Below, one piece after another: positions 1 through 64,000 of a stretch of DNA of 64,000 nt (position 1 is the stretch's first letter; every line of letters starts with the position of its first letter). Made by a program: the position numbers and the translations under genes. This stretch comes from Bdellovibrionota bacterium. GTDB taxonomy: Bacteria > Bdellovibrionota > UBA1018 > CAIPTA01 > JAALKR01. Under the pieces are notes generated by a model that searched no databases, was not told where the DNA came from, and worked only from the letters and a program-made list of their open reading frames with translations. The stretch covers positions 96,001 to 160,000 of the forward strand of contig CBDBMJ010000001.1 of NCBI GenBank assembly GCA_965207455.1, in the 5' to 3' direction.

Positions 1-1
1 T

Positions 2-1048
2 CGAAACTTGTTGGTGGGAGATGCCAAGGATTGTGCAGCACTTTGGGAGGAGTGGAAACATTCCGGTATTATTGTACAAGATTTGGAGTATGCATTTTAT
101 GTTTTACAGCAAAATTTTTTATTTTCTGGTCAACGCCACACTAGGTGGGCTTTATATGCTGGTTTGGCTGTGGAGCCAAACTCTATTTTTATTCATGAAG
201 ATGTATCACCTGCAGGGGTGGAAAACACCCATGCTCGAATGTTGGAGAACAAGGCAGACCTCACTCCCATTTATGTGGGTTTTTCCGAGGAGAGGCGAGA
301 TATTTTCGCCCAAATGTTGCAAACAGCGGTGAAGGGACTCTCCCCCTTGCTTCACTATAAAGAATCTCCAGATGCTAGCCATACCCTATGGAGGGTGGGG
401 GATCCACCTACGGTGAAGGCCCTTGAGACGTTCTTTCTTCAGGAGAGTTTATATCTTTTAGACGGTCATCATCGTTGGAGTGCTGCTCTGAGAGTTCACT
501 CATCAAAACAGGGAGATGGAAGAATGTTGGCTTGTATTTCTTCCATGGGACGAGAGGATGTGTTGAATCTTCCCATTCATCGTGCTGTTCTTCATGAACC
601 GTGGTTACTCCCTGATGTGGGATTAAAAGATTTACAGAGATGGGGTTGTGTTGTGGCAAAGAGTTTGCCGTTAGGAACTTTGGACCTGAAGATCTATTTA
701 GAGAGCTTGCCAAAAAACCAATTTTATATTTTGTTTGCTCAGAGTCCAGTCCTATACCAAATAGAAGCACCCGTGGGGAAAAAGAGCACGGTGGTGGAAG
801 TATTAGAGGATATGTTTGCCAGTAAACTTCCTAGTTCTAGGCTGGTGCCGGGCCTAGAGCCCCAAATTTTATTGGAGGAGTTAGCCATGGGGCAAGCTCA
901 GGCCGTTATTTTTTTAGGCAGCATTTCTCCAGAGGTGGTACGTGCCACTGGGGAGAGGGGAGGGAGGCTTCCTCGTAAATCTACTCGGTTTTACCCCAAG
1001 CCTGCGCTGGGGATTATTTGTCGTCCATGGAGTCTAGGCGAAAAATAA
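2..1048 (+). CDS. DUF1015 family protein (5' partial, frame open from window start)
   Basis: LDGHHR and C-terminal PRKSTRFYPKP motifs typical of DUF1015. Confidence 0.85.
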   Translation, partial: RNLLVGDAKDCAALWEEWKHSGIIVQDLEYAFYVLQQNFLFSGQRHTRWALYAGLAVEPNSIFIHEDVSPAGVENTHARMLENKADLTPIYVGFSEERRDIFAQMLQTAVKGLSPLLHYKESPDASHTLWRVGDPPTVKALETFFLQESLYLLDGHHRWSAALRVHSSKQGDGRMLACISSMGREDVLNLPIHRAVLHEPWLLPDVGLKDLQRWGCVVAKSLPLGTLDLKIYLESLPKNQFYILFAQSPVLYQIEAPVGKKSTVVEVLEDMFASKLPSSRLVPGLEPQILLEELAMGQAQAVIFLGSISPEVVRATGERGGRLPRKSTRFYPKPALGIICRPWSLGEK

Positions 1049-1355
1049 TACGATGCACGGTTTTTTTACCCAACTCCTCATTGAGTCGTTTTTTTAACTC
1101 TTCACGACGAAAGCTCAATTCCGTGACCCAGGTGGGATGGGAAACCCCCACAAAAAGTCTTCCATGGCGGAAGCTTTGGGGTCGGCTATGTTTGGCGATG
1201 GCTCCTCCTACCACCTTTCCCCAAACCTCCCATATTTTATAGTTTTGAATAGGAGCGGGGTTTTGGTTTATGGTACGTTGGAATGTTCTTTGCAGAATGG
1301 CGGATAGACGCTCGGGGCCATTGCTGTCTGGGTTATCCTTGGAAGAAACTGCCAT
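1014..1355 (-). CDS. dciA: DUF721/DciA family protein
   Basis: W..VVG..IAKHS.P......L.V.V..PTW..EL.F....L..RLN pattern; probable start MAVSS at 1355. Confidence 0.75.
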   Translation of the reverse strand: MAVSSKDNPDSNGPERLSAILQRTFQRTINQNPAPIQNYKIWEVWGKVVGGAIAKHSRPQSFRHGRLFVGVSHPTWVTELSFRREELKKRLNEELGKKTVHRIIFRLDSMDDK

Positions 1356-2003
1356 TTGTGGAGGATAGCAAAGGGGAAATATGGTAGGCAAGGGAGAGTG
1401 AATCAGAAACAAACAGTAGGGAGGTGGCAAGCATTTTTAGCGCTGCTTGGTTTCGTGGCATTGGTTTTTAGCGCATGTGGTTATCAGTTCCAGCATACCG
1501 TCAACCCACTGAAAAAATTGGGAATTCAGAAAATTTATGTGGAAATTTTTGAGAATAGAACCTTGTTCCCAGGGGTGGAGCATTTTTTTACTACAGCGAT
1601 GGTGCGTGAAATTAGTCACTCCAAGAGTTTTCAATTAGTCAATCAGCGTGCTGCTGCTGACGCTATTCTTAAGGGCAGTGTCTATGGTGCACAGAATACT
1701 CCTTCCACCATTCAGGTGAAATTAGAGGATGCTAGCCTTGTGAGTGTTGCCAATACTTTTTATTCTAAAATTCGTTGTGCGATTACTATGGTGGATAGGG
1801 ATGGGAAGGTTATTCTTAGTCGTACTTTTGTGAGGAATAAAAACCATCCAGCCGCACTTGTTCTGGATAGCAATTTTCATATAAAGAAAGATGCTAATGT
1901 TACTGCCCCACTTATCAATAATAGTGAGCAACGGATTACCTATAGGTTTTTAGCAAAAGAAATGATGTCCAATGCGTACCAATATATTATAGGTGTATTT
2001 TAA
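1356..2003 (+). CDS. lptE: LPS assembly lipoprotein LptE-like
   Basis: Lipobox FSACGY, FENRT..PGVE motif, directly upstream of holA; true start probably downstream of 1356. Confidence 0.75.
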   Translation: MWRIAKGKYGRQGRVNQKQTVGRWQAFLALLGFVALVFSACGYQFQHTVNPLKKLGIQKIYVEIFENRTLFPGVEHFFTTAMVREISHSKSFQLVNQRAAADAILKGSVYGAQNTPSTIQVKLEDASLVSVANTFYSKIRCAITMVDRDGKVILSRTFVRNKNHPAALVLDSNFHIKKDANVTAPLINNSEQRITYRFLAKEMMSNAYQYIIGVF

Positions 2004-2996
2004 ATGCCTGTGGTGACAGAAAGAAAAATCATGGAGGAGCTTTCTCGAAAGAAAAAGCGAGGTGCTTATTATTTCTATGGACAGGAGCGATTTAAGATAG
2101 AGGATTTCATATCTCAGCTAACAAAAAAATATGGCAGTGATGGGAGAGAGGTTTTTTATGGAGATGAGGTAAGGGTAGGTGTGGTGGTGGAGGCATGCCA
2201 AAGTTTATCTTTATTTCAGTCTGAGAGATGCCTTTTGATACGAAAGGCAGATAGTATTGCAGATAAGGATTGGCCTTTGCTGGAGTTGATGTTGGAAAAG
2301 TTACCCGAAGATATTTGCATTATATTTTCTGGTCATAAACTAGATATGCGAAAAAAGAAGTCTCAGAGGTTGGTAAAAAACCCTCATTTAGCCCTAGTTC
2401 GTTGCGATGCCATTGCTATTCATGAGGTGGGTTTTTGGGCGAAAAAACTAGCTCAAAGACAGGGGAAAAAAATTCATTTCGATGCCATTGCCACACTCCA
2501 AGATCTTTGTGGCAATTCTTTGTATGAAATCTTTCACACCGTAGAGAAAGCCGGGCTTTTTGCAAGCCATGGAATGATTGAAAAAGAGCATGTGGAGGCG
2601 GTAACAGTGCGAACAAGGGCAGAGGATGTTTTTGTTTACTCCAATGCGGTTGCATCTAAAAATTTAAAGCAAGCACTAGAGGCCCTACACTATTTATATG
2701 ATCAGGGGCAGGAGCCAATTGCTCTCATTGGACTGCTTACACGACAGTACAGGTGGATGTTGGAAATCCAATCACGTCAAATGGAAAACGAAAGCGATCA
2801 AGAGATTGCCCAAGCCATGGGTTTGTATCCTAAAATGGCACGTCACCTATGGATAGCCACGCGGAAGAGAAGCCCTAAGGTCTTGCGAAAGGATTTATCT
2901 GCGCTCTATAGTGCAGACCTTGCTTTGAAGCAAAGTGGAGAGCCTCCCCATTTGGTGATGAATCGCCTTACTTTAGATTTATTGAGGGATTTATAG
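2004..2996 (+). CDS. holA: DNA polymerase III delta subunit
   Basis: YYFYGQE, SLSLF, C-terminal ADLALKQS motifs; lptE-holA synteny. Confidence 0.9.
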   Translation: MPVVTERKIMEELSRKKKRGAYYFYGQERFKIEDFISQLTKKYGSDGREVFYGDEVRVGVVVEACQSLSLFQSERCLLIRKADSIADKDWPLLELMLEKLPEDICIIFSGHKLDMRKKKSQRLVKNPHLALVRCDAIAIHEVGFWAKKLAQRQGKKIHFDAIATLQDLCGNSLYEIFHTVEKAGLFASHGMIEKEHVEAVTVRTRAEDVFVYSNAVASKNLKQALEALHYLYDQGQEPIALIGLLTRQYRWMLEIQSRQMENESDQEIAQAMGLYPKMARHLWIATRKRSPKVLRKDLSALYSADLALKQSGEPPHLVMNRLTLDLLRDL

Positions 2997-3008
2997 GGTT
3001 CTAGTTGA

Positions 3009-4085
3009 TTAGAGTGTGCGATCGGTGGACGAGGAAAGAACGGATATTCTTTGTAAAAAATATTCCACAGTGGCCTGTATATATTCCAGGGATTCTTGGT
3101 GACCTGTGGGAAGTTTTTTAGAACCTCCTACTTGGTTAAAATGGTCGAGCATTTTATAAAACTGTTGTCGTATAACGGGTCGGGCAGATTCGTAGGCGTA
3201 GAGAGGATTTGTAATCACTTTGAGTTTAGTTAACTGGTCTGGAGCATTGAAGTAGCTTTGTAGGCTTTCTTGAATGGAGTTACTTAAGGTGCGACTCCAA
3301 TAGTTATTGAGTTGTAAAAATGCGGGGAGAGCTATGGTAAGGGCTTTATTGAGGCACAGGCCCCGTTCTTCAAACCATGTATAGATTTTTTTACTGGCTT
3401 GTTGGAGGTTAATATTTTTTGGGGGAGGAATGGCTTCGCATTTTCTTAGGATATGGTAGGTACGCAGCCAAATGAATCGCCCCTTAAGGCTAGCAAAGTT
3501 TTCTTTGGATTCTTGAATTCTGTTTTCAGTGGCAGAGTCCAGAAGTTCTTCGGCTTCTCCCAGAGCTTCTTTTCCTCCTAGCTGTTGACCTGTGCGTATC
3601 AGTGCTTCTACCCAAAGTAGTTTTATGAGTACTTTGTTGTCGTAGTACATGGATATGTTTTGCGCTTCTGTGGCAAGAGTTACCATTTTTTTCCACAGGC
3701 TAAGGGCTTTATAGCAAATCAGTAGGGTGATGTATGTATTGGGTAGGAGTTTGGAATTTGGATTTTCTTTTACAAATTGTTCAAGGAAATCGCTGGCTTC
3801 TTGGTATTCATTTAAGGAGTAGTGGATCAGTCCTTGGTAGTAGGGAACTAGGTGGAAATCTCTTAGGGTAGCGTCCTTTTTATTTAAAGTACTGAGTATT
3901 TTGAGAGCATTTTCATATTTACCTGCCTCATAGGCTTGTATGGCTGAATCAAGCTGGTCATTCTCCAGTGTGATGTGTTTGCTTGCTTTGGTTTCTGTTG
4001 GCTTGAGTGCTGTTGGTTTCGTTTGAGGGGTGCTGCAATTGCAGAGGATGAGGAGTATATGCAGGAGGAAGAGATTTTTTTTCAT
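3009..4085 (-). CDS. TPR-containing lipoprotein
   Basis: Signal peptide with Cys; YfiO/BamD-like TPR (YYQGLIHY...EQFVKENPNS). Confidence 0.65.
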   Translation of the reverse strand: MKKNLFLLHILLILCNCSTPQTKPTALKPTETKASKHITLENDQLDSAIQAYEAGKYENALKILSTLNKKDATLRDFHLVPYYQGLIHYSLNEYQEASDFLEQFVKENPNSKLLPNTYITLLICYKALSLWKKMVTLATEAQNISMYYDNKVLIKLLWVEALIRTGQQLGGKEALGEAEELLDSATENRIQESKENFASLKGRFIWLRTYHILRKCEAIPPPKNINLQQASKKIYTWFEERGLCLNKALTIALPAFLQLNNYWSRTLSNSIQESLQSYFNAPDQLTKLKVITNPLYAYESARPVIRQQFYKMLDHFNQVGGSKKLPTGHQESLEYIQATVEYFLQRISVLSSSTDRTL

Positions 4086-4106
4086 TATAGTTTTATGTTT
4101 TTCTGT

Positions 4107-5198
4107 TTATAGGGTCAGGTATGTACTTATTTTTTCTAAGACCTCTATAGAATTTATATCTCGATTTACTTCAGGAATCAATACGGTGGGTAAAGAATAT
4201 TTTTTTTGAACGGATTGTATATTGTTTTTTTCCTGTTGTACCTGCTTATATAGTTTCACATAATTTTGATGAATTTCGTCCATGGTTTCCGGGTACTCTT
4301 TTTTTAGGGTTGACGGATCACGGGTACAAAGGTGGCTTAGGCTGCGATTAACAATAAGAGCTAGGGTGGAGAAATTCTGGGATGTGGTGGTTTTCCAGAA
4401 TGAAAAGAGATCCTGTTGCTGAATGGATTCAGGGGTGGTGATAAATAAAATTCCAGAGTCCTTGCTCTTGAGTAGTTGAAGGATTTGGGATTGGTGAGAG
4501 AGAAAAGCATGTTTTATGGGGTAGAGTTGAGGGGTGATTTCCATAAGGTCTCGGAGGGCACCTTCTCCAGTGATTTTTGAGAGTAGGTTTAAGGCTGTTT
4601 TTGTTCCCTTGGCTCGAAAGTATTCCACGATTCCTTTGGATTTTGGTTCTGTGAGGAACCATTGAAAAATTCTATCGTCAAAGAAGCGCCCTATTTTCTC
4701 AGGGGCATCTAAAAACTCCAAGGCATTTCTTGTGGGTGGGGTGTCTAGAACAATGGTGTCGTAGCGATTGGACTGGTACATGGTATAGAGTTCTTCCATT
4801 ACTAAATAGTCATGGGTGCCGGCGTTTGGGTGAGACAGGAGTTGAAAAAGAGTATTTTTATTGAGTAGTTGTGCCTTTTCCTTGCCACCAGTGTTGAGGA
4901 TGAACTTTTCCAGGGTTTTTTGCGAATCAAAGGCAGTGGCATAAAGAGCGCCTGGAATTTTTCTTTTTAAGGCACTCTCTAGGTGCTTGTTTATTTTTTT
5001 AGGTTCAGAGGTGAGCTCATTTAATCCCATTGCTGTAGCTAAACGTTTGGCTGGATCGATGGTGATGAGTCCCACTCGTTTTCCAGAGGAAGCCAGACTT
5101 AGGGCAATGGCCGACGATATGCTTGTTTTTCCTATACCGCCAGTGCCGCATAAAAGTAGGATTTTTTTATTCTGTATTTCTTTAGCTAAGCTTTGCAT
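4107..5198 (-). CDS. ArsA/GET3-family ATPase
   Basis: GTGGIGKT, TIDPAKRLA and VLDTPPT motifs. Confidence 0.9.
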   Translation of the reverse strand: MQSLAKEIQNKKILLLCGTGGIGKTSISSAIALSLASSGKRVGLITIDPAKRLATAMGLNELTSEPKKINKHLESALKRKIPGALYATAFDSQKTLEKFILNTGGKEKAQLLNKNTLFQLLSHPNAGTHDYLVMEELYTMYQSNRYDTIVLDTPPTRNALEFLDAPEKIGRFFDDRIFQWFLTEPKSKGIVEYFRAKGTKTALNLLSKITGEGALRDLMEITPQLYPIKHAFLSHQSQILQLLKSKDSGILFITTPESIQQQDLFSFWKTTTSQNFSTLALIVNRSLSHLCTRDPSTLKKEYPETMDEIHQNYVKLYKQVQQEKNNIQSVQKKYSLPTVLIPEVNRDINSIEVLEKISTYLTL

Positions 5199-6138
5199 TG
5201 GATTGCTCTAAAAAATGTTTCCCCAGACCTAAGAGAATTTCCTGTTCTGTTTCGGCAAACAGGAAGGGAAGGGAGAGGGTTTGGGGGTAGTTTTGGAGAA
5301 AGAGTTTATGGTGGTGACTTTCTTGCTGGTGGCGTTTTTGGGAATAGTCCCAAGCAGAACTATAATCAGGGCCTGTTTGCTCGGGCACTGTGACCGACGA
5401 AGGGGTGAGCAGTGGATAGCACTTATTCATAATGGGCAGGGGAGGGGGAAATGTGCTTTGTAGTTTGTCGATGAATTCCCTGGCTTCAGTGGTTGCCATT
5501 TCTTCTGGCAAGCAAGTAAACAGGATCGCTGTTTTTTCCCTATCTTCGAGAAAACTTTGTATTTGTTGGGTGTTTTTATAGAGAGGGCCCTTTTTCGTTA
5601 TGTTTGCAAAATTACTGGGCGATTGGAGTAGGGAAATACCATGACCGCTGGCAGGAGCGTCGAGAAGAACAATATCTGGCCGATCCAGTGTTTTCTCTTG
5701 CTCCAGGGTATGCCAAATTTTTCCCAGTGTTAGGAGTCCGGGAAGTCCTGGTACTACTTTTAGTAGTGATGTGGTTACAGGATTGCGTAGAATAAGTTTG
5801 GTGAGTTTTTGGGATCGGATTTTGAGTTGAATATACTCCATGAGTGCGTCCTGGAACGCCACCTGTGAGGCGAGGATGGATCCACCGCTGTTCAGGGGGT
5901 TGGCAGCGGACTTGGGCACAAAGCCGAGAGAGGGGAGGTTGAGGAGTTCTGCAAATCGGGTAAATCCTTGGTGCTTATCGTGAGACATCTCCACTACCAG
6001 GGTTTTTTTGCCTAAGGCGTTCAGAGCGAGGGCAAGGGCACAGGTAATGATGGACTTTCCCGTACCCCCCTTTCCCGTAATTACGATAAATCGACGAGAC
6101 TGGAGTTTCCATAGCCAAGATTGCATATGCTCGAACAT
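5182..6138 (-). CDS. ArsA/GET3-family ATPase
   Basis: GKGGTGKS, LDAPASGH, LPEEM motifs; overlaps the next ArsA gene. Confidence 0.9.
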   Translation of the reverse strand: MFEHMQSWLWKLQSRRFIVITGKGGTGKSIITCALALALNALGKKTLVVEMSHDKHQGFTRFAELLNLPSLGFVPKSAANPLNSGGSILASQVAFQDALMEYIQLKIRSQKLTKLILRNPVTTSLLKVVPGLPGLLTLGKIWHTLEQEKTLDRPDIVLLDAPASGHGISLLQSPSNFANITKKGPLYKNTQQIQSFLEDREKTAILFTCLPEEMATTEAREFIDKLQSTFPPPLPIMNKCYPLLTPSSVTVPEQTGPDYSSAWDYSQKRHQQESHHHKLFLQNYPQTLSLPFLFAETEQEILLGLGKHFLEQSNAKLS

Positions 6139-6230
6139 AGCCCAATCAACAGCGTTTACAAAGGGACAATGTCTGTGGCATGAGTATTAGGACAGTTCAT
6201 TTTTCAGATAGTCCGAATCTAGTTAAAAAT

Positions 6231-6306
6231 GGGCCCTTAGCTCAGCTGGTAGAGCACTACCGTGGCACGGTAGGGGTCAGGAGTTCGATTCTCCTAGGGT
6301 CCACCA
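6231..6306 (+). tRNA. tRNA-Ala(GGC)
   Basis: Cloverleaf GGGCCCT/AGGGTCC with G3:U70, anticodon arm CTACC-GTGGCAC-GGTAG, GTTCGATTC T-loop, encoded CCA. Confidence 0.96.
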
Positions 6307-8072
6307 AGTGAAACGATGTTCGAATTTTCTGACTTCAAGATTGCCAGCCCTTTTTTGGGGTCATCTGCACATTCTAACGCATATTCCCCGAAGTATTCCA
6401 AGGTTATCTTGTCTGTTCCCACTAGGACTCTTTTTATAAATTTGCTCAGTAGCTTCCTTGTCTGAAAGTTGGATAGCTTGGAAAAACTCTTATTAACCAT
6501 CTTAAAGGTATGGAACATCGCTTCTGAGGAAATAATGCCTGATTGTAGCTTAGACCTCTGCTCTCTGAGGGATAGAACTGCCTTCTCTGTGCTTTTGATG
6601 ACTTCTCCTAGCTTATCCAGTTCCTTCAATAAAAGGTCGCGGCTACAGTCGTTCTTGGACCTAGCAAGGGATCTCATAATTCCTTCGAGTTCTGGATCAA
6701 GGTGCTTTCTTTCTTCTATTTTGGACTGTATTAAGACTTTTATATCTTTTAGGCGAGTTTCCTTGTCCTGATTAGCTTTTTTTGTGATTTCCAGCAATAT
6801 GCTCCTATCCTTGGCTAATTCCTTTAATCGGGAGAAGACCTGTTTCTCTATTTTATCACCATGGACATACTCTAGATCGCATCTCTCATTGTGTCGGTTT
6901 CCTTTTAGTAGCATTTTTCTTTTATGTCCATAATAGTAATAGGGCTTATCATTGGAGACAGTAGACTTTCCCACCAGCTTTTCTCCGCATAGATCACAAT
7001 ATAGCAGCCCAGATAGAGTATAGTTATATTTGCTCTTGGTTTTTCTTAGGTTTTTTCTGTTATTAGATAAAGTAGATTGGACTTCATCGAACATCTCTTG
7101 ACTAATAATAGGCTCCCACTGTCCATCGTATATTTCGTATTTGTCTGTGCGTTTCAGTGATTCTTGATTCTTATTGCGATTGGTTTTATTATATTCCCTT
7201 TTACCTATATAGGTTAAATTTGTGAGTGTTCTGTAAGTCGTGGTATGGGTCCAGCGGCTGCCGCCCCTGTGGTTTCGAGCTTTTGTTGTGATATAGCTCT
7301 TGGTTTTATATCCATAATCGTTTAGAAAAGATATTGTGCTTGAAATAGAACCTAGTTCTAAAAATTTCTGAAATATAAGTTGCACGATAGGCTTTTCCTT
7401 TTCATTTACTACTAGGTGACATCTTTTATCGGGGTGTGGGTCGTAGCCCAGTAAGCGGCTCCCTCCATTGGTTAATCCTCTCTCTGCTCTAGCATGCACG
7501 CCATTTTTTATACGCTCAACGGTGGTTTTTCGTTCAAACTGTGCAAAGCTAATTAATTGAAGCACCATAAGCTCGCCCATAGCCGTAGAGGTGTCAAAGT
7601 TTTCCTTTAGGCTAAGAAATGTTGTGTCGTTTTCTTTTAGAAAACCCCAGAGTTGACAGAAATCTTTTACATTACGGCTTAGACGTGAAAGTTCAGTAAC
7701 GATAACAGCATTGACTTTGCCTAACTCCATATCTCGGTACATTTCTTTGAAAGCAGGGCGGTTCATGTTTTTTTCTGAATAGTCTTTGTCTACATAGGTT
7801 TTAACAATAGTTCCCCACTTGGGTTGTGATAGATTTTTCATATCTACAAAACTTTTTATTCTTTGGGGGTGTGAAACTAGGGAGCCTTCTTCTCTAATCT
7901 CATCGCTGGGGGAGAGCCGAATATAGGCTGCAAGTCTGTATTTATAGTCCGATTGCTTCTTTAAAACTCGCTCCTTCCTGCTCATAGCATCTATTATGCT
8001 TGGATTTTCTTCTTGTGCTATTTTTCTCCATGCATGTGACGAGTATTCTTGCGATTTGTTTGATTCTTTCAT
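6294..8072 (-). CDS. Large serine recombinase (resolvase + recombinase + Zn-ribbon + coiled coil)
   Basis: YIRLS catalytic motif, VTELSRLSR, AQFER, LSGLLYCDLCG..YYY; likely start at 7985 (MSRKE); stop codon lies inside the tRNA-Ala 3' end. Confidence 0.93.
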   Translation of the reverse strand: MKESNKSQEYSSHAWRKIAQEENPSIIDAMSRKERVLKKQSDYKYRLAAYIRLSPSDEIREEGSLVSHPQRIKSFVDMKNLSQPKWGTIVKTYVDKDYSEKNMNRPAFKEMYRDMELGKVNAVIVTELSRLSRNVKDFCQLWGFLKENDTTFLSLKENFDTSTAMGELMVLQLISFAQFERKTTVERIKNGVHARAERGLTNGGSRLLGYDPHPDKRCHLVVNEKEKPIVQLIFQKFLELGSISSTISFLNDYGYKTKSYITTKARNHRGGSRWTHTTTYRTLTNLTYIGKREYNKTNRNKNQESLKRTDKYEIYDGQWEPIISQEMFDEVQSTLSNNRKNLRKTKSKYNYTLSGLLYCDLCGEKLVGKSTVSNDKPYYYYGHKRKMLLKGNRHNERCDLEYVHGDKIEKQVFSRLKELAKDRSILLEITKKANQDKETRLKDIKVLIQSKIEERKHLDPELEGIMRSLARSKNDCSRDLLLKELDKLGEVIKSTEKAVLSLREQRSKLQSGIISSEAMFHTFKMVNKSFSKLSNFQTRKLLSKFIKRVLVGTDKITLEYFGEYALECADDPKKGLAILKSENSNIVSLGGP

Positions 8073-8163
8073 TATTTTCTTCCTTACTTATTGGACATAG
8101 TTTCATTTCTATCTTGTATTGCTTGGGGTAATCCTTGGTACGGCGGTTGTATTTGCGTACCAT
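7942..8163 (-). CDS. Small basic hypothetical protein upstream of the recombinase
   Basis: 73 aa ORF with AGGAGG RBS, overlapping the recombinase start. Confidence 0.6.
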   Translation of the reverse strand: MVRKYNRRTKDYPKQYKIEMKLCPISKEENNERIKQIARILVTCMEKNSTRRKSKHNRCYEQEGASFKEAIGL

Positions 8164-8181
8164 AATCCCTCCTATTGTAAA

Positions 8182-8403
8182 TCATTTTATAGCTTGTCTT
8201 TTCATGCCGTTTAAAATCTGTAAAGATTTCTTCTTGGGAATTTTGCCTAGATAGGATAAGAGCCTCCGTAGAGGCTCGTTTGGTGTTCTCCTTTTGGTCT
8301 CCCACATGCAAACAACGGTCTTGCTGTGAGAACCCAGAAGGTCGGAAAATTCCTCTTGGGTAAGCCCTAGCTTTGTTCTTAATTTTTTGACTACTTCTGA
8401 CAT
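8182..8403 (-). CDS. XRE-family HTH regulator
   Basis: VKKLRTKLGLTQEEFSDLLG...WETKRRTP. Confidence 0.85.
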   Translation of the reverse strand: MSEVVKKLRTKLGLTQEEFSDLLGSHSKTVVCMWETKRRTPNEPLRRLLSYLGKIPKKKSLQILNGMKRQAIK

Positions 8404-8473
8404 TTGGCAACATACTACCCCTGCTTTCCATTATTGTCTAGTATAGAATAACCGATAGTTTATCAAAAGTAAA

Positions 8474-8773
8474 CTATTTTTTTGACGCTTCTTTTAACAA
8501 TGATCGCACTTGCTTTGGATTCGCTTCCCCATCATCTCTAGCCTCCATTTGATGTATAAGGGCTTTGGCATAATCGAGTGGAGGCAAGATTTCTTTAAGT
8601 ATTTTCTGTGTTTTTTTAGAGAAGTAATGCTTTTCATAATCCTCAATAATCCAAGAAAGCAAGGCATGCTTCTTTATAGTATTAGGTATAGTTTTATTCA
8701 TAGTACTCACCATAGATTTTAAGGATAGGCTTGCATTTTTTGAAATACTAACTTTTGAGATATTTTCTTTCAT
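8474..8773 (-). CDS. Hypothetical protein (possible DNA-binding)
   Basis: 99 aa ORF with AAGGAG RBS, same strand as the integrase module. Confidence 0.6.
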   Translation of the reverse strand: MKENISKVSISKNASLSLKSMVSTMNKTIPNTIKKHALLSWIIEDYEKHYFSKKTQKILKEILPPLDYAKALIHQMEARDDGEANPKQVRSLLKEASKK

Positions 8774-8971
8774 AATTTCATAACTCCTTTTTGTGTTTTT
8801 TTCTTGATCCGAGAAGACTCTGATTTTATTTTTTATTCTTGAGAAAGTAGAATAAAGATATTTATAAAGGTTTGCGCAGAAATCTTAGATACTGGGAGAA
8901 AAGGGCTACCTAATATAGCTCTTTAAGCAGTCAACTGACGGCACATTATTTTTTTAATTAGGGTATAAATA

Positions 8972-9010
8972 AAAAAAATCCCCTGCCTGTTGCTAAGCAG
9001 AGGATTTTTT
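8972..9010. terminator. Hairpin terminator of a repeated family
   Basis: A-tract-TCCCCTGC...GCAGAGGA-T-tract; homologous to the hairpins at 32412, 35029 and 35858. Confidence 0.65.
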
Positions 9011-9013
9011 CAC

Positions 9014-9406
9014 CTGACTTCATGGGTAGGCTCATATTAATTCAGAGCGGCACAGCTTAAATTTGTTATTTTTATTGACTTTGTGCGACGCATTGTGTGG
9101 CGTGAAAATATAGCGTGAATAAAGGGTGGACTTTGTTTGTTTTGATATAATTAAGATAGGGGTATTATGTTTATCACCAGTCCCAAGAGAAAGAATGGAA
9201 TTACCGTTGTCAGACATGATTCAAGCAGACGGCTAAAGATATTTACAAGGCTTTCAATAAGAAGCGAGAGGAGACAGCTTACACTATATACTGAACATGA
9301 CTGTACACAGTCGTAAATGTAGCGTGCTTTTAAGCCCGCTGAAATTAATTTTTAAATAATATCAAGTGCTTGTGAGTTTCGCATCACACCGAACCCATGA
9401 AGTCAG
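9014..9406 (+). mobile_element. Internally deleted IS/MITE, IS1634-like
   Basis: Perfect 14-bp terminal IRs CTGACTTCATGGGT (9014-9027) / ACCCATGAAGTCAG (9393-9406); inside are MFITSPKRKNGITVVR (ATG 9167) and out-of-frame TAKDIYKAFNKKR..Y* resembling transposase N- and C-termini. Confidence 0.55.
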
Positions 9407-9668
9407 AAAAAATAGTGGCGTTTGCGAAAAAAACAAAAATTCAATTGATACAATAGGATTTTTATTTTAGAACCCAAAAAGGTAAGCACTAATGCTTAGC
9501 CGGAGAATTTTATGCTAAGCACTTAAGGAATTAATATTTTGTATGTATAGCGGCAAAAATATTTTTTACTTTTTACTATTGTCAAGATCAAATCCCTTTG
9601 ATATGCTTTTCGAAACAAGATGTAACTTGTTGTCAACCACATAAATTAAATACGAAGGAGAATAAAAT

Positions 9669-10265
9669 ATGAAAATAATAACACTATTAATAGGAACTAT
9701 AATAGCACTGGGTAACCCCACTGCATTTGCTGATGTGCGAGTCGACAGAAAAATGAGCAAACCTACACTTTATGCTTTACCTCTATTGAGTCAACAAAAC
9801 GAAAACAACAGCGATGGATTAAAAAGAATTAATTTAAATGATGTTCAATCTACAGGTAGCTCTGATAGATTAAACCATTGGTTGTGTTCGCAATTGAGTC
9901 AAATGCTACAAATAATATCTACTGACAGCTTCCTTCTTTTATCGAGTCCATGCCGACAATGGAGCGGTAGTGGTTATATTTTAACAAATATAAGAGCACT
10001 TATCCTACCCCCTGATTTCGATAACGGAAACAATATCGACGATACAGGTGAAGTAGAGGAGATTAATTTAAATGATGTTCAGTCTACCGGCAGTTCCGAT
10101 AGATTAAATTATTGGTTGTGTTCGCGAATGATTCAAATGCTACAGATAATATCTACTAACAGACTTCGTTTTGTATCAGGTTCATGTCAAGGATGGTCCG
10201 GCGGTGGCTATATTTTGCAAAATATAAAAGCACTTATTCTGCCTGCTGATTCCGATAAAAATTAA
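9669..10265 (+). CDS. Secreted protein with two tandem Cys-containing repeats
   Basis: Signal peptide; INLNDVQSTGSSDRLN.WLCS...GYIL.NI.ALILP occurs twice; AAGGAG RBS. Confidence 0.8.
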   Translation: MKIITLLIGTIIALGNPTAFADVRVDRKMSKPTLYALPLLSQQNENNSDGLKRINLNDVQSTGSSDRLNHWLCSQLSQMLQIISTDSFLLLSSPCRQWSGSGYILTNIRALILPPDFDNGNNIDDTGEVEEINLNDVQSTGSSDRLNYWLCSRMIQMLQIISTNRLRFVSGSCQGWSGGGYILQNIKALILPADSDKN

Positions 10266-10293
10266 TAATGATAACACTGCTTAGTTTTTAGGC

Positions 10294-11184
10294 TTAAATG
10301 CAAAAAGCAGTGTCCGTTTTTTCGGGAAAGATCAGATAAGCATTGCCTTCCTCGATAGTATTAATCTGTTGTAAGCGCATAGCTTTTAGCAAGCGGTCCT
10401 GTAGGGTTCTATTCACTCTCTCCACTCGACCCTTAGCTTGAGGAGAATAGGCATTAATAGACTTAATACCTAGCTCATGTAAAACAGAACCAAACTGAGT
10501 GTACTTAACACCTTGGTTCCTTTTTTCAGAGGTAGCTACCGAGAATATTCCATGTCTATCGTGGTAAAAAGCTCTGGGAATCCCATATTTTTTTATATAT
10601 TTTTCCAAACACTCCATGTATGCAAAGGCTGTTTCAGCAGGAGAAAAATGGCATATTATCTTGCTGCTAGCATCGTCTACAAAAACAATCAAACAGCACT
10701 TAGGGCCTCTTTTCTCAAACCAAGCATGATGGGATCCATCTATTTGCACCAATTCACCACTCCCTTCTCTCCGTTCACGATAAGAGTGTATTCGTTTTGA
10801 TTTCGATTTACGAGGTTCCCATAAACCCCAATCCGTCATCCATTTTCTTAACGTTTCCTTGGAAATTTCAGTCTCAAATTTCTCTAACAAAGTCTCCGAC
10901 ATCAAAGTGGGTCCAAAGCCCTTATATTTTTTTTCACTAACAATCTTATTTATATAATCCTTAAAATCATCCGTGAGTTTTCTTGCGTTTGGCTTTCCAA
11001 CTCGCTTCGGAGCTAAAGCGCCAATACCATCATTGTCATACCTCTTGAAAAGGCGATTCACCCATTCCCGGCCTAAACCAAGCCTCCCAGCAGCCTCTGA
11101 TTGCGTTATCAGCCCTGACGAAATGTCCTGCATTGCCTTCTCCCTATCTCTGACTTTTTTTGTCATTTTAATCACCTTCTCCAT
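10294..11184 (-). pseudogene. ISNCY (IS1202-like) DDE transposase, C-terminally truncated
   Basis: FGPTL, GELVQIDGSHH.W, VDDASS, SPQAKGRVER..RTLQDRL; ends abruptly after TIEEGNAY at an IS3-like end. Confidence 0.85.
10310..10334. mobile_element. Solo IS3-family-like terminal repeat
   Basis: Reverse strand TGATCTTTCCCGAAAAAACGGACAC, TG...GGACAC pattern of IS3 ends; 24/25 identical to 44718-44742. Confidence 0.55.
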
Positions 11185-11235
11185 TTGATGCGCCTCCCTA
11201 TTAAGTTGTTAATAATAAAGAAGATTATACACCGT

Positions 11236-11324
11236 GGTGTGATCTTTCCTTTTGCTAAGGTGTGATCTTTCCTTTTGCTAAGGTGTGATTTTTCCTTTTG
11301 CTAAGGTGTGATTTTTCCTTTTGC
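11236..11324. repeat. About 4 tandem copies of 23-bp GGTGTGATYTTTCCTTTTGCTAA upstream of the transposase
   Basis: Units start at 11236, 11259, 11282, 11305; no spacers. Confidence 0.9.
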
Positions 11325-11348
11325 CCCTAAAAAAAATGAAAAAAAGTA

Positions 11349-11378
11349 TTGACACTAGATAGCAGGTCAGATTATTGT
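11349..11378 (+). promoter_or_regulatory. sigma70-type promoter TTGACA-N18-TATTGT with upstream A-tracts
   Basis: Consensus match; identical inverted copy at 44344-44373. Confidence 0.65.
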
Positions 11379-11508
11379 GCCTCTCATAAAGGAGTCGCGC
11401 AGTGTGTCTCTTAATAATAGAATAGAAAGGAAAATAGTTATGAAAAATATAAAAAATATAATGATAGTAGGAAGCCTAGTAGCGGCTTTATGTTCAAATG
11501 CTACTTTA

Positions 11509-11565
11509 GCAGAAGCAGAAGCAGAAGCAGAAGTAGAAGTAGAAGCAGAAGTAGAAGTAGAAGTA
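11509..11565 (+). repeat. Hexamer microsatellite (GYAGAA)x9 encoding (A/V)E
   Basis: Seen directly after the signal peptide. Confidence 0.9.
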
Positions 11566-11881
11566 AATCCATATGCAGGATTTAGTCTTGGTCCCCAATT
11601 CATATGCGAGACTCAGTCAGCTGTTGTTCGTCCAGATTTTTATAAGCCAACTCAGCGGACTAAGTTTGTACTGGAATATGAATATAAGGAAGGAGAACCA
11701 TATAAAGAAAACCGAAGATTTGCTGACCTAGTAATTAATGGAGACAGAGCTTCTAATTGTGAACTAACTTGGGGAGAGCCTTGGCTGAAAGAATCCGGGC
11801 TAAACCATTCATTTACAGTAGACTTAGCTTCTATTTATTGTAGAGGATCTGAAGCAGATTTGTTTTAAAACCCATGGAGGT

Positions 11882-12024
11882 TCGCTCAACATCCCAGGCG
11901 CTAGCTACTCTGTGCTTTATCATCTTACTCCAGAAAATGAAGCTAAAGGTCGATCGCTCAACATCCCAGGCGCTAGCTACTTGTGCTTTATCATCTTACT
12001 CCAGAAAATGAAGCTAAAGGTCGA
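11882..12024. repeat. Tandem duplication, 72 bp + 71 bp
   Basis: 11882-11953 and 11954-12024 are identical except for one missing C. Confidence 0.92.
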
Positions 12025-12241
12025 TCTATTGGCTCATTTCAGAGATTAGCCACTTACTATGACTGTAATTATTCTGGGGCGGTTCTTTTTTGATATAATA
12101 TTAAGTGTTCGTACACTTATTGAATCGCAAATGATGTGAAAAGATGCAGAGACTTATAGTGTAAAAAAGAACTTAGTCTTTAGCAGTGAATTCAGTAAAA
12201 AATAATCTAAGTGCGAAGAATACAGGGATAGAGATTATATT

Positions 12242-12520
12242 CTATTCCTGTATTTTTGTTTTATACTTTTCTTCGATTTGACGTATATAATCAGTGATAA
12301 TAAACTCAATTAAATACCCAATGCGAAAACCTCCTTTTTTACAGTGCTCATGAAAGGTTTTCCAGTCTTTTTCAAGAATTAAAAAAGTGCTAGTGCCACG
12401 GTCTTTAAAGCCGAGCATTTCCAGTTTTAGTTTTTTTTGCTCTTCGAAGATTTTATTTGATTGCTGTATCAAATCCTCGAGAACATCGCTTGTAGCAAGT
12501 CCTTCCTTAGCACAAGCCAA
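12242..12520 (-). CDS. Small hypothetical protein, possible ribbon-helix-helix type, possibly 5' truncated
   Basis: STFLI...WKTF..HC.K.G..IG.LIE..I.DY pattern; weak start. Confidence 0.4.
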   Translation of the reverse strand: MACAKEGLATSDVLEDLIQQSNKIFEEQKKLKLEMLGFKDRGTSTFLILEKDWKTFHEHCKKGGFRIGYLIEFIITDYIRQIEEKYKTKIQE

Positions 12521-12528
12521 CCCCTTAT

Positions 12529-13503
12529 TTAAAAATTGACTAAAACACCCGCATGTAGAATAGTGCCTGAAAGACTGGAGTCGAAACTCGTGTTGTTAAT
12601 TTCTGTGTTGAAACTACTTTTAAGTTCTTTTAGGAAACTCAAATCAAGATAAGCTAAATCTTGTAATTTAAATTTTACATTACCAGAAAAGCTAAGTGAT
12701 GTGAAAGACTCTGTTTTAAATGAGATCTGATCCGTTGTAGTAGTTGATTCTCCATTAATCTTTGCTTTAAAATTAACGGAAAAGGTTGCTGATTTTATTT
12801 TTAAAACTCGCAATGATCCATATCCAGAAATTAAACTAGATGATGATATTCCTCTATCTTTGGATTCTCCAATGCTGAGAGCCTCTAGGCCCACAGACCA
12901 AGGAAGTGAAATGTTTTTACTTCTTCCAAACACAACGCCTACTCCAAAATCAGTTCTGCCAAAAGCGGCATTGTCGTTTCTTGCTTCCTGTAGCTTAGGT
13001 GAAAAAGCAAGATAGGTATTAAAATTATTATTATTCTTTAAAGCGAGAATATTATTTAAATCAAAAATTACGGAAAAATAAGGATCCAAGAGTCCAGTTA
13101 TTTTAGAAGTTTCTTCTGTAGTTTCATTAAATTCCGTAGTCTTGAGATTTCTACTCAATACAATATCAGCACTGAATTGAAGCGCAACTTTGTCACTAAT
13201 AGCATAAATGCTTCCAATATTTATTCCGGTTACATCAGTCTCTGACTCAGGGGTATTGCCAAACGTTGTGGTTCCAGATGCTGAATAATACCTAAGTAGA
13301 TCAATGGAAACGCCTTTTTTGGGAAATACTGTTACGATTTCTCTTTCTTTAGGAAAGAGTACTAAATTTTCTGTTGCCTCAGGATCTTTTAGTTTCCAGC
13401 CATTACGGGATTTTGCATGAACAAGGTTTCCTTGAGCGAAACTAAACGTTAGGAACGTGATAAATATACTTGCAATTATTGTTTCCATTTTATTTTTAGA
13501 CAT
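12529..13503 (-). CDS. Outer-membrane beta-barrel protein
   Basis: Signal peptide, amphipathic beta strands, C-terminal Phe; GAGGAGG RBS before ATG 13503. Confidence 0.75.
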   Translation of the reverse strand: MSKNKMETIIASIFITFLTFSFAQGNLVHAKSRNGWKLKDPEATENLVLFPKEREIVTVFPKKGVSIDLLRYYSASGTTTFGNTPESETDVTGINIGSIYAISDKVALQFSADIVLSRNLKTTEFNETTEETSKITGLLDPYFSVIFDLNNILALKNNNNFNTYLAFSPKLQEARNDNAAFGRTDFGVGVVFGRSKNISLPWSVGLEALSIGESKDRGISSSSLISGYGSLRVLKIKSATFSVNFKAKINGESTTTTDQISFKTESFTSLSFSGNVKFKLQDLAYLDLSFLKELKSSFNTEINNTSFDSSLSGTILHAGVLVNF

Positions 13504-13680
13504 AATATTCCTCCTCAGGGTAAATAACATTATTAACTACGTACAACTTACTACAATTATTTTAATACTAATACCTTATTTTAACACTGCTTTTCTTTAA
13601 AAAAGTTATAAAATTTGTTGAAATATCGTCGAATTTCCTATGCGGAACCGTTTAAATCGTGCTTTAGAAGGCTTTTTGCT

Positions 13681-13707
13681 GAAATTTTTATCTGAATGTG
13701 CCGAGAG
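13681..13707 (+). promoter_or_regulatory. Possible sigma28 (FliA) promoter GAAA-N15-GCCGAGAG
   Basis: Resembles TAAA-N15-GCCGATAA; 6 nt before the ATG. Confidence 0.4.
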
Positions 13708-13713
13708 TAATGC

Positions 13714-14199
13714 ATGGGAAATATGTTTATTTTATTGTTAGGAATCTTGCCGGTGGTTTCCTTTGCAAAGGAAATCTGTGGTCACGATGAGGGGAATTTT
13801 CGTTGTGTTAGGTATATTAAGAATTATGATGCCGATACGGTTATGTTCGACATTCCAAACATCCATCCTCTTTTAGGGAGAAAGCTTAGTATTCGAGTGA
13901 GTGGAGTGGATGCCCCGGAGATAAAAACAAAAAATCAATGTGAAAAAAAGAAAGCTTTAAATGCCAAGAAGCTGGTTAGTGGGCTTTTAAGAAATGCAAA
14001 AAGAATTGATTTGGAAAATATTAAGCGGGGAAAATATTTCAGGGTTGTGGCGGATGTAAAGTTCGACGGGAAGTCTCTGTCCCACTATCTACTGAAGAAT
14101 GGCTTTGCATATTCCTATGATGGGGGAGCAAAGAGAAAAATAAACTGGTGTAAATCCTACCGTGAAATTGCTTCCGAAAGTCGAAACCGTAACAGGTAA
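13714..14199 (+). CDS. Secreted thermonuclease (SNase-like)
   Basis: YDADT, IRVSGVDAPE, GKYFRVVADV, LLKNGFA..Y motifs. Confidence 0.92.
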   Translation: MGNMFILLLGILPVVSFAKEICGHDEGNFRCVRYIKNYDADTVMFDIPNIHPLLGRKLSIRVSGVDAPEIKTKNQCEKKKALNAKKLVSGLLRNAKRIDLENIKRGKYFRVVADVKFDGKSLSHYLLKNGFAYSYDGGAKRKINWCKSYREIASESRNRNR

Positions 14200-14523
14200 A
14201 AATTTATAATTGTTTACGATAGACCAACGCAAAACACCGAACAGCGGCTGGCGTTAAAATATACTGTCTTTATCGGTCGAGTGTAACTAATAGGAAAAAT
14301 TCAAAAAAAAAACCAACACTCTTTCATAAGTTTTAATTTACTTAACACGGTAAGCATATCCTTTTAATTCAACTAATTAAGTGTAAATTCAAAACTTTTA
14401 ACAAAGATAGCAATGCAGAGCGTCTTAAATTTTATTTTATTAACTTTGACATTAAATATTTGTTAGTATAAAAGTATTAGTAATATAGATAATACAGAAC
14501 TTAAATAAAAAAAGGGGGAAAAA

Positions 14524-15309
14524 ATGACAAATACAAAAATAGAAAAACAATATAGTAAATACAGGGGCTGTGCGTTAGCTCTTTGCCTATCCGTTGGGTT
14601 TTTATTCACGGTAATGGCTAAGGCTGAAGAACGGATTTCTTTAGACGTACATAGTAAATATAGAAAAGGCGACTCCATTGGGTTAAAGGCTCTAGTTAAT
14701 GAGCAATACGGGCAGGGTTATCTGAAGGGCAGAAAGCTATTGTATGTAGATGTTAAGGGAGAGAGCCTCAAGAGGAACAGAAAAGCAAAAGTGAAATTAA
14801 TAGTAGATGGTCATTTGCAGAGCGATGAGCAATTGATGATGTTTCTCGAAAGAGTTCGCTTGTCTAATAATAGCCGGGCTACTTCTGCATGGAAGCTAAA
14901 AATAGCTGAAGGGCCAGCATATATAAAGGAGGTAACTCTTGTTGTGGATCGTGGAGGTGAACAGTTTTACACTATTCGAAGAGCTCATGGTTCATACAGA
15001 AGGGGAGATAAAATCCGATTGAAGAGATTACTCCATAACGAGCACAGTGTAAATCTGGAGAATAAGGTTCTAGTTAGAGTTGAGCTTCGAGCAAAAAGCC
15101 GGAGTTTCCTTAAGCGAGCCAAACTAGCACTTTATATTGGTAACCGAAGGGTTATGGAAGGTAAGGTTCAGTCCTTTAAGCGAGAGTGGGAGCGTCTACA
15201 CAATAAAAAGCATATCCGTGGGAAGAAATGGTATGTGGAGGTTACTCGCAGTTCTGTAGATATTGGCGATATTGTAGTGGTGATGAGGAAAAAATCAGGT
15301 CGTCGCTGA
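14524..15309 (+). CDS. Basic secreted protein with two homologous domains
   Basis: Signal peptide; H..YR.GD.I.LK.L...AK..L pattern occurs twice. Confidence 0.75.
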   Translation: MTNTKIEKQYSKYRGCALALCLSVGFLFTVMAKAEERISLDVHSKYRKGDSIGLKALVNEQYGQGYLKGRKLLYVDVKGESLKRNRKAKVKLIVDGHLQSDEQLMMFLERVRLSNNSRATSAWKLKIAEGPAYIKEVTLVVDRGGEQFYTIRRAHGSYRRGDKIRLKRLLHNEHSVNLENKVLVRVELRAKSRSFLKRAKLALYIGNRRVMEGKVQSFKREWERLHNKKHIRGKKWYVEVTRSSVDIGDIVVVMRKKSGRR

Positions 15310-15332
15310 ATTTACTGTAATTTCTTTGTTAT

Positions 15333-15362
15333 GGCAGCCAGTTCTTTATTGGACTAGCTGCC
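15333..15362. terminator. Hairpin between convergent genes
   Basis: GGCAGCCAGTTC...GGACTAGCTGCC. Confidence 0.6.
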
Positions 15363-15379
15363 TAACAAACTAGCTATTT

Positions 15380-16066
15380 TTATTTTTCTTTTTTTATCAA
15401 TGCGGAAGCAAGCACAGCAGAGGGAATAGATACAATTCCCAAGCTAAGCATCAAAATAACAAAAGTGAAAACTCTTCCTCCCACAGTTATGGGATATACG
15501 TCGCCATAGCCCACGGTGGTAAGAGTTACCATAGCCCACCATAGGGAATGAATCACAGAACGGAAATGCTCAGGCTGGGCATCTCGCTCAAAGTAATAAA
15601 TGCCGATGGCTGACAAATAAATAATAGTGAGTGTTGTGACTAAATAAACAAATACCTCTCCCTTTACCTCATCTGCAATATGCCTTAAACGCTGAAGGGA
15701 CTTGGAGTAACGAAAATACTTCATTAGTATAAATAAACGGAAAATTCGCAAAGTTCGTAAATCTACGGAACCACCGCTGAGGAAAAAGGGAAGTAGGGCA
15801 CCCAAATCTATTAATCCATAAAAACTGAAAATAAACCCTATTTTTTTTTCAGTTACTAAAATTCTCAAAAAATATTCCAATACAAAAATAAAAGTAATTA
15901 CAAGTTCCAATTTATACAACAAAGGGAACCAAGCCGACGCCTCGGGTAAGGTTTCAATGGATATGGAAATAACGGAAATAAAAATTAAGGTGCGAAAAAA
16001 TCGGTCAAACAGTTTTCCCTCAAAGGTGCTCGTGCTGTTCACTATTGATCGTAGTCGCTGAATCAC
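15380..16066 (-). CDS. Voltage-gated potassium channel (ion transporter)
   Basis: TTVGYGD selectivity filter, S4-like LRTLRIFRLF. Confidence 0.93.
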   Translation of the reverse strand: MIQRLRSIVNSTSTFEGKLFDRFFRTLIFISVISISIETLPEASAWFPLLYKLELVITFIFVLEYFLRILVTEKKIGFIFSFYGLIDLGALLPFFLSGGSVDLRTLRIFRLFILMKYFRYSKSLQRLRHIADEVKGEVFVYLVTTLTIIYLSAIGIYYFERDAQPEHFRSVIHSLWWAMVTLTTVGYGDVYPITVGGRVFTFVILMLSLGIVSIPSAVLASALIKKEK

Positions 16067-16180
16067 ACTTTATTACATCATGGGAGAGACATTTAAACAT
16101 GGCATGGGGCGTGAGCGCCCCAGTTGCCATAGTTTATAAGCACAGGAAAAGTAAACTATCTCTTCTTACTTTAGATCTAT

Positions 16181-17605
16181 TTATGGAAGTAGGGTTGGTG
16201 TGCGTTTAACAACTATTTTCACGTTTACACGACCGCCTAGGTGGTCAGATGACCAAAGTAACTTATCGCCAACCTTAACCCTATCTCGCTCGTCAGTCCC
16301 AAGCAGACTAGAAGATACTGTGCTTGTGTCTACAGTGGTGATAAACTCAGGTGATTCTTCTTCCTCCTCTTGGAATAGTTCATCAATAGATTTTTGCAAT
16401 CTCGAGTTCCAAGCATTCTGCGACATTTTTGTTTTATACTCGTCAAGGTTTCTTTCAAGCTCTCTCAATAATTTAAGATAACTGCTGTAGTCTGAGTACA
16501 TAATATAATCAATTTGACCATCACTCATGAAACCGTCCCCTATCAAATTTTCTTCACGACAGCAGGTTGAAACCTCAGTATCGGGATCGCTAACCAGATC
16601 CGTAAAGCAACCTTTATTTTGCATTATTTCATAGATGCTTCCTGGGGAAGAGTCAGATAAGTTAATTTTAGGAGAGTTTAGATCTCCCAATAAGAAAACA
16701 GGCGCTTTGGGGTTATTAATGTATTTCTTTCTTTTCAAGTAGGACATCAACTCTTCAGCCTGAGCGTTCCTGTCAAAGAATATATTTATATCTTGTAAGT
16801 GTGTGTTTACAACGGTAAAGCGAACTCCCTCCTTTTTTAGGACGGCTATACCCGCAGTGCGAGTAAATTCCAATAGGGTGCTACCAAAGATAGTCTTCTT
16901 TTTGTCATATCCAGTGAGATCTCCTATCAATAATGAAATTAAATTGACAGGGATATGTGTCCACAAACCTCTCTCCGGCCAGATGTTTATGGCAAATTGA
17001 TTTTTTTCTGAATATTCATACGACTCCCAGGATTCCACCTCAATGCCTGGTTTCACCAGAGTTACGTTGTCCAGGTTAAAGATGATTTTTTGTTTTGGGG
17101 GACAATCGGCACAGTAAGGAATTTTCAGCTGGGTTGCTTTGGAAATCAGATCCGTCATTTTACCATCGATCCTGTAAGTACTTATGTATTCCACGCCAGT
17201 AACTTCTTTTAGGGCTCTTTTCAGCTCATCTAGGAAGTCAACCTCTTTTGTTTTATTCCCATCCTTATCTGTTGTCCAGATCGTGATGACCTCTTGCAAA
17301 GCGATTACATCGGGAGCAGATTTGCCTAGACCATTTTCCGTTCTGCTCATGGAATTAGCAAGACCTGTTGCTCGATAAGGGAAATGAGTGTCCTTAATCC
17401 ATTTGAGAATGGTACTAGGGGCTTCGCCCTCAAGCAGCTTTCCTGCATCTGCTCCCAAATAAAGATTTTGGGTGACTAGGGATACATCAACAGACTGAAC
17501 TACTGAATCTTTTGTAGCCTCTACGGAACCACTAAAGAAACCACAGAAAAGGATCAAAGACAGACCCATTATTTTATCTACACTGACATTTTTATTACTA
17601 CTCAT
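16181..17605 (-). CDS. Secreted endonuclease/exonuclease/phosphatase (EEP) family protein
   Basis: TQNL, PDVIALQE, NTHL, GDLNS, IDYI, SDH motifs. Confidence 0.9.
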   Translation of the reverse strand: MSSNKNVSVDKIMGLSLILFCGFFSGSVEATKDSVVQSVDVSLVTQNLYLGADAGKLLEGEAPSTILKWIKDTHFPYRATGLANSMSRTENGLGKSAPDVIALQEVITIWTTDKDGNKTKEVDFLDELKRALKEVTGVEYISTYRIDGKMTDLISKATQLKIPYCADCPPKQKIIFNLDNVTLVKPGIEVESWESYEYSEKNQFAINIWPERGLWTHIPVNLISLLIGDLTGYDKKKTIFGSTLLEFTRTAGIAVLKKEGVRFTVVNTHLQDINIFFDRNAQAEELMSYLKRKKYINNPKAPVFLLGDLNSPKINLSDSSPGSIYEIMQNKGCFTDLVSDPDTEVSTCCREENLIGDGFMSDGQIDYIMYSDYSSYLKLLRELERNLDEYKTKMSQNAWNSRLQKSIDELFQEEEEESPEFITTVDTSTVSSSLLGTDERDRVKVGDKLLWSSDHLGGRVNVKIVVKRTPTLLP

Positions 17606-17905
17606 TACGATTACTCCTTTTTATTTGTTAATTCTATTCAATCGCTCCATTATAACAATCTTAACGCGATAAGTCAACCTATTTCTTGTTTTCCCGAATT
17701 TCGCAGGTTGACTCACAAAAAACGTCACCAAAATGGCTTTGAGAACAGTGAGTTACAGTTCAGTTGACTCATAATGCGGCTCAGAGTAAATATGAAAAAA
17801 AAATAATATATCGGAGATTGGGCTATAAATAAACAAAGCACAGACCAGTATGGCCTAAAAAATATAGATGAAGACACAGATAATACTTGACATTTTTAAG
17901 CAAGA

Positions 17906-19927
17906 ATGAGACAATGCGTTATCATGTTGAATATTCAACGGAAATGGAGTAAAGGATTGATGATGAGGCGAGTTATAGAAATTAGGAAGAAAAAGCATCG
18001 CAGGATAATTATAGGTATTTTTTCCCTTTTGATTCTTATTGTTAGCACGCCTGCCGCAGCAAATAAGAGAAATTGTAAAGTTTTAGCTGAATCTTATGAT
18101 TCCAAACTATACAAATGTGAAAATGTGAAAGTTGCTATCTTGAAAGGAGATTTTTCCCAGCGAACAAAGGATATGGGAAGTTTTTTTAAGAGCAAGTATA
18201 TGTCTTCTGATGTTATCGATTACTATGGAAACTTTCTAGACGGTCAGGAGAAATTGATTGCGGCCCTTAAAAAGCGGGTAGGAAATATTAAATATGATGA
18301 TGATCTACTCGATTGGAAAATACATGCATTAAAGGGCGCTTCCATTGAACAATCTCTTTTTTATAATAGGTATTTTAATTATTTTAATGATAGATGGTCA
18401 ACGCTTATTTCTAATACAGCCAAAGCTTATGGTATAGATAATAGTAAATTCACCGATGCTGTAACCCTTCCTGATTATATTGCCATGTATATAGCAAATA
18501 CAAGAAACAGCCCTCTAGTAATACCACTCCCACAACTTGGCTGTACAAGTGTATATAAAAAAATAGGTAAAAGTTCATTCTATGGACGAAATTTAGATTA
18601 TTTTGGTACAGGAGCTTGGGATCACTATCCTTTACTAACAATACATATCCCAAAGGAAAAAGATAGATTGCCTTATGCCGCTGTTGGAGCGGAGGGATGG
18701 TCCTATGGAGGTGTTACAGGTGTAAATAAAGAAGGGATTTTTCTTGCACTCCACATGAATCCTACCGATGAAGTAGCTAACGATTCTCTGCCCGTAGTCT
18801 TAATTGGTGATCAGCTTTTACAAAAGGCAAAAACTTTGGAAGAGGCCATTAACTTTTTGAAGAAAGAAGAAAATAGACCTGGTTCCATATGGACCTTTGT
18901 TGTTGGCTCTATCAAGGAACAAAAAATTTCTGCAATAGAAATATCTAGAAATCATTTTCATGAGAGAAAAATGGAGGGCTCAACCTTTACACAAACAAAT
19001 CATTTACAAGGAGAGGATACTAAAAAACATGAATGGATGCGTTCTTCTGATCTTTACGATTCCAGAGCACGCTATGATCACGCTTTCCGTGCATTACAAA
19101 AAAACACTCCATCATTTAATATAAACAATATTATTGATATTCTAGGTTACCAAGAAAAAACAGGTCTTGCTCAACCAGGGGATATTGCAAAAAGCATAAC
19201 ATTACAAACCATGCTCTTGGAGGGAGATGAGCACGAAAGGAAAATTTATCTATCCATGGACCCTGCTCCAAGCCCCACTGGACGTTATTTGAAACTCTCG
19301 CTTAATGAACTGTTTGAAGGAAAGCCGTCCTATGAGGTTCTGGAATCTAGGTTTCTTGAAAAAAGGGAAAGCCAAGAACGGGCAACCCTTGCCGCAAAAA
19401 ATTATCAAACAGATCATGATTTTAATGCGACCATTGAAACATTGGAGGACACGAAAGCCAAAAATGATGGGACTCTCAATCCATCTGAGATGCTCCTGCT
19501 TGCTAGTGCGTACTATAATTTAGGTCAATATAAAGAGAGCTTAGAAATTACAAAAGAAATTAGCACAGATTCCCTAATAACAAGTCTTCGTCAAGGAGTT
19601 CAGAGGCTGCGACTTTTAAGTTTAGTATTGATGGAAAATGAATCCACACAGGAGACAAGGATGAAAATCCTCCGTCAAAGAAATCGGAAGCAACTACCTT
19701 TTGAACTCGTATTGATGGAAAATAAATTTACACAGGATGCGAAAAATTATGCCAAGGCTTTGAGTAAACAGGAAGATAATAATAATGATCTAGAGGAGTT
19801 GATCTATCATGTTACTTACTTAAAGCCGGAAGACTTAAGCATCAAGGCGATAGCTGCATACTATAGCTTTTCAGCCAATACACTAACAGAGGACTTTCAG
19901 TATTCGTATCCCTCACAAGAGGAGTGA
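17906..19927 (+). CDS. Secreted C45-family Ntn-hydrolase/peptidase with C-terminal TPR-like region
   Basis: GCTS nucleophile, GRNLDY, TGVNKEGI, QTNH; start likely near 17960. Confidence 0.82.
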   Translation: MRQCVIMLNIQRKWSKGLMMRRVIEIRKKKHRRIIIGIFSLLILIVSTPAAANKRNCKVLAESYDSKLYKCENVKVAILKGDFSQRTKDMGSFFKSKYMSSDVIDYYGNFLDGQEKLIAALKKRVGNIKYDDDLLDWKIHALKGASIEQSLFYNRYFNYFNDRWSTLISNTAKAYGIDNSKFTDAVTLPDYIAMYIANTRNSPLVIPLPQLGCTSVYKKIGKSSFYGRNLDYFGTGAWDHYPLLTIHIPKEKDRLPYAAVGAEGWSYGGVTGVNKEGIFLALHMNPTDEVANDSLPVVLIGDQLLQKAKTLEEAINFLKKEENRPGSIWTFVVGSIKEQKISAIEISRNHFHERKMEGSTFTQTNHLQGEDTKKHEWMRSSDLYDSRARYDHAFRALQKNTPSFNINNIIDILGYQEKTGLAQPGDIAKSITLQTMLLEGDEHERKIYLSMDPAPSPTGRYLKLSLNELFEGKPSYEVLESRFLEKRESQERATLAAKNYQTDHDFNATIETLEDTKAKNDGTLNPSEMLLLASAYYNLGQYKESLEITKEISTDSLITSLRQGVQRLRLLSLVLMENESTQETRMKILRQRNRKQLPFELVLMENKFTQDAKNYAKALSKQEDNNNDLEELIYHVTYLKPEDLSIKAIAAYYSFSANTLTEDFQYSYPSQEE

Positions 19928-19990
19928 TTTTTTGGGCGGCTTTTTTTTTAGCTTTGCCCACTATTATTATTGTAAATAAATGGAGAAAGC

Positions 19991-22303
19991 ATGAAACCTA
20001 TAAGCAAATTAAAAAAATGGCTTAAAATATTTAGCTTGTCAGTGCTTGCTTTAATGAGCTTTTCAGAGGTGGGGCTGGCGGCGGTAGGCAAGAATCGCCC
20101 GAAAACTAAAGTTTTTCGCGATGATCGGTTAAGGAGTTTAACACTAGGGAAGTTGAAAGAAGCTGTCCTCAACAAACATTTTGAACGTATAAAACAAGCC
20201 GCTGGAGATAAGCTGTCGCATGGTCTAAATTTGATTTTTTCACCTACCAATAGGTCAAATAATTTGCGATTATTAGAAAATCCTGAACTTAGGGAAGATA
20301 GCCCGAAGGCTGCTGGTCGCTTTTTAGAAGCGGCTTTTCGTCAATTAGGTATTCCAATAGATATTGCCACCTCTAATATATTGAAAATTCTTGCAGAGAA
20401 ACCGGCAGTAAAAAAGGAATCAAATGCTCAAAGCAAGGGAGATACTCTAGCAAAATGGGACGCAAGAATGGAGGAGATTCTTACCTATCACATGGAATCT
20501 ATCCGTTCATTTCTTGGAGATGGATTGCTCTCTAAACGGTTGAAGGAGATCCTGTCCTCTAGTGACAAGAGAGTTGAGACTTTGAAAACTATAAAGCATA
20601 ATACAAATAAATTTCAAAGAAAAGATATTGGTGCCACAGCTAGGCTTTTATATAAGATACTTCTTAAAGAAGGTATTATTCGCGATATTCAAACCATGGA
20701 AGAAATGCAGATTGAGGTGAAGAGCATATTTGCTAAAATGTTTAAAGAGAGGATGAGAGTGGGCAAGTTAGAATATTTGAATTTTATGGATAATCCTACT
20801 AAACATGATGGAGAATCTCAAAATTCTCGCCATGCTTTTTGGCTACTCTATCAAAAGTCTAAAGCCTCCATAATTGGCCGCACAATTTTTATAGATACCC
20901 CCTTGGGGGGAAAGCAGAATGCAGTGGTTCTTAATATAGAGAAAGAGGATTCTGCTGAAGATAAATTGATTATTTTAAGTAATAGAGGCAGAAGATTTTT
21001 AAGGAAAATGACTGCTGTTCCTGAAAATCTTTCTATTATTAGTTTGGCTAAAGAAGCTAAAATGATATCGAATGCTCGATTAAGTTTTATGGAGAACTAC
21101 TATAATGGTAGAGATATTAATAACAGGCTTGTCTCGTTTGGTTATAGAGAGAGAAATGCTGTCCACACTGTTTGGAGAGAGGGTGAGGGAATACTTACTA
21201 AATTATCGAGTGGAAAATTACAATTAACAACATCTGTGGGCAGGAAATTACTGTTTGATCCGGAATCTGTTGAGCTTGGTATTTTCTACTTCCTTACAGA
21301 AAGAAAAGTTATTGATGGAGAGAATAAAAAAATTATCAGTAATGATTTCAAGCCTTCGCATGATTTTAAGAAAATTTATGAGACTGGAGTTATTGAAGGA
21401 AATGAGCGCTATGTCTGGGTATTGGATAGGAGTCGTCAGGAGGATATATTTTACAGAAAAGTGAGCACACTAGACAATGGAAGAAAAGTGTTTAGTGTGG
21501 TTGATGGAAAAATAATAGATGGGATAGTAACAGGGCTAAAAGATGGAGCTTTGATAGTAACAACAGTAGAGAGCAAAGAACTAATATTTACCAAAGAAGA
21601 TATTCATCTTGTGGGTTTGAGCGAAACGGCTAGAAAGCATTACCAAATCTATGAGAGTATTCGGTCAGATTTTTTGAATGGGTCTATTCGTGAGGAAAAT
21701 AGATATGTCATGGTACCTGATAAGAGCGACCCAAAGCCTTGGCATCGATCCATGGGAGAAGTGATAGGAATAAAAGATGAAAAATTGATCATTAAAATAG
21801 CCTCAGGTAAAGAACTGGCATTTTCCCTAGAGGAACTTCATTTTATTCGAACAAACGAGGCTGCTAGAAAGCATTACAAAGTAAAGTTAGAGAAGAAGCG
21901 CAGAGCTGATCTACATACTCGAGAACTAGAAAGTCAATTAAAAATAGATTCTATGAAGAATGCTGCTCATAGAAAACTTAAGAATGTAACAGATGCAATA
22001 AATGCTTTCAATAGGCAAAATTTTTCTGGAGATATGAAATTTGTCTTGCTCAATCGGCATGCAGTCGAAATCGACGGCTATAATGATCAGAGCAAGAGGG
22101 ATACATTTGGAAAGATTGAGAAGGTAAACCCTCTTGCTTTGCAGGTAAAAATAGAAGATGGTGGATCAATTTATGTTTATAGAAGGCATATTGAACGCGG
22201 TCTTCTCATTGCAGGATCTCTGGAGGCTAAAGAGTATTTTGAGAATTTAGAGAGGAATGAAACGATAAGCCAATCGAAAGTAGATCCTAGTGAAGAACGT
22301 TGA
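19991..22303 (+). CDS. Large secreted hypothetical protein with internal repeats
   Basis: Signal peptide; repeated G.V...KD..L.......KEL.F..E..H.....E.ARKHY. Confidence 0.75.
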   Translation: MKPISKLKKWLKIFSLSVLALMSFSEVGLAAVGKNRPKTKVFRDDRLRSLTLGKLKEAVLNKHFERIKQAAGDKLSHGLNLIFSPTNRSNNLRLLENPELREDSPKAAGRFLEAAFRQLGIPIDIATSNILKILAEKPAVKKESNAQSKGDTLAKWDARMEEILTYHMESIRSFLGDGLLSKRLKEILSSSDKRVETLKTIKHNTNKFQRKDIGATARLLYKILLKEGIIRDIQTMEEMQIEVKSIFAKMFKERMRVGKLEYLNFMDNPTKHDGESQNSRHAFWLLYQKSKASIIGRTIFIDTPLGGKQNAVVLNIEKEDSAEDKLIILSNRGRRFLRKMTAVPENLSIISLAKEAKMISNARLSFMENYYNGRDINNRLVSFGYRERNAVHTVWREGEGILTKLSSGKLQLTTSVGRKLLFDPESVELGIFYFLTERKVIDGENKKIISNDFKPSHDFKKIYETGVIEGNERYVWVLDRSRQEDIFYRKVSTLDNGRKVFSVVDGKIIDGIVTGLKDGALIVTTVESKELIFTKEDIHLVGLSETARKHYQIYESIRSDFLNGSIREENRYVMVPDKSDPKPWHRSMGEVIGIKDEKLIIKIASGKELAFSLEELHFIRTNEAARKHYKVKLEKKRRADLHTRELESQLKIDSMKNAAHRKLKNVTDAINAFNRQNFSGDMKFVLLNRHAVEIDGYNDQSKRDTFGKIEKVNPLALQVKIEDGGSIYVYRRHIERGLLIAGSLEAKEYFENLERNETISQSKVDPSEER

Positions 22304-22556
22304 AGATTAAGGCTTGAGATGAATAATAGAAATATGAGACATAAATCCAGGCACAACAGGAGGAGCGGGAGCAGAAAGCTAGAAAGGAACTAGATGAGGG
22401 CAAATATAATGGGGAGAAATATAAGATAGAATTCACTAGAACCTCACGAGTTTATAGAGGGCAAGTTAGAAGGCAGGGAGGAGGGATCAGTGCTGGTCCT
22501 TCTGTCGTGGACCTAATAGGGGGAGGTATTGCTACAGGTGCAGCCATACTTTTATT

Positions 22557-23612
22557 TTAGGAGATTTTTTTGCCTTCTAGCCAAGTCACATATTGTTCGA
22601 TGCCTTCCTCTAGGCTTAAAAATGTTTGGTTGTAGCCAGCGTTTTTGAGTTTTGTCATTTCAGCTTGTGTGTAGTATTGGTAGGACTCCCTGTATTGTGT
22701 TGGAGTGTCTATCCACTTCACTTGTAACTCTTTTTTTAAACAAGCAAACAAGGATTCCACCATGGAGTAAAAAGTGCGAGCTTTTCCAGACCCGCAGTTA
22801 TAGATCCCAGAGGGTGGTTGTTTGGTGTGGAGAAACTCCATTACATTCACCACATCTTGTACAAAAATAAAATCCCGTTGTTGTTCTCCGTCGGAAATTC
22901 CTTCCTTGTGGGATCGGAACAGAGGGCATGCATTTGTTTTTTGGATGGACTGGTAGCTATGATAGATCGTACTTGCCATGGAACCCTTATGGGATTCATG
23001 GGGACCAAAAACATTAAAGAACTTTACACCATACCAGCATGGTGGCGTGGCTTGCTTTGTTTTTACTTGTTCCAATACCCATTGATCAAATTCTTGTTTG
23101 GAGATGGCGTAGGGGTTTAGGGGCTGGAGCTGGGAGACGAGTTTATGGTCGTCGGAAAAACCAAACTCCCCTAATCCATACGTGGCAGCACTGCTGGCAT
23201 AAAGAAAGGGCACACCCTCCCGGGCACACCATTGCCATAACAACTTGGAGTACTCCGTATTCCATTGGCGCATTTCTTCCATATCTCGCTCCCGGCTGGT
23301 GTCCGTGATGGCACCAATATGGAATAGGGCTTGGATTTCCTCTCCCTCAGGGATGAGGTTTTGGGTTGCCTTGGTGCTCGATTTTTGAGCTTTTTGTAGA
23401 ATTTGGGGGAAGTAGGTATGGTCCACAATTGTATGGGGAGAGGATGGGCTGAGGGCTTTGGCCCTGTCCCAGTCGCTGAGTTGGGGCACACCAAAATAAT
23501 GGTTTTTACGGAAGGCCTCAGGGCTGTCGACGAGAAGGAGCCTATGATTATCCCCAAGGCGCTTGGCCAGTTGACTTCCAATAAATCCAGCAGATCCGGT
23601 GAGAATGAGCAT
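22557..23612 (-). CDS. rfaD: ADP-L-glycero-D-manno-heptose 6-epimerase
   Basis: TGSAGFIGS, YASSAATYG, PLNPYAISK, FFNVFGPHESHKGSMAS, YQYYTQA. Confidence 0.93.
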   Translation of the reverse strand: MLILTGSAGFIGSQLAKRLGDNHRLLLVDSPEAFRKNHYFGVPQLSDWDRAKALSPSSPHTIVDHTYFPQILQKAQKSSTKATQNLIPEGEEIQALFHIGAITDTSRERDMEEMRQWNTEYSKLLWQWCAREGVPFLYASSAATYGLGEFGFSDDHKLVSQLQPLNPYAISKQEFDQWVLEQVKTKQATPPCWYGVKFFNVFGPHESHKGSMASTIYHSYQSIQKTNACPLFRSHKEGISDGEQQRDFIFVQDVVNVMEFLHTKQPPSGIYNCGSGKARTFYSMVESLFACLKKELQVKWIDTPTQYRESYQYYTQAEMTKLKNAGYNQTFLSLEEGIEQYVTWLEGKKIS

Positions 23613-23716
23613 GGGTGTATATTTCCCCAGTCAAGACATCGAGTCAAGGCATATTGTCAAACTGAGTATTGTGTTGCGTATTCTCGGAGCCCCCTGTTTG
23701 TGCTATATCTATTTAA

Positions 23717-25600
23717 ATGTCTATAAAAATTTTAGAGAGTATGCTTGCCGACCAGATTGCTGCTGGGGAAGTGTTGGATCGTCCTGGTGCAGCAGTAAAA
23801 GAGCTGATAGAGAATAGTATTGACGGTGGTGCGGATCAGATTACGATTTTTTTGGAAAAGGGTGGTCAGCGGCTTATTGAAGTTCAGGATAACGGCAGGG
23901 GAATTCCTTCAGAGGAGTTGCCGCTGGCAATAATGCGTCACGCTACCAGTAAGATTTCCGCTCTTTCGGACCTAAGCACCATTTCCACGATGGGGTTTCG
24001 AGGGGAGGCTTTGGCAGCCATCAGTGCCGTTAGTCGCTTTTCCATTTCCTCCTGTACGGGAGAGGGATCAGGTCGTTCTTTGACCTGTGAGGCCTCCACC
24101 ATTATCGACGACACAACAAAAGTGCGAACCCATGGGACGACCATACGGGTGGAAAATCTATATTTTAATACCCCCGTGCGGAAGAAATTTTTGAATAGTT
24201 TGTCCTCGGAGACCAACTATTGCAAGCAAATGGTTTTGCGTATGGCTCTGGGTAACTCAGGTTGTGGATTTACCCTTCATATAGACGGAAAAAAGATTTT
24301 TTCCTTTCCAAAGCAAGAGGAAAAATCTCGTGTGTATGATTTATTTACCCAAGGTCTCCATGTACCGTTAGAGGGAAAAAAAGAACTTCTTTCTTTTTAT
24401 CATACAAAAGACGGCACTACCCTTTCGGGTTATGTCCTTCCCATGAAATATTGTTTGCCCACTTCACGAAGTATGTTTACTTTCGTAAACAGGAGGCTTG
24501 TGCGAGACAAGGTTTTACAACAAGCCATTCTTAGCGCTTCTCGGGAAGTACTATTTGGAAAAGAGTATCCCCAGTTGGTACTTTTTTTAGAAATTGATCC
24601 AAAGAGGGTGGACGTGAACGTGCATCCGACTAAATCGGAACTGCGCTTTCACGATCCTAGCCCCTTTCGTTTTGTTTACAATTCTCTTTTAGCCACGTTA
24701 GCCCATCTTCGCCTGCCGACGAACTTAGAGCATACGATGGATACAGAGTCAGAAACCACAGTACCCATGGATCAGATAGGGATGCCTCCCAGGGCATTTG
24801 GTCCAATGATCGTTGCCCCAAGTACGTCAGTAACGAGAGGAATGGAAGCGATGGGAGGAATGGAAGGCTTTTCCCACTCCTCGCCTCCTCAGGTGCAGTT
24901 TCAAAACCCTCGGCTTGCCTCATTTGATATTGATTTTGGTCGACAGTATGAGCAAAAATCCCCATTAACGCCCATACCAACAAGTGGGAAAAATATTCCC
25001 ATGTTTTTAGGAACCATAAAAAACACCTATCTTGTTTGCCAAGATATGGATGGACTCCTGCTTGTGGATCAGCATGCAGCCCACGAACGGGTGATCTATG
25101 AGCGCTTACGTCAGGAGCATTTGGAAAAAAATCTCCACTCCGCTCCTCTCCTTATTCCCATTGTAGTGGAGTTAAATCCAGACCAACTCAATATACTGGA
25201 AAAGAAATTTTCAGAACTCACCCGTGTGGGATTGTATTTGGATCGCATAGCCTCTTCACAGGTGCGTATTACGGAACTGCCCTCACTGCTGTTGGATAAA
25301 GAGGGAAGCCCCAGGGTTGCTTTGCACACCCTCATCCAAAAGCTTGCGGACGTATTAGAGGAACATTCCGAAACAGAACTTTTAATCCATACCGTACAGC
25401 GGGTTCTTTTGGATGTAATTGCCAGCCAGAGTTGTCATTCTTCTGTGCGAGCGGGGCAAACCCTTTCCCCCTTGGAGGCAAATGCCCTATTGGAGCAGAT
25501 GCAGGAGACGGACTATGGAGCTCATTGTCCCCATGGTCGTCCCACCAGTGTGCGCCTTAGTTGGAAAGACATTGAAAAACTATTTAAGCGAATCTCGTAA
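23717..25600 (+). CDS. mutL: DNA mismatch repair protein MutL
   Basis: IAAGEV, KELIENSIDG, GFRGEAL, DVNVHPTK, DQHAAHER, CPHGRP. Confidence 0.98.
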   Translation: MSIKILESMLADQIAAGEVLDRPGAAVKELIENSIDGGADQITIFLEKGGQRLIEVQDNGRGIPSEELPLAIMRHATSKISALSDLSTISTMGFRGEALAAISAVSRFSISSCTGEGSGRSLTCEASTIIDDTTKVRTHGTTIRVENLYFNTPVRKKFLNSLSSETNYCKQMVLRMALGNSGCGFTLHIDGKKIFSFPKQEEKSRVYDLFTQGLHVPLEGKKELLSFYHTKDGTTLSGYVLPMKYCLPTSRSMFTFVNRRLVRDKVLQQAILSASREVLFGKEYPQLVLFLEIDPKRVDVNVHPTKSELRFHDPSPFRFVYNSLLATLAHLRLPTNLEHTMDTESETTVPMDQIGMPPRAFGPMIVAPSTSVTRGMEAMGGMEGFSHSSPPQVQFQNPRLASFDIDFGRQYEQKSPLTPIPTSGKNIPMFLGTIKNTYLVCQDMDGLLLVDQHAAHERVIYERLRQEHLEKNLHSAPLLIPIVVELNPDQLNILEKKFSELTRVGLYLDRIASSQVRITELPSLLLDKEGSPRVALHTLIQKLADVLEEHSETELLIHTVQRVLLDVIASQSCHSSVRAGQTLSPLEANALLEQMQETDYGAHCPHGRPTSVRLSWKDIEKLFKRIS

Positions 25601-26545
25601 ATGGAAAAAATTATTTTCGTTACAGGTCCAACAGGTTCTGGCAAAAGTGAATTTGCTTTAGATTTGGTGAAAGATCTCGCGGCTAAAAATAAATCAAGTG
25701 AAATTATTTCAGCCGATTCCATAGCTATTTTTCGAAAGTTTAATATAGGTACGGCAAAGCCGTCCCCAGAGTTGCGTGCCCAGGTGCCTCACCATTTGAT
25801 TGATATTTGCGACCCTGAGGCGGAGTTTACCGTCGGTGATTTCGTTCGATCAGCCGACCCTATTATTTCTCGACTGCATGGTGAAAATAAAATTCCCATA
25901 GTGGTGGGAGGAAGCGGTTTTTATATCCAAGCACTGCTCCAGGGAATGGCCATAGAGGGAGCGGAAAGCATAGAGGAAAAAACAAAATGGGACTTGCACT
26001 ATAAGGAGCGTTTGTGTGAAGAGGGAATGGATGTACTCTACCAGGAGATGATTTCCCAAGATCCCATTTTATGGACAAAAATAGATAGGAACGATACCTA
26101 CCGCATCCTTCGTGCCCTAGTTGCCATGAAAATAACGAAAAAGAAATGGAGTGAGTTAAATAAGAAAGCACAAGCACGAAAGCCTCGCTACAAAAACTAT
26201 TCTTTTTTTTGCTTCGACCTTCCCCGTGAAGAACTGCAAAATAAGATCCAGCAGCGAACGAAAAAAATGTTATCTCAAGGATTGCTAGATGAAGTTCAAG
26301 ACCTTTTAGCCCAAGGAGTACCCAAAGATTGCAAGCCATTTCAAAGTGTGGGTTACCGGGAATGTGTGAACTGTATGGAAAAAAATGTAACCATAACAGA
26401 TACCACTGAGGTAGAAAAAGAGATTGTACAGGCAACCATGCGTTTGGTGAAACAGCAGCGTACCTGGTTTCGTGCCCGGGCCTCAAATCCAATTTGGATT
26501 CATTCCCAGCATGATATGTTGTATGGAAGAGGGCTTATTCTTTGA
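25601..26545 (+). CDS. miaA: tRNA dimethylallyltransferase
   Basis: GPTGSGKS, ISADS, IGTAKP, VGGSGFY, KQQRTWF; mutL-miaA synteny. Confidence 0.97.
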   Translation: MEKIIFVTGPTGSGKSEFALDLVKDLAAKNKSSEIISADSIAIFRKFNIGTAKPSPELRAQVPHHLIDICDPEAEFTVGDFVRSADPIISRLHGENKIPIVVGGSGFYIQALLQGMAIEGAESIEEKTKWDLHYKERLCEEGMDVLYQEMISQDPILWTKIDRNDTYRILRALVAMKITKKKWSELNKKAQARKPRYKNYSFFCFDLPREELQNKIQQRTKKMLSQGLLDEVQDLLAQGVPKDCKPFQSVGYRECVNCMEKNVTITDTTEVEKEIVQATMRLVKQQRTWFRARASNPIWIHSQHDMLYGRGLIL

Positions 26546-27393
26546 AAGATAGTTTAAAAATTATTATTATTTCCGACGGCACGGGAGAAACAGCCTCATT
26601 GATTGCGAATGCCGCTGTTTTGCAGTTTGCGGATAAAGAGATTGAAATTACCCGTTATAAAAATATTCGCTCCAAAACCCAAATTCAAGCTATTTTCCAA
26701 GATGCAGTGAAGAGGTGTAATCTTATCGCATACACCATTGTGTCCCCGGACCTATGTTTTTTAATTGAGGAAGAGGCCAGTGATGCTGATTTGCCCACCG
26801 TGAACTTGCTGAGTCCCATCATCAATGCCATGAGCCTATTTTTTGAAACAAAACCCATGGAAGAGCCGGGCCTATTTCACCAAGTGGATGATAATTACTA
26901 CCGACGTATTGGAGCCATGGAGTACACCATTAAGCACGATGACGGCAAGGACTATTCGCGCCTAGATAAGGCTGATATTATTTTACTAGGTATTTCCCGC
27001 ACCTCCAAAACTCCCCTTTCCATGTTTCTTTCCCATCAAGGTTGGCGAGTTTGTAATATCCCTATCATTAAGGATATTCCCATTCCTCAGGAAGTACATG
27101 CCGTTCCTCCTGAAAAAATTGTAGCCCTTACTATTCAAGCAGACATTTTACAATCCATTCGTAAGGCACGCCTGGGGCGTTTGGGAAAAACACTAAGCAG
27201 TAAACAAAATGAACAATACACGAGCCTAGAGAGTATTAGCGACGAAATTGAATACGCAAATCTTATTTTTCGTCAAAACAGGGGTTGGCCTGTCCTGGAT
27301 GTTTCAGGAAAAGCACTGGAAGAAATAGCCATGGAAATACATAAAATTATGACTATGCGAAAGAAACTATCTAAACTAGGAAAGAAAAATTGA
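26542..27393 (+). CDS. ppsR: PEP synthase/PPDK regulatory kinase-pyrophosphorylase (DUF299)
   Basis: SDGTGETA, HDDG, GISRTSKTPLS. Confidence 0.93.
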   Translation: MKDSLKIIIISDGTGETASLIANAAVLQFADKEIEITRYKNIRSKTQIQAIFQDAVKRCNLIAYTIVSPDLCFLIEEEASDADLPTVNLLSPIINAMSLFFETKPMEEPGLFHQVDDNYYRRIGAMEYTIKHDDGKDYSRLDKADIILLGISRTSKTPLSMFLSHQGWRVCNIPIIKDIPIPQEVHAVPPEKIVALTIQADILQSIRKARLGRLGKTLSSKQNEQYTSLESISDEIEYANLIFRQNRGWPVLDVSGKALEEIAMEIHKIMTMRKKLSKLGKKN

Positions 27394-28259
27394 CCCCTGT
27401 AACTTTCTCCGTGGTAATGGGACTATGCCTTTGTAATATTCTTTGGTCCTTGAATCCCGTGATGGGCAAGTGGTTGTTAGAGGATTTTTCCGCTGCCCAT
27501 GCAGCTTGGTTGCGCTATGGAACCGCCTGGCTTGCTATCCTTCCACTTCTTTTTTGGAAAAAATTACCAAAACTTCCCACCCAATCCTCCCACTATTTTT
27601 TATTCCTCCTACTGGGGCTTCTTACCTTTGCCTTAACTCCCATGTTTCAAGCCCAAGGGCTGGATGCCTCCCAAGCTACAGACAATTCCTTAATCATCGC
27701 CCTAGAACCACTGGCAACGGTGGCACTGGCTTGTATTTTTCTTGGAGAGCGTCTTCTGCGCCACCACTATATTTCATTCTTCTTTGGAATACTGGGCTTC
27801 ACTCTCCTTAGTCAATCCGACTACGCTTGGGGAAACCTACTCCTGCTTCTTTCCATTATTGGAGAGAGTGGCTATAGCGTTATTACACGAAAGCTTTTGC
27901 CACACTATAAACCTGTGACGGTCATGGGCCTTGGACTCACAGTGGGAATAGTTCTCCTTTCTTTTTTTGTCCTCTACCGGGAGGGCCTACCCTCCTTAGG
28001 AAACTTTCACTTGAAAAGTCTCCTAGCTCTTCTATGGCTGGGGCCCATAGGAACCACACTTACCTATCTCTATTGGACATTTATTTTGGCACGAAAAATA
28101 CCGATTGCAGGGATTGCCGTATTTTTATTTATACAGCCGTTATTGGGCCTTGTCTGGGGTCACTTTATGCTGGGAGATTATTTAAGCCCCATCAATATTC
28201 TGGGCATCGCACTCATTCTTATGGCAATTGCTTGGCAAGTACGCTTCCTAAAGGCGTGA
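27390..28259 (+). CDS. EamA/DMT family transporter
   Basis: About 10 TM segments, LEP..T..LA.IFLGER. Confidence 0.9.
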   Translation: MTPVTFSVVMGLCLCNILWSLNPVMGKWLLEDFSAAHAAWLRYGTAWLAILPLLFWKKLPKLPTQSSHYFLFLLLGLLTFALTPMFQAQGLDASQATDNSLIIALEPLATVALACIFLGERLLRHHYISFFFGILGFTLLSQSDYAWGNLLLLLSIIGESGYSVITRKLLPHYKPVTVMGLGLTVGIVLLSFFVLYREGLPSLGNFHLKSLLALLWLGPIGTTLTYLYWTFILARKIPIAGIAVFLFIQPLLGLVWGHFMLGDYLSPINILGIALILMAIAWQVRFLKA

Positions 28260-28444
28260 GCATTTTCAGGTCGATCAAGCACAGAAATTTATTGAAAATT
28301 ATCGTACATTCTTTCAGCACTGTCTATTTTTTAGTCGATATAAAGGCTCTCGCTTCTGTAGTTTTTAGTATATGCAATTTCTGGAATGAGCGTAAATAAC
28401 CGAAAGTAAAGGATTTTTAAAGAGATTGCTTTTTTGGTGTATTT

Positions 28445-28460
28445 TGGCACGTCCCTTGCA
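28445..28460 (+). promoter_or_regulatory. sigma54 promoter TGGCAC-N5-TTGCA
   Basis: Exact -24/-12 consensus ~55 bp upstream of ATG 28516. Confidence 0.75.
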
Positions 28461-28515
28461 TTAACAAATATATGAAATAGTAAACTTAAATCAAATTTAG
28501 AAAGGAAACATAATC

Positions 28516-29205
28516 ATGAAAAATCGAATAAATAAAAACATAATAACCATAACTGCAATAGCTTTTGTTATAGCATTACCAGGGTATTCTCAATCGGATT
28601 CTACAGATATACTGAGTGCGATAAATCAACTACCTATAAATGAAAGAATAGCCATAAAGAAAGCATGGATAGAGACAACTCTACATAGAAAAAGAGAGGA
28701 AAGGAAGAAACTTCTCAACTCTACTGCAGCATATACTTTAGATGTGGAACAATTGACTAATAAAGTAGCTTTGACTCTTAAGAAAATAACTTCAAAGAAA
28801 AAGCAGTCAAGTAAACTGCAGCAGAAGTCAAAGAATTTTGTAGGTTCTGCGGGTTCATTGTATTATCGTCAGTCTATGCAACTAACAAGTAGTGCATCTC
28901 GATTAGAAAAAACTACTTTGCCTGAATTGAGAACTAAGCTTAGGGATGCAAAATCTTTCTCATCTTGGTTCAACGCTGAAATCGACAAGGAAGTATTGAA
29001 ACTGGATGAAGAAATATCAAATTTGGAAAGAGAGTTGCTAATTGTAGGATTGCAAGAAATTAAAAGCAATCCATTGCTCGGTAAAGGAAAAATAAGAAAT
29101 TTGATAGAGACTGATTATTCTGTTGAATCGGGATCTCTTATCGTCATTGAGTCTTCTGGAGTTAATGGAGAGAGTCAGTCGAACCCCTATGCCCCAGCCC
29201 CATAA
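28516..29205 (+). CDS. Secreted coiled-coil hypothetical protein
   Basis: Signal peptide, long heptad region, GAAAGG RBS. Confidence 0.75.
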   Translation: MKNRINKNIITITAIAFVIALPGYSQSDSTDILSAINQLPINERIAIKKAWIETTLHRKREERKKLLNSTAAYTLDVEQLTNKVALTLKKITSKKKQSSKLQQKSKNFVGSAGSLYYRQSMQLTSSASRLEKTTLPELRTKLRDAKSFSSWFNAEIDKEVLKLDEEISNLERELLIVGLQEIKSNPLLGKGKIRNLIETDYSVESGSLIVIESSGVNGESQSNPYAPAP

Positions 29206-29234
29206 ATTATAATTTAATTTTCCCTCCTAAATAT

Positions 29235-29264
29235 AAAAGCCTCCTTTCAAAAAAGGAGGCTCTT
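29235..29264. terminator. Intrinsic terminator between convergent genes
   Basis: AGCCTCCTTT-caaa-AAAGGAGGCT. Confidence 0.75.
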
Positions 29265-29310
29265 AGGATGGTGAGTTGAAACACTTAAAAGAAAGATTGA
29301 GCTAAGTAAG

Positions 29311-30135
29311 CTAAATGACCTCATTGATACGATTCATGGCAATATCGCAGTAGCTTTTATCTATGTCCACGCCAACGCCTTTTCTTTTTTGTAGGCAAGC
29401 GGCTATCAAAGTGGATCCACTACCTAAAAAAGGATCGAGAACCGTATCACCAATAAAGCTAAATAATTTTATACATCGTCTGGGAAGCTCAACAGGGAAG
29501 GGGGCAGGATGACCTCCGGCACCTTTTTTGTTTTGGCCAGGGAAAGTCCAAACTCCATTTGTCCATTCCATAAATTCCTCTCTCGTTATGTCGTTTTTTT
29601 TATCTTTATTTTCACGGATTTTCTTCCAATGTTTTTTGTATAAAATTAGAATAACTTCAACGGGAGCAATAACGTAAGGGGCAGAGGCAGACATCCAAGA
29701 ACCCCAAGCCGTTCTCCGGGATATGTTTCCCTCATTCCAAATAATGGTTGAGTGATAGTTCCAACCCACTTTTTTAGCAATAGTTGTAATATCGGCACAG
29801 ACAGATTGCTGCCCACCTTTATTTTTATCTAATGGGATATTCAAACAGAAGCGTCCATCATCTTTTGCCAAGTCATAGCACTTTTTTAACCACTGTTCAG
29901 TAAATTTGAGGTATCGACTATAGGACATATCATCTTTATTGGAGTTATAGTGAATATCAACATTGTAGGGTGGTGAGGTAACAATAAGATCAATGGAGGA
30001 AGGTTTTATTTTCTTGATTTTTAAAATGTCGCTTTTATGTATGATAATGTGAGCTTGTTTACAGTCTTGAGACGTAAGATAGTTAGCAGTCTTTGATTTA
30101 GACTTAGAATGGTTTTTGGTATTTTTTTCTAACAT
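29311..30135 (-). CDS. Beta-class amino-DNA methyltransferase (SPPY, N4C-type motif), orphan
   Basis: VTSPPYN, HPAPFP, VLDPFLGSGST. Confidence 0.92.
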   Translation of the reverse strand: MLEKNTKNHSKSKSKTANYLTSQDCKQAHIIIHKSDILKIKKIKPSSIDLIVTSPPYNVDIHYNSNKDDMSYSRYLKFTEQWLKKCYDLAKDDGRFCLNIPLDKNKGGQQSVCADITTIAKKVGWNYHSTIIWNEGNISRRTAWGSWMSASAPYVIAPVEVILILYKKHWKKIRENKDKKNDITREEFMEWTNGVWTFPGQNKKGAGGHPAPFPVELPRRCIKLFSFIGDTVLDPFLGSGSTLIAACLQKRKGVGVDIDKSYCDIAMNRINEVI

Positions 30136-30338
30136 AAGTTATGGCTCCCTTTTATGGAAACATAGCAGATATTCGAAGTTTTTTGACTGAAAATTTCATT
30201 CAGGGCGATTGGAGGCAAGGAATTGCTCGCTGCGGAAAGTGCTAATCTGCGCTAGCGTTGCCGCCGGGTGAGAGTGTCGCTATCGTCGCATCGAGACAAA
30301 ACTTTAATTTCAACATAATAGGTGGTATATATGGGGAA

Positions 30339-31415
30339 ATGAAAAGAAATCAAATAGTGGTTTTATATGGAGGTCGCTCCAACGAACATGAAGTTTCCCT
30401 GCAATCTGCTGCCTCTGTTATACGGAATTTGGATACCAATCGTTATACCGTTATTCCCATAGGTATCGACAAGCAAGGAAATTGGAAGTGGACTCCCAAT
30501 ACCACCCCATCCATCCCAGCCTCTGCCCCTTCAGTATATATGCCACCCATGGAGCGAAAAATTGTGGAGATTGCGTCCAACAAAGTATTGGCTACTGTGG
30601 ATATGATTTTTCCCGTTATGCATGGATCGTTTTATGAGGATGGTGCTATTCAGGGAGCCTGTGAAATCGCAGGTATTCCTTATGTGGGCTCCGGTATTCC
30701 TGGGTCTGCCATTGCCATGGATAAGGACATAGCCAAGCGACTGGTAGAACATAAGAATATTTCCGTGGTCCCCTATACAACAGTGTATTCTTCCCAAGAT
30801 AGCTTGAGTCTTTCTAAAGCCGTGGAATATCCAGTCTTTGTAAAGCCAGCGAGTCTAGGATCCAGTGTGGGTATTAGCAAAGTGAGTTCTCCAGAGGAAC
30901 TGGATCCTGCCCTGAAAATAGCTTTTCAGTTTGATAGGAAAGTGCTGCTGGAGAAATATATTCCGGGTAGGGAAATTGAAGTGGCAGTTTTGGAAAACCG
31001 TAATTTTTTAGAACCACCGAGAACAAGCCTGCCGGGAGAAATTGTTTCCAATCCGGGAGAGTTTTATTCTTACGAAGCAAAATATATTCACGGAGATAAA
31101 GCTAAGCTTTGTGCCCCAGCCCCGTTGAAAGAAGAACAGGTGCAGGCAGTACAGGCGTTAGCAGGAAAAATATTTCGCTGCTTAGAGTGCCGAGGTATGG
31201 CTCGTGTGGATTTTTTTCTCGACGAGCAAAGCAACACATTTTATTTTAATGAAATTAACAGCATCCCTGGCTTTACAGACATTAGCATGTTTCCAAAGCT
31301 TTGGGAGATATCAGGGCTATCCTACACTAGCCTACTCACTGAGCTCATCGAGCTTGCCTGGGAGCGAGACAGGGAATCGTCGGCTTTACGTAGGACATTT
31401 TCTGAAAGCCCATGA
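30339..31415 (+). CDS. ddl: D-alanine--D-alanine ligase
   Basis: GGRSNEHEVSL, HGSFYEDG, GSSVGI, YSYEAKY, NEINSIPGFT. Confidence 0.96.
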   Translation: MKRNQIVVLYGGRSNEHEVSLQSAASVIRNLDTNRYTVIPIGIDKQGNWKWTPNTTPSIPASAPSVYMPPMERKIVEIASNKVLATVDMIFPVMHGSFYEDGAIQGACEIAGIPYVGSGIPGSAIAMDKDIAKRLVEHKNISVVPYTTVYSSQDSLSLSKAVEYPVFVKPASLGSSVGISKVSSPEELDPALKIAFQFDRKVLLEKYIPGREIEVAVLENRNFLEPPRTSLPGEIVSNPGEFYSYEAKYIHGDKAKLCAPAPLKEEQVQAVQALAGKIFRCLECRGMARVDFFLDEQSNTFYFNEINSIPGFTDISMFPKLWEISGLSYTSLLTELIELAWERDRESSALRRTFSESP

Positions 31416-31441
31416 TAGAAGAAAGAAAAGGAGAAATTAAA

Positions 31442-32347
31442 ATGAATAAAAAAGTAAATATTCATGGTATTCCCATGGACTTGGGAGTGGATATACGGGG
31501 AGTGGATATGGGCCCATCAGCAATGCATATCGCTGGCATAGGAGTTGCTTTGAAAAAAATGGGCTACTACGTGGAGGAACAGCAAGGTTTTAGTGAAAGC
31601 AGAATGAACTTAGGCAAGGATGATAGCCGAGCAAAGTATGCAAAAGAAATTAACGACGTTTGTGAAAAGCTATTTCAAAAAGCCGTTGAGTATAAAGAAA
31701 AAAATAGCATTCCCATTTTTGTAGGTGGCGATCACTCCATTGCCATGGGAACAGTCTCTGGAATATCCCATTACTTTCAACAACAAAAAAAGCAGTTAGG
31801 CCTTATTTGGTTTGATGCCCACGGAGATATGAACACTCCTGATATTTCTCTTTCGGGAAATGTGCATGGCATGCCTTTAGCCGCTCTTTTGCACCAAGAA
31901 AAAGAATCCTTTTCTGAGGTAGCCAGTCGATGCCAGATTCAGCCTAAAAATGTGTCCATTGTTGGCGTGCGGGATCTGGATTCTCAAGAGCAAAAAGCTC
32001 TTATAAACTCTGGTGTGGGTATATTTAGTATGAAGGCTATAGATAACCTGGGAATGGCAGAAGTAACCAGACAGGCAATTAAGAGAGCCATGGACGGTAC
32101 ATCAGGCTTCCACCTCTCCTTTGATATTGACGGCCTAGACCCCTCGATTGCTCCAGGTGTAAGCACTCCCGTGCCCGGTGGAGTAAATTTTCGAGAGGCT
32201 CACCTGTTTATGGAGCTATTGTGGGACTCCAAGGGACTCCAATCCATGGACATTGTGGAACTCAATCCCATACGAGATAAGAAAAATATCACAGCCGAGG
32301 TGATGGTGAAATTAGTGGAAAGCGCATTGGGAAAATCCATTATTTAA
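31442..32347 (+). CDS. rocF: Arginase
   Basis: GGDHS, DAHGDMNT, SGNVHGMP, SFDIDGLDP; GGAG RBS before 31442. Confidence 0.94.
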   Translation: MNKKVNIHGIPMDLGVDIRGVDMGPSAMHIAGIGVALKKMGYYVEEQQGFSESRMNLGKDDSRAKYAKEINDVCEKLFQKAVEYKEKNSIPIFVGGDHSIAMGTVSGISHYFQQQKKQLGLIWFDAHGDMNTPDISLSGNVHGMPLAALLHQEKESFSEVASRCQIQPKNVSIVGVRDLDSQEQKALINSGVGIFSMKAIDNLGMAEVTRQAIKRAMDGTSGFHLSFDIDGLDPSIAPGVSTPVPGGVNFREAHLFMELLWDSKGLQSMDIVELNPIRDKKNITAEVMVKLVESALGKSII

Positions 32348-32411
32348 CAGCCACTACGCTATAATCAAGTACATTTTTCTCTCAAAATTTTAGCATGAAA
32401 TTGTCCAAAAT

Positions 32412-32446
32412 AAAAAATCCTCTGCCTATTACTAGGCAGAGGATTT
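32412..32446. terminator. Hairpin terminator of the repeated family
   Basis: AAATCCTCTGCCTA-ttac-TAGGCAGAGGATTT perfect stem. Confidence 0.8.
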
Positions 32447-32476
32447 CAGTTGTTGTTATTGTTATGTTAGTTCGTT

Positions 32477-33070
32477 CTATTCTTTAACTTTCTTAAAGTA
32501 GTAACAGTAATGTGTGAACGTATGGTTAATAACTCCCTGGCTTGGATACGCTGTAAGAGTAGTTTTTGACAGAAGATAGGGCATGCCTGATCCTGGCATT
32601 ACGTTCTTTCTGAGGCTATATTTAGTATCGGTCAAAAAAGCAAAGCTATTTTTATATACAAGGCTTCCATCTTCCAGCCTTGAGAACCTCGCGAGACTGC
32701 TTATCACAGATTCTGCCTCGCTTACACCATCCTTATCGGTGGGATAAAAAGTATCAAAGTATTTTGGATCTTTAGTACTGTGGAGAAAGAGAAAAAACTG
32801 ATGATGACTAGGTTTAGGACCGGCTTGGGATCCAGCAAGCAATGTAGCTTTAGGAGAATTTTGATCTTCTAAGCTATAGCAACGCCCACTCATCCAACCA
32901 ATAACGCCGCTTCTCTCTGCTGCTGATGAGTTGTGAAAGTGCCTCTCCAATGTCGAATAGTAAGTGTGTCCATCGAGTCTATCTAGCGGACCATTATCTC
33001 GCTCCTGCATTGTTGCTGCTGCTGTTACGGAAAACGTACATAAAAAAATTACTGCTATTATACTTTTCAT
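32477..33070 (-). CDS. Secreted hypothetical protein (paralog family with 35092 and 35921)
   Basis: Start MKSII with RBS; shared DNGPL, GW.SGRC, YCYYFKK..E. Confidence 0.8.
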   Translation of the reverse strand: MKSIIAVIFLCTFSVTAAATMQERDNGPLDRLDGHTYYSTLERHFHNSSAAERSGVIGWMSGRCYSLEDQNSPKATLLAGSQAGPKPSHHQFFLFLHSTKDPKYFDTFYPTDKDGVSEAESVISSLARFSRLEDGSLVYKNSFAFLTDTKYSLRKNVMPGSGMPYLLSKTTLTAYPSQGVINHTFTHYCYYFKKVKE

Positions 33071-33319
33071 AATTCTATTCCTTTCTTTTTGACTTAAGTC
33101 ACGAAAACAAGTGTCCATACGCCAGGTTAAATTGATTTTGCTTCTACAGTTACTATCGGATAAACTTAAAAATAAATACAATGATATTATTTGTTCCCTG
33201 TAATAAAAAAAATTTATATCAATTAGCGTTAATCCAAGGATCCACAAATGATAGAATATGACAAAAAAATTGCTTTGAATATAAAAGCAAAAATGGAAAC
33301 AAAGCAAAGTGACAGGCGT

Positions 33320-33796
33320 TTAATTACTTAAATGAAACCCAGAACCCATATAGTAAGTTTTTCTTCCTTTTTTAAATTGCTTTAACAGGGATAACTTTTT
33401 CGAGATTTTTCCGTTCTTGGAATTTTTCCAATAGTATTGGGTCCAAGAAGATCCATATTTTTTGGCAGTTTTAAACATGGTTTCTCCCACGTTTTTTTTT
33501 GTTACAGGATCCTTGACCCCTATAACTGAAATGCCGATGTTTTCAGGGGAGTTGGGATTAATAAGAGTTACTCCCTTGCTGTCAAAGATAAAAATATAAT
33601 TTGAATTTTTTAAATCTTGCTGTAGAAAAGCTTCTTTCCCTTGAGCTTGGAATTTTAGAATTGCCATATCAATCATCTGTGAGAGCTCTACCACTTGATT
33701 GGACCAACTGACCTCAAGTCGATGAGTATCCTTTTTACAGATTGTTCCACAAGCGGTTAAACCGAATAGAAGGGCTATAGAAATTAATCGTTGCAT
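33320..33796 (-). CDS. Stand-alone Cache-domain lipoprotein
   Basis: LTAC lipobox; YIFIFDSKG..L..P....IG, W..YYW.N...GK...K. Confidence 0.8.
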   Translation of the reverse strand: MQRLISIALLFGLTACGTICKKDTHRLEVSWSNQVVELSQMIDMAILKFQAQGKEAFLQQDLKNSNYIFIFDSKGVTLINPNSPENIGISVIGVKDPVTKKNVGETMFKTAKKYGSSWTQYYWKNSKNGKISKKLSLLKQFKKGRKTYYMGSGFHLSN

Positions 33797-33920
33797 TTGA
33801 TCTCCTTTTTTGAGGTTAGCGACATCATTAAGAATACTCGATTTTTTTTACATTTTAAAGAGTATAATGAAAATTTTTTGTCATAGGGGCTTCATGCGGC
33901 GCAACTTTGCATTTGCGTTC

Positions 33921-33948
33921 AAATCCCCTCGCTTGGAGGGGATTTTTT
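33921..33948. terminator. Hairpin AAATCCCCTC-gcttg-GAGGGGATTT overlapping a tRNA-repeat motif
   Basis: Perfect stem; related hairpin at 43666-43694. Confidence 0.7.
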
Positions 33949-33994
33949 ATTAGATTTTGACCTTACTCCAAACTCAATGGGTACTTATTTACTC

Positions 33995-34891
33995 CTAGTT
34001 CTGTGCACAGGGTCTGCCAGCAAAGTGAGTCACGCCGGGGCTACAAACTAGGCGAAGTGAATCGGACACTCCATTAAATACATTCGCAGATGGGTCGCGA
34101 AAAGAGTCATGAGGGAAATATCTCCAACCAGTTACATTAACTTCTTTTAAGTTTTTAGCAGAATCAAATATATTTTGTCCACCTCTCAGCCCACACTCTT
34201 TACAAGAATTGGCATAAAAACTAGATAAATCAACTTTAACTACACCAGAAGCAAAAAACATCATATTTACAAACTCTAAATCAGGCGTATGCATAGTGGA
34301 TAAATCAGGATGAGTTAATTTAGGAGTTTTAGCAAACGTAGATTCCATGCTATGCAACCGAGAGGTGTCTGTAGCACCAGAGGTAAATTTCGTAAGGTTA
34401 TTGCAATTATTAAACGAACCAGCCAAACTTCTCCAACCCATTTTTCCAAGTTGTTTCACTTCAATGAGCTTTCCACTAAATTTATACACGTCCGGCCACT
34501 GCTGTAATTTGGCAAAGTTCCAAGCTTCTAGAAGCCCGGAGATTGTAACTGTATAATCTCCCGGTTTTTTGTAAGTATGAGTGGACGTTTTAGGAATATC
34601 GCTACGATAATAAAGCATATTAGTATCATAACTACTGCTACCATCACCCCAGTCAATATCAATGCGATATCCATAGTTTTCAACTAAAGGAAGGGTAACC
34701 GTAAGGCTTTCATTTCCATATCCTTCCATTCCAACACGCCAAACAGTAATAAAAGGTTTTTTATGGTCTACAAATCGTGTCATGTATCGAGTAGTAGCAT
34801 TGGAAATTGTCGGTAGCGCACCACCGACAACAAAAAAGATTAGTGTTAAAGCCCCTAACCATAAGGCATTATTTTTTATTGTATTCTTCAT
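33995..34891 (-). CDS. Secreted BspA-like/DUF285 protein with PKD-like domain
   Basis: PFITVW, IDWGDG..THTY..PGDYTVTISG, V.QLG..GW.SL..SF..C.NL, DTS.. Confidence 0.82.
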   Translation of the reverse strand: MKNTIKNNALWLGALTLIFFVVGGALPTISNATTRYMTRFVDHKKPFITVWRVGMEGYGNESLTVTLPLVENYGYRIDIDWGDGSSSYDTNMLYYRSDIPKTSTHTYKKPGDYTVTISGLLEAWNFAKLQQWPDVYKFSGKLIEVKQLGKMGWRSLAGSFNNCNNLTKFTSGATDTSRLHSMESTFAKTPKLTHPDLSTMHTPDLEFVNMMFFASGVVKVDLSSFYANSCKECGLRGGQNIFDSAKNLKEVNVTGWRYFPHDSFRDPSANVFNGVSDSLRLVCSPGVTHFAGRPCAQN

Positions 34892-35091
34892 AGTTTTCCT
34901 TCTTTCTTTGATTTATTTTAAGAGGCACATTAGTGCAACTCTTTTTATGAGAATACTTTAATTTGAGCTGTTATACCAGTATTTTATACTCGGTAGTTTT
35001 TATGGATTCTGATAGCTAAGGAATGAAACAAAAAATTCCCTGCCTATTACGAAGACAGAGGATTTTGTTGTTTATTACTCTTGGCTTAGTG

Positions 35092-35679
35092 TTATTCTCT
35101 AATTTTTTTAAAGTAATAGCAGTATGGAGTGACTTTTGTGCCATCTGGATAGGATATTCCTAACAAAAGATATTCTGTATCTGACTCTAAACCTATTGTT
35201 CCCTTCCTTACATTCCATCTAGTATTAGAACTAAAATAAGCTACAAGGCTTCTGTCCTTCTGAGTTGATGGTTTTGCTTCATTTATTATAAGACTCTCCA
35301 TAAGTTCTACTAAGTTAGGATTGTCATCAATAAAATTATCAAAGTAGTTCGCATGTATGGAGCTACTCTCAACAATTGAATATTTATGTCGCGGAGTTAA
35401 GCCGTAATCAACCAAATCACCATCAATAAATCCAGCAATTAATGAGTTCCTAGCCCTGTTGGGTGTACTTTTATAAAAGCATCGTCCACTTGTCCAACCA
35501 AGAACATAACTCTCCTGTGCTGGTGCTGCATTGGCAAAAGCCTCTCCCAGTTGATCGAAGTAAGATTTATCACTCACCCTATTAGCCAGTGGACCGTTAT
35601 CCTGCACATTGGCTGCCGCTGACACAGAAAATGCACATAAAAATACCAGTACATAATGTTTTATACTATTTTTTATCAT
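35092..35679 (-). CDS. Secreted hypothetical protein, tandem paralog A
   Basis: 195 aa, signal peptide, AAGGAG RBS. Confidence 0.85.
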   Translation of the reverse strand: MIKNSIKHYVLVFLCAFSVSAAANVQDNGPLANRVSDKSYFDQLGEAFANAAPAQESYVLGWTSGRCFYKSTPNRARNSLIAGFIDGDLVDYGLTPRHKYSIVESSSIHANYFDNFIDDNPNLVELMESLIINEAKPSTQKDRSLVAYFSSNTRWNVRKGTIGLESDTEYLLLGISYPDGTKVTPYCYYFKKIRE

Positions 35680-35920
35680 TAATTTTATTCTCCTTTATTT
35701 AGTTTCGTTTATTTTACTTTAGCTTTTTACAAAAGTAAAAACTATTAAGAGGCACGTTTAGATCACGCATAAATAGATTCAGCTTTCCATAGGCTTCGTA
35801 CGCTATCTAATTTTATATTCGGTCGGTTTTATTGATTCTGATAGCTAAGGAATGAAACAAAAAATCCCCTGCCTATTACGAAGACAGAGGATTTTGTTGT
35901 TTATTACTCTTGGCTTAGTG

Positions 35921-36508
35921 TTATTCTCTAATTTTTTTAAAGTAATAGCAGTATGGAGTGACATTTGTGCCATCTGGATAGGATATTCCTAACAAAAGAT
36001 ATTCTGTATCTGACTCTAAACCTATTGTTCCCTTCCTTACATTCCATCTAGTATTAGAACTAAAATAAGCTACAAGGCTTCCGTCCTCCTGAGTTGATGG
36101 TTCTGCTTCATTTTTTATAAGATTCTCTACAGGTTCTACTCTATCAGGATCGTTATCAATAAAATTGTCAAAGTCGTTCGCACGTGCGGAGTGACTTTGA
36201 ATAATTGAATATTTATGCCGCTGAGTTAAACCGGGACCAACCAAATCGCTGTCAGTAAATCCAGCAATTAATGAGTTCCTAGCCCTGTTTGGTGTACTTT
36301 TACTAAAGCATCGTCCACTTGTCCAACCAAGAACATCACTTTCCTGTGCTGATGCTGCATTGTCAAAAGCCTCTCCTAGCCGGTCGAAGTGAGAGGTCCC
36401 ACTTGTTTCATCAGCTAACGGACCGTTATCCTGCACATTGGCTGCCGCTGACACAGAAAATGCACATAAAAATACCAGTACATAGTGTTTTATATTATTT
36501 TTTATCAT
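35921..36508 (-). CDS. Secreted hypothetical protein, tandem paralog B
   Basis: 195 aa, colinear with paralog A. Confidence 0.85.
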   Translation of the reverse strand: MIKNNIKHYVLVFLCAFSVSAAANVQDNGPLADETSGTSHFDRLGEAFDNAASAQESDVLGWTSGRCFSKSTPNRARNSLIAGFTDSDLVGPGLTQRHKYSIIQSHSARANDFDNFIDNDPDRVEPVENLIKNEAEPSTQEDGSLVAYFSSNTRWNVRKGTIGLESDTEYLLLGISYPDGTNVTPYCYYFKKIRE

Positions 36509-36646
36509 TATTTTATTCTCCTTTATTTAGTTTTAAGTTTCGTTCATTTTGTTTAGCTTTTACAAAAGCAAAAGCTATTAAGAGGCTACTAAGATACAAA
36601 ACATGCTGTCAATAGTTTTTTAATAATATTTTTAACAATTTTATTG

Positions 36647-37546
36647 ACGCAATTTAAAAAATCATCCAAAGATTTTTTCCCCCGCACTAGCTCCTCGCTC
36701 GCTCGGAACCAGTGCGGGTCATTGCTTCGCGTTCAAATCCCCTCTGATTTTTGTACCAAGGGGATCGAGGCTTGGGTTTAATGGATGGTTTTTAAATGTA
36801 AAGTTTGGTAGCTGGAGGGATTCAACCTACTACACAAAATTCCCTCCAAGGAATTTTCTTGCGTAGGCTCCCCTACGCAATTTAAAAAATCATCAAAGAT
36901 TTTTTTCCCCTCACTAGCTCCGCTCGCTCGGAACCAGTGCGGGTCATTGCTTCGCGTTCAAATCCCCTCTGATTTTTGTACCAAGGGGATCGAGGCTTGG
37001 GTTTAATGGATGGTTTTTAAATGTAAAGTTTGGTAGCTGGAGGGATTCAACCTACTACACAAAATTCCCTCCAAGGAATTTTCTTGCGTAGGCTCCCCTA
37101 CGCAATTTAAAAAATCATCAAAGATTTTTTTCCCCGCACTAGCTCCTCGCTCGCTCGGAGCCAGCGCGGGTCATTGCTTCGCTCCTCGCTCGCTCGGAAC
37201 CATCGCACTAGCTCCTCGCTCGCTCGGAGCCAGCGCGGGTCATTGCTTCGCGTTCAAATCCTCTGGATGGTGTTTTTTGAATATATTTGATTCTTTTAGA
37301 GATGATGTTTTATATTGGTAGCTGGAGGGATTCAACCTACTACACAAAATTCCCTCCAAGGAATTTTCTTGCGTAGGCTCCCCTACGCAATTTAAAAAAT
37401 CATCAAAGATTTTTTTGTTCACTATCGGAGATTTTTTTCCCCTCCAGAACCAGTGCGGGTCATTGCTTCGCGTTCAAATCCCCTCTGATTTTTGTACCAA
37501 GGGGATCGAGGCTTGGGTTTAATGGATGGTTTTTAAATGTAAAGTT
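36647..37546 (-). repeat. tRNA-linked tandem array of structured repeats (~4 units) carrying tRNA-Met 3'-end copies
   Basis: TGGTAGCTGGAG-GGATTCAACCT at 36806, 37031, 37316 versus tRNA end at 37547; several hairpins per unit. Confidence 0.9.
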
Positions 37547-37623
37547 TGGTAGCTGGAGAGGGATTTGAACCTTCGACCTTCGCTTTATGAATGCGATGCT
37601 CTAACCAACTGAGCTACCCAGCC
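37547..37623 (-). tRNA. tRNA-Met(CAT), elongator-type
   Basis: GGCTGGGTAGCTCAGTTGGTTAGAGCATCGCATTCATAAAGCGAAGGTCGAAGGTTCAAATCCCTCTCCAGCTACCA. Confidence 0.93.
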
Positions 37624-37702
37624 ACTCTGTGTACACACTACCGAATACCATAAAATCAGTATAAAGGTTTTTCGTCAAGCGCGATGTTATTCTAAAGAAC
37701 CC

Positions 37703-39937
37703 CTAGAAGCGCCTAGAACCGCCACCACCTCTAGAACCACCCCTATCTCCTCTATCTCCACGATTGTCGCGACTGTCCCGAGATGGTCGCCTGCTGTGCT
37801 CTCCCTCTGGTGGCGGCTTGTAGCCCGGAGGGGGATCTAAAAGCGCTTTTCTGGATAAACGCACTTTTCCCATGCGGTCAATATCCAATACCTTTACCTC
37901 CACTTGCTCTCCTTCCGATAAAACGTCCGTTACCTTGTTCACTCGGTCGTAAGCAATCTCTGAAATATGGAGAAGTCCCTCAGTAGAACCCGTTACAGAA
38001 ACAAAAGCACCAAAATCCACAATCTTTACCACTTTGCCGTTGTAAACTTTGCCCACTTCCACTTCTTCCACTAAACCCTCAATCATCTTCTTAGCCTTGT
38101 TGGCGTTTTCTGAATTGAGAGCAACAATGTTGATGGAACCGTCGTCACTTATGTCCACCTTCACGTCACACTCCTCAATAATTCCTCGAATTACCTTTCC
38201 ACCAGGACCAATAACAGTAGCAATCTTGTCTTGTGCAACTTTCATGGCGTATACCCGTGGAGCAAATTTTGAAATGTCCTCTTTCGGAGCAGAAATAGTT
38301 TTTGCCATCTCTCCTAAAATATGGAGCCTGCCCTCTTTGGCTTGGTGGAGCGCTTTTTCTAAAACAGATTTCGTTACACCATCTATCTTAATGTCCATTT
38401 GTATAGCAGTTATACCATCGGTAGTACCCGCAATTTTAAAGTCCATGTCCCCAAGATGATCCTCATCACCAAGAATGTCACTAAGGATAACAATGTCATC
38501 ACCCTCTTTAATAAGACCCATGGCAATTCCTGCTAAAGGCTTTTTGAGAGGAACACCCGCACTCATCAAAGCCATGGAACCACTACAAACGGAAGCCATA
38601 GACGACGAACCGTTGGACTCCAAAGTCTCACACACCACTCGAATGGTATAGGGAAAGTCTTCCTTACTTGGCATCATTGCACTCAATGCTCGCTCTGCTA
38701 ACATTCCGTGACCAATCTCACGTCGTCCAGGGGGACGAAGCGGACGAGCCTCTCCCACAGAAAAAGGAGGGAAATTATAATGCAACATAAATCGCTTGGC
38801 ACTCGAAGTGGCCCTGCTCTTTAACATTCCATCTTCAATCTGCTGATCCTCTTTTGTACCCAACGTAATGGCAGCCAATACCTGAGTTTCTCCACGAGTA
38901 AATAAACTGGAACCGTGACAACGGGGAAGAACGTTTATCTCAGATTCAATGGGACGAACTTGGGTGGAGGTACGTGCGTCCAGTCGCTTTTGATCCTTCA
39001 CAATCATGGCACGCATATAATTGTACTTGTTTGCTGCCATGGACTTCTCCAACAAAGGCTTTCTCTGAACATCGTCGCTGGCGAATTTTTCCATTACTTC
39101 TTTTTTCACTTCATCCAAAGCACTGTAGCGAGCTAACTTGTCCTTAATGGAAAAAGCAGCCTGTAATTGACTGGAACAAAAATCCCCTACCTCAGCAGTC
39201 AAAGCATCATCTTTTGCTTCCACTGAAAATTTTCGAGTGGGCTTGCCCACCTTGGCTTGAAAATCTTTTTGCAACTGAATCACCGGCTGCATGGACGTAT
39301 GGGCAAACATAATCGCCTCTAACATCTCATCTTCAGACAACTCTTGAGCCGAACCCTCTACCATCACCACCGCATCTTCAGTGCCTGCTACAATAATCTC
39401 TAAATCACTTTTTTCTATTTCCTCAGAGGATGGATTAATCTTAAGCTCACCGTCCACACGTCCCACACGCACTTCCGCAATGGGAGTGGTAAAAGGAATG
39501 TCGGAAATGCACAGAGCGCAGGAAGCGCCAATGGCTGCTACCACGTCGGGCATGTTTTGTGCCTCCACGGAAAGTATGGTGGCTTGCACTTGAACGTCGC
39601 ACATATAGCCTTCAGGGAAGAGGGGACGAATGGGACGATCGATGAGACGAGCACTAAGGGCTGCGTCCGAACTGGGGCGCGCCTCCCGTTTGAAAAAACC
39701 ACCCGGGAATCTTCCCGCTGCATAGTATTTCTCCACATAATCTACCGTTAAAGGGAAGAAACCTTGACCCTCTCTGGCCTCTTTGGCCGCAGTAGCTGTC
39801 ACTAGAACTAAGGTGTCTCCGTAGGAAACTAGCACGGAACCGTCGGCTTGTTTGGCCATTCGACCTGTTTCTATCGTTAGGGTCCTGCCCCCGAGCTCAC
39901 ACTCCATTGTTACTTTATTATTCATTTTATCTGTCAT
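37703..39937 (-). CDS. pnp: Polyribonucleotide nucleotidyltransferase
   Basis: FFPLTVDY, RREIGHG, SNGSSSMASVC, GDMDFK, KH and S1 domains. Confidence 0.99.
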   Translation of the reverse strand: MTDKMNNKVTMECELGGRTLTIETGRMAKQADGSVLVSYGDTLVLVTATAAKEAREGQGFFPLTVDYVEKYYAAGRFPGGFFKREARPSSDAALSARLIDRPIRPLFPEGYMCDVQVQATILSVEAQNMPDVVAAIGASCALCISDIPFTTPIAEVRVGRVDGELKINPSSEEIEKSDLEIIVAGTEDAVVMVEGSAQELSEDEMLEAIMFAHTSMQPVIQLQKDFQAKVGKPTRKFSVEAKDDALTAEVGDFCSSQLQAAFSIKDKLARYSALDEVKKEVMEKFASDDVQRKPLLEKSMAANKYNYMRAMIVKDQKRLDARTSTQVRPIESEINVLPRCHGSSLFTRGETQVLAAITLGTKEDQQIEDGMLKSRATSSAKRFMLHYNFPPFSVGEARPLRPPGRREIGHGMLAERALSAMMPSKEDFPYTIRVVCETLESNGSSSMASVCSGSMALMSAGVPLKKPLAGIAMGLIKEGDDIVILSDILGDEDHLGDMDFKIAGTTDGITAIQMDIKIDGVTKSVLEKALHQAKEGRLHILGEMAKTISAPKEDISKFAPRVYAMKVAQDKIATVIGPGGKVIRGIIEECDVKVDISDDGSINIVALNSENANKAKKMIEGLVEEVEVGKVYNGKVVKIVDFGAFVSVTGSTEGLLHISEIAYDRVNKVTDVLSEGEQVEVKVLDIDRMGKVRLSRKALLDPPPGYKPPPEGEHSRRPSRDSRDNRGDRGDRGGSRGGGGSRRF

Positions 39938-40021
39938 TATTTTTTATCTCCAATTTTGTTTTGTTTTACTTTTAGTATCTTTCTGGAAGTAGTGCGCACT
40001 TATAATAATTGAAAACAACGT

Positions 40022-40282
40022 TTATTTACGCAGCTTCAGTGTTTTAATGAGAGCGCTGTAACGAGACACTTCCCTTTTCTTCAAATACTCTAAAAGCTTG
40101 CGACGTTGAGCCACAAGATTTAATAAACCACGACGACCGTGATTGTCCTTTTTATGTACTTTGAAGTGCTCTGTTAAGTGGACTATGCGATTTGTTATAA
40201 TAGCCACTTGAACTTCTGGCGATCCAGTGTCACCGGAAGCACGGGCAAATTTCTTAATCACTGTTTCTTTCTTTTCTAACAT
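40022..40282 (-). CDS. rpsO: 30S ribosomal protein S15
   Basis: [21 protein letters not shown]; rpsO-pnp synteny. Confidence 0.99.
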
Positions 40283-40374
40283 TTAACCTGCAATATCTTT
40301 ATTTCGTTTTTTTTTATTATTCTGTCGATACCCGAATACCATAGTTTTACAGGAGGTTCAAGGTATGGTGGGTT

Positions 40375-41349
40375 TTATTTTTTTTTGCTCTTTTTGGGAG
40401 CAGGAAGACCCTCCATATGCCCTTTTAAGTGCTTACGGAGCTTCTCAATCACCCGAACCTCTATTTGACGAGCCCTCTCCCTTGAAATCCCAAACACAGT
40501 GGCTATCTGCTGGAGGGTCTGAGGACTCTCCGAGAGCAAGCGCAACTGGAAAATGGCCCGCTCCTTTTCGTTCAAATGGGAATGAAATGTGGATACATGG
40601 TTGAGCAGAATCTCTTTAATTTGATCTTGGGCTAGCTGGTCATCGGCTAACATGCGGTTATCCTTAAGGAAATCCTTTGGGCTCAAGCTCCCTCCTTCTC
40701 CGTCACCCCCATCCTTAAAAGGTTGATCTATGGAAATCTCATGCCCAGAGCTAGACATCCGCATATCCATCTCCGAAACCTCAGACTCCTTTACATCCAA
40801 CTTTTCTGCCAATAGGGCAGGCGCCATGGGAATACCCCTAGCCTCCAAATTGCGCTTTTCCCGCATCAAATTGTAAAACAACTTCTTCTGAGCCTGAGTG
40901 GTCCCTATTTTTACTAGACGAAAATTGTCGATCAAAAACTTTAAAATATAGGAACGAATCCACCAAGATGCGTAATAGGATAGGCGTGTGCCCCTGTAGG
41001 GATCATAGTTAGACACCGCCTTCATTAAGCCCACATTGCCCTCCTGAATCAAGTCCAACATATTCTGGTAGGAATGGCGGTATTCCATGGCAATCTTCAC
41101 CACAAGTCGCAAATTACTCGTCACCAAGGCCTTGGCATACTTCACATCACCCGTTTTTTTAAATTTCCGTGCCAACTCCACCTGCTCCTCAGGGGGAAGG
41201 ATCGAGTAGCGACTGATTTCGTGTAAGTAACGTTGTAGGGGGTCTAAGACCCGTTTCGACGGAACAGGCAGAGAACTTCCCTTAGGTAAAACTATGGGCA
41301 GGTTGGATTTCGACTTTTTACTGCGCTTTTTCACTTTCAGTGTCTCCAA
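40375..41349 (-). CDS. rpoH: RNA polymerase sigma-32 family factor
   Basis: SNLRLVVKIA, DLIQEGNVGL, RpoH-box-like QKKLFYNL, SRERARQIE. Confidence 0.88.
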   Translation of the reverse strand: METLKVKKRSKKSKSNLPIVLPKGSSLPVPSKRVLDPLQRYLHEISRYSILPPEEQVELARKFKKTGDVKYAKALVTSNLRLVVKIAMEYRHSYQNMLDLIQEGNVGLMKAVSNYDPYRGTRLSYYASWWIRSYILKFLIDNFRLVKIGTTQAQKKLFYNLMREKRNLEARGIPMAPALLAEKLDVKESEVSEMDMRMSSSGHEISIDQPFKDGGDGEGGSLSPKDFLKDNRMLADDQLAQDQIKEILLNHVSTFHSHLNEKERAIFQLRLLSESPQTLQQIATVFGISRERARQIEVRVIEKLRKHLKGHMEGLPAPKKSKKK

Positions 41350-41429
41350 ATAGGTTTAGTAGAGTCTACAGAACAAATAGACGCAAGGCGATGCTATTTT
41401 CTTGACTCTCCACCCATCTTCTACCATAT

Positions 41430-42389
41430 TTGAACCTAGGAAAAGCCACAGCTTTTAGTGAGAAGAAGGGGGATGTATATAGTATGTGGATATTTAAGAC
41501 ATTTCAAAAATATTTTCTTTTTATACTGCTGTTGGCACAGCTTCCCCACACCCTCCAAGCCCAGAACAACTGCGGCTATACACGGATCAATGGAAAACAA
41601 TTCTGGCGTTGCATGCAAACCGAATCTGTTTTTCGAGAGGGACAAACAGTATCTAAAAATATGGTGGCAGCCGATTTGCTCACAGTGAAGCGAGTGGAGC
41701 CCGATGTATTGCTGAGAAAACGAAGGCCGCTTGTATTGTCGAAAAAACGGGTACGATCGCCCCGGTATGGAGAAAGCGTCGTAGGAATCTTAGATCTGGG
41801 AGTTAGCCTTGGACTTACAAGCTTTTCGGACATCAGCACCAAAGCTGGCAAAAAAACTCCCACCCTGGGGATCCTCCTTTCAGCACCCCTTTCTTCCGTA
41901 TTTAGATTGATGCTGAGCTATTCCTACCAAAGTAAAAAGCTGCTGTTAGGCTTGGAAGATCGCCAGGAAACAAAGAACGCCGATGATCTATCCATTTCCA
42001 GCGACTCCCGCATAACCACCCACTTAGTGGGAGCTGAGGTCCAAGCTTTTCTAGGAAGTAGGGAGGCGACGTGGCGACCCTTTTTAGGACTAGGGCTAGG
42101 CTACTCCCTATCGCAGCTAGAAGACACCGTTTCGCCCTATTCCATTGGCACTAAGCGACACATTTTGAGGCAATCCAACCTTGGGGCACTGCTGAGCCTG
42201 GGTCTTCACTACCGCGTGGACTCCCGTTTGCGCCTACTTGCAAGTGCACGCTTTTTTGATTCCCTACATTCTTTCGACCCATCGGGCTTTTCTGAAAATA
42301 AAAACTTGAATTTATTGGAAGCAAAGGATAGTACATTTACATCTACTAATTATTCACAATTTATTGGCGGTATACAATACAGTTTTTAA
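41430..42389 (+). CDS. Outer-membrane beta-barrel protein
   Basis: Signal peptide (start probably 41484), PFLGLGLGY, C-terminal YSF. Confidence 0.75.
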   Translation: MNLGKATAFSEKKGDVYSMWIFKTFQKYFLFILLLAQLPHTLQAQNNCGYTRINGKQFWRCMQTESVFREGQTVSKNMVAADLLTVKRVEPDVLLRKRRPLVLSKKRVRSPRYGESVVGILDLGVSLGLTSFSDISTKAGKKTPTLGILLSAPLSSVFRLMLSYSYQSKKLLLGLEDRQETKNADDLSISSDSRITTHLVGAEVQAFLGSREATWRPFLGLGLGYSLSQLEDTVSPYSIGTKRHILRQSNLGALLSLGLHYRVDSRLRLLASARFFDSLHSFDPSGFSENKNLNLLEAKDSTFTSTNYSQFIGGIQYSF

Positions 42390-42558
42390 TTTCATTGGGA
42401 CATTGGGAAGAACGTTAGCAGCGTAACCTGTGTTCCTATAGAACTTGATTTTTATATGGTTTGAACGTACAATAGTAGTAGACGCATTGTGGGTCGACGG
42501 CATATTAGGTGCTTACCGGTTGAAATATCACAATGGAATTTCGGAGAAAGAGCAATAT

Positions 42559-42783
42559 ATGCCAGAGAGTATAAGCCCGCTTACGGGCAGAATTGAAGAG
42601 TCTGATGTGGTCATTGATTTTGGTCCATACGAAGGAAAAAAAGTTTCAGAAATACGAGATGAAAATCCGGAGTTTCTGAAAGAACTAATCCGAGAAAGAA
42701 ATAGCAACAATATAGCAATTCGCAAATATAAAGATAAAACCTTTCACCTATATATTAACCCACTAGCCATGCGATACAGTTAG
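42559..42783 (+). CDS. Small DUF3820-like protein
   Basis: IDFGPYEGKKVSEI...PEFL motif. Confidence 0.55.
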   Translation: MPESISPLTGRIEESDVVIDFGPYEGKKVSEIRDENPEFLKELIRERNSNNIAIRKYKDKTFHLYINPLAMRYS

Positions 42784-42883
42784 TTGAGATGTAATCGGCT
42801 AGCAAACTGGGAATTTCGAACGAAAAAAACCCCTGCCTTTCCCACTCAGGAGAAAAGCAAGGATCAAGTAAGATTAATCTTAT

Positions 42884-43360
42884 TTATTTGAGAGACTCGA
42901 GTTTAATTCTAGCAGACTCTCCCGCAACTGAAACCGAAATTTGGAGCTTAAATTCTCCTCCCAGATAAAGCGGTGTATCTGAAGTACATACGCTAGATTT
43001 ACACCTAAGGGGTATAGTTCTACTTACGTTTACCCGTCCACCAGCTCTTGGGGAATAATAAAATACTGAACCCGAAATATTATTTTCAGGAACAGAACTG
43101 TAACGGAGCTCAACTGTAATATATCTTGTTTCTCCATTCACATTAACACTATGTTCTCTGAGGGTACAGATTATCGTTCGTACAAAGAACTTAGGAGGAT
43201 CAGGAGACTCACACTCTGCCCTTACCCATTGATCACCCCCTCCCACAGGTGGTGGAGTTTCGTGAGCAAAAACTGGAGCACTCCATAAAGCGCAAACCAT
43301 AGTCAATGCTAAAGTTAATGTTGTTAATTTTATTGATGTTGATTTTAATATAGTTCTCAT
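42884..43360 (-). CDS. Secreted Cys-containing hypothetical protein
   Basis: Signal peptide, AAGG RBS, downstream hairpin at 42824-42865. Confidence 0.75.
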   Translation of the reverse strand: MRTILKSTSIKLTTLTLALTMVCALWSAPVFAHETPPPVGGGDQWVRAECESPDPPKFFVRTIICTLREHSVNVNGETRYITVELRYSSVPENNISGSVFYYSPRAGGRVNVSRTIPLRCKSSVCTSDTPLYLGGEFKLQISVSVAGESARIKLESLK

Positions 43361-43665
43361 AATTTTCCTTCTTTCTTTTTAGTTAATGTTGATTTTACTT
43401 CTGCAACTACCCTCGGATAAATTTGAAAATAAGTATAATGGTATTATTTATTCCTTGTAATAAAAAAAATTTATGTCAATTGGGCTGAACCCGAGAGATT
43501 AGTGCCAAGATTAGCACGAATCGCATTAGAGAAACTGCGGTCAACCGAAAAATATCTTGTTTCACCAAGGCAGATACACCTCAATCTAATGGTATGTCAG
43601 AGAAAGAAAAATTGAATTGTAGGACCGTTATCAAATAAGCAATTCCCTGAACAGGGAGGAGGACA

Positions 43666-43694
43666 AAAAAAACCCCTCGATTGGAGGGGTTTTT
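43666..43694. terminator. Intrinsic terminator
   Basis: AAAAACCCCTC-gattg-GAGGGGTTTTT. Confidence 0.75.
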
Positions 43695-43766
43695 CTTTAT
43701 GCTTTTCTAGCCCTTCCCATTTAAGGGAAAAGCAAGAAACAAGATAAGCACTTTCAGCGAGTTATC

Positions 43767-44276
43767 TTATTTTCTTTTAAGTTTGAACTCAACTACTCGG
43801 ACATCAAGCTCATCTTCACTTGCAGGCATAACCGCCAAATAAAGATTTAAACCTTTTTCATGTAAACGTTCCAGGTTTTCTGAAGACTCACAGTACTCGC
43901 TGTTAAGACCTCCGGTACAGTTAAGTACTATAGTGGCTTGTGGTGAGGACAGATCTTCGTAAGAATATACGGCTGCGTTAAAACTGAAATAAGAACTCTT
44001 CTCTTGTCCACCAGTTTTAAAGGTCATTAAAATTCCAAAAGTTTCTACTTTTTCATGCATTTTAACTTCCTGTGTAGTTTGGCAGAATGTTGAGTATCTC
44101 TTGTTGTCGTCAGAACCAGTAACCTTTTTATGACATTTTGCCATTGGATCTGAAGGCACTTCTGACACACCTTTTACTTCCATTTCAGTCATGGGAGATT
44201 CTCCCATGGCAAAAGCTGGAGAGCTTGGCAAAGCACAAAGTATAGTAAATACGATTGTTAGTTTTAGTATGTTCAT
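43767..44276 (-). CDS. Secreted Cys-containing hypothetical protein
   Basis: Start MNILK with GAGG RBS; signal peptide. Confidence 0.75.
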   Translation of the reverse strand: MNILKLTIVFTILCALPSSPAFAMGESPMTEMEVKGVSEVPSDPMAKCHKKVTGSDDNKRYSTFCQTTQEVKMHEKVETFGILMTFKTGGQEKSSYFSFNAAVYSYEDLSSPQATIVLNCTGGLNSEYCESSENLERLHEKGLNLYLAVMPASEDELDVRVVEFKLKRK

Positions 44277-44343
44277 AGTTTTTTCCTCTTTTCTTGATAA
44301 TTTTATTATAAGAGACACACCATGCATCTCTTTTATGAAGAGC

Positions 44344-44373
44344 ACAATAATCTGACCTGCTATCTAGTGTCAA
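44344..44373 (-). promoter_or_regulatory. sigma70-type promoter TTGACA-N18-TATTGT
   Basis: Identical to 11349-11378. Confidence 0.65.
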
Positions 44374-44398
44374 TACTTTTTTTCATTTTTTTTAGGGG

Positions 44399-44690
44399 CA
44401 AAAGGAAAGATCACACCACGGTGTATAATCTTTTTTATTCTTAATAATTTAAGGGAGGGAGCATCAATGGAAATGGAGATTAAAGTGATGCGGAGGGTTG
44501 TGGGCAGAGAGAAAGTAATGCGAGATATTATGTTGAGGGTGGTGAGACAATCTGAGGTTGCTAGGGAGTTTGCTTCTAAGTCGAGTGTAGATGAATTATC
44601 TTTTCAAGATATATCGCAGGGATCGTGCTAGGGCTTTGGGTCCACTCTGATGTCAGAGACTTTGTTAGAGAGATTTGAATCCGATGGATT
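44399..44690 (+). pseudogene. Degenerate, internally deleted copy of the ISNCY/IS1202-like element
   Basis: One 23-bp repeat unit, ATG 44467 MEMEIKVMRRVVGREKVMRDI, remnant GFG.TLMSETLLERF. Confidence 0.8.
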
Positions 44691-44717
44691 ATGTTAGAAA
44701 AACAAAACGTTATGTTG

Positions 44718-44742
44718 GTATCCGTTTTTTCGGGAAAGATCA
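44718..44742. mobile_element. Solo IS3-family-like terminal repeat
   Basis: GTATCCGTTTTTTCGGGAAAGATCA, matches 10310-10334. Confidence 0.55.
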
Positions 44743-44857
44743 GTTCTTTGCTGATCTATTTGACTCTCATCTTGCCACCAAATCTCTGTTTTTTTAGAAT
44801 CTAGATTTTCCTTCATTTTCTCCGCTGCTTTTGGAAAATTTAGCTTGAACTGTTCAA

Positions 44858-45136
44858 TTACTTCTTGAGATCACTTAGGAAATCTAAAACTCCCTTATAG
44901 CTGAGTCCCTTGGCTATTCGATCAAGGGTAAGTATTCCTAAATTCCCATTCCCAGAAGTGATGCGTTGAATTGTGGATCGAGCAACCCTTGACTCCCAAG
45001 AGAGCCATTCCACGGGCTTATCTAGTTTATATAAGTCTTTGTTAATTTTTTGACCAATTATTGTTAAAAGCTTTTCTTCAGACTTATTCCTTGGTGTTCC
45101 TGTCAATGACTTGATTCGTCGCAGTGTTTCTTTCAT
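44858..45136 (-). CDS. XRE-family HTH regulator
   Basis: WLSWESRVARSTIQRITSGNGNLGILTLDRIAKGL. Confidence 0.8.
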   Translation of the reverse strand: MKETLRRIKSLTGTPRNKSEEKLLTIIGQKINKDLYKLDKPVEWLSWESRVARSTIQRITSGNGNLGILTLDRIAKGLSYKGVLDFLSDLKK

Positions 45137-45231
45137 AAATAAAGATTATATTAAAAAAATAACTTGAACTGCCTATATATCGGGCTTATTTTAGAGTCCT
45201 ATATAAAGGCGAATGAAGGAAATATTATTCT

Positions 45232-45639
45232 ATGTTAATTATTAAAAGAAAAGTTCAAAATCCGGGGATTTTCTTTCCTGATATAAGAAAAATTGAATAT
45301 CAAGTAATAGGGCGGATTTTAATTAGTAAAAAAATTATTAGCTTAAGGCGAAAAGCAAAACTTTCTCTTTTGGAGACATCATACAAAACTGGGATTGATT
45401 TCTGGAGGCTATGGAAATATGAATGGGGTATAATTGAGATTCCTTGCAATAAAATTTCTGTTTTACTTAGATTATATAATGCGAGCGAAGTAGATATATT
45501 TTATTTTTGTGCTTTCAATAGAATTACAGTTTATCAGGAAATAAAAAATAGTTATTTTTTAAATAGTTTATTTTTGTTAGTATCACCAAAAAGGCTGTAC
45601 AATTCAATCAAGCGACTCAAGAATAGAACTCGCCCCTGA
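45232..45639 (+). CDS. HTH-domain protein (XRE-like), divergent from 44858
   Basis: LRRKAKLSLLETSYKTGID..RLWKYEWG...IP. Confidence 0.6.
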   Translation: MLIIKRKVQNPGIFFPDIRKIEYQVIGRILISKKIISLRRKAKLSLLETSYKTGIDFWRLWKYEWGIIEIPCNKISVLLRLYNASEVDIFYFCAFNRITVYQEIKNSYFLNSLFLLVSPKRLYNSIKRLKNRTRP

Positions 45640-46398
45640 CAGCCAACGTTTCCCGTTAGTGTTTCTTATTGTAAGCAAACCCCCCGGCATCTGTATCTCT
45701 AAGGGAAGACTGCCAAGCTTGCTTGAAAAATATTTTTCATAACAAGCAGCAATTACCATGGCATTACTGGCACAAGATTGAGTAGCTCCTGCACCCCTCT
45801 CCCAAACCTCCACACCTAAGGAGTTTGCCTTGTGGTGCAAATCTACAAAAGCAATATTGGATTGGGTAGCTTCCTCTAGCGCCGGCCCATACTTTTGCAA
45901 AGAAAAATCTTGAGGCTTTTTCCATTGTTTATCCGAACCCCAAAAAATAATTGTATGGGGATTACCAATCTCAGCTTGGTAGCAAGGTATGGAGTGGCCC
46001 AGCACCTGTATGCGAGAGAAACGTAAACCTTTGACCTCTCCCATAGAAATGGAAAAATCCCCTCTATCCTTCAAGCGCATCACTTCACAAATATTTTTCG
46101 ACACGGAAACGGAAAAAATTTCTCCTTCCCGAGCCTCCACCCACTTACAGTTTTCCGCAAGATGCATAAATGCCCTTAGCCCATTACCGCACATTTCTGC
46201 TAAACTTCCATCACGGTTCCAAATCTGAAGCGTAAGAGGAGCTTGCAATTCTAAAATCTGATCTGCATGGGGCTTAGACTCCAGAGCAATTTTTTTTACA
46301 AATTCCTGCTTGTCTAAAAAATTTTCAGGAAAATACTTGGACTCACAAACAATACAAACATTACCCGTGCCCTCAACTTTCCAATATTTACTTGCCAT
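45604..46398 (-). CDS. dapF: Diaminopimelate epimerase (divergent)
   Basis: NRDGSLAEMCGNGLR, GNPH, WERGAG.T.SC, MPGG. Confidence 0.8.
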   Translation of the reverse strand: MASKYWKVEGTGNVCIVCESKYFPENFLDKQEFVKKIALESKPHADQILELQAPLTLQIWNRDGSLAEMCGNGLRAFMHLAENCKWVEAREGEIFSVSVSKNICEVMRLKDRGDFSISMGEVKGLRFSRIQVLGHSIPCYQAEIGNPHTIIFWGSDKQWKKPQDFSLQKYGPALEEATQSNIAFVDLHHKANSLGVEVWERGAGATQSCASNAMVIAACYEKYFSSKLGSLPLEIQMPGGLLTIRNTNGKRWLSGASSILESLD

Positions 46399-47716
46399 CG
46401 GTAGAACCCGGAAATAGTTTTTTCTTATAATGAATGGCTTCCTCTAAGAGTCCGGACCATGCTTTGTCTTTGTGGTAGCAAAGAGTGCCATCTACCCAAG
46501 TGTGGGTAACGTTAGTGGGATTTCCAGAATACACAATGGAGTTATAGACCTCGTCGATATTGTCTTTATTGGGCAAACATAGGGAATGGATCTGTTGCAG
46601 ATCTAGGGCAACAAGGTCTGCTTTTTTCCCCACCTTCAACGATCCAACCTGATCCTCTAGCCCTAGAGTGCGTGCACCCTCTTTCGTGGCCATCTCAAAA
46701 ATTGTTTTTGCGGGCATGGCACTAGGGCCTAACTTATATTTTTGAATCAATCCCGCTAGGCGCATTTCTTGGAACATATTTAAATTATTGTTGCAGGCAG
46801 CACCGTCGGCACCAAGGCTTACACAAACACCTTTGTCTAACAAATGGGGTATACCCGCTATGCCAGAGGCAAGCTTTAAATTAGACGATGGACAGTGGGA
46901 AACTTTTGTTTGAGTAGAAGCCAATAACTCTATTTCTTTTTCCTGTAACCAAACACAATGGGCTAGTACAAGATTAGCTCCCGTGAGTTCCAACTGGTGC
47001 AAATACTCCACATTGTTGCAACCATGGAGATCGCGAACATACGCCACTTCCTCTTGGTTTTCACTGGCGTGGGTGTGGATCAAGAGGTTATATTTTTTTG
47101 CATAATCTCGCACCTTCGACAATAAATCCGACGTACAGGACACAGCAAACCTGGGAGCAAAAGCATAGCGAAGCCTATCGTTTTCTTTTCCATGCCACTT
47201 GTTTGCCAGTTGAATACTCTCTCGCAAAGAATCTTCAGTGGATTCCAACAGAGCACACTGAGGGTCTCCCTGATCCATCATACACTTACCAATAAAAGCA
47301 CGAATTCCCATCTCCTTGGCTGCGGTGAAGATAGCGTCGGTATGATTTACTGTTCCCATATCTAAAATAGTGGTTGTGCCACCTGAGAGTAACTCTCCAA
47401 TACCTAAACGGGCGCTAGCGTATAGACTCTCTTGAGTGTGCTTGGCTTCCATGGGCCATATTTTTTTTTCTAGCCACTGCAATAGGGGCAAATCCTCAGC
47501 AAGGTTTCGAAAGAGTGTTTGGCAGAGGTGGGTGTGGGTTTGTACAAATCCGGGAATGAGGACTTGTCCTCGAAGGAAAATTGTTTTTTCCCCTTTTTGT
47601 GCTTTTATTGTGGGAGCAATTTCCAGAATCGTATCGTTTGCTATCCTGAGATCACCTTGAAAAAAAGAGTTCTCATTGGTTAATAAAAAAGCGCCCTGGA
47701 GTAGAGTGTTTGCCAT
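46388..47716 (-). CDS. Amidohydrolase, 5'-deoxyadenosine/MTA-SAH deaminase-like
   Basis: PGFVQTHTH, HTHASE, AHCVW, HCPSSNLKLASG, GADG. Confidence 0.88.
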   Translation of the reverse strand: MANTLLQGAFLLTNENSFFQGDLRIANDTILEIAPTIKAQKGEKTIFLRGQVLIPGFVQTHTHLCQTLFRNLAEDLPLLQWLEKKIWPMEAKHTQESLYASARLGIGELLSGGTTTILDMGTVNHTDAIFTAAKEMGIRAFIGKCMMDQGDPQCALLESTEDSLRESIQLANKWHGKENDRLRYAFAPRFAVSCTSDLLSKVRDYAKKYNLLIHTHASENQEEVAYVRDLHGCNNVEYLHQLELTGANLVLAHCVWLQEKEIELLASTQTKVSHCPSSNLKLASGIAGIPHLLDKGVCVSLGADGAACNNNLNMFQEMRLAGLIQKYKLGPSAMPAKTIFEMATKEGARTLGLEDQVGSLKVGKKADLVALDLQQIHSLCLPNKDNIDEVYNSIVYSGNPTNVTHTWVDGTLCYHKDKAWSGLLEEAIHYKKKLFPGSTDGK

Positions 47717-48567
47717 TAATGGGATTCTTTTTTCAAAATTAAGGGAATACTATCCAATAAAACCTTGGAAAGTCGGGAGATCACTTGCCTAGCTATTTTC
47801 TGTACCTCTTCATGGTGGAGAGGCTCCTTTTGGATTCCCGTACCCATGTTTGTAATGCAAGAAATGCCACTTACACGCACACCCAAGTGGCGTGCTGCAA
47901 TTGCCTCAGGAACGGTACTCATACCCACAGCATCTGCCCCCATGGCCTGTAGCATGCGAACTTCGGCAGGAGTTTCGTAAGTGGGACCCCTCATGCTAGC
48001 ATACACACCTTTTTGTAGAGAAATGCCATGCTTTTTACTCACAGACTCCAGTATGGCAATGGCTTTTTGACAGTAGGGCTCGCTCATATCCGGAAATCGA
48101 GGACCAAATTGAATGGACTCGTTTCCTGTGAGTGGATTATCTCCCATAAAGTTAATGTGGTCCTCAATAATCATGAGGTCGCCCTGTTTAAATTTTGTGT
48201 TTAAACCACCGGCTGCATTGCTGAGGATAATATGTTGCACACCCAACATGCATAGAACACGGGTGGGTAGCACAATACTACTCATGGAATGACCCTCATA
48301 AAAATGCCAGCGTCCCTGCATTGCCACAATAGGTATATCTCGAATGGTTCCAAAAATAAGTTTTCCCGAATGTCCCTCCACCTGTGTTTCATGAAAATAA
48401 GGGATCTCGCTATAAGGAACAGCTTTCTGATCTTTAATTTCATTTACAAATTGCCCTAAACCACTGCCGAGAACAATGGCTAACTTTGGCTTTGCCTCCA
48501 CCCTGTTTTTTAAAAACTGAGTGACTTCTTGAATTTCCCTAACGGTTTTGTTTATTTGTTCTTTCAT
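47716..48567 (-). CDS. punA: Purine-nucleoside phosphorylase (trimeric type)
   Basis: LGSGLG, GR.HFYEG, GPTYETPAE, VGMSTVPE. Confidence 0.95.
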   Translation of the reverse strand: MKEQINKTVREIQEVTQFLKNRVEAKPKLAIVLGSGLGQFVNEIKDQKAVPYSEIPYFHETQVEGHSGKLIFGTIRDIPIVAMQGRWHFYEGHSMSSIVLPTRVLCMLGVQHIILSNAAGGLNTKFKQGDLMIIEDHINFMGDNPLTGNESIQFGPRFPDMSEPYCQKAIAILESVSKKHGISLQKGVYASMRGPTYETPAEVRMLQAMGADAVGMSTVPEAIAARHLGVRVSGISCITNMGTGIQKEPLHHEEVQKIARQVISRLSKVLLDSIPLILKKESH

Positions 48568-49894
48568 GTACGATCCTGTTTTGTATTAGTTTTGGAGGTG
48601 CGATTCTTTGGCTACCAATGCTTATGCTATTTAAAATTTGGTTCCTTACTGCTTGCGCTTTTTTCACGGTGGTAGCGTAGATAGTAACCACGGGAGTGCC
48701 TTTGGAAACCTTATCTCCTAGTTGGTGATGAAAATAAAAACCCACACTGGGATCAATGGAATCAGTGGACTGGACCCGTCCCCCTCCCAGTGCCACTAAT
48801 GCCATACCAATACTTTCTGTGTGCATTTGGGTAATATAGCCCGATCGGGGCGCACCCACAGAAATGGAAGATTTTGCTAAGGGAAGACCGTGATCGAGAG
48901 CGGAGGTGTCCCCCTTTTGCATACTCACAAACTCTAGGAATTTAGAATACGCACGACCACTTTTGAGAGCCTCCTCCAATATTTTTCTAGCTGCAGGGGC
49001 CTGGGTGTTTTTCTTTTTCTTTTTCTCTGCCAATAGAAACATCTCCACTGCAAGAGCCATTGTTACCTCGAATAGTCGAGGCTCTGGTTCTTGATCCTCT
49101 GGACCTCGTCGCAAAAAAGCAACGCACTCATTGACTTCTATACTGTTCCCCACTGCTCGTCCCAATGGTTGGGACATATCTGTGAGCAAAGCATGTATGG
49201 TTTTATTCGTCTGCTCTCCAATGGCAACAATGGCATGGGCTAGTGCTAAGGCCTCAGTGGGAGTTTTCATAAAAGCACCACTGCCTACCTTAATATCCAT
49301 TACCAAGCCGTCAAAATCTTCTGCTAATTTTTTCGACATAATACTTGCCACAATAAGGGGAATACTGTCCACCGTTCCGGAAACATCTCGTAAAGCATAA
49401 ATTTTCTTATCCGCAGGACAAATTTCATCACTCTGACCAATCATGCCCATACCAACAGTACGAAGTAACTCTTCGAAACGATCCAAAGGTATATTTGTCT
49501 GGAAACCTGGAATGGATTCCAACTTATCCACTGTACCTCCCGTGTGCCCTAAACCACGACCAGAAATCATCGGCACAGTCACTCCCACACTAGCAAGCAA
49601 TGGGGCAAGAATAATACTTGTCTTATCACCAACACCACCAGTGGAATGTTTATCCACCTTGGGTTGCTGGATATTAGAAAGGTCCAAAGACTCTCCCGAC
49701 TGGAGCATTGCTTTTGTAAGAGCAGCAGTCTCCTCCTCATTCATACCTTTAAAATAAATACTCATCAAAAGAGCACTCATTTGGTAATCAGGAATACTAC
49801 CTTGAGTGAAGCCATCCACAAACGCATTAATTTCATTTGAATGTAGAGGCTCTCCATCTCGCTTCTTTTTAATTGTAATTACAGGGTTGAACAT
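48539..49894 (-). CDS. pdp: Pyrimidine-nucleoside/thymidine phosphorylase
   Basis: KHSTGGVGDK, SGRGLGHTGGT.DKLESIPG, ASIMSKK. Confidence 0.95.
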   Translation of the reverse strand: MFNPVITIKKKRDGEPLHSNEINAFVDGFTQGSIPDYQMSALLMSIYFKGMNEEETAALTKAMLQSGESLDLSNIQQPKVDKHSTGGVGDKTSIILAPLLASVGVTVPMISGRGLGHTGGTVDKLESIPGFQTNIPLDRFEELLRTVGMGMIGQSDEICPADKKIYALRDVSGTVDSIPLIVASIMSKKLAEDFDGLVMDIKVGSGAFMKTPTEALALAHAIVAIGEQTNKTIHALLTDMSQPLGRAVGNSIEVNECVAFLRRGPEDQEPEPRLFEVTMALAVEMFLLAEKKKKKNTQAPAARKILEEALKSGRAYSKFLEFVSMQKGDTSALDHGLPLAKSSISVGAPRSGYITQMHTESIGMALVALGGGRVQSTDSIDPSVGFYFHHQLGDKVSKGTPVVTIYATTVKKAQAVRNQILNSISIGSQRIAPPKLIQNRIVHERTNKQNR

Positions 49895-49898
49895 TTTT

Positions 49899-51095
49899 TT
49901 ACTCCAATATATCTCTAAAACTCGTACCAATTTGTAGACGTGAGTCCACTTCCATAAAATCTAAAATAGTTTGACCAACGTCCGCAAAACTCCCACGAAC
50001 ACCTAAGTCTTTTTTCTGACGACGCTCCCGGGTGGCATGGGTCCAGGCAAGCACGGGTATGTACTCTCTTGTATGGTCGGTGCCTGGGGCAGTTGGGTCG
50101 TTACCGTGATCGGCTGTAATGATAAGGAGATCCTTTTCCCTTATATTGGAAAGTAGATTTTGTAGCTCACCATCAAACCATTCCAACTCCTTCCCGTAGC
50201 CAATGGGATCCCGACGATGACCAAAGAGCATATCGAAATCCACAAAATTAGCGAAGAGCAAACCATGGAAATCCTTTTGAAGAGCATTATTGACCTCAGC
50301 CATAATTCCACGATTATTTTTTGCCACAATGGACTCAGAAAATCCCTTATAATTATAAATGCTGGGAATTTTTCCCACACCAATGGTATCCATGTTCTTG
50401 TCTCGAAGATGGTCCATCATGGTTGGCCCAGGAAGGTCGATACTATAGTCTCGTCGATTTTCTGTTCTCTTAAAATTAGCGGCATGGGTGCCAGTAAAGG
50501 GACGGGCAATCACACGACTCACATTTATTTCGTCGCACTGTAGCCTTGCTCTTTCACACATTCCATACAAGCGCTCCAAACCGAAATGCTCCTCATGGGC
50601 CGCAATCTGAAAGACGGAATCTGCACTCGTATACACAATGGGCTTTCCCGTACTGAGGTGCTCCTCCCCCCAGTCCGCAATTACTTGGGTGCCACTGGCT
50701 GGCTCGTTTACCAATACACCCGGAAGATCATTCTCTGTAACAAATCGACGAATAAACTCTTCAGAAAAACCCCGAGGAAAAACAGCAAAGGAAACAGCAG
50801 TTTCTATACCAGCTAACTCCCAGTGACCCGTGGTAGTGTCCTTACCCTTCGACAATTCCAATGCCTTTCCGTAAGCAGCAGTGGCGTGACGGACGGGAGG
50901 CAAACCTTTAACGGGAGTGATATTCCCTAAGCCCATAGCTCCAAGATGGGGTAGAGATAAACCGGGAGACTCGTCCCCAATATGGGCTAAGGTATTCGCT
51001 CCACTATCACCATAGCTAGCAGCATCGGGAAGAGCCCCAACACCTAAACTATCAAGAACAAGCAGTATCACCCTTTTCTGATGATTTTCCGTCAC
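49899..51095 (-). CDS. deoB: Phosphopentomutase
   Basis: LDSLGVG, GKDTTTGHWE, YTSADSV, GHRRD, ADHGNDP; GTG start with GGAGG RBS. Confidence 0.96.
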   Translation of the reverse strand: MTENHQKRVILLVLDSLGVGALPDAASYGDSGANTLAHIGDESPGLSLPHLGAMGLGNITPVKGLPPVRHATAAYGKALELSKGKDTTTGHWELAGIETAVSFAVFPRGFSEEFIRRFVTENDLPGVLVNEPASGTQVIADWGEEHLSTGKPIVYTSADSVFQIAAHEEHFGLERLYGMCERARLQCDEINVSRVIARPFTGTHAANFKRTENRRDYSIDLPGPTMMDHLRDKNMDTIGVGKIPSIYNYKGFSESIVAKNNRGIMAEVNNALQKDFHGLLFANFVDFDMLFGHRRDPIGYGKELEWFDGELQNLLSNIREKDLLIITADHGNDPTAPGTDHTREYIPVLAWTHATRERRQKKDLGVRGSFADVGQTILDFMEVDSRLQIGTSFRDILE

Positions 51096-51336
51096 TATTT
51101 CCTCCATCCAATAAAGAACCCTTTTTTTTGTTACCACCGTTAGAGCAGAGAAGAAAGGGGGAAGAGGAACTTGTACATATAGACGACCATTGTCTATTTT
51201 TTGGTCAATAAAAGGAACTGGAAGGTCTTTACTATATGAGCATTGCAATTCAGGGCATTGTATCGCCCTCAAATGCTTGAAATAAATAGGTTTTTTAATT
51301 TCAGAAAATTGTTTTTTTAAGGCTTTTTCCCTATCT

Positions 51337-51352
51337 TGGCACGCTGCTTGCT
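51337..51352 (+). promoter_or_regulatory. sigma54 promoter TGGCAC-N5-TTGCT
   Basis: Exact consensus ~50 bp upstream of ATG 51401. Confidence 0.75.
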
Positions 51353-51400
51353 TCTCCTATTCTTAGTAATATATACAGTAAAAACCGGAGAGGGATAAAA

Positions 51401-51969
51401 ATGAAAAAAACGATATTTAGCCTGCTACTTGCCCTAGCGCTACTTAGCCCACAACAGGCAAATGCTGTTGCTGGAAAATTTTCTATGCTTAAAGAGGGGA
51501 TGTCCATGCTCATAACAGGGACGGTAGGAGTGCTAAAAAACACTGGATCTATGGGAGTGGTGATGAAAAGTTTAGGAGCGGGAGAGCCCGGCTTACTTTC
51601 CACTCACTTTGGTTACGATGAAGCTGAAATGATTCGAAGTGTAAGGGAACAGGATTTTCATTGCTTCAATAATTATCACCTAAATGTGAGTTGGGAGCAA
51701 AAGATTTTATTCCTATTTTAGCGGATATAAGCCTTGTAATAATTATACCAGGTATTTGGGTGCCTATTGGAGTTGGAGCTGCTGCATGGATTGCTCTTCA
51801 CTGTGATTTTGTAGAGGATGATTATGAAAAAATGGTAGAGCTACTGAATCAATTTAATTTAGTGAAAATGACAGATGATGAAGTATCTGTTTTCCTATCC
51901 ATGGAGAGGACAAAAAATATTTATTTAGAAAAATTTTCCACTAATAAGATTAAATGGAATTTGCGCTGA
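51401..51969 (+). pseudogene. Secreted/membrane protein split by a frameshift near 51690 (ORFs 51401-51721 and 51691-51969)
   Basis: Both halves match the single ORF at 63540 (SV....F.C.NNY.L; KMT.DE). Confidence 0.6.
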
Positions 51970-51995
51970 CCAGAGCCACGTCGTGCTCGATAAAT

Positions 51996-53381
51996 TTATT
52001 TCTTTTTCTTACTGGAGAGTCTTCGTTGAGGAAAGTCTTTTAAGTATTGACCAGCCAATGTATTTTCCAGGCTTTCTCCACAAAGTCCAGCCACTTGCCA
52101 AACATGGCAGCGATTAATAAGTTCCTTGTGGAGTATTTGAAATCCCATGGCAGGGGAAGGGGTTTTATTTTTCATACGTTTTGTTGCCCAAGCACTACCG
52201 TACCACTGTGGAGCTTTTCCATTTTGACGATAGTGTTCTTCGATGGAATTTACGGGACGCATTCCTCGGTTGAACATGCCTGTGATGTAGCGAAATTCCT
52301 CGGCTAGGTTTCGTCGCATATGTTTTGTTATGTTTACAATGGATCTTTGTTTGTTGCCTTGGTCGGAAAATGTATCTGTAATAATGAGGCGTTTTTTAGA
52401 AATTAACTCATGCACATATTTGGCTGTGGCAAGTATGGAAGCTTTGGGGCAATAGATGGGGTAGAGTCCTCGCTTGGTTCGTTTTTTCCTACAGTGTTTC
52501 TCTAAATGAACATAGCATTTTTTACGAAAAATATGCTTCCGTCCACATGCCCTTGGTTTATAGATTTTTTTATTCCACAATAAGCCATATTTCGCTGCAT
52601 TTGTGGCACCCAGTTGACTCAAGCCTTTTCCCCATCGATATAGAGTGCAGGGTCCATCTTTTTCCTCTAAGCAGAGTTTCTTTTCGTGTTTGTTTTCTAA
52701 AAATGGATTGAAATTGGATTCCTTGTGTAAGATGGCAGATAAAATAGCCGGGTGTACATTATAGCGTTTTCCTGCCTTTGCTAAAACAGAACGTAGGTGT
52801 TTGGGTAATCGGTACTTTGCCTCAGGTAGGCGACAAGGGCGACCGGGTCGAACCATGGGGCGCTTCGGGCATGCATTGTGTATGGCATATTTTTCTGGAT
52901 TAATTTTTTTCGACCCAAAAATACTTCTAGGGTATATGGAAAAAAAATCTATAATGAAATCTTCTTTTATGTAGTTGGGGTTGCTGATGTCCGCACTCTG
53001 CGTACCTAAACTTAATCTAGCCAGTAGGGGTTTTACTGTGCGCACATACTTTGCTTTTTCAGGGTAGATAGTTTGAAAGGCTTCACTATTTTCGAGTCCG
53101 TACATTCGCACATGACTGCTTTTTTTAGGAATCCAGCCCCTGCGTCCTTGGTAGATACCGTTAATAAAATGTACATAGAACCAAGTTTCTCCATATAGGT
53201 TTTCCAGATGGAGAACTCGAGCTTCCATATTGCTTTCCAGAGGTATGAGTAGAGAGGTATTTTTTTGACTGTATTGAACTAGTGCTTCTGCTTGCCACAA
53301 TCCCACCTCTCGATAATCATTAGCAACGGCACTACTAGCGAGAAAAAAAATAATACAATATAAGAGCAGATCGATTCTCAT
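51996..53381 (-). CDS. Secreted lytic transglycosylase (SLT domain)
   Basis: AILHKESNFNP, GLSQL motifs; signal peptide. Confidence 0.82.
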   Translation of the reverse strand: MRIDLLLYCIIFFLASSAVANDYREVGLWQAEALVQYSQKNTSLLIPLESNMEARVLHLENLYGETWFYVHFINGIYQGRRGWIPKKSSHVRMYGLENSEAFQTIYPEKAKYVRTVKPLLARLSLGTQSADISNPNYIKEDFIIDFFSIYPRSIFGSKKINPEKYAIHNACPKRPMVRPGRPCRLPEAKYRLPKHLRSVLAKAGKRYNVHPAILSAILHKESNFNPFLENKHEKKLCLEEKDGPCTLYRWGKGLSQLGATNAAKYGLLWNKKIYKPRACGRKHIFRKKCYVHLEKHCRKKRTKRGLYPIYCPKASILATAKYVHELISKKRLIITDTFSDQGNKQRSIVNITKHMRRNLAEEFRYITGMFNRGMRPVNSIEEHYRQNGKAPQWYGSAWATKRMKNKTPSPAMGFQILHKELINRCHVWQVAGLCGESLENTLAGQYLKDFPQRRLSSKKKK

Positions 53382-53387
53382 ACTGTC

Positions 53388-53414
53388 TTTTCGGCAGAAC
53401 AGGAGGAAACCTTA
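53388..53414 (-). promoter_or_regulatory. Probable sigma28 (FliA) promoter TAAG-N15-GCCGAAAA
   Basis: Near-consensus, 6 nt before the ATG of the SLT gene. Confidence 0.55.
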
Positions 53415-53479
53415 TCTGTATAGACGCGGTAAACACATAAATTGTATACATACCCCCTGTAAGCGTGTAGAAAGAAGCC

Positions 53480-54187
53480 ATGACTGCGATAAAAGATAGG
53501 ATGGAGGAAATAAACAAACGAATCCAAGAGGCTTGCCAGAGGTCTGGCAGGAGTGCTGGGGATGTACGTTTAATTGGAGTGACCAAGAAAAAATCCCATC
53601 AGGATATTTGGGAAGCGCTCCATGGAGGGCAGAGTGCGTTTGGGGAAAATTACCTACAGGAGGCTTTAGAAAAAATAAATACGATTCATGGCATGATGAA
53701 ACGAACGCCATTGAAAACTTCTCCAGAATGGCATTTTATTGGTAGGTTACAGAGTAAAAAATGCAAGCATATTCCTGGAGTGTTTGCCATGGTTCACAGT
53801 TTAGATAGTATTGCCCATGCTGAAAAATTAAATGAGGCAGCAGCTAAGAAAGGTATAAAGATAGAGGTGTTGGTGCAGGTGAATATGGATCAAGAAAAAA
53901 ATAAGGGTGGGGTATCTGAGTTATTTCATTTTTTAGAAAGATGCGTTCCCCTGGGCTCGCTTTTGATTAAGGGTTTGATGTGCATTCCCAAGCTGGAGAG
54001 CCAGAGGACAAATCCCCATGCTGTGTTTGCGAGCACTCGAAAATTAATGGAAGAGGCTAATCAAAAGTCTTGTTATTCGAGTGTGCTTACGGAGCTTTCC
54101 ATGGGTATGAGTCAGGATTTTGAAGCTGCCATTGCCGAGGGTAGCACCATGGTGCGTTTGGGTACTGTGCTATTTGGTTCTCGCTAG
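53480..54187 (+). CDS. yggS: PLP homeostasis protein YggS/PROSC
   Basis: GVTK, FGENYLQE, WHFIGRLQS, LSMGMSQDF, VRLGT.LFG. Confidence 0.95.
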   Translation: MTAIKDRMEEINKRIQEACQRSGRSAGDVRLIGVTKKKSHQDIWEALHGGQSAFGENYLQEALEKINTIHGMMKRTPLKTSPEWHFIGRLQSKKCKHIPGVFAMVHSLDSIAHAEKLNEAAAKKGIKIEVLVQVNMDQEKNKGGVSELFHFLERCVPLGSLLIKGLMCIPKLESQRTNPHAVFASTRKLMEEANQKSCYSSVLTELSMGMSQDFEAAIAEGSTMVRLGTVLFGSR

Positions 54188-54242
54188 TGGAAAGTAGGGA
54201 AAAGGGTGGCAAGTGGGGTGTGAATGGGATAGTATTTTCACC

Positions 54243-55262
54243 ATGCAACGAGATTGGTATCATAAGCTTCCAAAAATAGAACTCCATCGTCACTTGGAGG
54301 GTTCCTGTCGATTGAAAACTGTGGCAGAAGTTATTCAGCACCATAATATCGATCTTCCGTACCAAGACTTAAATGCGTTGGCAAAAAAAGTTTGTATCCA
54401 AAAGCCCTTTCGTGATCTCAAGGAGGCATTAGAAAAGTTCGATGCTCTCCAGTCTATTTTTGTGGCCCCTGAGGTGATAGAGAGAGTTACGTATGAGGCT
54501 ATCGAGGACGCCTATCAGGACAATATTTATCTCCTAGAGCTTCGCTATTGTCCGTCCTATATTACCCAAGGTACCCAACTTACTTATGAAGATGTATATG
54601 ATGCTATACAGATGGGTGTACAGCGAGCAAGATCAAAATACAATTTAGGAGTTGGACTTATTATAATGGTGAATCGTATGCATGGAATGGAAGCTGCTCA
54701 AGCCACACTGGAGCAGGCGAAAAAGCATGGAGAAAATATTATTGGTATGGATTTGGCAGACAATGAAGCCGATGTGGATTTTGCTAGTTTTTCGTCGATT
54801 TTTCAAGCAGCTCGGAAGCAAGGAATTCCCGTTACCATTCACGCAGGAGAAATCAAAGGTTCTGTTTCCAATATTGAACTTGCCATAGATCAGTTAGGAG
54901 CTTCTCGCATAGGGCATGGTGTGCAAGTAATTCATGATGAAGCAATTATAGAAAAGGTAATTCAATCTTCGGTTACATTGGAATTGTGTCCCACTTCTAA
55001 CTACCTCACCAGCTCTGTGGACTCTTTGAAGGCTCATCCCATAAAAAAATTATTTGATAAAGGGGTGCCACTTACTATTAATAGCGACGATCCTGCCATG
55101 ATGGAAATAGACCTAAGCAATGAGTTTCGTGTTTGTGGAGAGACGCTGGGAATGGCTAAGGAAGATATAACCACTATTGTAAGCCATGGGGTGCAATCTT
55201 CTTTTATCGATCCAGACCGTAAGGCATACTATGGTAAGCGATATTTTGACTTCCTTTCCTGA
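54243..55262 (+). CDS. add: Adenosine deaminase
   Basis: LPKIELHRHLEGS, HAGE, RIGHG, CPTSN, NSDDP. Confidence 0.93.
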   Translation: MQRDWYHKLPKIELHRHLEGSCRLKTVAEVIQHHNIDLPYQDLNALAKKVCIQKPFRDLKEALEKFDALQSIFVAPEVIERVTYEAIEDAYQDNIYLLELRYCPSYITQGTQLTYEDVYDAIQMGVQRARSKYNLGVGLIIMVNRMHGMEAAQATLEQAKKHGENIIGMDLADNEADVDFASFSSIFQAARKQGIPVTIHAGEIKGSVSNIELAIDQLGASRIGHGVQVIHDEAIIEKVIQSSVTLELCPTSNYLTSSVDSLKAHPIKKLFDKGVPLTINSDDPAMMEIDLSNEFRVCGETLGMAKEDITTIVSHGVQSSFIDPDRKAYYGKRYFDFLS

Positions 55263-55926
55263 CCCCCACAATCTTATTTTATTCATGGATAAGTACCTAT
55301 TGGTAATGAATAAGCCTGCGGGTCTTTTGTCTCAAAAAGATAGGACTGGGGATCAATGTGTGGTGGATATACTAAAATTACAGGAGCGCGAAGAGTTCGT
55401 TGATTTTCTCGCTCCCGTACACCGACTGGATAGGAATGCATCGGGCGTGCTTTTATTGGCTCGGGATAAAAAAACAGCAGCCGCTCTCACAGCGAGCATG
55501 AAAAAAAAAGAAATATCCCGAACCTATATTGCTGTTGTGAAAGGCGTTTCCAAGGAAAATGGAACGATTCAAGAACCCATTATAAAGGATGAAGAAAAAA
55601 ATCAGAGTTATGTGTCTCCCAAGGGGAAGCCTGCTACCACAAAATTTCACCGAACCCAGTCTATGCCCAGCACGTCTTTATTGAGCGTGGAGTTGGGGAC
55701 GGGTCGCTCTCACCAGATTCGAGTGCACCTGGCCCATATAGGTCACCCCTTGCTTGGGGATCGAAAGTATGGAAAAAAGCCTTGGAGTATAATTTTCCAT
55801 CGACCAGCCCTTCATGCCTCTAGCCTGCGATTTCCCCATCCAAAAACTGGAGAGGAGCAAACAGTTTTTGCGGAGTTGCCAGTGGACATGAAGGAATTGG
55901 TACAAAAACTAGGCGGGGTGGTTTAA
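55231..55926 (+). CDS. RluA-family pseudouridine synthase
   Basis: NKPAG, VHRLDR..SG, TGRSHQIRVH, GD..YG. Confidence 0.93.
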   Translation: MVSDILTSFPDPHNLILFMDKYLLVMNKPAGLLSQKDRTGDQCVVDILKLQEREEFVDFLAPVHRLDRNASGVLLLARDKKTAAALTASMKKKEISRTYIAVVKGVSKENGTIQEPIIKDEEKNQSYVSPKGKPATTKFHRTQSMPSTSLLSVELGTGRSHQIRVHLAHIGHPLLGDRKYGKKPWSIIFHRPALHASSLRFPHPKTGEEQTVFAELPVDMKELVQKLGGVV

Positions 55927-56321
55927 TTTAAAAACCCCCTTTGGACAAAAATCACCACTACCTGCTCGCCTGCCCTTCCCTTCCAAGCGGGAACTTCAGT
56001 TTCTCCATGGACTAATATGGTGCCATTAGCAGACAGCCCTACAAAGGATAGTCGTCCTCCCCGGGAAAGGTCGACTGAGCTTTGGAGGTGATTGAGAATT
56101 TTCATTTCCTTTTCACCTCCACTGTACGTCCAGTAAAACTGCCTATTTATTACTCCTAGCCAAAACCGTTCTTCCGTTACCGTGTCAGGCAACTGGAGCA
56201 CCACTATGGGTCGGGGGGATGCATCGCTGGGTTCCTGGGGTGCGCATCCAGTCAAAATATTAAATCCTAGGGTGAGGATCGCTATTGTTTGTAGTTTCAT
56301 ACTTTTCCTATTTCCTTTCAA
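55923..56321 (-). CDS. Hypothetical lipoprotein
   Basis: LTGC lipobox. Confidence 0.55.
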   Translation of the reverse strand: MKGNRKSMKLQTIAILTLGFNILTGCAPQEPSDASPRPIVVLQLPDTVTEERFWLGVINRQFYWTYSGGEKEMKILNHLQSSVDLSRGGRLSFVGLSANGTILVHGETEVPAWKGRAGEQVVVIFVQRGFLN

Positions 56322-56429
56322 AACACTTTTCTTTTAAAATGACCTTGCAAGATTCAAGCCAAAATAAATTGAACTGTAATCCCCATCTTTTTTTTGCTAT
56401 TCTGATGGCTAGGAGGAGTAGACAAGAGT

Positions 56430-57413
56430 ATGGAAAATGTGGAACTACAAGAGGTGTTGAAAAAAAGCAGTCATGCTGTACGAGGCATCATCCAAGAATC
56501 GGAAAAGGTGGTAGTGGGGCAAAAGGAAATGCTCGAAGGAATGGTAATGGCCTTTCTTTGTGACGGTCATGTTCTGATAGAGGGACTGCCCGGATTGGCA
56601 AAATCTTTGGCTGTGAGCACGTTAGCACAAGCCATGAGTTTGGAGTTTCGCCGCATTCAGTTCACCCCGGACCTTCTCCCATCGGATTTAGTGGGGAGTA
56701 TGATTTATAATCAAAAGACCAGTGAGTTCACTCCCAAGAAAGGGCCTATTTTTTCTAATATTGTACTGGCCGACGAGATAAACCGTGCGCCTGCAAAAGT
56801 GCAATCCGCATTGTTGGAAGCCATGGCAGAAAAGCAAGTAACCTTAGGGGAGAAAACCTACCCCCTTCCCAAGCCTTTCGTAGTACTGGCAACCCAAAAC
56901 CCCATTGAGCAGGAAGGAACCTACCAATTGCCTGAGGCTCAGTTGGATCGTTTCATGTTGAAAATCACAGTGGGTTATCCCACGTATGAGGAAGAAAAAA
57001 TTATTATCGATCGCACTACTACTTTGGAAATGCCCAAGGTGACACAAAAGATTTCCCCCGCTGTTATTGAGAATGCAAAAGCTATTGTAACGAATACTTA
57101 TATAGATGAAAAACTTAAAAAGTATGTATTGGATATTGTCTTTGCTTCACGTTACCCCGAAAAATCAAATCTACCGGAACTCAAGTCTCTTTTGCAGGTT
57201 GGGGGTTCTCCGAGAGCAAGTATTAATATTGTAAAATCCGCAAAGGCACTGGCCTTTCTTCAAGATCGTTCTTTTGTTAACCCTGATGATATTAAGGCAG
57301 TATGCTATAGCGTTCTTCGCCATCGACTTATTTTAACATACGAGGCGGAAGCCAACGAGATCAGTGCAGATACAATTATCCGAAAGATTTTAGATGCAGT
57401 GGAAGTTCCTTAA
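56430..57413 (+). CDS. moxR: MoxR-family AAA+ ATPase
   Basis: GLPGLAKS, RIQFTPDLLPSD, DEINRAPAKVQSALLE, LPEAQLDRF. Confidence 0.96.
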   Translation: MENVELQEVLKKSSHAVRGIIQESEKVVVGQKEMLEGMVMAFLCDGHVLIEGLPGLAKSLAVSTLAQAMSLEFRRIQFTPDLLPSDLVGSMIYNQKTSEFTPKKGPIFSNIVLADEINRAPAKVQSALLEAMAEKQVTLGEKTYPLPKPFVVLATQNPIEQEGTYQLPEAQLDRFMLKITVGYPTYEEEKIIIDRTTTLEMPKVTQKISPAVIENAKAIVTNTYIDEKLKKYVLDIVFASRYPEKSNLPELKSLLQVGGSPRASINIVKSAKALAFLQDRSFVNPDDIKAVCYSVLRHRLILTYEAEANEISADTIIRKILDAVEVP

Positions 57414-58335
57414 TTGGTTTTACCAGACACAGCATAAGCCGCCCCCAAAGGAGACGGGCAAGGGGTTAAGCCATATTATCGAGGGTGCGAAAAAAATCGA
57501 ACTCGTCGTTCGTCAAAAAACTGAGTCTCTTTTAACCAGCCAATATAAATCAAAATTTCGCGGACAAGGCATGCAGTTTGCCAATATCCATGTATACCAG
57601 TATGGAGACGACGTTCGCCATATTGACTGGCGTAGTTCTGCCCGTTCCCAACAAATGTATGTGAAGAAATTTGAAGAAGAAAGGGATTTGGAAATTATTT
57701 GTGCAGTGGATATTAGTGGAAGCCTTTCCTTTGGAAGTCAAGCGATGGAGAAACGGGAAGTTGTTACCATGGCTCTAGCATCCATAATACTGTCAGCAGC
57801 AAAAAACAAAGACCGTATTAGTTTAATGTTGTTTACAGATAAAGTTGAAGATTATCTCCCTCCTAAAAAGGGACGAAAACATGCCATGAGAATTATTGAA
57901 AAATTACTTCATTTTCAGCCCAAGAGTAAAAAAACAGACCTCACACTGGCTCTCCAATCTTTATCTGCCACTGCCAAGCACAGGGCTGTTATTTTATTAG
58001 CTAGTGATTTTAGTGGTCCTATGAACACCACTCACCTCAAGCATTTAGCAAAAAAACATGACCTCATCGCTATGCATGTTTTTGACCCTAGGGAGAACTC
58101 CATACCCAATGTGGGATTGGTGCAGTTTCAAGACTTGGAGACAGGGAAAAATTTATTGGTAGATACTTCTTCTCCTGGATTTCAAAAAAAGTTTTCTGAG
58201 GAACAAAAATTAAGGATGGATACACTCCGTACATGCCTCCAATCCTCTGGTGCTACTGTGATGAACTTGTCCACGGATAAGGATCCCTCTGAGGAAGTTT
58301 TACGTTTCTTTTACCAAAGAAGGAAGTACCGATGA
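57394..58335 (+). CDS. DUF58 domain protein
   Basis: G.GM.F.....YQYGDDVR.IDW..SAR, DISGS. Confidence 0.93.
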   Translation: MQWKFLNWFYQTQHKPPPKETGKGLSHIIEGAKKIELVVRQKTESLLTSQYKSKFRGQGMQFANIHVYQYGDDVRHIDWRSSARSQQMYVKKFEEERDLEIICAVDISGSLSFGSQAMEKREVVTMALASIILSAAKNKDRISLMLFTDKVEDYLPPKKGRKHAMRIIEKLLHFQPKSKKTDLTLALQSLSATAKHRAVILLASDFSGPMNTTHLKHLAKKHDLIAMHVFDPRENSIPNVGLVQFQDLETGKNLLVDTSSPGFQKKFSEEQKLRMDTLRTCLQSSGATVMNLSTDKDPSEEVLRFFYQRRKYR

Positions 58336-59279
58336 AGAAAGCAAAAGACTTATCTTTTTTTTGTTTTGGAATTTTTCTGCTCACTTGCTTGAATTTTAAT
58401 ATTGTATATGCCGCTCCTCCCTCAATAAAAGTCCTAGGACATCAGACTCACTCAGTGGGTTCTCTCGTTCGAATAGAAATAACCATTCCCAGAGAGTTAC
58501 AGGAAGAGAACACAGTGTGGTCCGTAACGTTTGATTCCCCAGAAAAGTGGGTTCCCCATGGGCCTTTATTAATCAATGCCTATTCCCTAGAGGCCCCCCG
58601 TGATCGAAAAAAATATATACGCCTAAGGGGTATTATTCTGGACAAGGGTTCAAAGGTCATACCACCGTTTCAAATATATAGAGAGGGTGAGGAAGAGAAG
58701 ATTGAAACTGGTGTTGTTTTTATCACTGGAAAGAGTTCACTCACTCCTGCGGATAAAGCACCGATTTGGTTGTTAGGACCATTGGGTCTCCATGCTTTGA
58801 ATAAACCTTTGATTGGTATTTTTTCTGTGCTTGGTTTAATTCTCGTTCTACTTCTTTTATTCTTTTTATGGCGTAAGTGGAGAACTCCAAAAAAGGTGAT
58901 TCCCTTGCTACCCATAGAGATTTTTGAAAGGCGAGCAAAGAAGTTACAGGATCAGGCAGGAGACTGGAAGCTATTTTCCTTTGGGCTATCATTAGCGCTA
59001 CGGGAATTCCTCTCCAAGGAGTTGAATGTAAATTGTTTGGAATCCACAGATAGGGAACTCATCATTCAGTTAAGGGGAATACCTCTTAGCGAGTCCATTG
59101 TAGTGGAAATAGAAAAGATATTATTGGAGATTAAAGAATCTCGGTACAGTATAAAGGTATTATCCATTGAGGAGACAACTGGGCTTATTCGGAAGAGTGG
59201 CAAATTGATACGCGTTTGTCAATCCAGCCTGCATCCACAAGATGATCAAAGCACGAAGAGTGGAGGGGCTTCAAGATGA
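58332..59279 (+). CDS. BatD-like/DUF4381 membrane protein
   Basis: Signal peptide, single TM, LREFL......LEST..E; position in the Bat operon. Confidence 0.65.
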   Translation: MKKAKDLSFFCFGIFLLTCLNFNIVYAAPPSIKVLGHQTHSVGSLVRIEITIPRELQEENTVWSVTFDSPEKWVPHGPLLINAYSLEAPRDRKKYIRLRGIILDKGSKVIPPFQIYREGEEEKIETGVVFITGKSSLTPADKAPIWLLGPLGLHALNKPLIGIFSVLGLILVLLLLFFLWRKWRTPKKVIPLLPIEIFERRAKKLQDQAGDWKLFSFGLSLALREFLSKELNVNCLESTDRELIIQLRGIPLSESIVVEIEKILLEIKESRYSIKVLSIEETTGLIRKSGKLIRVCQSSLHPQDDQSTKSGGASR

Positions 59280-60268
59280 ATTTCTATTATCCCGCAATGC
59301 TTCTTCTCCTTATTCCCATCTGGATATTTTTATATTTTTTGTATAAAAAGCAGGTATCGTATAAGAGCATATCCTTTCCCATAGAAAACAGTTCCATGGG
59401 AGAGTTCTCTTCCAATTGGGTAGCAAGAATATTATTTTTTATCAAAGCGCTGATATTGACGGGTTTAGTGGTATGTTTGGCTCGTCCCCAGACCTTGTTG
59501 AAATATTCTCAGCGCACCACTAGTGGTATAGACATTATGATTGCTTTTGACGTTTCAAAAAGTATGCTAGTGGAAGATTATAATGAGCAAAGTCGACTTA
59601 ACTTAGGCAAACAAACCATAAAGGATTTTATAAAAGGACGAAAAGATGATCAAATAGGATTTTTGATGTTTTCTGGAGAAGGAGCTACCCTATGTCCTCC
59701 CACACTGGATTACGGCACTTTACTAGCAGCAGTGGAATTAGCAGATACAGATCAGTTGAAGGATGGAACAGCCATAGGCGATGCTTTAGCTGGTGCCACC
59801 AATCGTCTCAAAGACAGTAAATCGAAATCGAAGATAATTATACTCATCACGGATGGAGATAATAATATGGGTTCTGTGGCACCTTTGACTGCGGGAGGAA
59901 TTGCCAAGGGATATGGCATTAAGGTATATTCCATTGCTTTGGGTAGGAGGGGTGCGAATAGAATACCAATCATTGACCGAAGGTTTGGAAGACCGAGAAA
60001 AATATACCAAACTATCAATACTACCATCAATCCAGCTTTACTAAAGAAAATATCGAAAGAAACGGGAGGGAAATTTTTTCGTGCAGAAAAGGAAGGTTCT
60101 CTTGAGCGTGTTTTTAAGGAAATAGATCGATTGGAGAGAAGTAAGATTAAAGTACGAGAGCAAAAACAAAAAGAAGAAAATTTCCAGTATTTTTTGATTC
60201 TCACACTTTTGTTGATTATTGTTGAATTGATTTTATCAAAAACCAGATTAAGGATACTACCCAACTAA
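59276..60268 (+). CDS. batA: vWA domain protein BatA
   Basis: LARPQ, DVSKSM, GTAIGDAL, LITDG.NN.G. Confidence 0.88.
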   Translation: MNFYYPAMLLLLIPIWIFLYFLYKKQVSYKSISFPIENSSMGEFSSNWVARILFFIKALILTGLVVCLARPQTLLKYSQRTTSGIDIMIAFDVSKSMLVEDYNEQSRLNLGKQTIKDFIKGRKDDQIGFLMFSGEGATLCPPTLDYGTLLAAVELADTDQLKDGTAIGDALAGATNRLKDSKSKSKIIILITDGDNNMGSVAPLTAGGIAKGYGIKVYSIALGRRGANRIPIIDRRFGRPRKIYQTINTTINPALLKKISKETGGKFFRAEKEGSLERVFKEIDRLERSKIKVREQKQKEENFQYFLILTLLLIIVELILSKTRLRILPN

Positions 60269-62184
60269 TGATATTTCGCGGATTACATTTTTCAGACCCT
60301 TATTACCTTTTGTTGCTTTTGGCTTTAGTGCCCATTATTGGATTTTTATTCTTTACCCATAATACTCTTATCCAACGTCTTCAGAAAATACTGAGTTTAG
60401 AGCAAATCTATAAAAAAGAACTCATCACATCTTCTAGTAAAGCGCTCACAACTCCTATGATTTTATTTCTCCTTGCTCTTGCTTTATTTGTTTTAGCACT
60501 GGCCAGACCACAAGCAAATCCCACAGAGATGGAGGAGGAAATCCATGTATTGGATATCATGATACTCTTAGATACGTCCAAGAGTATGGCAACAGAAGAT
60601 ATTTATCCCAACCGGTTAGAAAAAGCACGGCATGCAATTTCCACCTTAATCGACAATGTAAAGGGAGATAGAATAGGTTTAATTGCTTTTGCTGGTGACG
60701 CAGTTTTAGTTTTTCCTCTTACTACTGATCATAGTATATTGAAAAACACTTTAAAGTCCATTGATACGGATACTATTGGACGACAGGGAACAAACCTAGA
60801 GCTAGCCATCACCACTGCCATGAATGCTTTTTTGAGAGGGTCCATAGAAAAAATTGGTGAGAGTGAGACATTTTATATAGTTATCTTCACCGATGGAGAG
60901 AATACCACAGGAAAGGCCATAACCTCTGTTGAAAAGGCATATAAAAATGGCGTGATCTCCAATATTGTTTCCATAGGAACGGATAAAGGTGCTCCCATAC
61001 CCATAAGAGATAGGAATGGCTTTTTGATTTCTTATAAAAAAAATAAATCGGGTGGCACTGTTATTTCTAAAGTGGATACTAAGGAGCTATCCCGTCTTGC
61101 CAAGAAAGGTGGTGGGAATTTGTATAGAGCAACAACCCAAGAATCGGAAATACGTTCTTTGGTAAAAAGCATGAGCTCTTTGGGGAGAATTGACGGAAAA
61201 ACTGCTAAGTTTATGGTGTATGAGGAATATTTTGTTATTCCTCTTTCTCTGGGCATTCTCCTTTTGCTTATTAGTTTTGTGCCTGTGCACGTATGGAAAA
61301 CTATTATTCGTTGGAGAGGGCGATCTTTGATTCCCTTTCTTTTGATTGTTGGAATGATGGGCGTTAGCGATAGTGCTTATTCTAATGAAAACACAGAGGG
61401 AGAACAGCAAGAAGGCCAGCAAGAAAGCCAGAGTATTCTTGATATGCCGCAGGATTTCAAAGAAGAAGAAAGGCTTGTAAAAATTCCTACCTTGTTTTTA
61501 TATCCTCCTCCTAAAAGCACATTATTTTTAAATGAAGAGGGGAAAAAATCTTTCTCTGCCATAGAAAAATATAAAGAAGGCGAGTACCAACGTTCCATGG
61601 AGTTATTTAATGAGTTATTGGTAGATGACCATCGCTCACCTGACCTGATCTATAATTCAGGAACTTCCATGATTGCAAGTGGCGAGCATGAAAAAGGGCG
61701 ATCTTTGTTGCGACTTTTAGAGAAAGCAACTATCCAAAGCATGGGAGAGTTTAATGAAGCCGGTTCCTACGGATTAGAAAAAAATAGAGGAAGGGCTATT
61801 CTTGGGTATGCGGATGTGGTAGAGAAATTGAGCGAAAAAAAAGAACTCTCTAAGGAAGAAAGTATCATTTTAGAACAAGCTAGAAAAAATCTAGAAATTC
61901 TAGTGATGGAGCAAAAGAAACAAAATAAAAAATCCCAGAAAAAAAATGATGGCAAAGGTAAGAATAAAGATAAGGATGGCAATAAAGGTGATAAAAAAGA
62001 TGAGAAAAATAAAAACTATATGGGTAAAAGGAAGAAATTTAAAGAGAATGAACAAGTATCCGAAGAAAATGCTGCAAGGATTTTAAAGGAATTGAGCTAT
62101 CAAGAATCTCTTTTGAAGAAAAAACTCCTTAGGCGCAGGACGAGGAATAAAAGACAGCAGTCCAGACCAGTAAAGGATTGGTAG
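60268..62184 (+). CDS. batB: vWA protein BatB fused to a BatC-like TPR/charged tail
   Basis: DTSKSM, PLTTD, FTDGE, then TPR-like YNSG, ARKNLE and C-terminal KDW. Confidence 0.8.
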   Translation: MIFRGLHFSDPYYLLLLLALVPIIGFLFFTHNTLIQRLQKILSLEQIYKKELITSSSKALTTPMILFLLALALFVLALARPQANPTEMEEEIHVLDIMILLDTSKSMATEDIYPNRLEKARHAISTLIDNVKGDRIGLIAFAGDAVLVFPLTTDHSILKNTLKSIDTDTIGRQGTNLELAITTAMNAFLRGSIEKIGESETFYIVIFTDGENTTGKAITSVEKAYKNGVISNIVSIGTDKGAPIPIRDRNGFLISYKKNKSGGTVISKVDTKELSRLAKKGGGNLYRATTQESEIRSLVKSMSSLGRIDGKTAKFMVYEEYFVIPLSLGILLLLISFVPVHVWKTIIRWRGRSLIPFLLIVGMMGVSDSAYSNENTEGEQQEGQQESQSILDMPQDFKEEERLVKIPTLFLYPPPKSTLFLNEEGKKSFSAIEKYKEGEYQRSMELFNELLVDDHRSPDLIYNSGTSMIASGEHEKGRSLLRLLEKATIQSMGEFNEAGSYGLEKNRGRAILGYADVVEKLSEKKELSKEESIILEQARKNLEILVMEQKKQNKKSQKKNDGKGKNKDKDGNKGDKKDEKNKNYMGKRKKFKENEQVSEENAARILKELSYQESLLKKKLLRRRTRNKRQQSRPVKDW

Positions 62185-62201
62185 GAATTCGGTGAGCCTT
62201 T

Positions 62202-62957
62202 ATGAGAAATAAAAAGATTATTTTTCTATCCCTGTGTTTTTTAGTAGCAACGGGATTTGCCTATTTGCTGGTCACATTGCCGGATATATCGCCTATAGTG
62301 AGAGGATATCCTGTTACTCAACACAATAAAAAAGACAAAATAAGTATTACGGTCCAAAGACAAAAACCCCATAACTGGGTATCTTTAGAGTCTATTTCGC
62401 CAGAGGCCTCGGGGGCTGTTATAATCAGTGAGGATTGGGCGTTCTATGATCACTCAGGTTACGATCCACAACAAATATATAGGATAATTAAGGACAGTCT
62501 ATGGGCAATGAGGCTCACTCGAGGCGCAAGCACCATTACTCAGCAAGTGGCTAGAAATGTTTTTTTGACGAAAAACAAAACAATTATTCGTAAAATACGG
62601 GAGCTTTGCTTGGCGTACCAGATAGAAAAAAGAGTGAGCAAAAAAAGAATTTTAGAAATTTATTTTAATATTGCTCATTGGGGATATGGGATATTTGGTA
62701 TCAGAGATGCTTCGGAATTTTATTTCCAAAAGCTCCCTCTGGAATTAAATGCCAAAGAGGGAGCATTCCTTGCCATGCTTTTGCCCAGCCCCAAGCGCTA
62801 TAGCGTGTCTCACCGAGAAGGAAAGCTTTCTCCCTATGCCCAAAAAACTGTCGATACAATATTAGATAAAATGGTGCAAGCCCAGTATATTACCCAAGAG
62901 TACCGTGAAGAAATGGGCGCATTTCCTCTATTTGTGCAATTAACAGAAGAGCTTTAA
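62202..62957 (+). CDS. mtgA: Monofunctional peptidoglycan transglycosylase
   Basis: SED..FY.H.G, RGASTITQQVARN.FL, RKIRE, ILEIYFN. Confidence 0.9.
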   Translation: MRNKKIIFLSLCFLVATGFAYLLVTLPDISPIVRGYPVTQHNKKDKISITVQRQKPHNWVSLESISPEASGAVIISEDWAFYDHSGYDPQQIYRIIKDSLWAMRLTRGASTITQQVARNVFLTKNKTIIRKIRELCLAYQIEKRVSKKRILEIYFNIAHWGYGIFGIRDASEFYFQKLPLELNAKEGAFLAMLLPSPKRYSVSHREGKLSPYAQKTVDTILDKMVQAQYITQEYREEMGAFPLFVQLTEEL

Positions 62958-63002
62958 CTGTTCTCTAAAGAAGGCTTTTATATATTTGTAATAAACTATG
63001 AT

Positions 63003-63503
63003 TTATTTAGCACCATCAATTAGTACTGTGGTATAGTTCACATCAGAGTCAGATATGAGATGTTTATCCTCTGTTGAAATATCCACGATGGCAGCACCAT
63101 TTTCAGTCAAAATCGCAGCCATGTCAAAGAATCCTAAAGCAAGATTCAGAGTTAAAGCTGCGACTGTAAAAAGCGCACAGCCGATTACTGCGGCAGCAAT
63201 TGTGAAAGCAGCCGATACTGCAATTATACTCAAGATCAACGGTAAGCCGCTTACAGCAGCAACTGAAGCAGCAGATAAAAGAACGGCGCTAGTAGAAGAA
63301 ATGAAGCCAGCTATAAGAGTGGAGGGAGGGACAACTAGAGTAGCAAAAAGTCCAGCTTCATAGCATACATTCTTTATAAGAGGCGAGATTCATTCAGATT
63401 TTCCTTCGGTACCAGTAGTGTTGGAATATCCGGTTGTTGGTAGTGCTATGGAAAATACCATCACTAGAATTATTACCATATTTTTGCTTCGTCGATTTTT
63501 AAT
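63003..63503 (-). pseudogene. Secreted/hydrophobic protein gene with an in-frame TGA at 63390-63392
   Basis: AAGGAG RBS then ATT (63503) or ATG (63479), signal peptide, one in-frame stop, then continues into ORF 63003-63239. Confidence 0.6.
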
Positions 63504-63539
63504 AATATATCTCCTTCTTGATAAATAAATTTGTTGAGC

Positions 63540-64000
63540 TTAAAATCCTCTAGTATCGAACATAATCTCCAAACGCTCATCTTTTGATTTAAATCTTGCT
63601 TCTCCAATCTCCACTATGAAATCAGCGAGTTCATCTTCTGTCATTTTGCCCTGTACTGGGATTATGGCATCCCTTAAAATGTCATACTCCATATATGTGA
63701 GGTAACATTCAATAGGAAGTGTGATGGCTATGATCGGAAGTATTACCCACCAGGTTTTTACTGCCAGTCCTATTAATATTCCACTCCCATAAACTGCATC
63801 CTTAGTTGCACTCATAACAGATGTTCCTCTATCCAGACTGTAATTATTCCAACAGCTAAATTCTCCGTTTTTTACAGATAGGAACTCATAGGGCTCGAGT
63901 CTTCGAGATGATTTTGGTACGGGTTTTTCATCTATATCTCTAGTTGCGGTTGCAAGCTCTGGAATAAGCAAGGTCAAGCAGAGTAATATACTTATTATTT
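63540..64000 (-). CDS. Hypothetical secreted/membrane protein (5' runs off window), paralog of 51401-51969
   Basis: Frame open to window end; shared motifs. Confidence 0.65.
   Translation of the reverse strand, partial: IISILLCLTLLIPELATATRDIDEKPVPKSSRRLEPYEFLSVKNGEFSCWNNYSLDRGTSVMSATKDAVYGSGILIGLAVKTWWVILPIIAITLPIECYLTYMEYDILRDAIIPVQGKMTEDELADFIVEIGEARFKSKDERLEIMFDTRGF

What the first reader, a model, noticed from the sequence alone, without database searches (positions are those of the whole stretch)
36647..37623. Array of multi-hairpin repeats downstream of tRNA-Met, each ending in a tRNA-like CCA end: candidate processed ncRNA system
Seen: on the tRNA strand, three complete units end ...GTTGAATCCCTCCAGCTACCA (36806, 37031, 37316) and a fourth is truncated. 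Each starts with GGATTTGAAC, complementary to its own T-arm-like end. Each encloses four hairpins: AAAATTCC/GGAATTTT, TTGCGTAGG/CCTACGCAA, AAAAAATC/GATTTTTT, and CCCGCACT/AGTGCGGG with a GCTCGCTC loop; this last arm is amplified in one unit and replaced in another. Linkers are identical three times and different once (37261-37315), giving a repeat-spacer layout. Known: E. coli tyrT is followed by 178-bp repeats containing the tRNA 3' end that yield rtT RNA. Inference: co-transcription and tRNA-type processing could release ~170-230 nt structured CCA-ended RNAs, or the units are a tRNA-targeting non-autonomous element that duplicates its target.
Basis: partly seen in the sequence, partly recalled or inferred. 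Interest (0 to 1): 0.78.

Follow-up and report, generated by a model that had tools for sequence, protein, structure and literature searches.

The report
tRNA-linked structured repeat array
The repeats behind this methionine tRNA gene belong to a family of small folded elements that, in Bdellovibrio-like bacteria, sit behind tRNA genes and carry copies of that tRNA's own end, the same design as the still unexplained "tRNA-linked repeats" of E. coli.

Summary
Downstream of tRNA-Met(CAT) (37547-37623, minus strand) lie three complete units and one truncated unit (36647-37546). The array is one of 11 loci of a dispersed family in this 2.38-Mb genome, and 8 of the 11 lie directly behind a tRNA gene. 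Each unit has a linker, an inverted copy of the cognate tRNA gene's 3' end, a structured core of about 130 nt, and a direct copy of that 3' end running from the T loop to CCA. The two copies pair as a closing helix.

A covariance model finds the family in 37 of 127 genomes of the class and in 7 genomes elsewhere in the phylum, again tailored to the local tRNA. The fold has strong covariation and is read on the tRNA strand (189 G-U against 10 A-C cells). Cores group by genome, not by tRNA, so the element spreads between tRNA genes.

The tails copy the gene, not the mature tRNA: trailer sequence is included, and CCA is missing where the gene does not encode it.

The design matches the E. coli tRNA-linked repeats (TLRs), but there is no similarity to Rfam RtT.

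Two hairpins carry conserved CAGGA(U/A/G)G apices, so a CsrA-binding read-through RNA is my leading guess at function; it is untested. An earlier report of this scan (e1-7011798) reached the same TLR reading on another array of this genome.

The parts
37547..37623 (-). tRNA-Met(CAT) gene with encoded CCA. It lies downstream of rpsO (40022-40282) and pnp (37703-39937) on the same strand.
   Evidence: ARAGORN; Rfam tRNA 62.4 bits; Pfam on the neighbouring ORFs
37316..37546 (-). Unit 1 (231 nt): linker A, inverted copy of the tRNA end, a core in which hairpin H1 is replaced by a partial copy of H2, and the tail CCCTCCAGCTACCA
   Evidence: Sequence; covariance-model hit at 120.1 bits (L001:2010-2184); coordinates
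37031..37315 (-). Unit 2 (285 nt): the different linker B (37264-37315), a short inverted arm (37252-37263), hairpin H1 amplified (37134-37251), then the normal core and tail
   Evidence: (period 39, 3.1 copies); covariance-model hit at 149.8 bits
36806..37030 (-). Unit 3 (225 nt), the canonical unit
   Evidence: covariance-model hit at 168.6 bits; fold z = -5.6
36647..36805 (-). Unit 4, truncated after ...AAATTGCGT, so it lacks H4, the closing 3' arm and the tail
   Evidence: query 1-156, 97% identity; covariance-model hit at 86.1 bits
36984..37030 (-). Linker A of unit 3. Identical copies lie at 37500-37546 and 36759-36805.
36956..36983 (-). Inverted arm (IR-L) TGGTACAAAAATCAGAGGGGATTTGAAC. 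It is the reverse complement of the tRNA-Met 3' end with a diverged middle, and forms the 5' strand of closing helix P1. Copies lie at 37472-37499 and 36731-36758.
   Evidence: family-wide match to the cognate tRNA
36909..36943 (-). Hairpin H1 (CCCGCACTGGTTCC ... GGAGCTAGTGAGG)
   Evidence: helix 4 of the family, 93.6% of cells paired and 13 of 13 pairs with compensatory change
36884..36906 (-). Hairpin H2 (AAAAAAATC ... GATTTTTT). In most relatives its apex reads CAGGA(U/A/G)G; in this array it reads UUUGAUG.
   Evidence: helix 5, 98.7% of cells paired; loop census
36859..36880 (-). Conserved junction GCGTAGGGGAGCC followed by TACGCA.
   Evidence: Invariant columns; helix 7, 98.2% of cells paired
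36836..36857 (-). Hairpin H4 (AAAATTCC UUGGAGG GAATTTT) with GGA at the apex
   Evidence: helix 8; loop census
36806..36835 (-). GTGTAGTAGG, then the T-loop-like TTGAATCC, then the tail CCCTCCAGCTACCA. This is the 3' strand of P1 and a direct near-copy of the tRNA-Met 3' end, 2 nt shorter.

Best explanation
The array is one locus of an apparently undescribed family of tRNA-linked repeats, built like the E. coli TLRs, that occurs across Bdellovibrionota.

Each unit is a non-coding module of about 165 nt plus a linker. Its fold is read on the tRNA strand: a closing helix P1, a stem P2 that carries hairpins H1 and H2, a conserved purine-rich junction, and a stem P3 that carries hairpin H4. [quoted passage not shown]

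Shown:
- the linkage to tRNA genes
- the tailoring of both arms to the cognate tRNA
- the conserved fold and its strand
- the grouping of cores by genome rather than by tRNA
- the arms being copied from the gene and its trailer, not from mature tRNA

Inferred:
1. The element spreads from one tRNA gene to another inside a lineage. Its arms are rebuilt from the new gene at the DNA level. I consider two routes: a long target duplication running from the T loop into the trailer, or gene conversion from the tRNA followed by palindrome correction. The TTCGAA palindrome of the T loop sits at the junction in either case.
2. Arrays such as this one grow and shrink by unequal recombination between the direct copies of the tRNA end.
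3. The units are transcribed by read-through from the tRNA promoter, and P1 with the tRNA-like end gives processing sites.
4. The released RNA binds CsrA through its GGA-apex hairpins, as reported for the E. coli TLR-derived RNAs RrA, RrB and RrF. I put step 4 at about one in three.
For: Linkage to tRNA genes in this genome:
- A unit used as a blastn query gives 22 matches at 11 loci. Eight of the 11 loci lie within about 60 nt behind a same-strand tRNA: Met, Arg-CCT, Ser-GGA, Pro-GGG, Glu, Ser-TGA, Trp and Ser-GCT.
- The other 3 loci carry tails of tRNA-Gln and tRNA-Pro(TGG), whose genes lie 1.2 to 10.7 kb upstream. An integrase-bearing insert sits between tRNA-Gln and its array.

Tailoring to the cognate tRNA (62 units from 49 loci examined):
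- 44 of the 62 have a same-strand tRNA within 1.3 kb upstream.
- The longest exact match of the tail to that tRNA's 3' end has a median of 17.5 nt and is at least 16 nt in 31 of 44. Against non-cognate tRNA ends the mean is 5.7 nt.
- The inverted arm matches with a median of 12 nt, at least 10 nt in 39 of 44, against 6.4 nt for non-cognate ends. It reaches 23-24 nt in three loci.

Distribution of covariance model R1:
- 5 of 11 genomes of the order (the single G003 hit is weak, E 0.0076, and lies in coding-like sequence, so 4 are firm)
- 37 of 127 genomes of the class, in 25 of 76 genera
- 12 of 151 genomes of a phylum sample, 7 of them outside the class

Fold:
- 91.8% of cells are paired, against 64.2% in shuffles and 38-47% with slid partners. 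48 of 50 pairs show compensatory change.
- There are 189 G-U/U-G cells against 10 A-C/C-A cells, so the fold is read on the tRNA strand.

Spread between tRNA genes:
- In a tree of cores built without P1 and the tail, all G000 units from 8 tRNA loci form one clade, Leu-TAG units are scattered, and a Leu-TAG unit and an Asp unit of one genus are sisters.

Copy of the gene, not of mature tRNA:
- The direct repeats run 18-42 nt into the trailer at Arg-CCT, Ser-GCT, Ser-TGA and in G047.
- The inverted arm continues into an inverted trailer copy.
- In G153 and G138 the tRNA genes lack CCA, and so do the unit tails.

Same design as the E. coli TLRs: PMC8144298 and the tyrV locus read.

Read-through: no terminator-like site lies between tRNA-Met and the array.

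GGA apices:
- H2 carries GGA in 40 of 60 rows (6.9 expected) and H4 in 38 of 60 rows (5.1 expected).
- Each is present in 23 of 31 genomes. The commonest H2 apices are CAGGATG, CAGGAAG and CAGGAGG.
- CsrA is encoded in this genome.
Against: - No expression data exist: no RNA run was listed.
- In several relatives the linker is an A-run, a GC hairpin and a T-run, which looks like an intrinsic terminator in front of each core. Transcription would then depend on read-through.
- In this window's own units the H2 apex has no GGA.
- CsrA is near-universal in the class: 119 of 127 genomes, and 34 of the 37 that carry units. Its presence therefore says nothing. One unit-bearing genome rated 98% complete (7% contamination) gave no CsrA hit.
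- No enzyme that could move the element was found.
- No filled-versus-empty pair of near-identical genomes was available, so mobility rests on the tree and on the patchy distribution.
- Alignment A2 was fitted to the model's structure and its rows are related, which inflates the pairing figures.
- 13 of 44 tails are degenerate (match under 16 nt), and 18 of 62 units have no tRNA within the stretch held.
Confidence: 0.65

Rival explanations
1. The units are selfish DNA only. They would be a small non-autonomous element whose hairpins act as single-stranded or cruciform DNA sites for a recombinase supplied in trans, for example one of the genome's tyrosine recombinases. It would insert at the T-loop palindrome of tRNA genes and have no RNA function.
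For: - Distribution is patchy and cores group by genome.
- Both arms are built from the target gene plus its trailer.
- In relatives, terminator-like linkers sit in front of the cores.
- The genome holds 9 tyrosine recombinases, and tRNA genes are insertion hot spots in it.
- G-T pairs are also tolerated in folded DNA, so the strand bias does not prove an RNA.
Against: - No recombinase or transposase gene recurs next to the units: 0 of 45 downstream ORFs from 41 loci.
- GGA apices and a purine-rich junction are conserved across the phylum. DNA recombination sites are not known to need them.
- Two diverged units in one array keep the fold through compensatory changes.
Confidence: 0.2
2. The units are leftovers of repeated integrase-mediated insertions of genomic islands into the 3' end of tRNA genes. 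The direct repeats would be att sites and the core a surviving arm of attP.
For: - Island integration duplicates the tRNA 3' end. This genome has such an island at tRNA-Gln, with a 14-nt repeat and an adjacent integrase.
- HipA, AbiEii and Fic genes lie downstream of 4 of 41 loci.
Against: - One homologous core carries the ends of more than 15 different tRNA species. Each att variant would have to pre-exist in the element.
- The inverted copy of the tRNA end and the conserved fold are not features of att remnants.
- The island at tRNA-Gln uses a different junction and displaced an array that was already there.
- No integrase lies next to the units.
Confidence: 0.06
3. The units are made through RNA: a SINE-like or tRNA-primed retro-element whose ends are copied from mature tRNA.
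For: - The tRNA-derived segment is 16-22 nt long, about the length of a primer-binding site.
- The inverted arm begins with TGG in several loci.
- One unit has an extra 16-nt copy of the tRNA end that stops exactly at CCA.
Against: - No reverse transcriptase domain was found in the genome, which is 94.7% complete.
- The repeats include trailer sequence beyond CCA.
- The tails lack CCA where the gene lacks it.
Confidence: 0.03
4. The array is an assembly artefact, or a CRISPR-like repeat-spacer array.
For: No read or contig spanning the whole array was available.
Against: - Units differ from each other (linker B, amplified or replaced H1), which a collapse or expansion artefact would not produce.
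- Similar arrays stand at 5 other tRNA loci of this genome and in other genomes.
- The linkers are repeated, not unique.
- Repeat contigs have higher depth than the flank (weak).
Confidence: 0.02

Closest known systems
E. coli tRNA-linked repeats (TLRs; Egan and Landy 1978 and Rudd 1999, as cited in PMC8144298), including the 178-bp tyrT/tyrV repeats and RtT/RttR RNA (Rfam RF00391)
   Same: - They sit directly behind stable-RNA genes, with one to several head-to-tail copies at many loci.
- The last 18-19 nt are identical to the 3' end of the upstream gene, starting in the T loop.
- An upstream segment is complementary to that end (GGGGAAGGAT in the tyrV units).
- The interior has GC-rich hairpins.
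- The function is unknown.
   Different: - There is no detectable sequence or model similarity. RF00391 hits 4 E. coli units at 133-138 bits and nothing in this window at E up to 1. Model R1 finds nothing in the E. coli locus (best E 0.76).
- The core fold is different.
- The phylum is different.
- Here the inverted arm can be a full 24-nt copy and can continue into the trailer.
RrA/RrB/RrF small RNAs of E. coli rrn operons (TLR members; PMC8144298, abstract and passages read)
   Same: - They lie between the stable-RNA gene's first terminator and a second one and are made by read-through.
- They end in a copy of the upstream RNA's 3' end.
- They carry GGA motifs and are reported to bind CsrA and Hfq in vitro.
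   Different: - They follow 5S rRNA, not tRNA.
- Binding is shown there and only guessed here.
- The sequences are unrelated.
CsrB/RsmY/RsmZ-type CsrA-sequestering RNAs (features recalled, not tested here)
   Same: They have several hairpins with GGA at the apex. The H2 apex CAGGA(U/A/G)G equals the CsrB repeat motif as I recall it.
   Different: - Each unit has only 2-3 GGA sites.
- No Rfam Csr/Rsm family matched.
- Such RNAs are known from Gammaproteobacteria and are not tRNA-linked.
Duplication of tRNA 3' ends by integrating islands and phages (tyrosine integrases)
   Same: They leave a direct repeat of the tRNA 3' end that starts in or near the T loop, and tRNA genes are their hot spots.
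   Different: - The units carry no integrase.
- One core goes with many different tRNA ends.
- The units add an inverted copy and a conserved fold.
MITEs and REPINs (small non-autonomous repeats with hairpin potential)
   Same: They are small, non-coding and multi-copy, form stem-loops and are patchy between genomes.
   Different: - The terminal inverted repeats of the units are not element-specific; they are copied from the neighbouring tRNA gene.
- The units are strictly tRNA-linked.
- No matching transposase was found.

Membership tests
tRNA-linked repeat (TLR) design as defined in PMC8144298 | Located in a tRNA or rRNA operon immediately downstream of the stable-RNA gene | tested here: met
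   8 of 11 loci in this genome. 44 of 62 units across genomes have a same-strand tRNA within 1.3 kb upstream.
tRNA-linked repeat (TLR) design as defined in PMC8144298 | About 18-19 bp at the 3' end identical to the 3' end of the upstream gene | tested here: met
   The median exact match is 17.5 nt and is at least 16 nt in 31 of 44 units. In this window it is 12 nt exact because the tail lacks 2 nt.
tRNA-linked repeat (TLR) design as defined in PMC8144298 | Many loci, each with one to five copies | tested here: met
   11 loci with 1 to 4 units each: 16 full units, 5 truncated at the 3' side and 2 partial 3' pieces.
Rfam RtT RNA (RF00391) | Match to the family's covariance model at or above the gathering score | tested here: not met
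   No RtT match at E up to 1 in 35500-38500 or at E up to 0.1 in 15 loci. As a positive control, 4 E. coli units score 133-138 bits.
CsrA-sequestering small RNA (Csr/Rsm type) | Several GGA motifs presented in hairpin loops | tested here: met
   H2 has GGA in 40 of 60 rows (6.9 expected) and H4 in 38 of 60 rows (5.1 expected). Each is present in 23 of 31 genomes. The window's own units have GGA in H4 and the junction but not in H2.
CsrA-sequestering small RNA (Csr/Rsm type) | CsrA present and bound by the RNA | not testable with these tools
   CsrA is encoded, but it is near-universal in the class. Binding needs a bench test.
Integrase att remnant / genomic island | Tyrosine integrase gene adjacent, with island genes between the direct repeats | tested here: not met
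   Only the roughly 165-nt module and its linker lie between the repeats. 0 of 45 downstream ORFs is a recombinase. The integrases of this genome are not next to units, except for the separate island at tRNA-Gln.
MITE / IS derivative | Element-specific terminal inverted repeats and a cognate transposase family in the genome | tested here: not met
   The arms differ with the tRNA. No TnpB-type, IS110-type or Y1 transposase domain was found in the genome, which is 94.7% complete.
Retro-element copied from or primed by mature tRNA | Reverse transcriptase available; copies end at the mature RNA end | tested here: not met
   No RVT_1 domain was found. Copies include trailer sequence and lack CCA where it is not encoded.
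CRISPR-like array | Constant repeats separated by unique spacers | tested here: not met
   Three of four linkers are identical, and linkers are shared between loci. Cas genes were not searched for.

The most novel reading that the evidence does not exclude
TLR-type units would be a protein-less mobile element class. A structured module moves between tRNA genes and has its closing helix rewritten from each new target by host replication or repair, through template switching at the TTCGAA palindrome of the T loop. That would leave the layout seen here: tRNA end, linker, inverted end, core, direct end. The same process would explain the E. coli TLRs, which have been unexplained since 1978, and the look-alike families that this scan's unchecked notes report from other phyla.
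Probability: 0.2. Interest if true: 0.85.

Novelty: new variant of a known kind. Interest (0 to 1): 0.6.

Why it matters
tRNA-linked repeats have been known in E. coli since 1978, but their origin is unknown and most have no known function. This family has the same design with an unrelated core and is spread over a whole phylum, so the design is not an enterobacterial oddity.

The family also supplies what the E. coli repeats lack. It has enough diverged copies to define a fold by covariation. It shows that both arms are copied from the tRNA gene. And it shows that the cores spread between tRNA genes.

That turns two old questions into testable ones: how the ends are re-tailored, and whether these trailer modules are regulatory RNAs. 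One such role would be titrating CsrA in step with tRNA transcription, which would extend Csr-type RNA control beyond Gammaproteobacteria.

Tried and rejected
- **RNA evidence.** No RNA holder was listed for 36500-38200. The one DNA run is kept as short contigs, and none spans the array.
- **Rfam.** Nothing but tRNA matched in the window region or in 15 family loci.
- **Homology with E. coli TLRs.** Model R1 against the tyrV locus gave nothing (best E 0.76).
- **Similarity search by blastn.** A core found a match in only 1 of 40 relatives, and a weak one. The pattern scan of genome contigs found only 2 records. The covariance model was needed.
- **Mobilising enzymes in this genome.** RVT_1, the Cas12f/TnpB zinc ribbon, the IS110 DEDD domain and the Y1 transposase all gave 0 hits. 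The genome is 94.7% complete, so this is not proof of absence.
- **Flanking genes.** 45 downstream ORFs from 41 loci showed no recurrent family.
- **Empty-site comparisons.**
  - G001, of the same family, has no synteny at pnp/tRNA-Met.
  - In genus g9, two genomes lack the unit behind tRNA-Leu(CAG). Their flanks are too diverged to give exact junctions.
- **CsrA co-occurrence.** It is uninformative because CsrA is in 119 of 127 genomes.
- **Promoter and terminator scan of the array.** Nothing beyond chance.
- **Literature.**
  - Searches 'rtT + tyrT + repeat', 'tRNA-linked repeat', 'RtT RNA' and 'downstream of tRNA genes + repeat + bacteria' found no description of such repeats outside Enterobacteria.
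  - PMC5217627 (passages) and bioRxiv 10.1101/2024.07.17.603846 (passages) were not relevant to mechanism.
  - One search failed on a malformed term.
- **Ideas considered and dropped.**
  - Integron attC-like sites: the core-site motif fits only some units.
  - TnpB guide-RNA-like scaffold plus guide: no TnpB is present, and the would-be guide is paired in P1.
  - IS110 bridge RNA: no such transposase is present, and the two arms cover the same target segment.
Full report
**1. What is in the window**

tRNA-Met(CAT) lies at 37547-37623 on the minus strand (ARAGORN; Rfam tRNA 62.4 bits). It follows rpsO and pnp on the same strand (Pfam).

Read on that strand, the tRNA is followed head to tail by four units:
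- unit 1, 231 nt, 37316-37546
- unit 2, 285 nt, 37031-37315
- unit 3, 225 nt, 36806-37030
- unit 4, truncated, 36647-36805

Each complete unit ends ...GTAGTAGGTTGAATCCCTCCAGCTACCA. This is a near-copy of the tRNA end GGTTCAAATCCCTCTCCAGCTACCA.

Unit 3 without its linker folds at -66.7 kcal/mol, z = -5.6, and 0 of 200 shuffles fold as well. No promoter-like or terminator-like site beyond chance lies in the array or between it and the tRNA.

**2. The array is one locus of a dispersed, tRNA-linked family**

The window is C1:96001-160000 of a 2.38-Mb genome in 3 contigs, rated 94.7% complete. A unit used as a blastn query gives 22 matches at 11 loci.

ARAGORN finds 33 tRNA genes. Eight of the 11 loci begin within about 60 nt behind a same-strand tRNA: Met, Arg-CCT, Ser-GGA, Pro-GGG, Glu, Ser-TGA, Trp and Ser-GCT.

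The other three loci are displaced:
- Three units at C1:1227667-1228278 end in the 3' end of tRNA-Gln. That gene lies 10.7 kb upstream, and a tyrosine integrase gene and a 14-nt att-like repeat lie between them.
- Two partial units on C3 end in the 3' end of tRNA-Pro(TGG), whose gene lies 1.2 and 4.6 kb upstream.

Anchor searches count 16 full units, 5 units truncated on the 3' side and 2 partial 3' pieces. An earlier count said '9 of 12 loci'. The correct count is 8 of 11.

**3. Anatomy of a unit**

In every locus the unit ends with the 3' end of its own tRNA, from the T loop to CCA. For example, the Arg-CCT unit ends CCCTGGTGGGGGCACCA and the Glu unit ends CCCCTTGGGAATGCCA.

The start of the core is the reverse complement of the same tRNA's T loop and T stem. 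It follows T-loop variants: GGGCTCGAAC behind Arg, GGATTTGAAC behind Met, GGATTCGAAC elsewhere.

I then examined 62 units from 49 loci in 31 genomes, after dropping two loci that duplicate others:
- 44 have a same-strand tRNA within 1.3 kb upstream.
- The longest exact match of the tail to that tRNA's last 25 nt has a median of 17.5 nt. It is at least 16 nt in 31 of 44 and at least 12 nt in 36 of 44. Against the other tRNA ends in the set the mean is 5.7 nt.
- The inverted arm matches with a median of 12 nt, at least 10 nt in 39 of 44, against 6.4 nt for non-cognate ends.
- The remaining 18 units have no tRNA in the stretch held (contig ends or displaced arrays), but their tails look like tRNA ends.

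In three loci the inverted arm is a full 23-24-nt reverse complement that includes TGG opposite CCA. In this window it reads TGGTA...AGAGGGGATTTGAAC, which is the full-length arm with a diverged middle.

**4. The arms copy the gene, not the mature tRNA**

Three observations show this:
- The direct repeat continues past CCA into the trailer: 40 nt at Arg-CCT, 18-19 nt at two Ser loci and about 42 nt in G047.
- In several genomes the linker is a long palindrome. Its first arm starts right after CCA, and its second arm abuts the inverted tRNA-end copy. The layout is therefore S, loop, reverse complement of S, core, S, where S is the tRNA 3' end plus trailer.
- In two genomes outside the class the tRNA genes do not encode CCA, and the unit tails stop the same way, with discriminator plus trailer.

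Together with the absence of a reverse transcriptase domain, this argues against a copy made from mature tRNA. It also makes the 'CCA end' incidental.

The middle element, the reverse complement of S, can pair either with the real tRNA end upstream or with the copy downstream. This is inference from sequence, and no energy comparison was made.

**5. Distribution**

Blastn with a core finds almost nothing outside this genome: 1 weak hit in 40 relatives. That hit lies behind tRNA-Leu(TAG) and carries that tRNA's end. The record is titled 'Bacteriovoracia bacterium', which gives the taxon.

I built covariance model R1 from 13 units. It matches:
- 5 of 11 genomes of the order (one is a weak hit in coding-like sequence, which I treat as false)
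- 37 of 127 genomes of the class, in 25 of 76 genera
- 12 of 151 genomes in an even sample of the phylum, 7 of them outside the class

The larger searches used stricter filters and missed at least one diverged unit, in G016. These figures are therefore lower bounds, and they come from samples. This genome has the most copies (about 20), followed by G006 (16-18).

**6. The fold**

I counted pairs on the model-based alignment of 65 units, 60 of them distinct. The results:
- 91.8% of cells form a standard pair, against 64.2% after shuffling and 38-47% with partners slid by 1-3 columns.
- 48 of 50 pairs have changes on both sides.
- The covariation score is 0.659 against 0.186.

Two caveats apply. 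The alignment was fitted to this structure, and the rows are related, so shuffles overstate significance. The slid controls are the fairer comparison.

The closing helix P1 (inverted arm with tail) is paired in 95.8% of cells. H1, H2 and H4 are well supported.

G-U/U-G cells number 189 against 10 A-C/C-A cells. The fold is therefore read on the tRNA strand, as RNA or, less specifically, as single-stranded DNA.

Two diverged units within one array of G006 keep the hairpins through compensatory changes, which points to selection on the fold.

**7. Spread between tRNA genes**

I built a FastTree tree of the cores without P1 and the tail, from 60 distinct rows. It shows:
- All G000 units, from 8 tRNA loci, fall in one clade.
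- The three G004 units group together.
- The five Leu-TAG units are scattered.
- A Leu-TAG unit and an Asp unit from one genus are sisters.

Cores therefore group by lineage, not by tRNA type. That means either movement between tRNA genes within lineages or very strong concerted evolution. No support values or label tests were run.

Within genus g9, the unit behind tRNA-Leu(CAG) is present in G041, G047 and G016 and absent from G013 and G025. The linker palindrome differs among the three filled sites although their cores are orthologous.

**8. No enzyme in sight**

The genome gave no hit for reverse transcriptase, the TnpB-type zinc ribbon, the IS110 DEDD domain or the Y1 transposase. It has 9 tyrosine recombinases, none next to a unit apart from the island at tRNA-Gln.

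Of 45 ORFs downstream of units at 41 loci in other genomes, none is a recombinase or transposase. HipA, AbiEii and two Fic genes occur among them.

**9. Comparison with what is known**

PMC8144298 (passages read) describes the E. coli tRNA-linked repeats:
- There are 22 units at ten loci, one to five per locus.
- 18-19 bp at the unit end are identical to the end of the upstream tRNA or rRNA.
- They have no known function, except that RrA/RrB/RrF, which lie between two terminators behind 5S rRNA, are made by read-through and bind Hfq and CsrA in vitro.

I read the tyrV locus. Each 178-nt unit ends AATCCTTCCCCCACCACCA, the last 19 nt of tRNA-Tyr, and contains GGGGAAGGAT, which is complementary to that end. 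This is the same design as here.

There is no detectable homology. Rfam RtT hits the four E. coli units at 133-138 bits but nothing here, and R1 finds nothing in E. coli. I therefore file this as the TLR design with a new, unrelated core, not as a member of RtT.

My literature searches found no description outside Enterobacteria. The library lacks most subscription journals, so Rudd 1999 and Egan and Landy 1978 were seen only as citations.

**10. A guess at function**

The apices of H2 and H4 carry GGA far more often than composition predicts:
- H2: 40 of 60 rows, against 6.9 expected.
- H4: 38 of 60 rows, against 5.1 expected.
- Each is present in 23 of 31 genomes.
- Among the 45 rows outside G000, the commonest H2 apices are CAGGATG (10), CAGGAAG (5) and CAGGAGG (4).

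The junction reads GNAGGRGAGCC. As I recall it, and this is not from a call, CAGGA(U/A/C)G in hairpin loops is the repeat motif of CsrB.

Three things make a CsrA-titrating read-through RNA my leading functional guess, at about one in three:
- the RrB precedent in E. coli
- the terminator-like linkers in relatives
- the presence of csrA

Three things count against it:
- The window's own H2 apex lacks GGA.
- CsrA is near-universal in the class, so its presence is uninformative.
- Nothing has been measured.

**11. How it most likely works, and what is open**

I consider three things shown:
- The element is a structured module read on the tRNA strand.
- It is tied to tRNA genes through a closing helix built from the gene's own 3' end.
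- It is re-tailored at each tRNA and forms arrays.

The rest is inference. Arrays change by unequal recombination between the direct repeats. The amplified H1 in unit 2 and the truncated last units fit a recombination-prone locus.

For the re-tailoring I consider two routes:
- insertion at the T loop with a long, variable target duplication
- gene conversion of the tail by the tRNA gene, followed by palindrome correction of the inverted arm

I cannot tell these routes apart. The T-loop palindrome TTCGAA lies at the junction in both.

**12. Earlier notes of this scan**

After I had reached the TLR reading, I looked up earlier notes of this scan. An earlier report, e1-7011798, covers another array of this same genome behind a tRNA-Ser gene and reached the same reading. 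Further unchecked notes report look-alike families in other phyla. These are not independent evidence.

Noticed in passing
L045:1501-2010 (G000:C1:1228531-1229040) and G000:C1:1228300-1239018: A segment of about 10.7 kb with a tyrosine integrase at its end sits between tRNA-Gln(TTG) and the three-unit array that carries the tRNA-Gln end. It is bounded by the 14-nt repeat TACCACCCCAGCCA. It looks like a genomic island that integrated at the tRNA and displaced an older array.
   Followed up: partly
L007:1715-1901 (G000:C1:1458164-1458350): The third unit behind tRNA-Ser(GGA) has an extra 16-nt copy of the tRNA end (TCCTCTCTCTCCGCCA) inside the H2 loop, directly after ...CATTGAG. This resembles the normal junction ...GGTCGAG plus tail. 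It may be a small template-switch or conversion patch.
   Followed up: no
L051:1640-1795 (minus strand), L058:1375-1500, L056:760-1030 (minus strand), L064:1375-1500 and 1650-1732: A second conserved module sits in the loop of the linker palindromes in G007, G006 and G004...TTCGTTGCC..CGCGCCCCGTTCC, a hairpin, TCACGG.TGCGCTC..CGTCGCCTCGAC. It is flanked by locus-specific inverted arms that start right after the tRNA's CCA. A regular expression found it at 4 distinct loci. In this window only a possible remnant (GCCTCGAT in linker A) is left.
   Followed up: partly
L123:1460-1680 and L124:1455-1680: In two genomes outside the class, the tRNA-Leu genes do not encode CCA, and the unit tails end the same way (discriminator plus trailer, no CCA).
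   Followed up: yes
G000:C3:315450-316865 and G000:C3:369350-370503 (downstream parts of L014 and L005): About 1.2 kb following the Ser-TGA array and the Ser-GCT array is 99.6-100% identical in patches. Parts recur at C1:804688-805230 and after tRNA-Gly(TCC). Another shared sequence (..GCGCACACCATCAAGTTAGGAGA..) follows tRNA-Phe, the second tRNA-Met and the truncated Glu array. Other repeated elements therefore also use tRNA trailers in this genome.
   Followed up: partly
L118:990-1050: In G001 (same family, no units found), tRNA-Met is followed by a 22-nt tandem duplication that includes the last 7 nt of the tRNA (GCTACCAATTCTCTTGGATAC / GCTACCAATTTTTCTCGGATGC). It may be a footprint of a lost unit.
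   Followed up: no
Alignment A2, helices 3 and 8 (columns 30, 32 with 158, 160; columns 185, 186 with 260, 261): Many non-standard cells in these helices are G-A or A-G: 155 such cells in all, 20-27 rows at each of these pairs. This may mark conserved tandem G-A motifs rather than mispairing.
   Followed up: no
window 35092-35679 and 35921-36508 (minus strand): Two ORFs of exactly 195 aa each lie just downstream of the array, and neither has a Pfam match. I did not compare them with each other.
   Followed up: no
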